Part shown: piece by piece, positions 1 through 24,000 of the stretch
How the letters are laid out: each line of letters starts with the position of its first letter
How positions within the stretch are numbered: the first letter of the stretch is position 1
From: Rahnella victoriana
Lineage (GTDB): Bacteria; Pseudomonadota; Gammaproteobacteria; Enterobacterales; Enterobacteriaceae
Direction of reading: 5' to 3'
Assembly (NCBI RefSeq): GCF_004330295.1
Contig: NZ_SJOJ01000017.1
Span: forward strand, 7,284-31,283
DNA: 24,000 bases
Program-made: the position numbers and the translations under genes
The notes under the pieces: model-generated
Database searches by the model: none
Seen by the model: the letters and a program-made list of their open reading frames with translations, nothing else
What the model was told of the DNA's origin: nothing

Positions 1-160
1 GCCATGATTCAAATTAGCGAGGAGGCAGAATGAAAACCTTTTGGTTTTTGCCACTCAAACGAACTTTATGGCAATGAAATGAAGAAGTGGGCGATCAATA
101 TCTAAATATTGAACATAGGTTTGATATTAATGAAATGACAGTTCATTAAGTGAGGACGGA

Positions 161-188
161 ATAAGAAAAGGCAATCCGAAGATTGCCT
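161..188 (-). terminator. Rho-independent terminator downstream of yijD
   Basis: AGGCAATC (169-176) pairs with GATTGCCT (181-188) around a CGAA loop. On the minus strand the hairpin is followed by TTTTCTTATT. It lies 24 nt after the yijD stop. Confidence 0.75.
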
Positions 189-211
189 TATAAGAAGAAC
201 CGGAAATGATA

Positions 212-571
212 TTACTGCGGGGAAGACTTACGTTTTTTCAGCTTCACACCAATCCACAGCACCAGCGCCACGCAAATCAGCGCGGGCAGGAAGTTCGAAC
301 CCAGTTCAGGGTATTCCGCCCGGACAATGGCGCTGTACAGCAGCAATCCCAGCAGAAAGCAGGCCGCAGCCAGCACCGGTAATCCTTTGGGCATTTCTCC
401 CCGGTGATAACGTACATGCAGGCAATACACCGCCAGTACCAGAGAAATAATCGGGAAAATCGAAAACGTTACGACGGAACTGAATAACGCATCAAATGTG
501 CCATTAATCGACAGCCCGGCAATCAACGCCAAAACCAGAGTGCCATTATCCTGGTTCGGTTGTTCGGTCAT
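212..571 (-). CDS. yijD: Inner-membrane protein YijD (DUF1422 family)
   Basis: 119-aa ORF with several hydrophobic helices and a basic C-terminal tail ([10 protein letters not shown]). It has the same length as E. coli YijD and the same position immediately downstream of fabR. Confidence 0.85.
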
Positions 572-1235
572 CTTCTTTACCTCGGGTCTTATTATTGATG
601 GGAGTCACAGCCGTGCGTTCCTGCTGACGGCGATACCAGTAATACGCGCCCTTGGAGATCATCCGCAACTGCAGCACCAGCCGCTCTTCCAGCTGGCGGC
701 GCTGTGCGATATCCACATCCAGCGCTTCCGCACCGGCGTTGAAAACGATGATCACCATGGCCTCTGCCTGCGCTTCGGTAAAACTGCGCGGCATGTGATT
801 TTCGAGTTGCAGATAGTCGGCAAGTTCCGCAATAAAATGCTGAATTTCACGGGCGACCGCCGCACGGAATGCGGAAGACGTGCCGGAGCGTTCGCGCAGT
901 AACAGGCGAAATGCGTTGGGATTATTACCGATGAATTCCATAAAGGTAGAGACGGATGTGCGGATCACACTGCCGCCTTTGGCGATACGCTGGCGCGCCT
1001 GACGCATCAGCTGACGCAGCATCAGCCCGCTTTCATCCACCATGGTCAGGCCCAGTTCATCCACATCACGAAAATGCCGGTAAAAGGAGGTTGGCGCAAT
1101 GCCTGCCTCGCGGGAAACCTCACGCAGACTCAGACTGGCAAAGCTGCGCTCGGCACTGAGCTGACTAAAAGCCGCCTCAATCAGTGAGCGACGCGTGCGC
1201 TCTTTTTGTTGTGCTCTTACGCCCATAACCTTCAT
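546..1235 (-). CDS. fabR: TetR-family repressor of unsaturated fatty-acid synthesis, FabR
   Basis: [60 protein letters not shown]... is near-identical to E. coli FabR as I recall it. The start may be 1235 (MKVMGVR) or 1226 (MGVR). The 3' end overlaps the yijD start by 26 nt. Confidence 0.93.
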
Positions 1236-1438
1236 CCGGATAGTGTTCTTCTTTTTGATTATTCGCCCGATATCGCTTCACTATACCAAAATTTTTCACG
1301 GTCGGAGCCAAAGATACCACAGCATAAAGTGGGTCAGAATGTTGCTGCATTACCATTAAATGACAACTGCATGTGGGGTAAATAGGTGTAATATGTTACT
1401 TTCTCGTTGTGATTTTGTATAAAAATAGGTTTCGAACT

Positions 1439-2839
1439 ATGCAACAGCACTCACATTTTGATGCCATCATCATTGGCTCAGGCCCTGGCGGAGAAGGCGC
1501 CGCGATGGGACTGGTTAAACAAGGCGCCCGGGTTGCTGTCATCGAACGCTATAACAACGTCGGTGGCGGATGTACTCACTGGGGAACCATCCCTTCCAAA
1601 GCATTACGCCACGCCGTCAGCAGAATCATCGAATTTAATCAAAACCCGCTCTACAGCGATAACTCCCGCACAATGAGTTCCAGTTTCCCCGACATTCTGC
1701 GTCACGCCGATTCCGTTATTAATCAGCAGACCCGTATGCGTCAGGGTTTCTATGAAAGAAACCAGTGCCAGCTGTTCTCCGGCGATGCCAGTTTTGTCGA
1801 TGCCAATACCATCAACATCCGTTATCCGGACAACACACACGAACAAATCACCGCAGACAACATCATCATTGCCTGCGGCTCACGCCCTTACCGCCCGGCC
1901 AATGTCGATTTCGGACATCCGCGCATTTACGACAGCGACCTGATCCTCGAACTGAGCCATGAACCGCGCCATGTGATTATTTACGGTGCGGGGGTGATCG
2001 GCTGTGAATATGCGTCGATCTTCCGTGGTCTGAACGTGAAAGTGGACTTAATCAACACCCGCGACCGCCTGCTGTCTTTCCTCGATCAGGAAATGTCAGA
2101 CGCCCTGTCCTATCACTTCTGGAACAACGGGGTGGTGATCCGCCACAACGAAGAATTCGAGATGATCGAAGGCGTGGAAGACGGTGTGATCATGCACCTC
2201 AAATCCGGCAAAAAAGTGAAAGCGGATGCGCTGTTGTATGCCAACGGACGCACCGGTAACACCGATAATCTGGGTCTGGAGAACATTGGTCTGGAAGCCG
2301 ACAGCCGCGGTCTGTTGAAAGTAAACAGCATGTACCAGACGGCGCTGTCACATATCTATGCGGTCGGTGACGTCATCGGTTATCCGAGTCTGGCCTCGGC
2401 CGCGTATGATCAGGGCCGTATTGCCGCGCAGGCGATGATTCAGGGGGAAGCCAAAGTCCATCTGATCGAAAATATTCCGACCGGCATTTACACCATTCCT
2501 GAAATCAGTTCCGTGGGGAAAACCGAACAGGAACTGACGGCGATGAAAGTGCCGTATGAAGTGGGCCGTGCGCAGTTTAAGCATCTGGCACGCGCACAGA
2601 TTGCGGGCATGAACGTCGGCAGTCTGAAATTGCTGTTCCACCGCGATACCAAAGAAATTCTGGGTATTCATTGCTTTGGTGAACGCGCAGCCGAGATTAT
2701 TCATATCGGCCAGGCCATCATGGAACAGAAAGGTGAAGGCAATACTATCGAGTATTTCGTTAATACGACCTTCAACTATCCGACGATGGCGGAAGCCTAT
2801 CGCGTGGCGGCACTGAACGGCTTAAACCGCCTGTTTTAA
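1439..2839 (+). CDS. sthA: Soluble pyridine nucleotide transhydrogenase
   Basis: FAD-binding [13 protein letters not shown] motif and C-terminus ...[14 protein letters not shown], collinear with E. coli SthA (466 aa). I chose ATG 1439 ([15 protein letters not shown]), which gives 466 aa. The track ORF begins at an upstream GTG (1409) that adds 10 non-conserved residues. Confidence 0.95.
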
Positions 2840-3745
2840 GACGGCGGTTTTATCCATGTAAGGCTGCATGTGCTCTTTGATGGCTTCGGCGAGCTGCTCG
2901 TAACGCCCGCGCAGTGGCGAACCGGGACGGTAAACCAGCGCAATGGTGCGGCGCGGTTCCGGTTTGTCACAGGCCAGATATGTCACACCATCACGGCTGC
3001 GCTCATTGGGCACAGCCAGTGAGGGCAGCAGGGTAATGCCGCTGCCCGCCGCCACCATATTGCGCAGGGTTTCCAGACTGGTTGCCCGGAAATGGGTATC
3101 TTCGTCCGCGCCCGCCTGGAAACAGAAACCCAGCGCCTGATCGCGCAGACAGTGACCGTCTTCCAGCATCAGCAGTTTCTCACCGGCCAGATCGGCCATT
3201 GCCACGCGATCGCGCGATGCCCACGGATGATCGTCATAGATCGCCAGTTTCATTGGCTCATCAAACAGCGGCACTTCTATAAAAGCTTCACTCTCTTTCA
3301 CCAGCGCCAGAATGGCACAATCGAGCTTTCCGCTGTCGAGCTGCGCCAGAAGCTGATGGGTTTGTGCTTCGTGCAGATACATTTCCAGTTTCGGAAAGGT
3401 TTTGTGCAGCGAAGGAATAATTTGCGGCAGCAGATAAGGCCCGACGGTCGGGATCAGCCCGATATGCATCGGCCCGGACATCGCCTCGCCCTGCTGGCTC
3501 GCCATCTCTTTGAGCACTTTCACTTCGCGCAACACCGTCCGCGCCTGATCGACCAGCAGCAGACCGGCCTGAGTGAACAACACTTTGCGGCTGGTTCTTT
3601 CCAGCAACATAACGCCCAGCTCATCTTCCAGTTTGCGGATCTGCCCGCTCAACGTTGGCTGACTGACATGGCATGAATCTGCGGCGCGACGAAAGTGACG
3701 AAACTCTGCCAGTGCCACCAGATACTCTAAATCGCGAATGTTCAT
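2822..3745 (-). CDS. oxyR: LysR-family hydrogen-peroxide sensor/regulator OxyR
   Basis: [60 protein letters not shown] matches E. coli OxyR, as does the redox-Cys context [11 protein letters not shown]. 307 aa against 305 in E. coli. Confidence 0.97.
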
Positions 3746-3774
3746 TTTTCCTCCAGTCCCTATAAGGCGATGCG

Positions 3775-3811
3775 ATAGCCGTTAACGATAGATAAGATAG
3801 CAATCAACGAT
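3775..3811. promoter_or_regulatory. OxyR operator shared by divergent oxyR and prx-grx promoters
   Basis: ATAGccgttaaCGATagataagATAGcaatcaaCGAT. The four elements sit at the spacing of the OxyR consensus ATAGnnnnnnnCTATnnnnnnnATAGnnnnnnnCTAT, with CGAT replacing CTAT in elements 2 and 4. The site lies 30 bp upstream of the oxyR ATG and 95 bp upstream of the prx-grx ATG. A possible -10 for prx-grx (AATAAT) is at 3835-3840. Confidence 0.7.
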
Positions 3812-3905
3812 TATATCTATCAACCATTATCGTGAATAATGCCTTCCAACGAAAAGGCTACGCCGAAAACATATTCGATTTTATTTATTAATTAAGAGGT
3901 TATTC

Positions 3906-4667
3906 ATGTTTGCAAGCCAGGAAGGGAAAAACGTACCGCAAGTCACTTTCCATACCCGTCAGGGCGACCAGTGGGTAGATCTCTCCAGCGATCAGCTGTT
4001 TAAAAATAAAACAGTGATTGTTTTTTCACTGCCGGGCGCGTTCACCCCGACCTGTTCATCGAGCCACCTGCCACGTTACAACGAACTGGCACCGGTGTTC
4101 AAAAGTCACGGCGTGGACAGCATTCTGTGCGTTTCCGTCAACGACACCTTTGTGATGAACGCGTGGAAAGCGGAACAGAACGCCTCCAACATTACCTTCA
4201 TTCCGGACGGTAACGGCGAGTTCACCAAAGGCATGGATATGCTGGTGGAAAAAGCCGATTTAGGCTTCGGTCCGCGCTCATGGCGTTATTCCATGCTGGT
4301 GCGCAACGGCGTGGTGGAAAAGATGTTCGTTGAGCCAAACAAACCGGGCGACCCGTTTGAAGTGTCTGACGCCGACACCATGCTGAAATATCTGGCACCT
4401 GAATTTAAAGTGCAGGAATCGGTTTCCGTGTTCACCAAACCGGGCTGTCCGTTCTGTGCGAAAGCCAAACAAATGTTGCAGGAACGCGGCATTCAGTACG
4501 AAGAAATTGTATTAGGTAAAGATGCGACCACCGTCTCTCTGCGCGCCGTAACGGGCCGGGCGACAGTACCACAAGTCTTTATCGGCGGACGCCACATCGG
4601 GGGAAGTGACGATCTGGAAGTGTACCTGCACTCAGAAACGCAGGACGTGTGCGAAGTGGCACAGTAA
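3906..4667 (+). CDS. Hybrid peroxiredoxin (Prx5-type) - glutaredoxin, a glutathione-dependent peroxidase
   Basis: The N-terminal domain carries the Prx5-type peroxidatic motif [10 protein letters not shown]. The C-terminal domain carries the Grx active site CPFC plus [18 protein letters not shown]. The architecture resembles Haemophilus PGdx and Vibrio PrxA. RBS AAGAGG is at 3894-3899. Confidence 0.9.
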
Positions 4668-4668
4668 C

Positions 4669-4780
4669 GTCGATAAGACTCTGCTGTAAGAAGTAAGACA
4701 AGAAGTCCCTGCATTATCGACAAAAAGAAGCAAAGTAAGACTACGTGAACTTTCGGCGGACTTCGGGTCCGCCTTTTTTT
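4669..4780 (+). ncRNA. Candidate OxyS-like sRNA / structured 3' UTR of prx-grx
   Basis: Three parts. A 5' stem-loop: 4669-4676 pairs with 4714-4721, and 4677-4680 with 4704-4707. An A-rich ARN-type linker at 4721-4741. Then ACGTGAACTTT (4743-4753) followed by a terminator hairpin. The 3' third resembles the E. coli oxyS 3' end as I remember it (AACGTGAACTTTTGCGGATC...GATCCGC-Tn). Overall length is about 112 nt against 109 nt. No own promoter is evident. Confidence 0.5.
4755..4780 (+). terminator. Rho-independent terminator of prx-grx (and 3' end of the OxyS-like element)
   Basis: GGCGGAC (4755-4761), loop TTCGG, GTCCGCC (4767-4773), followed by T7 (4774-4780). Confidence 0.9.
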
Positions 4781-4853
4781 ATTTAACAATCCCCTTCTGA
4801 GATCGCCCACCCTGTTTTCCTGCTCTTCTCCTGCGACACTTTGCGGTTGTTTC

Positions 4854-5891
4854 ATGGCGAATGGCGGAACGATGACGGCGCAAAAACCCCGCAACAAAAT
4901 TACGCAACAGGATGTCGCCCGTCTGGCGGGGGTGTCCGTTTCGGCGGTATCACTGGTGCTCGGCGGCAAAGGCCGTATTTCCCCGCAAGGGGTAGCGCGA
5001 ATTTATCAGGCCATCGAACAACTGGGATATCAGTTACCTGCCACCGCCGTCCCCGCCTCTTTGCCCCGCATTGGCCTGTTACTGCCGCATGACTGCGATT
5101 TTTCCGCCGCGTTACTGCCGGCGCTGGCGAAAACCCTGCAACAGGCCGGTTTTACCCTCGCACTTTCTTATGTTGATTTGCACCCTTCGCGGTTACTGGC
5201 TCAGGCCGGAACGCTTCTGACACAGGACATCTGCGGCATGCTGGTGTGCGGGAGGCTGCTCAACGATCACCCCGATGTGTTGCAGGCGCTGAGTTCACGC
5301 GCTGACGCCCGTCACATCGCCCTGACCGGGATCAGCGCCCATCATCATCCGGGTCCGGTTGCCGCCGTCCATCCGGACAATGCGCTGGCGGCACATCAGG
5401 CAACGGACGCCCTGCTTAAGCAACAGCATAAACATATCGCGTATCTCGGCGGCGAAAACCATTCGCTGGTACGCGCCGAAAGACTGGGCGGGCTTTCCGT
5501 GGCGCTGGGTAAAGCGGGCGTGGCCTTTTCACCGTCGCTCAGCCTGCCCTGCGCCGCCACCTTTGCGGATGCCTCCCGCGCCGCCGAACAGTTACTTAAA
5601 CAGCACCCCAAAATCTCGGCAATCCTGTGCGATAACCCGACGGTTTTGCAGGCGGCGCATCACACGCTGCTTAGCGGAACACAGGCACACCGCTGGCGGC
5701 TGTTTTCACGGCGCATCGCCCTGACCGGTTTCGGCGAATGTGAGTCATCCCTGAAACTGCAATTGCCGGTGATTGCCGCCCGTCACCGCACGCTGGCCCG
5801 TCGGGTGCTGGAATGCCTGCAACATCAGCTGGACGGCAACACATTATTGCCCGGCGATCCCCGCCTGACGGTGCCTGCCGTCTTCCTTTAA
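4854..5891 (+). CDS. LacI/GalR-family transcriptional regulator
   Basis: N-terminal HTH ITQQDVARLAGVSVSAVSLVLGGKGRISPQGVARIYQAIEQLGY is followed by a periplasmic-binding-protein-like sugar-binding fold of about 330 aa. The start is ambiguous: ATG 4854 or ATG 4872 (MTAQKPRNK...), and neither has a strong SD. Confidence 0.85.
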   Translation: MANGGTMTAQKPRNKITQQDVARLAGVSVSAVSLVLGGKGRISPQGVARIYQAIEQLGYQLPATAVPASLPRIGLLLPHDCDFSAALLPALAKTLQQAGFTLALSYVDLHPSRLLAQAGTLLTQDICGMLVCGRLLNDHPDVLQALSSRADARHIALTGISAHHHPGPVAAVHPDNALAAHQATDALLKQQHKHIAYLGGENHSLVRAERLGGLSVALGKAGVAFSPSLSLPCAATFADASRAAEQLLKQHPKISAILCDNPTVLQAAHHTLLSGTQAHRWRLFSRRIALTGFGECESSLKLQLPVIAARHRTLARRVLECLQHQLDGNTLLPGDPRLTVPAVFL

Positions 5892-6025
5892 CCTGTCCGG
5901 CAGGCAGGTAAAAAAAATCGGCGAAAAATTTTACCCGTTTTATTTATCATTCCTGACCCGCGCCTTTTGACGCTTTTTCCACCACCGCTGATGCTGTATC
6001 CAGGTTTTTCACAGGGTCAGGGTCA

Positions 6026-7414
6026 ATGATCGACTTCTCAGCACACGCCCGGGATCGGGCCACGCAGTTCCTCACATTACTCGCGCAATGGGTGGCTATC
6101 CCTTCGCCTTTCGACGCGGACAGCCGGCAGCCCGACGCCCCCTTTGGCCGCGGCATTGCCGATGCGCTGCACTGGTGGCAGACCCTGGGCGACAACGCCG
6201 GGCTCGCGACCCTGAATGTCGATCACCATGCCGTGCATATCGAATACGGCAGCGGCGACGAGATCGTGTATGTCTTTGGTCACGCCGATGTCGTGCCTGC
6301 CGGTGACGGCTGGCATTTCCCGCCCTATCAGCTGTCCCGTCTGGGCGACAAACTGATTGGTCGCGGCGTCATGGATGACAAAGGCCCGATGATCGCCGCC
6401 TGGCTGGCGCTGGATATTCTGCGCGAGCTGAAACTGCCGCTGGCGCGCCGGATCCGACTGGTGGCGGGCGGCAACGAAGAAACCGGCTTCCGCTGTATCC
6501 GCCGGTATTTTGAATCGCAGCCGCAACCGGCATTTGCCTTCACGCCGGACGGAAAATTTCCGGTGATCTACGGTGAAAAAGGCTCGCTGCTGGTCAGGCT
6601 GACGTCGCCGGTTGCACAGACCGGGCTGAACGTGGCCTGCGGCAACGTCGTGAACACCATTCCTGATGTCGCGCATCTGCGTGGCCTTTCACTTTACTCC
6701 GGCGGATGGACACTGGCGGACGGTTTTACGCTGCTGGCGGAACCGGCCTGCGCCGATCACTGGCAGTTGTATGGCCGTGGCGGCCATTCATCTAAACCGG
6801 AACAATGCCTGAATCCCATCACCGCCACGGCGCAGTTACTGCATCAGCGATTCAGCAGTCACTGGACGCAGCAACTTTGCGACATCACCGACGCGACAAC
6901 CGGCCAGAACGGCGTGCGTTTTGCCTTGGATACCCCGGGCGAATGCGGTCAGATCCTGCTGGTGCCGACGGTACTGAACATCGGTAACGGGCAGATGACA
7001 CTGACGCTCAACGTGCGCTATCCCGAGAATCTCAGCACAGAAGAGATTACCGCCAGCCTGACACGCTGGCTTCGCGGCTGGCCCGCAAGCCGTATTGATA
7101 TTGAGCCGGTCAAACCGCCGGGCTTTTATCCGCCAGACAGTGCGCTGGTGCAGACGCTGCATGAGATTTACACCCGCCACACCGGCGATCACCACCATCC
7201 TTCCCGCACCACCGGCGCAGGCAGTTACGCCAGCGCGATGCAAAACGCCGTGATCTTCGGCTGTGAGTTTCCTGACGGCTCTTCCGGCAATACGCATGGT
7301 GCGGACGAATACGGCAGTTTGTGCCGCTTTATCAGCGCGACCGGCATGTACGCCGAAGCGCTTTACCGGCTGGCAAACCTGCCCGCCGCCACCCCAGAAA
7401 AACGAGGTATCTGA
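6026..7414 (+). CDS. M20A-family metallodipeptidase (PepV/Sapep-like)
   Basis: The full set of di-zinc M20 motifs appears in order: GHADVVP (His), GVMDDKGP (bridging Asp), GGNEETG (catalytic and metal Glu), TPDGKFPVIYGEKG (Asp), GGHSSKPE lid motif, and NTHGADE (His). 462 aa, typical of PepV-type dipeptidases. Confidence 0.85.
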   Translation: MIDFSAHARDRATQFLTLLAQWVAIPSPFDADSRQPDAPFGRGIADALHWWQTLGDNAGLATLNVDHHAVHIEYGSGDEIVYVFGHADVVPAGDGWHFPPYQLSRLGDKLIGRGVMDDKGPMIAAWLALDILRELKLPLARRIRLVAGGNEETGFRCIRRYFESQPQPAFAFTPDGKFPVIYGEKGSLLVRLTSPVAQTGLNVACGNVVNTIPDVAHLRGLSLYSGGWTLADGFTLLAEPACADHWQLYGRGGHSSKPEQCLNPITATAQLLHQRFSSHWTQQLCDITDATTGQNGVRFALDTPGECGQILLVPTVLNIGNGQMTLTLNVRYPENLSTEEITASLTRWLRGWPASRIDIEPVKPPGFYPPDSALVQTLHEIYTRHTGDHHHPSRTTGAGSYASAMQNAVIFGCEFPDGSSGNTHGADEYGSLCRFISATGMYAEALYRLANLPAATPEKRGI

Positions 7415-7416
7415 AA

Positions 7417-7737
7417 ATGTCTGCAAAAAAACTGATTGCGCTGTGCGCCTGCCCGATGGGACTGGCTCATACCTTTATGGCTGCCGAAGCCATTGAAGTG
7501 GCCGCCCGTGAACGCGGTTATGAGGTGAAAGTTGAAACACAGGGTGCCGACGGCATCCAGAACGAACTGACAGCGGAAGACATCGCGCAGGCCACGGTGA
7601 TCATCCACGCCACCGGTATCACGCCGCAAAACATCGAGCGGTTTAATGGCGTTGAAGTGTATGAAGTCGAGCTGAAAGACGCCGTAAAAAACGCGGGCGG
7701 ACTGATCGACGAAATCGAAGAAGATCAGCGCCAGTAA
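7417..7737 (+). CDS. PTS fructose-family EIIB component (FrwB/FryB-like)
   Basis: MSAKKLIALCACPMGLAHTFMAAEAIE...KVETQGADGIQNELTAEDIAQA matches the Fru-type IIB signature (phospho-Cys in C-P-x-G-[IL]-A-H-T-[FY]-M-A-A-E). RBS GAGGT is at 7404-7408. The ATG lies 2 nt after the M20 stop. The track ORF (from 7321) is an in-frame upstream extension that overlaps the M20 gene. Confidence 0.9.
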   Translation: MSAKKLIALCACPMGLAHTFMAAEAIEVAARERGYEVKVETQGADGIQNELTAEDIAQATVIIHATGITPQNIERFNGVEVYEVELKDAVKNAGGLIDEIEEDQRQ

Positions 7738-7773
7738 TTCCACATTTGCTTTTTTAAGCGCAAGGAGTTCCCC

Positions 7774-9006
7774 GTGACGATAAGAAAAAGAGTCATCAAC
7801 ACCGGTCACAGTCAGGCCACAGAGACACCGGCGGCACCCGCAGGCAAAGGCCAGAGCCATGCCTGGAAAGAGTTCAGCAAACACATCATGACCGGCATTT
7901 CCTACATGATCCCGGTGCTGATTATGGGCGGTCTGATCGGCGCACTGTCGCAAATCATTCCTTATGTTTTTCTGGGTATGTCGCCGGATGAGTCGATCAT
8001 GGCGGCGCTTAACAGTGGTCGTTTCAGCGGCAGTTCGGTGTGGATGCTGCAAATCGCCAGCATCATGGAAAGCTTTGGTTTCACGCTGTTTGGCTTTGCG
8101 ATACCGATGTTCGCGGCGTTTACCGCCAACTCTATCGGCGGGAAAACGGCACTGGCGGCGGGCTTTATCGGCGGCTATGTGGCGATCAAACCGGTGGCTG
8201 TTCCGGCGCTGGTCGGCGGAGAATGGGCTGCCGTCGCGCCGGTCGCTTCCGGCTTCCTTGGTGCGATCGTGATTGCGTTTGTGGTCGGCTATTTCGTTCG
8301 CTGGCTGAATAACACCATCAAACTGCCGCACAACTGGCTGGCCTTCAAAACCACATTCTTCATCCCGCTGATTTCCGCCATTATGGCGATGTTGCTGATG
8401 GTATTCCTGATCACGCCGGTCGGTGGCTGGCTGAACACGCTGATCAAAGAAGCCTTGCAGGCCGCCGGCGCGGCAGGCACCTACTTCTACGCCACCTTAC
8501 TGGCGGCGGCGACGGCGTTTGACCTGGGCGGTCCGGTCAACAAAGCGGCAGGGTTTGTGGCGCTGGGCTTCACCACCGAAAAAGTGCTGCCGATCACCGC
8601 GCGCTGTCTGGCCATCGTGATCCCGTCGTTTGGCCTGGGGCTGTCAACGGTCATCGATAAATGGCTGGTTGGCCGCCGTGTTTACGACCGCCAGTTCAAT
8701 CAGATTGGCCGCACCGCGATTTTCCTCGGCTTTATGGGCATTTCCGAAGGGTCGATTCCGTTTGCACTGGAACGTCCGGGGTTTGTCATTCCGGTGTACG
8801 TCATCGGTGCCATTATCGGCGCGCTGCTTGGGGTTTCGCTTGGTGCGGTGCAATGGTTCCCGGAATCCGCTATCTGGGCATGGCCGCTGATCAGCAACAT
8901 TCCGGCTTACCTGACCGGTCTGATCGCAGGTTCGCTGTTTATCGCCGTCACCTGCGTGTTCTACCGTAACCGCCTGATCAAAAAAGGCTTACTCGAGATC
9001 GCCTGA
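7774..9006 (+). CDS. PTS fructose-family EIIC permease (FrwC/FryC-like)
   Basis: 410-aa polytopic membrane protein with Gly/Ala-rich helices, including ...FDLGGPVNKAAGF... and ...GISEGSIPFA..., typical of Fru-family IIC. GTG start at 7774 with AAGGAG (7762-7767) 6 nt upstream. The hydrophilic N-terminal 37 aa contain an Ala/Pro linker-like tract (ETPAAPAGKG). Confidence 0.88.
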   Translation: MTIRKRVINTGHSQATETPAAPAGKGQSHAWKEFSKHIMTGISYMIPVLIMGGLIGALSQIIPYVFLGMSPDESIMAALNSGRFSGSSVWMLQIASIMESFGFTLFGFAIPMFAAFTANSIGGKTALAAGFIGGYVAIKPVAVPALVGGEWAAVAPVASGFLGAIVIAFVVGYFVRWLNNTIKLPHNWLAFKTTFFIPLISAIMAMLLMVFLITPVGGWLNTLIKEALQAAGAAGTYFYATLLAAATAFDLGGPVNKAAGFVALGFTTEKVLPITARCLAIVIPSFGLGLSTVIDKWLVGRRVYDRQFNQIGRTAIFLGFMGISEGSIPFALERPGFVIPVYVIGAIIGALLGVSLGAVQWFPESAIWAWPLISNIPAYLTGLIAGSLFIAVTCVFYRNRLIKKGLLEIA

Positions 9007-9020
9007 GTCCGGAGGACACC

Positions 9021-10088
9021 ATGAGTCGTCAGCAACGTCTGACTGCCCTGCGCCAGCAGATGGCAGAGCAGCATATTCCCGCCGTGCTTCTGACCGACAG
9101 GTTCAGCAAATATGCGGTGGCGGATCTGTACAGCGCCTCCGGCTACGTGCTGGTCACAGCAACCGGCCTGTGGATACTGGTCGATGGCCGTTACAGCGCC
9201 GAATGCCAGCAGAACAATCCGGGCGTTGACGTGCTGACCCTCACGGCGCAGCAGACGCTGGCGGACTGTCTCACCCGATATCTGCCCGGCGACCGGCTAT
9301 ATGCCGATGCCAGCGTGTTATCGCATCTGGCATGGCAGGCGCTGGAAAAACAGTGCAAGGTGCCGCTGCAACACCGGGATGCGTCGGCTTTGCGGATACA
9401 TAAATATCCTGATGAAATCGTGAAAATCCGTCAGGCCGCCGCGATAGCCGACCATGCCTTAAAGACGGTGATGCCGCTGATCCAACCGGGCATCAGCGAA
9501 AAAACACTGGCCGACCATCTCGAAATGGCGGTCCGGCAGGCCGGTGGCAGCAAAACGGCCTTCGATACCGTCGTGGTGTCAGGCCCGCGCGGGGCGTTAC
9601 CACACGGGCGTCCGACAGAGAAAAAGCTGATGGCCGGAGAGCTGGTGACGATTGATTTCGGCGCGGTATATCAGCATTACTGTTCCGACATGACGCGGAC
9701 TTTCGCGCTGGGCGAGGTCAGCCCGGCACTGAAAGCGATGTATGACACGGTGTTTATCGCGCAGCAGGCCGCACGCGAGGCGGTCAGGCCGGGGATCCGT
9801 TGTCAGGAACTGGATGCCGTGGCGCGGGATAGCATTTCTGCGGCGGGGTATGGCGACTATTTCAGCCACAATCTCGGGCACGGTCTGGGATTAGATGTTC
9901 ATGAAGCGCCCGCCCTCAGTCCGCAAAATGCGCAACCGCTGGAACCGGGAATGATCATCACGATTGAGCCGGGGATTTATATTCCGGGACTCGGTGGTGT
10001 GAGAATTGAGGATGACGTACGGGTGACCGAAACGGGAGGTGAACTGCTGACGCAGAGTCCACGCCGTTGGGAAGAAATCGTTGTGTAG
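9021..10088 (+). CDS. M24B-family Xaa-Pro amino/dipeptidase (YpdF/PepQ-like)
   Basis: Pita-bread fold metal ligands appear in order: TIDFGAVY (Asp), CSDMTRTF (Asp), HNLGHGLGLDVHE (His), ITIEPGIY (Glu), GGVRIEDDV (Glu). 355 aa. RBS GGAGG is at 9011-9015, 14 nt after the IIC stop. Confidence 0.88.
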   Translation: MSRQQRLTALRQQMAEQHIPAVLLTDRFSKYAVADLYSASGYVLVTATGLWILVDGRYSAECQQNNPGVDVLTLTAQQTLADCLTRYLPGDRLYADASVLSHLAWQALEKQCKVPLQHRDASALRIHKYPDEIVKIRQAAAIADHALKTVMPLIQPGISEKTLADHLEMAVRQAGGSKTAFDTVVVSGPRGALPHGRPTEKKLMAGELVTIDFGAVYQHYCSDMTRTFALGEVSPALKAMYDTVFIAQQAAREAVRPGIRCQELDAVARDSISAAGYGDYFSHNLGHGLGLDVHEAPALSPQNAQPLEPGMIITIEPGIYIPGLGGVRIEDDVRVTETGGELLTQSPRRWEEIVV

Positions 10089-10094
10089 CCGGGC

Positions 10095-10118
10095 TTCTCC
10101 CCCTTCGCAGGGGGAGAA
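10095..10118. repeat. REP-like palindromic unit acting as a bidirectional hairpin between the convergent M24 peptidase gene and argH
   Basis: TTCTCCCCC-ttcgca-GGGGGAGAA, a 9-bp stem. The 20-nt core CTCCCCCTTCGCAGGGGGAG recurs exactly, in inverted orientation, at 18908-18927. Confidence 0.7.
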
Positions 10119-10128
10119 ATTCCAGGAA

Positions 10129-11505
10129 TTACAGCCCTAAACGCGCTTTCGCATCGGCAATTGCCTGTGCGACCTGTTGCGGCGAAACGCCGCCTTTGGC
10201 TGCGCGTTTGTCGAGACAGGATTGCAGCTCAAGGATCGGATACACATCGTCGCCAATCACGCTGCTGAATTTCTGCAAATCGGTCAGCGGCAAGGCTTCC
10301 AGCGCTTTGCCCTGCTTAATCGCCTCCACCACCGCTTCACCGACAATATGGTGCGCTTCGCGGAACGGTACGCCTTTGGCGACCAGATAATCCGCCAGTT
10401 CAGTAGAGTTCGCGTAGCCCTGTTGCGCCGCTTCTTTCGCACGCGGACGTTTCACCTGAATGCCGTCCAGCACCAGAGACGCCATGTTCAGGCAATCCAT
10501 CCAGGTATCGAGCGCGTCGAACAACCCTTCTTTGTCTTCCTGCATGTCTTTGTTGTACGCCAGCGGCAGACCCTTCATGGTCATCATCATGCCGGTCAGG
10601 GCACCCTGCACACGGCCACATTTGCCACGGATCAGCTCCAGCGCATCCGGGTTTTTCTTCTGCGGCATCAGGGAAGACCCTGACGTCACGCGATCGGACA
10701 AATCGATAAACGCCGCTTCGCCGGTATTGAAGAAGATCAGGTCTTCGGCAAAACGGGAAAGGTGAACCATGCTGATCGCCGCGTTGGACAGCAGTTCAAG
10801 AACATGGTCGCGGTCAGACACGCTGTCGAGGCTGTTGCGGGTCGCGGAAGCGAAACCTAACCAGCCTGCCAGCTGTTCGCGATCCATCGGATACGCGGTA
10901 CCGGCCAGCGCGCCACATCCCAGCGGGCTGACGTCCAGACGGGTCAGGGTATCTTTCAGGCGGCTTTCATCACGCGCCAGCATTTCGACATACGCCATGC
11001 ACCAGTGCGCAAACGTCACCGGCTGCGCGCGTTGCAGGTGGGTGTAACCCGGCATCACCGCGTCCTGATTGGCTTCGGCAGTGGCGACCAGCGCCTGCTG
11101 TAAATGATGCAGCGCGTCGCCCAGTTCCACGACCTGCGCTTTGCACCACAGTTTAATGTCAGTCGCGACCTGATCGTTACGGCTGCGGCCGGTATGCAGT
11201 TTCTTACCGAGATTGCCGACTTTGTCGATCAGTTTGCCTTCAACCCAGCTGTGAATATCTTCTGCATCGCTGGCTAAAATAGCGCGCGGGTTGGCACGGA
11301 CTTCTTCCAGCAGAACGGTCAGCGCCTCTTCCAGCTGAATTTGCTCGTCAGCCGTTAAAACGTTGACGGTCACCAGCGCTTTGGACCAGGCCACGGAACC
11401 GACGATGTCCTGCTCTGCCAGCCGGTAATCGAAACGCAATGAGTCATTCAGTTCTTTAAACCGCTGATCCGCTGCCTGAGTAAAACGTCCGCCCCAAAGT
11501 GCCAT
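10129..11505 (-). CDS. argH: Argininosuccinate lyase
   Basis: [45 protein letters not shown] and the [12 protein letters not shown] signature are collinear with E. coli ArgH (457 aa). Confidence 0.97.
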
Positions 11506-11591
11506 TTTCCTGCTCCTGAAATTTTTTATGCAAAAGGGCGCACTCTGCTGCGCCCTGACAAAAGTGTGTACCGGATACGCCGGACGATGCG

Positions 11592-12365
11592 TTACGCCAA
11601 AATGCGTGTGCCGATCGCGACGCCGTTAAACAATGCCGGCAATTGCTCGGCGTGACGCCAGCTGGCGATATCGACCGGACGTCCGAGAGAACGTGCGGCA
11701 TCCAGCGCAGCGTGAACTTTGACGATCATGCCGTCAGTGATAATCCCCTGATCGATAAGCTGCTCGGCTTTCTCCGCACTCATCTCAGGAATGCGCTGGC
11801 CTTTGCCATCGAGAATACCGCTCACATCAGACAGCAGGATCAGATCCGCGCCCAGCGTGGCGGCCAGCGCCGTCGCCGCCTGATCGGCATTGACGTTCAT
11901 CAGTTCACCGGCAGCGGTGATACCGATAGAACTGACAATCGGCAGGTAGCCTGCACCGTGCAGCGTGTTGATCAGCGCCGGATTACCGGCTTCGGCTTTA
12001 CCGACATAGCCCAGTGATTCATCCAGTTGCGTCACGCTGACCGTGCCGCCGTCCGCCAGAGACAGCCCCACCGCATTGATATGATTTTTAACCGCCCAGG
12101 CCAGCAGGGTTTTGTTGGCACTGCCCGCGAGCGCGCCGGTAATGATGTCAATCTGATCCGCCGGAGTCACACGCAGACCGGCTTTTTTCACCACCGGCAG
12201 ATTCAGCTTTTTCATCAGCTCATCAACCAGGCAGCCGCCACCGTGAACAATGACCAGCGGGCGGTGATATTCCTGACGATAAGCCACGACCGCCATGAAC
12301 AGGCGCTCAAGTGCTTCTTCATTGTCCAGCAACACACCACCTAACTTGATGACTAACGGATTCAT
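11592..12365 (-). CDS. argB: Acetylglutamate kinase
   Basis: [21 protein letters not shown]...VIVHGGG...[36 protein letters not shown] matches E. coli ArgB. 257 aa. Confidence 0.97.
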
Positions 12366-12497
12366 AGCTGTTCGCGCCCCGACCGGTTGAGAATGTTAAT
12401 TAATAACAATAGGTTTTGATTCAATCTACCACCCCTGCGCGTCTGAATAAACGCTCAGGGGCGGTTGTTTTCTGTTTACTGACAATCTGACGGAGGG

Positions 12498-13502
12498 TTA
12501 AAGCAGTGACTGCGTCTCAGGGAAACCGAAACGGATATTCATGCACTGAACCGCCTGCGCAGATGCGCCTTTCAGCACATTATCTTCCGTGGCGACCACA
12601 ATCAGATGCTCACCTTTCACCGCAAAACCGATATCGCAGAACGGCAGGCCGACCACGTCTTTCAGCGCCGGAACGCCTTTGGTGTACAAGCGCACCAGCG
12701 GTTTATCGTGATAGGCATTATGGAAAGCTTCCGCCACGTCCTGCTCCGTCACACCAGCCTTCAGACGGCAGGTGATGGTCGCCAGAATACCGCGCGGGAA
12801 ATTACCCAGATGCGGAGTGAAAATCACCGGCACCCCAAGATGCTCGACAATTTCAGGATGATGACGATGGTTGAACAATTTGTAAGGCTGAAGGCTGACT
12901 TCACAGAAGCTGTTGCCCAGCGTGGCTTTACGGCCCGCGCCGCTGACGCCGCTGGTGGCGTTGATCACCGGCCACTGGCTGTCGTTGAGCAACCCATTTT
13001 CGATAAGGGGTTTGAGCGCCAGCTGTGACGCAGTCGGGTAGCAACCCGGGACGGCAATCAGCTGTGCGTCTTTTAATTTGTCCGCCTGCCATTCGGCCAG
13101 GCCGTACACGGCTTTATCCAGCAAATCGGTATGCTGATGCTCAAAGCCGTAAAATTCGGTGTAAAACTCAGGTTTGCTGACACGGAAGGCACCGGAGAGA
13201 TCGAAGACCACGCAGCCCGCCGCCAGGAACTGCGGCGCTAAATCGTGGCTGACTTCATGCGCCGTCGCCAGAAACACCACATCGACGCCTTTTGCGGCTT
13301 CCGCCACGTCGGTCAGCGGCCGGACCGGCAGATCGACGATGCCTTTTAATTGAGGATGCAAATCAGAAAGCAATTTTCCTGCATCTGCACTTTGCGCTGA
13401 AACCGTTAAACCGGTTATGTTCATATGTGGGTGGCGATTCAGGTATGCAGCGAGTTCAGCACCGGCATAGCCTGTGGCACCAACAATCAGCGTATTCAAC
13501 AT
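12498..13502 (-). CDS. argC: N-acetyl-gamma-glutamyl-phosphate reductase
   Basis: [16 protein letters not shown]...[16 protein letters not shown] (catalytic Cys)...ATEDN.LKGA.AQAVQC.NIRFG. 334 aa, as in E. coli ArgC. SD GAAGGTG lies upstream. Confidence 0.97.
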
Positions 13503-13576
13503 AGGGCTTGTTCACCTTCTCAATTTTTTGGGTAGGGGCCGGATGAATTTTTTCCGGTTTCCTTACGCGCTGGCTT

Positions 13577-13615
13577 ATTGTATTTTTATTCACAATTATT
13601 GCATGAATATGAATA
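13577..13615. promoter_or_regulatory. Tandem ARG boxes (ArgR operator) of the divergent argE / argCBH promoters
   Basis: Two 18-bp units separated by 3 bp: ATTGTATTTTTATTCACA (13577-13594) and ATTGCATGAATATGAATA (13598-13615). Both approximate the ARG-box consensus tnTGAATwwwwATTCAnw. They sit centrally in the 138-bp argC-argE intergenic region, as in E. coli. Confidence 0.7.
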
Positions 13616-13640
13616 CTACCCTAACTAAAGGCTGTCAACA

Positions 13641-14792
13641 GTGAAGATGAAATTACCTCCTTTTATTGAGCTCTACCGGGCGTTAATCGCAACCCCTTCC
13701 ATCAGCGCCACAGACGCTGCACTGGACCAGAGCAATGAGACGTTAATCAATTTACTGGCAGGCTGGTTCGGTGATTTAGGCTTCAACGTCGAAGTGCAAC
13801 CCGTTCCAGGAACGCGCCATAAATTCAATATGTTAGCCAGTACCGGTACAGGTGCGGGCGGTCTGTTACTGGCCGGTCATACCGACACCGTTCCGTTCGA
13901 TGACGGCCGCTGGACACGTGATCCTTTCACCCTGACCGAGCATGAAAATAAGCTCTATGGTCTGGGCACTGCCGACATGAAAGGTTTCTTCGCCTTTATC
14001 CTCGATTCACTGCGCGATGTCGATCTGACCAAACTGACTAAACCGCTGTATATTCTGGCGACCGCCGATGAAGAAACCACCATGGCCGGTGCCAGCTATT
14101 TCTCCAAAAACGCCAGCATTCGTCCTGACTGCGCGATCATCGGCGAACCGACCTCCCTCAAGCCGGTTCGTGCGCATAAAGGCCATCTGTCGAATGCCAT
14201 TCGTATCACCGGTCAGTCCGGCCATTCCAGCGATCCGTCGCGCGGCGTGAACGCGATTGAGCTGATGCACGAATCGATTACCCATTTAATGACGCTGCGC
14301 AATACGCTGAAAACCCGTTACAACCACAGTGGTTTCGTCATCCCTTACCCGACCATGAACTTTGGTTACATTAACGGCGGCGATGCGCCAAACCGTATCT
14401 GCGCGTGTTGCGAAATGCATATGGATATCCGGCCGCTGCCGGGTCTGACACTCACCGACATTGACGGTCTGCTGAATGAAGCGCTGGCACCGGTCAGCGA
14501 ACGCTGGCCGGGACGTATTGTGATTGAAGAACTGCATCCGCCGATCCCGGGCTATGAATGTCCGCCGGATCACCCGCTGGTGCAGGTGGTTGAGAAGCTG
14601 TTAGGTGTGGAAACGGAAATCGTTAACTACTGCACCGAAGCGCCGTTTATTCAGGAACTGTGTCCGACGCTGGTGCTGGGGCCGGGTTCTATCGATCAGG
14701 CGCATCAGCCAGATGAATATATTGATACGGCGTTCATTAAACCGACTCGCGAGCTGATTTCTCAGGTCGTTCATCACTTCTGTTATCACTGA
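13641..14792 (+). CDS. argE: Acetylornithine deacetylase (M20 family)
   Basis: [21 protein letters not shown]...[46 protein letters not shown]...[13 protein letters not shown] matches E. coli ArgE. 383 aa. The GTG start at 13641 gives the E. coli length; an ATG at 13647 is the alternative. Confidence 0.96.
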
Positions 14793-14823
14793 TCCTGAAT
14801 GTCGGATTGATGAAGAAACAATC

Positions 14824-14846
14824 AGGGCGCTCACGGGCGCCCTTTG
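14824..14846 (+). terminator. Probable argE terminator (weak T tract)
   Basis: AGGGCGC (14824-14830) pairs with GCGCCCT (14837-14843) around a 6-nt loop, followed only by TTTG. It lies 32 nt after the argE stop. Confidence 0.55.
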
Positions 14847-15082
14847 ATACTGTACAAACGTGCGATTAGCCAAACTGATATCGTCGCGGTTGTAATTAAA
14901 TTTCAGCGACATGGCCAAAAAGACCATTTTTCACGTGAGTGATCGGGGGTTTTTGGGTTAAAACAGGGGCTGAATTTAAAAAGTGTGGCCAGGTTGGCAG
15001 GGTGAACGGGGCAAGAATGCCTGACGGGTGAAAGTTATTTACAGAATATAAAAATTAAACGAGAGAACGGGTCAGAGGTAAT

Positions 15083-17728
15083 ATGAACGAACAATATTCC
15101 GCAATGCGAAGTAATGTCAGTACCTTAGGTAAATTGCTGGGCGACACGATCAAAGATACGTTGGGAGAACATATCCTGGATCGTGTTGAGAAAATCCGTA
15201 AGCTGTCGAAATCCTCCCGCGCCGGAAACGAAGCGGATCGACAGGAGTTGCTGTCAACGCTGCAAAATCTCTCTAATGATGAGCTGCTGCCTGTTGCCCG
15301 TGCTTTTAGCCAGTTTCTGAACTTAGCCAACGTGGCTGAGCAATATCACAGCATTTCGCCGCACGGCGAAGCCGCCAGCAATCCTGAAGCGCTGGCCCAA
15401 TTGTTCGATCGCCTGAAATCCAAAAATCTCTCTGACCAGCAGTTACGTGATGCCGTTGACCAGCTTTCTATCGAACTGGTGCTGACCGCGCACCCGACAG
15501 AAATTGCCCGCCGCACGCTGATCCACAAACTGGTGGAAGTGAATAACTGCCTCAAACAACTCGACCATAACGATCTGGCCGATTACGAGCGCAAACAAAT
15601 CATGCGCCGCCTGCGCCAGTTGATCGCGCAGTCATGGCATACCGATGAAATCCGCAAAAACCGCCCTTCTCCGGTGGATGAAGCCAAATGGGGTTTTGCC
15701 GTTGTCGAAAACAGCCTGTGGGAAGGCGTGCCTGCTTTCCTGCGTGAACTGAACGAACAACTGGAATCCTCGCTGGATTACAAAATGCCGGTGGAAGCCG
15801 TGCCGGTGCGCTTCACGTCCTGGATGGGTGGTGACCGCGACGGTAACCCGAACGTCACCGCCGACATCACCCGTCACGTACTTTTACTGAGCCGCTGGAA
15901 AGCGACTGACCTGTTCCTGCGCGATGTCGCGGTACTGGTGTCAGAACTGTCGATGACCGAATGCACGCCGGAACTGCGCGAACTGGCTGGCGGTGCGGAC
16001 ATCATCGAACCTTACCGTGAAATCATGAAACAGCTGCGTTCACAGCTGACCAATACTCAGGTGTATCTGGAAGCCCGTCTGAAAGGCGAACGCGTCGCGC
16101 GTCCTCACGATTTGCTGGTGAAAAATGACCAGCTGTGGGCACCGCTTTACGCCTGTTACCAGTCACTGCAAGCCTGCAACATGGGCATTATCGCCAACGG
16201 TCAGTTGCTGGATACCCTGCGCCGCGTGCGTTGCTTCGGCGTGCCGCTGGTGCGTATCGATGTGCGTCAGGAAAGTACCCGCCACACCGATGCTATCGCC
16301 GAAATCACCCGCTATCTTGGTCTGGGTGATTACGAAAGCTGGTCAGAATCCGACAAACAGGCTTTCCTGATCCGCGAACTGAATTCAAAACGTCCGCTGG
16401 TGCCACGTCACTGGGAACCGAGCGCCGACACCAAAGAAGTGCTCGATACCTGTCAGGTGATCGCCGAAGCGCCGGAAGGCTCGATCGCGGCGTATGTCAT
16501 TTCGATGGCGCGTACGCCGTCTGACGTGCTGGCCGTCCATCTGCTGCTGAAAGAAGCCGGTTGCCCGTTCCCGATGCCGGTCGCACCACTGTTCGAAACG
16601 CTCGACGACCTGAACAACGCCGACGATGTGATGAAGCAATTGCTGAGCATCGACTGGTACCGTGGTTTCATTCAGGGCAAACAGATGGTGATGATTGGCT
16701 ATTCCGACTCCGCAAAAGACGCGGGCGTGATGGCGGCATCCTGGGCGCAATACCGTGCACAGGACGCCCTGATCAAAACCTGCGAGAAAGCGGGCATTGC
16801 CCTGACACTGTTCCACGGACGCGGCGGTTCGATTGGCCGTGGCGGCGCACCGGCGCAAGCTGCGCTGCTGTCTCAGCCTCCGGGCAGCCTGAAAGGCGGC
16901 CTGCGCGTCACCGAACAGGGCGAAATGATCCGCTTCAAATTCGGTCTGCCGGAAGTGACCATCAGCAGTCTGGCGCTGTACACCTCCGCCATTCTGGAAG
17001 CCAACCTGTTGCCGCCGCCTGAGCCGAAAAAAGCCTGGGTGGACATCATGGAACAGCTGTCTGACGTGTCCTGCAAAATGTACCGTGGCTACATCCGTGA
17101 GAATAAAGACTTTGTGCCTTACTTCCGCGCGGCCACGCCGGAGCAGGAACTGGCGAAACTGCCACTCGGCTCCCGTCCGGCGAAACGTAAAGCCAGCGGT
17201 GGCGTCGAAAGCCTGCGTGCTATTCCGTGGATTTTCGCGTGGACGCAAAACCGTCTGATGCTGCCTGCCTGGCTGGGCGCGGGTGCCGGTTTACAAGCGG
17301 TAGTAGATGATGGAAAACGCGACGAGCTGGAAACCATGTGCCGGGACTGGCCGTTCTTCTCCACCCGTATCGGCATGCTGGAAATGGTGTTCGCGAAAGC
17401 GGACCTGTGGCTGGCGGAATACTACGATCACCGTCTGGTCGGGAAAGAATTGTGGCCGCTGGGTCAGCAATTGCGTGACCAGCTGGCAAGCGACATCAAA
17501 GTGATCCTGGCGATTTCTAACGACGATCACCTGATGGAAGATTTGCCGTGGATTGCGGAATCTATCGCACTGCGTAATGTCTATACCGACCCGCTTAACG
17601 TGTTGCAGGCTGAATTGCTGCACCGTTCCCGCGAACTGGAACAGGACGGTAAGCAGGATGCCAACGTAGAGCAGGCGCTGATGGTGACGATCGCCGGCGT
17701 GGCAGCAGGTATGCGCAATACCGGCTAG
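15083..17728 (+). CDS. ppc: Phosphoenolpyruvate carboxylase
   Basis: [42 protein letters not shown]..., VLTAHPTE, the [14 protein letters not shown] active-site loop, and the C-terminal [11 protein letters not shown]. 881 aa against 883 in E. coli. Confidence 0.98.
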
Positions 17729-17751
17729 TTTCCGCTGAAAAGCAGCCAAAG

Positions 17752-17778
17752 AAAAACCCGCGAATTCGCGGGTTTTTT
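17752..17778. terminator. Bidirectional rho-independent terminator shared by convergent ppc and metF
   Basis: AAAAA-CCCGCG-AATT-CGCGGG-TTTTTT is a perfect palindrome flanked by an A tract and a T tract. It lies 24 nt after the ppc stop and 26 nt after the metF stop. Confidence 0.9.
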
Positions 17779-17803
17779 GTTTTCAGGATTTAAGCAGGAA
17801 AGA

Positions 17804-18850
<1,047 letters not shown>

Positions 18851-18905
18851 TCACGCAAACTGAAAGAATTTCACGTTGGGGACGTTTTGCTGTGGGAATT
18901 CAGCT

Positions 18906-18927
18906 CCTCCCCCTGCGAAGGGGGAGG
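18906..18927. repeat. REP-like palindromic unit downstream of metL (second copy, inverted)
   Basis: CCTCCCCC-tgcgaa-GGGGGAGG. Its core is the exact reverse complement of the 10098-10117 core. It lies 64 nt after the metL stop and probably serves as the metBL terminator or stabiliser hairpin. It is followed by a further G-rich tract, CTGGGAGGGGG. Confidence 0.7.
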
Positions 18928-18990
18928 CTGGGAGGGGGTTTAGCAGACCACTCCGCTCGTTGTTCCCATGAGAAGGACAGGCGCAGGGAA

Positions 18991-21426
18991 TTACAGAAGT
19001 TGAGTAAGACGATTAAGGTCAGACTGCAATGCACCGGCGGTGACATCACGTCCTGCACCCGGCCCGCGGATCACCAGCGGGTTATCGCGATACCAGCGGC
19101 TTTCGATGGCGAACACGTTATCGCACGGCAGCAATGCGGCCAGAGGATGATCCTCACGCACAGCTTCCACGCCAACACGGGCTTTGCCGTTAGCATCGAA
19201 ACGCGCCACGTAGCGCAGTACCAGACCCATTTCGCGGGCGGCTTCCAGACGTTGCAGCATTTGCTGATTCAGCGCCTCGCCGTCTTCAAAGAACTGATCG
19301 ACAGAACCGGTCGCGCAGGCTTCCGGCACCAGCGATTCCACACGAACCTGCGTCGGCTCGATGTCGTAACCCGCTTCGCGCGCCAGGATCACCAGCTTAC
19401 GCATCACATCCTGACCGGATAAGTCATCACGCGGATCCGGCTCGGTCAGCCCCTGCTGCCATGCCAGATCCACCAGTTCGGTGAACGGTAACGTACCGTC
19501 GAATTGCAGGAACAACCATGACAAGGTGCCGGAGAAAATCCCGCTGATCGCCAGAATGCTGTCGCCGCTTTCGCGTAAATCACGCACCGTATGGTTGACC
19601 GGCAAACCGGCACCGACCGTGGCGTTATACAACCAGTGGCTGCCCGTTTTGGAAAACGCGTCGCGGATCTGACGGTATTTATGGGTATCCGATGCACCGG
19701 CCAGTTTGTTGGCGCTGATCACATGGAAACCGTAGCTGGCGAAATCGAGATACTGATCCGCCAGTTCGGCGCTGGCCGTCACATCCAGCACCACTAAATC
19801 GTCATAAGGATGCGCACGCATCCACAGGAACAGCGATTCTTCATCGTGTGCCTGCGATTCATCATCAAAGAAGGCCAGCGCGCGGCTGGCGTCCAGACCG
19901 TCGTAATTGAGCAGACTGCGCTTGCTGTCGACCACGCCGGCCAGCACAAACTCAAAACCACTGCGGGCAGAGATGTTCTTTTGCTCACGGGCGAACAGTT
20001 CGAGCCAGCGTGAACCGATGTTGCCTTTACCAAACAGCATCAGACCGATTTGCTTTTCAGCGCGGAACAGCGTTTTGTGCAGCCCCTGAATCAGGTGCGC
20101 GGTCGGGCCGATACGCAGTACGGCGACCAGACTGATGCCGTCTTCCGCCTGCCAGATAAACTCAACCGGCTGATCTTTCATTTCCTGATAGAAACGGTGG
20201 CTGTGCAGCGGATTCTTACACACGCCAGCACCGACCAGCGCCACCAGCGCCAGCCCTTCACGCAGCGTCAGACGCGCCGGCAGGGCCGCCTCTTCCAGTA
20301 CCTGTAATGCGCTGCCCGCCACTTCGGAGGTGTAGCACAGTTGCAGCAAATTACGGTCAGGATGGATGCCGGTACACAGCGGTTTGATCTGCGCACGTTT
20401 AAGCAGCAGCTCGACATCTTTTTGTGCCAGACCAAAATCGTGACCGGAAGGGATGACCATTTCGATCAGACAAATATCATCGTGGCTGGTGACAATTTTC
20501 GCGCCAGTACCGGACGCCAGCACGCGTTCAATACGCGTTGAGCCTTGTTCCGGCTGGTAGCTGCAACGCAGCTGTAAATCGATATCACTGCCGGACACCG
20601 GCTGTAACGTACGGGTGTGCAGCACCGGTGCCGCCAGACGCGCCAGCTCGCTGGCTTCATCGAGACGCAGCAACGGCAGCAAACAGGCATCTTTCACTTT
20701 ACGCGGATCGGCGCTGTACACCCCGGCCACATCGCTCCAGATGGTGACACGGCTGGCATTCGCCAGTGCACCAATTTGGGTGGCGGAATAGTCACTGCCG
20801 TTACGGCCAAGCAGCACGGTTTCACCCGCGTCGCTGCGGGCGATAAAGCCGGTCACCACCAGATATTGCTGAGGGTGTTGCGCGAGCAGTTGTTGCAGCA
20901 GCGGATACGAACGGCCTTCGTCTACCTGAGGTTGAGCGGCGCGTTCGGCACGCAGGAATTCCCGGGCATCCAGCCAGGCGGCCGGTAATTCCAGTTTGCA
21001 CAGCACGGCGGACATCAGGCGTGCAGACCAGACTTCGCCATGCCCGACCACTTCGGCGTAAATCGCATCGGTCATTTTGCCATCAAGCAAAACAGCCAGA
21101 CGTTCGAGATCATGAATAAAGGAAGCAATAAGCGGTTCGGCCATTTCCGGCGGCAACAGGCCGGTTATCAAATCACTCTGATAACGGCGCAATGCCTGCT
21201 GAACCTGATGCGCGGAAATTCTGTCTGTCTGGCTGAGCTTCAGCCAGCTGATCAGCTGGTTGGTTGTGCTGCCTGCCGCCGACACCACCATCATGTCGCC
21301 CGGTTTGGCATACTCGGCCATGATCCCGGCAACGCGCAGATAACATTTCACGTCGGCCAGACTGCTACCACCAAATTTGTGCAGCTGACGGCTTCCCGCC
21401 GGCGCTGCAACCGCTATTGCATTCAT
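18991..21426 (-). CDS. metL: Bifunctional aspartokinase II / homoserine dehydrogenase II
   Basis: ...RQLHKFGGSSLADVKCYLRVAGIMAEY...VVSAAGSTTNQLI.WLKLSQTDR... through ...VIRGPGAGRDVTAGA.QSD.NRL.QLL is collinear with E. coli MetL. 811 aa against 810. The start lies 2 nt after the metB stop. Confidence 0.97.
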   Translation of the reverse strand: MNAIAVAAPAGSRQLHKFGGSSLADVKCYLRVAGIMAEYAKPGDMMVVSAAGSTTNQLISWLKLSQTDRISAHQVQQALRRYQSDLITGLLPPEMAEPLIASFIHDLERLAVLLDGKMTDAIYAEVVGHGEVWSARLMSAVLCKLELPAAWLDAREFLRAERAAQPQVDEGRSYPLLQQLLAQHPQQYLVVTGFIARSDAGETVLLGRNGSDYSATQIGALANASRVTIWSDVAGVYSADPRKVKDACLLPLLRLDEASELARLAAPVLHTRTLQPVSGSDIDLQLRCSYQPEQGSTRIERVLASGTGAKIVTSHDDICLIEMVIPSGHDFGLAQKDVELLLKRAQIKPLCTGIHPDRNLLQLCYTSEVAGSALQVLEEAALPARLTLREGLALVALVGAGVCKNPLHSHRFYQEMKDQPVEFIWQAEDGISLVAVLRIGPTAHLIQGLHKTLFRAEKQIGLMLFGKGNIGSRWLELFAREQKNISARSGFEFVLAGVVDSKRSLLNYDGLDASRALAFFDDESQAHDEESLFLWMRAHPYDDLVVLDVTASAELADQYLDFASYGFHVISANKLAGASDTHKYRQIRDAFSKTGSHWLYNATVGAGLPVNHTVRDLRESGDSILAISGIFSGTLSWLFLQFDGTLPFTELVDLAWQQGLTEPDPRDDLSGQDVMRKLVILAREAGYDIEPTQVRVESLVPEACATGSVDQFFEDGEALNQQMLQRLEAAREMGLVLRYVARFDANGKARVGVEAVREDHPLAALLPCDNVFAIESRWYRDNPLVIRGPGAGRDVTAGALQSDLNRLTQLL

Positions 21427-21428
21427 AC

Positions 21429-22589
21429 TTACCTCGTTGCCGCTGACTGGAATGCGTGTTCCAGATCAGCAATCAAATCTTCGCTGTCTTCAAGACCTAC
21501 AGAAATACGGAGCAAGCTGTCAGAAATCCCAGCGGCTTTACGCGCTTCCGGCGCCATGCCAGCGTGCGTCATGGTCGCGGTATGAGAAATCAGGCTTTCG
21601 ACGCCCCCCAGTGATTCTGCGAGGGTAAATAACTTCAATTCTTTCAGGAAATGTCGCAGCTGAGCTTCATCTCCGTTAAATTCAAAACTGATCATGGCAC
21701 CGAAGCCACGTTGCTGGCGGCGGGCAATGTCATGGCCCTGGTTTTCCGGCAGCGACGGATGATACAGCTTTTTGACCTGCGATTGTTTCTGTAAATAAGC
21801 CACAATCGCCAGGGCATTTTCCTGCTGCTGTTTCACGCGAACCGTTAACGTGCGCAAACCGCGCAATAACAGATAGCTGTCAAACGCGGCGGCGGTCACA
21901 CCAATATTGTTCGCCCACCACGCCAGTTCTGTCGCGTGTTCTGCGGTCTTAGATATTACCGTACCGGCGACCACATCAGAATGCCCGTTCAGATATTTAG
22001 TACATGAATGGACGACTAAATCCGCGCCAAGCTGCAACGGATTCTGCAACGCCGGGCTGAGGAAGGTGTTATCCACTACCGTCAGGGCACCGGCGGCGCG
22101 TGATGCATCGCAAATCGCCTGAATATCCACCACGCGCAGCAACGGATTGCTCGGGGTTTCGATCAGCACCAGTTTCGGCTGTTCTTTCAGTGCTTCGGCC
22201 AGCGCCTGCGGGTCGCCCTGATCGACAAACAGCACGCGATACGCGCCGCGTTTGCTCAGGCTGTCGAACAGACGGTAGCTGCCGCCGTAGCAATCGTGCG
22301 GGGCCACCAGTAAATCGCCAGGTTTCAGAAAGACCGTACACACCAGATGAATGGCAGACATACCGCTGCTGGTCAGTACCGCACCGGCACCGCCTTCCAG
22401 ATCCGCCAGCGCGCGCTGAACCACATCACGCGACGGGTTACCGCGACGTGAATAGTCGTGCGCTCTTGGCTGGTTGAAATCTTCAAAGTTGTAGGTGCTT
22501 GAAAGGTAGATAGGCGGAACTACACAACCATATTGCTGATCATTGTTCAGGCCACTGCCTACGGCAATGGTGGCTTGCTTGTGCGTCAT
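21429..22589 (-). CDS. metB: Cystathionine gamma-synthase (PLP-dependent)
   Basis: MT.KQATIAV.SGLN.D.QYGCVVPPI.LSSTYNF..FN.PRAHDYSRRGNP.RDVVQRALA.LEGGAGAV and the PLP-Lys context HSCTKYLNGHSDV. 386 aa, as in E. coli MetB. Confidence 0.97.
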   Translation of the reverse strand: MTHKQATIAVGSGLNNDQQYGCVVPPIYLSSTYNFEDFNQPRAHDYSRRGNPSRDVVQRALADLEGGAGAVLTSSGMSAIHLVCTVFLKPGDLLVAPHDCYGGSYRLFDSLSKRGAYRVLFVDQGDPQALAEALKEQPKLVLIETPSNPLLRVVDIQAICDASRAAGALTVVDNTFLSPALQNPLQLGADLVVHSCTKYLNGHSDVVAGTVISKTAEHATELAWWANNIGVTAAAFDSYLLLRGLRTLTVRVKQQQENALAIVAYLQKQSQVKKLYHPSLPENQGHDIARRQQRGFGAMISFEFNGDEAQLRHFLKELKLFTLAESLGGVESLISHTATMTHAGMAPEARKAAGISDSLLRISVGLEDSEDLIADLEHAFQSAATR

Positions 22590-22650
22590 AATCGTTTCTT
22601 CCTGACGAAATGCGAAAGATGAGGATGTAAAGAGTAACGCCCGGAGTTAT

Positions 22651-22682
22651 AGACGTCAATACATCTGGACATCTAAACTTCT
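22651..22682. promoter_or_regulatory. MetJ operator (four tandem met boxes) in the metB-metJ divergent control region
   Basis: Contiguous 8-mers AGACGTCA, ATACATCT, GGACATCT and AAACTTCT score 7/8, 6/8, 6/8 and 6/8 against AGACGTCT. They lie 62-93 bp upstream of the metB ATG. Confidence 0.8.
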
Positions 22683-22919
22683 TTGCGTATAGATTGAGCA
22701 ACAGAGCAATACCCGCTAAAATTATGGCGTTAATGAAGATGTCAGGCAGAACTGTCGCGCCGGAATAGTTAAGCGCAAGGTGACAAAATGAACAATGCCG
22801 CAGGGAAAATCGTGAGGTATCCCTGTTAAATTCCGACATTTACTTAGTGAGAACAGTGAAAATCGGGCATAATCACGCGGTTTTCAGAATTTTATTTTTT
22901 GATAAATTTAAGGTGTCCC

Positions 22920-23237
22920 ATGGCTGAGTGGAACGGCGAATATGTCAGCCCTTACGCTGAACACGGTAAGAAAAGCGAACAAGTTAAGAAAATTACGGTA
23001 TCCATTCCGCTGAAAGTCCTCAAGATCCTCACCGATGAACGCACCCGTCGCCAGGTGAACAACCTGCGTCATGCGACCAACAGTGAATTATTGTGTGAGG
23101 CTTTCCTGCACGCCTTCACCGGTCAGCCTTTGCCGAATGACGAAGACCTGCGGAAAGAGCGCAGTGATGAAATCCCGGAAGCGGCGAAGATCCTGATGCG
23201 TGAACTGGGTGTGGATCCTGATACCTGGGAATACTGA
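22920..23237 (+). CDS. metJ: Methionine repressor MetJ
   Basis: [70 protein letters not shown] is essentially identical to E. coli MetJ (105 aa). ATG 22920 with RBS AAGGTG at 22910-22915. The track ORF starts 7 codons earlier at a non-ATG codon (TTG, 22899). Confidence 0.97.
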
Positions 23238-23262
23238 TCGCCGCGTCGATGGCCTGAAAAAT

Positions 23263-23289
23263 CCGTACGAACCCGTCGTGCGGCTTTTT
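23263..23289 (+). terminator. metJ rho-independent terminator
   Basis: CCGTACGA (23263-23270) pairs with TCGTGCGG (23276-23283), with one G-U pair and a 5-nt loop, followed by CTTTTTGGG. Confidence 0.75.
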
Positions 23290-23364
23290 GGGTATCTGGC
23301 GATCACCGGGGTAATGGCGATCAAAAAGAAAGATTTGTCTGGCGGGATGTCAAACGGCAGGCAA

Positions 23365-23393
23365 CAAAAAAGGCGCCAAAGGCGCCTTTTTTT
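23365..23393. terminator. Bidirectional terminator (primarily rpmE)
   Basis: AAAAAA-GGCGCC-AAA-GGCGCC-TTTTTTT. It lies 16 nt downstream of the rpmE stop on the minus strand. Confidence 0.9.
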
Positions 23394-23408
23394 GCTCTCA
23401 AGCGTAGC

Positions 23409-23621
23409 TTATTTGCTGCTTGGAACGCTGAAACGCTTGTTGAAGCGGTCAACGCGGCCACCGGTAGCCACTTCACGTTGCTTACCAGTGTAGAACGGGT
23501 GACATTCGCCACAAACGTCCAGGTTCAGATCGTGACCCACTGTTGAGTGAGTTTTGATAACGTTACCGCATGAGCAGTTAGCAGTAACTTCTACGTAATT
23601 AGGGTGAATACCTTTTTTCAT
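23409..23621 (-). CDS. rpmE: 50S ribosomal protein L31 (bL31, zinc-ribbon type A)
   Basis: [54 protein letters not shown]. 70 aa with CxC...CxxC zinc ligands. Confidence 0.98.
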
Positions 23622-23693
23622 GGAAAACCTCTTCTTAAGGCCGCGTCGCTATCCAACCCTGTTCTGTCAGACACCACGCGTAGTGGATGATAG

Positions 23694-24000
<307 letters not shown>

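Follow-up and report, generated by a model that had tools for sequence, protein, structure and literature searches.

Escherichia coli K-12 carries fryB-fryC-ypdF-ypdE-fryA (b2387-b2383), an uncharacterised fructose-like PTS with two aminopeptidases. This locus and the frv and sgc loci of E. coli exist as described in the initial annotation of the sequence studied here; they are still annotated as 'putative', and a literature search found no paper characterising fry, frv or sgc. Firmicutes contain clusters, also uncharacterised, with the gene order M20, PRD regulator, IIA, IIB, IIC, M24 and PatB lyase, with or without mannose-6-phosphate isomerase (PMI); examples are found in Acetonema longum, Pelosinus, Lucifera butyrica, Romboutsia sedimentorum and Clostridium omnivorum.

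MngA/MngB of E. coli and the streptococcal PTS plus GH38 operons act on 2-O-alpha-mannosyl-D-glycerate and related alpha-mannosides. The fructose-family PTS phosphorylates the mannoside and a cytoplasmic enzyme frees mannose-6-phosphate; the 6-phospho-alpha-mannoside that MngB cleaves is the product of such a PTS (cited in PMC2815779). The Staphylococcus hominis thioalcohol pathway (DtpT, PepV, PatB) is encoded by unlinked genes and combines a proton-coupled peptide transporter with a hydrophobic thioether conjugate as substrate. The dipeptide carries its conjugate on a side chain; the M20A dipeptidase of PepV type cleaves off the C-terminal residue, after which the PLP lyase PatB releases the conjugate by beta-elimination (PMC11742315, PMC7385124).

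We analysed 24,000 nucleotides of Rahnella victoriana (the window; contig NZ_SJOJ01000017.1, positions 7,284 to 31,283), in which a cassette shares homologous IIB-IIC-M24 genes, in the same order, with E. coli fry. Both loci have a second metallo-exopeptidase and neither has a sugar enzyme. The cassette differs from fry in lacking FryA (an EI-HPr-IIA fusion), in having the M20 gene first and in its chromosomal site. It also has a PepV/Sapep-type M20A enzyme in place of the M42 enzyme YpdE and a LacI/MalI-type regulator, and the earlier description of the locus as a distinct fryBC-ypdF relative holds on both counts. All four structural genes have their closest relatives in the Firmicutes clusters (M20 39-49%, IIB 67-76%, IIC 66-74% and M24 38-45% identity), where the core order is the same. 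Compared with these clusters, the window lacks the PRD/EIIA activator, IIA, PatB lyase and PMI, and has acquired a LacI-type repressor. Compared with the Mng and GH38 systems, it lacks the GH38 gene, whose place is occupied by peptidases. Unlike in S. hominis, the peptidase genes are clustered with a PTS, and the lyase is absent in Rahnella. With E. coli malI-malX-malY the window shares a MalI-like repressor, similar promoter half-sites and an orphan PTS permease without its own IIA. MalX, however, belongs to the glucose family and malXY has no peptidases, whereas the window has neither a MalY gene nor the canonical 16-bp operator.

Cassette layout and gene products

The cassette and its boundaries are as follows.

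4755..4773, + strand: intrinsic terminator of the upstream peroxiredoxin-glutaredoxin gene (GC stem GGCGGAC/GTCCGCC, then a T-run); left boundary of the cassette
4854..5891, + strand: LacI-family, MalI-like regulator; the start is possibly ATG 4872, not ATG 4854
6026..7414, + strand: M20A dipeptidase, PepV/Sapep type (TIGR01887)
7417..7737, + strand: PTS enzyme IIB, fructose family, phospho-Cys12 (TIGR00829)
7774..9006, + strand: PTS enzyme IIC, Fry subfamily of the fructose family; GTG start (Pfam PTS_EIIC)
9021..10088, + strand: M24B aminopeptidase, YpdF-like, Xaa-Pro type (Pfam M24, PDB match 5cnx)
10095..10118, no strand assigned: 9-bp GC hairpin between the convergent M24 and argH genes; right boundary of the cassette

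The right-hand hairpin has a folding energy of -22 kcal/mol (z = -2.66) and no T-run, and may act as a terminator. The structural genes are packed as an operon. Direct reading of the sequence gives 134 nt from the LacI stop to the M20 ATG, 2 nt from the M20 TGA to the IIB ATG, 36 nt from the IIB TAA to the IIC GTG and 14 nt from the IIC TGA to the M24 ATG. All five ORFs are intact, with active-site residues in place, and the cassette contains no kinase, isomerase, aldolase, deglycase or glycosidase. Gene positions, the four spacings, catalytic residues and the absent sugar enzyme all match what had been claimed before. Translational coupling, proposed for the whole unit, stands for the 2-nt M20/IIB junction and for no other. 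Each gene had been credited with its own Shine-Dalgarno sequence; Shine-Dalgarno-like motifs lie before IIB (GAGG), IIC (AAGGAG) and M24 (GGAGG), M20 has only a weak one (AGGG), and no obvious one precedes ATG 4854 of the regulator.

Profile searches placed the domain assignments of all five proteins above curated cut-offs. The M20 protein matches Pfam Peptidase_M20 and the NCBIfam Sapep family dipeptidase model TIGR01887 (305.7 bits against a cut-off of 207.95), and its closest solved structures are Sapep (3khx/3ki9) and PepV (1lfw). It shares 99% identity with a protein of Rahnella victoriana. Catalytic residues H86, D88, D118, E151/E152, D175 and H424 are present, and R331 aligns with the Arg that an Ala replaces in 3khz, the entry for an S. 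aureus Sapep variant. For M24, which matches Pfam Peptidase_M24 (248.9 bits) and Creatinase_N, the best PDB match is E. coli YpdF (5cnx; 43% identity), and all five metal ligands are present (D212, D223, H287, E316 and E330). IIB matches Pfam PTS_IIB and TIGR00829 (fructose-family IIB; 103.3 against a cut-off of 76.85) and is 71% identical to E. coli FryB; in the same comparison the IIBs of the Firmicutes clusters reach 69-76%. Its Cys12 lies in the CPxGxAHT motif (CACPMGLAHT, beginning at residue 10). IIC exceeds the Pfam PTS_EIIC cut-off, scores slightly under that of TIGR01427 (148 bits, cut-off 157.55) and reaches 116 bits on the E. coli MngA model, MngA itself being no close relative. Its identity is 52% to FryC, 72% to the Acetonema protein, 67% to the GH38-linked IIC of S. 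suis and 28% to FrvB. The transporter belongs to the Fry subfamily.

Relatives of the transporter and of M20

We surveyed 65 loci that have this IIC subfamily and enough DNA. The transporter is paired with a GH38 alpha-mannosidase in 39 of them, none with a peptidase or lyase, and with peptidases in the other 26; many metagenomic loci are near-duplicates, and the two counts are not of independent events. Both modules were found together in 0 of the 65 loci. All 22 Firmicutes-type peptidase loci have a PatB-family PLP beta-lyase, and 5 of these 22 also have a class I PMI (TIGR00218, above cut-off); the four peptidase loci without a lyase are of the Enterobacterales type. Each of the five cluster lyases tested scores above the PatB family cut-off (345-354 bits against 340). 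The best solved relatives of the cluster lyases are C-S lyases, and a Firmicutes cluster lyase is 28% identical to MalY, of the MalY/PatB family. The GH38-linked IICs, 65-67% identical to the window IIC, sit in operons of the order PRD regulator-IIA-IIB-IIC-GH38, and the S. suis GH38 matches a single NCBIfam model, that of mannosylglycerate hydrolase (MngB), with 771 bits.

In a neighbour-joining tree of the IICs, which carries no support values, the GH38 and peptidase module types are interleaved and the Enterobacterales IICs nest inside the Firmicutes peptidase-cluster group. The transporter subfamily is paired with either GH38 or peptidases plus lyase. This mutual exclusion on one transporter backbone argues that both modules process the transported molecule.

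M20 relatives of at least 39% identity are all flanked by IIB-IIC-M24, except in locus L010, where the contig ends first. They occur in Enterobacterales, Pelosinus, Lucifera, Acetonema, Selenomonadales, Romboutsia and Clostridium. These flanks are absent from about 70 ordinary PepV genes at 35% identity or less. The window M20 belongs to a clade found only beside this PTS, across two phyla.

Conservation and selection

The cassette lies between a peroxiredoxin gene (PrxGrx) and argH, and the same five-gene order is found at the same site in seven other Enterobacterales loci. The M20/IIB/IIC/M24 core recurs in Negativicutes and Clostridia; the gene neighbourhoods, whose survey the initial annotation had suggested, show the four-gene set to be co-conserved. 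Because the five-gene order and the core recur across loci and taxa, the gene linkage is beyond chance. IIA, PatB and PMI genes are all missing within 10 kb in the eight Enterobacterales loci; IIB/IIC are orphans, as first described, with no IIA partner within reach and FryA also absent.

Purifying selection acts on all five genes (dN/dS 0.04-0.21, dS 0.55-3.5), with dN/dS of 0.05-0.07 for IIC and 0.10-0.21 for the regulator. IIB and IIC are as constrained as the adjacent peroxiredoxin; M20, M24 and the regulator have dN 5-25 times that of flanking housekeeping genes. In the closest comparison (locus L095) cassette dS is similar to flank dS, which indicates vertical inheritance. The cassette was thought to look functional, and its integrity, co-conservation and purifying selection agree.

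Regulator and promoter region

The regulator exceeds the Pfam LacI and Peripla_BP_1 cut-offs. Its best NCBIfam match is the MalI subfamily model, at 182 bits under a cut-off of 310; its identity to E. coli MalI is 33%, and the helix-turn-helix is almost the same in both proteins. Three features lie between its gene and M20.

5907..5935, no strand assigned: inverted repeat GGTAAAA-N15-TTTTACC; arms resemble MalI operator half-sites
5929..5948, + strand: 20-nt promoter block TTTTACCCGTTTTATTTATC; candidate regulator binding site
5967..5995, + strand: putative promoter, -35 TTGACG, 17-nt spacer, -10 GATGCT; hexamers kept in six loci

The E. coli MalI operators are GATAAAACGTTTTACC and GATAAAACGTTTTATC. 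Across six Enterobacterales loci the arms of the inverted repeat are kept and its spacer is variable; the left arm has one or two changes in loci L095 and L007. Although the loci are nearly saturated at synonymous sites, the block TTTTACCCGTTTTATTTATC (Y at position 8) does not vary between the window and the other seven Enterobacterales loci. It occurs once in the window, with a match in none of 100 shuffles, and has MalI-type half-sites directly upstream of the conserved -35/-10 pair. This pair is a putative promoter; owing to its weak -10, a simple sigma-70 scan missed it. A canonical 16-bp MalI palindrome is absent from the window. The description of the operon as LacI-regulated is thus plausible: the MalI-like helix-turn-helix and the invariant block support it, and the missing palindrome does not. 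The repressor's operator would be the block with the MalI-type half-sites.

Proposed function

The reading we prefer, tentatively and at somewhat less than an even chance, is that of a Fry-subfamily catabolic cassette that is under repressor control and whose substrate would be a mannosyl conjugate of an amino acid or peptide. The recurrence of PatB lyase and PMI, together with the GH38-paired relatives, favours side-chain-linked mannosyl conjugates; mannose itself is suggested by paralogous transporters (65-67% identity) and by PMI in a minority of loci.

We infer the substrate, the order of steps and the trans-acting helpers as follows. In the absence of an inducer, a MalI-like LacI-family repressor would keep the M20-IIB-IIC-M24 operon silent. 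IIC would import an amino acid or short peptide whose side chain carries a hexosyl group, most likely alpha-mannosyl, and IIB (Cys12) would phosphorylate the sugar at C6 with phosphate from an IIA whose gene lies elsewhere in the genome. Once the conjugate is in the cytoplasm, the YpdF-like M24 aminopeptidase would trim N-terminal residues, Xaa-Pro bonds included, and the PepV-like M20 dipeptidase would take off the last C-terminal residue to give a phosphoglycosyl amino acid. In the Firmicutes clusters, beta-elimination by the PatB-family PLP beta-lyase would then yield sugar phosphate, pyruvate and ammonia, and mannose-6-phosphate isomerase would channel the sugar phosphate to glycolysis. 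PatB enzymes are known as C-S lyases, not C-O lyases, which counts against the proposed O-linked release. The Rahnella cassette would have lost its IIA, lyase and isomerase genes and would borrow housekeeping equivalents, such as a FruB/PtsN-type IIA, a MetC/MalY-type lyase and ManA. The last steps are hypothetical for Rahnella because the cassette has no IIA, lyase, glycosidase or isomerase.

Alternatively, IIB/IIC could import a free hexose (mannose or fructose), with housekeeping peptidases merely sharing the promoter. In vitro, PepV- and YpdF-type enzymes cleave a broad range of peptides; there are free-hexose transporters among the fructose-family IICs, and the window IIC comes close to the cut-off of TIGR01427. 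We regard this as unlikely: the M20 clade occurs only beside this PTS in two phyla, ordinary PepV genes never do, and a free hexose requires neither of the modules that exclude each other on the same backbone. Just as doubtful is a thioether substrate: the conjugate would be an S-glycoside of a cysteinyl peptide or a mercapturate-type Cys-Gly conjugate, and PatB would act on it as a true C-S lyase. The family scores and solved relatives of the cluster lyases agree with it, as do the 183 bits of M20 on the Cys-Gly-3M3SH dipeptidase model and the action of S. hominis PepV and PatB on a Cys-Gly S-conjugate. S-glycosyl cysteine is rare in nature, however, and its beta-elimination would give a 1-thio-sugar phosphate, unusable by PMI. 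A non-sugar S-conjugate leaves the PTS, a hydroxyl-phosphorylating transporter, unexplained, and the GH38 paralogues indicate O-glycosidic mannosides.

It is quite improbable that the Rahnella cassette no longer transports, and is either decaying or keeps IIB/IIC only as a sensor. The helper genes missing from all eight Enterobacterales loci and the raised dN of M20, M24 and the regulator fit such a remnant, but the ORFs are intact with their active-site residues, low dN/dS at deep divergence indicates maintained function, and constraint on IIB and IIC equals that on the neighbouring peroxiredoxin. A general IIA is known to serve orphan IIBC proteins; in E. coli, MalX uses Crr. The least probable alternative is that the PTS imports fructosyl or glucosyl peptides (Amadori/Heyns products) from which the peptidases free a glycated amino acid; Amadori-type fructosyl peptides were the example first offered. 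Without a sugar enzyme in the cassette the choice of substrate is wide, and Salmonella GfrABCD takes up fructoselysine and glucoselysine by a PTS (PMC5270733). Gfr, however, is a mannose-family and not a fructose-family PTS. Known pathways need a deglycase (FrlB/GfrE/GfrF type) or kinase, and no Amadori-type deglycase or fructosamine kinase was found among the ORFs annotated around seven of the clusters. The partners that recur in the peptidase-linked loci are PatB lyase and PMI. Aminopeptidases and PepV-type dipeptidases also need a free alpha-amine, which an N-terminal Amadori adduct would block.

The broader idea of a sugar-peptide or sugar-amino-acid conjugate, also put forward initially, gains strength from the comparative data. 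Judging by relatives in other bacteria, the Rahnella operon may feed on mannose-tagged peptides.

Cassette and surroundings

The 24-kb window is a piece of enterobacterial chromosome with the gene order fabR-like, sthA, oxyR, peroxiredoxin-glutaredoxin hybrid, cassette, argH, argB, argC, argE, ppc, metF, metL, metB and metJ. In all Enterobacterales loci examined, this hybrid gene borders the cassette on the left.

Features of the cassette and its borders (window coordinates)
3906-4667, peroxiredoxin-glutaredoxin hybrid gene with Redoxin and Glutaredoxin domains, beside oxyR
4755-4773, strong terminator closing the peroxiredoxin-glutaredoxin gene upstream of the cassette
4854-5891, LacI-family regulator; helix-turn-helix and periplasmic-binding-type domains pass Pfam cut-offs
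5929-5948, 20-nt block TTTTACCYGTTTTATTTATC inside the 134-nt spacer, invariant in all eight Enterobacterales loci
6026-7414, M20 peptidase; passes TIGR01887, the Sapep family model
7417-7737, PTS IIB of fructose type; passes TIGR00829 and PF02302
7774-9006, PTS IIC; passes Pfam PTS_EIIC
9021-10088, M24 peptidase; passes Pfam M24
10095-10118, 9-bp GC hairpin between the M24 gene and the convergent argH

Read from the sequence, the four junctions from regulator to M24 gene measure 134, 2, 36 and 14 nt, exactly the spacings reported in the initial annotation. Its statement that the cassette encodes no sugar-metabolic enzyme agrees with our annotation of the window's ORFs, and the active sites it called intact are so: the ligands of both peptidases and Cys12 of IIB are all in place.

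Beyond the cassette, argB directly follows argH in the window (10129-12365) and likewise in L095, the closest comparison locus. A 1.3-kb gene separates argH and argB in three other Enterobacterales loci (L006, L096, L098) and is argininosuccinate synthase (argG) in L006. Long antisense ORFs run across the cassette genes (e.g. 6077-6676 and 7363-8331, - strand); they lack family support and are what G+C-rich coding sequence usually gives rise to.

Peptidases

The M20 protein scores 305.7 bits on TIGR01887 (cut-off 207.95) and below two PepV equivalog models (320 versus 435 and 231 versus 632). Since these equivalog cut-offs are not reached, it is not an orthologue of housekeeping PepV. It carries the marks of the M20A PepV/Sapep type, namely the family model match, two-metal ligands, catalytic Glu and lid Arg. 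No variation occurs across the clade at H86, D88, D118, E151, E152, D175, H424 and R331, the last being the lid-domain arginine that binds the substrate carboxylate.

The M24 protein matches Pfam M24 with 248.9 bits and Creatinase_N with 30.3 bits, and retains metal ligands D212, D223, H287, E316 and E330. It scores 317.7 on the YpdF equivalog model, under the cut-off of 393, and its best match among solved structures is E. coli YpdF (5cnx). We consider it probably of the YpdF-like M24B type, with putative Xaa-Pro specificity.

Transporter

IIB has the domain type of the Fru family (TIGR00829, 103.3 bits versus a cut-off of 76.85; PF02302, 71.6 versus 23.6) and its cysteine in a CPxGxAHT motif: the phospho-Cys motif CACPMGLAHT occupies residues 10-19, and the phosphorylatable residue is Cys12. 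IIC passes PTS_EIIC (66.2 versus 30.7) and falls under the cut-off of the Fru-type IIC model TIGR01427 (148.0 versus 157.55). Because E. coli FryC itself scores 157.0 on that model, the window IIC, which is 52% identical to it, would seem to be as much a Fru-family member as FryC. NCBIfam PRK10474 and PRK10478 were rejected as models of FryB and FryC: FryC itself scores 138 on PRK10478 against a cut-off of 426, and these models therefore represent another paralogue. The Fry comparison was instead made by direct BLAST.

No IIA homologue (PTS_EIIA_2) was found in the window, nor in the seven other Enterobacterales loci up to 10 kb from the cassette. The cassette thus lacks the cognate IIA that a complete PTS permease encodes alongside, while all Firmicutes versions have one. 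Across phyla, IIB and IIC are unusually conserved (66-76% identity); the peptidases share 38-49%.

Relation to known PTS-peptidase systems

The initial annotation likened the locus to E. coli fry (fryB-fryC-ypdF-ypdE-fryA), and both identities and gene order uphold this. FryB and IIB are 71% identical, FryC and IIC 52%, and YpdF and M24 43%, and the two loci share the adjacent order IIB-IIC-M24. Against FrvB the window IIC reaches only 28% identity. Because of these identities, the common order and the YpdF structure match, the locus belongs to the Fry subfamily, but it departs from E. coli fry in three respects. The M42 peptidase YpdE is replaced by an M20A PepV/Sapep-type dipeptidase; FryA, an EI-HPr-IIA fusion, is absent, and with it IIA, EI and HPr; and the regulator is of LacI type. 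Neither YpdE nor FryA homologues gave a tblastn match in the Enterobacterales loci.

The E. coli operons fry, frv with FrvX and sgc with SgcX, also named in the initial annotation, are present as described, and in E. coli K-12 all remain annotated as putative. To our knowledge, PTS-peptidase operons of these kinds have gone unexplained since genome sequencing. Our literature search found no characterization of this cluster or of Fry/YpdEF physiology and no paper assigning a substrate to fry, frv or sgc; PMC5270733 and PMC3510511 proved unrelated to PTS-peptidase clusters.

Firmicutes relatives

The nearest M20 homologues outside Yersiniaceae are from Negativicutes and Clostridia (39-49% identity), with hosts including Acetonema longum, Pelosinus, Lucifera butyrica, a Selenomonadales genome, Romboutsia sedimentorum, Clostridium sp. 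CCUG 7971 and C. omnivorum. In each relative that could be checked, M20 heads the cluster M20, PRD/Mga/EIIA regulator, IIA, IIB, IIC, M24 and 'aminotransferase' (one contig, L010, stops inside the regulator gene and does not cover the cluster beyond). A class I mannose-6-phosphate isomerase (PMI) often follows or lies divergently upstream. Among 80 species-representative loci, IIB-IIC-M24 adjoins every M20 gene of at least 39% identity whose contig is long enough, but not one of the roughly 70 ordinary PepV genes with 35% identity or less.

The 'aminotransferase' is a PatB-family PLP beta-lyase in all five cases tested, from four architectures (TIGR04350, 345-354 bits versus 340), and the solved structures closest to it are those of PatB, MalY-like and cystalysin C-S lyases. 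Other genes around the Firmicutes clusters vary (ddl, a sigma-54 activator, thiolase, a PfkB kinase beside an ABC system) and, not being conserved, were dropped as clues to the substrate.

Partner modules of the transporter

A metagenome search with an IIC alignment, pooled with the loci of the other comparisons, yielded 65 loci in which 3.5 kb or more of sequence follows IIC. In 39 the layout is PRD regulator-IIA-IIB-IIC-GH38 alpha-mannosidase, with a peptidase or lyase in none. The other 26 are peptidase-linked: 22 are of Firmicutes type, every one with a PatB lyase, and the four lyase-less loci are the Enterobacterales LacI-type ones. The 22 comprise nine with M20, M24 and PatB, eleven with M24, M42 and PatB, and two with other layouts; five include PMI. 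GH38 never occurs together with a peptidase or lyase (0/65), and no GH38 homologue was found in the window or in any of the 26 peptidase-linked loci.

GH38-linked IICs are 65-67% identical to the window IIC. In a neighbour-joining tree of IIC the module types are interleaved and the Enterobacterales clade falls inside the M20, M24 and PatB group. Because support values are lacking for this tree and near-duplicates are frequent among the metagenomic loci, the counts of 39 and 26 are to be read as a pattern and not as independent events.

Several gut and fermentation metagenome loci (L152, L155, L160, L165 and L167-L173) are a Firmicutes-type counterpart of E. coli fry, with the layout PRD regulator-IIA-IIB-IIC-M24 (YpdF-like)-M42 (YpdE-like)-PatB lyase, sometimes followed by PMI. 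The E. coli operon has both peptidases and no lyase. Two 495-residue products (P0284 and P0347) contain M24 domains together with an M42 domain and may be YpdF-YpdE fusions or gene-calling artefacts.

Conservation and descent

A Rahnella victoriana protein shares 99% identity with the M20 protein, and protein matches also name several Rahnella species and Rouxiella. Seven other Enterobacterales loci share the five-gene order between the peroxiredoxin gene and argH; they derive from metagenomes and from a genome carrying the label Enterobacterales bacterium AwEntero.

All five cassette genes are under purifying selection (dN/dS 0.04-0.07 for IIB and IIC, 0.10-0.21 for M20, M24 and the regulator), and the peptidases are less constrained than core genes. 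Relative to L095 and the more distant L096 and L008, protein identity is 91-99% for flanking housekeeping genes, 54-95% for the whole cassette and 54-84% for the regulator, M20 and M24. In L095, cassette dS is 0.55-0.77 against 0.44-0.80 for the flanks (regulator 1.3), so the contrast sits in dN, higher by a factor of 5-25. The transporter therefore evolves far more slowly than the peptidases and regulator. In L096 and L008, peptidase and regulator dS exceeds that of the flanks, yet the values are near saturation.

Two other histories were considered. A swap of divergent alleles into a conserved site, prompted by the contrast in protein identity, was rejected for L095, where dS is similar in cassette and flanks and dN alone differs. 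Composition makes a weak case for recent horizontal origin, the GC contrast being modest (0.591 in the cassette, 0.542 in the remainder) and GC3 values overlapping. Since cassette dS matches flank dS in L095, the cassette is old and vertically inherited, and recent insertion or allele swap is excluded.

Regulation

The best family match of the regulator is the MalI subfamily model, at 182 below its cut-off of 310. Its identity to E. coli MalI is 33%; the helix-turn-helix is nearly the same in both, and the recognition helix is conserved. The 20-nt block upstream of M20 is invariant even though synonymous sites are near saturation. It contains two MalI-type half-sites, and another in inverted orientation is present at 5907-5913, 15 nt upstream of the block; E. 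coli MalI has the operators GATAAAACGTTTTACC and GATAAAACGTTTTATC. Control of the operon by this MalI-like regulator is likely: the half-sites are present and conserved, but a scan of the window found no canonical 16-bp MalI palindrome within 3 mismatches. On the 3' side of the block follow the conserved hexamers TTGACG and GATGCT, spaced 17 nt apart, which we propose as a putative promoter solely from conservation; a simple sigma-70 scan did not call one.

The E. coli malI-malX spacer (L175, 2211-2240), GATAAAACGTTTTACCTTTTATTTATC, resembles window 5925-5948, AAAATTTTACCCGTTTTATTTATC, beyond the MalI half-site. The regulator start is ambiguous between ATG 4854 and ATG 4872, neither with a clear Shine-Dalgarno sequence; the homologue in another Enterobacterales locus (L007) has 336 aa, against 345 aa in the window.

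Substrate and proposed pathway

The initial annotation suggested a sugar-peptide conjugate as substrate, for example Amadori fructosyl peptides. The general idea holds up in the comparative analysis; the example does not. Amadori systems (Frl, Gfr, Fra) carry a SIS-domain deglycase of FrlB/GfrE/F type and/or a fructosamine kinase alongside the transporter. Neither enzyme was found in the window or among the Pfam-annotated flanking genes of seven related clusters, and the recurring neighbours of the transporter are PatB lyase and PMI. Comparative evidence points instead to mannosides. The sole NCBIfam match of the Streptococcus suis GH38 protein is the mannosylglycerate hydrolase (MngB) model, and MngB, according to PMC2815779, releases mannose-6-phosphate from the 6-phospho-mannoside produced by the MngA PTS. 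In MngA/MngB systems a GH38 6-phospho-alpha-mannosidase stands alongside the PTS; the cassette has none. PMI accompanies both the GH38 module and the peptidase-plus-lyase module. As one conserved transporter is partnered by either module, in both cases with PMI, the simplest reading is that the modules act on different aglycones and would release one and the same sugar phosphate.

For the peptidase type, the aglycone may be an amino acid within a short peptide, joined through its side chain; such a link is proposed because it leaves free the alpha-amine and carboxylate needed by an aminopeptidase and a PepV-type dipeptidase. Trimming of the peptide by these two enzymes would leave a phosphoglycosyl amino acid, from which the PLP lyase would beta-eliminate the sugar phosphate. 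A documented parallel for peptidase then lyase exists in Staphylococcus hominis, where PepV dipeptidase and then PatB lyase process the side-chain conjugate Cys-Gly-3M3SH (PMC11742315, PMC7385124). E. coli malXY also pairs a PTS, of another family, with a MalY/PatB-family lyase, as the Firmicutes Fry-subfamily clusters do.

O-mannosyl Ser/Thr peptides would fit all these parts, although as the actual substrate we consider them a long shot. They would explain the Xaa-Pro peptidase, since such peptides derive from Ser/Thr/Pro-rich mannoproteins. Generalized, the proposal is that Fry-subfamily PTS-peptidase clusters are salvage systems for O-mannosylated peptides, which we put forward as a speculative and rather improbable model. 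Fungal or actinobacterial mannoproteins would be the source; the PTS would import alpha-Man-O-Ser/Thr di- and tripeptides, phosphorylating mannose at C6; and the Xaa-Pro aminopeptidase and the dipeptidase (M20 or M42) would strip residues on either side. The PatB-family enzyme would then eliminate the sugar from the serine side chain without a glycosidase, yielding mannose-6-phosphate, pyruvate and ammonia. The Rahnella cassette itself codes for no more than uptake with phosphorylation (IIB/IIC) and trimming (M20, M24), and lyase, isomerase and IIA would have to be supplied by other parts of the genome. In this model it would be a stripped-down form dependent on housekeeping MetC/MalY and ManA and on a shared IIA.

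Significance

The kind of operon is known and functionally unexplained; new here are M20 in place of M42, LacI-type control and the minimal gene set. E. coli is not alone in pairing PTS and peptidase: the cassette is under selection and inherited vertically, and relatives of it occur in another phylum. The main value of the comparison of fry-type systems is the module swap it brought out between GH38 and peptidase-plus-PatB, and their mutual exclusivity on one transporter backbone makes the substrate question testable with defined compounds. If salvage of O-mannosyl peptides is true, it would add a nutrient class to PTS biology and a new enzymatic route of deglycosylation, the glycosidase-free removal of an O-linked sugar. 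It would also explain what several orphan E. coli genes do, among them fryBC-ypdEF and perhaps, by analogy, malXY.
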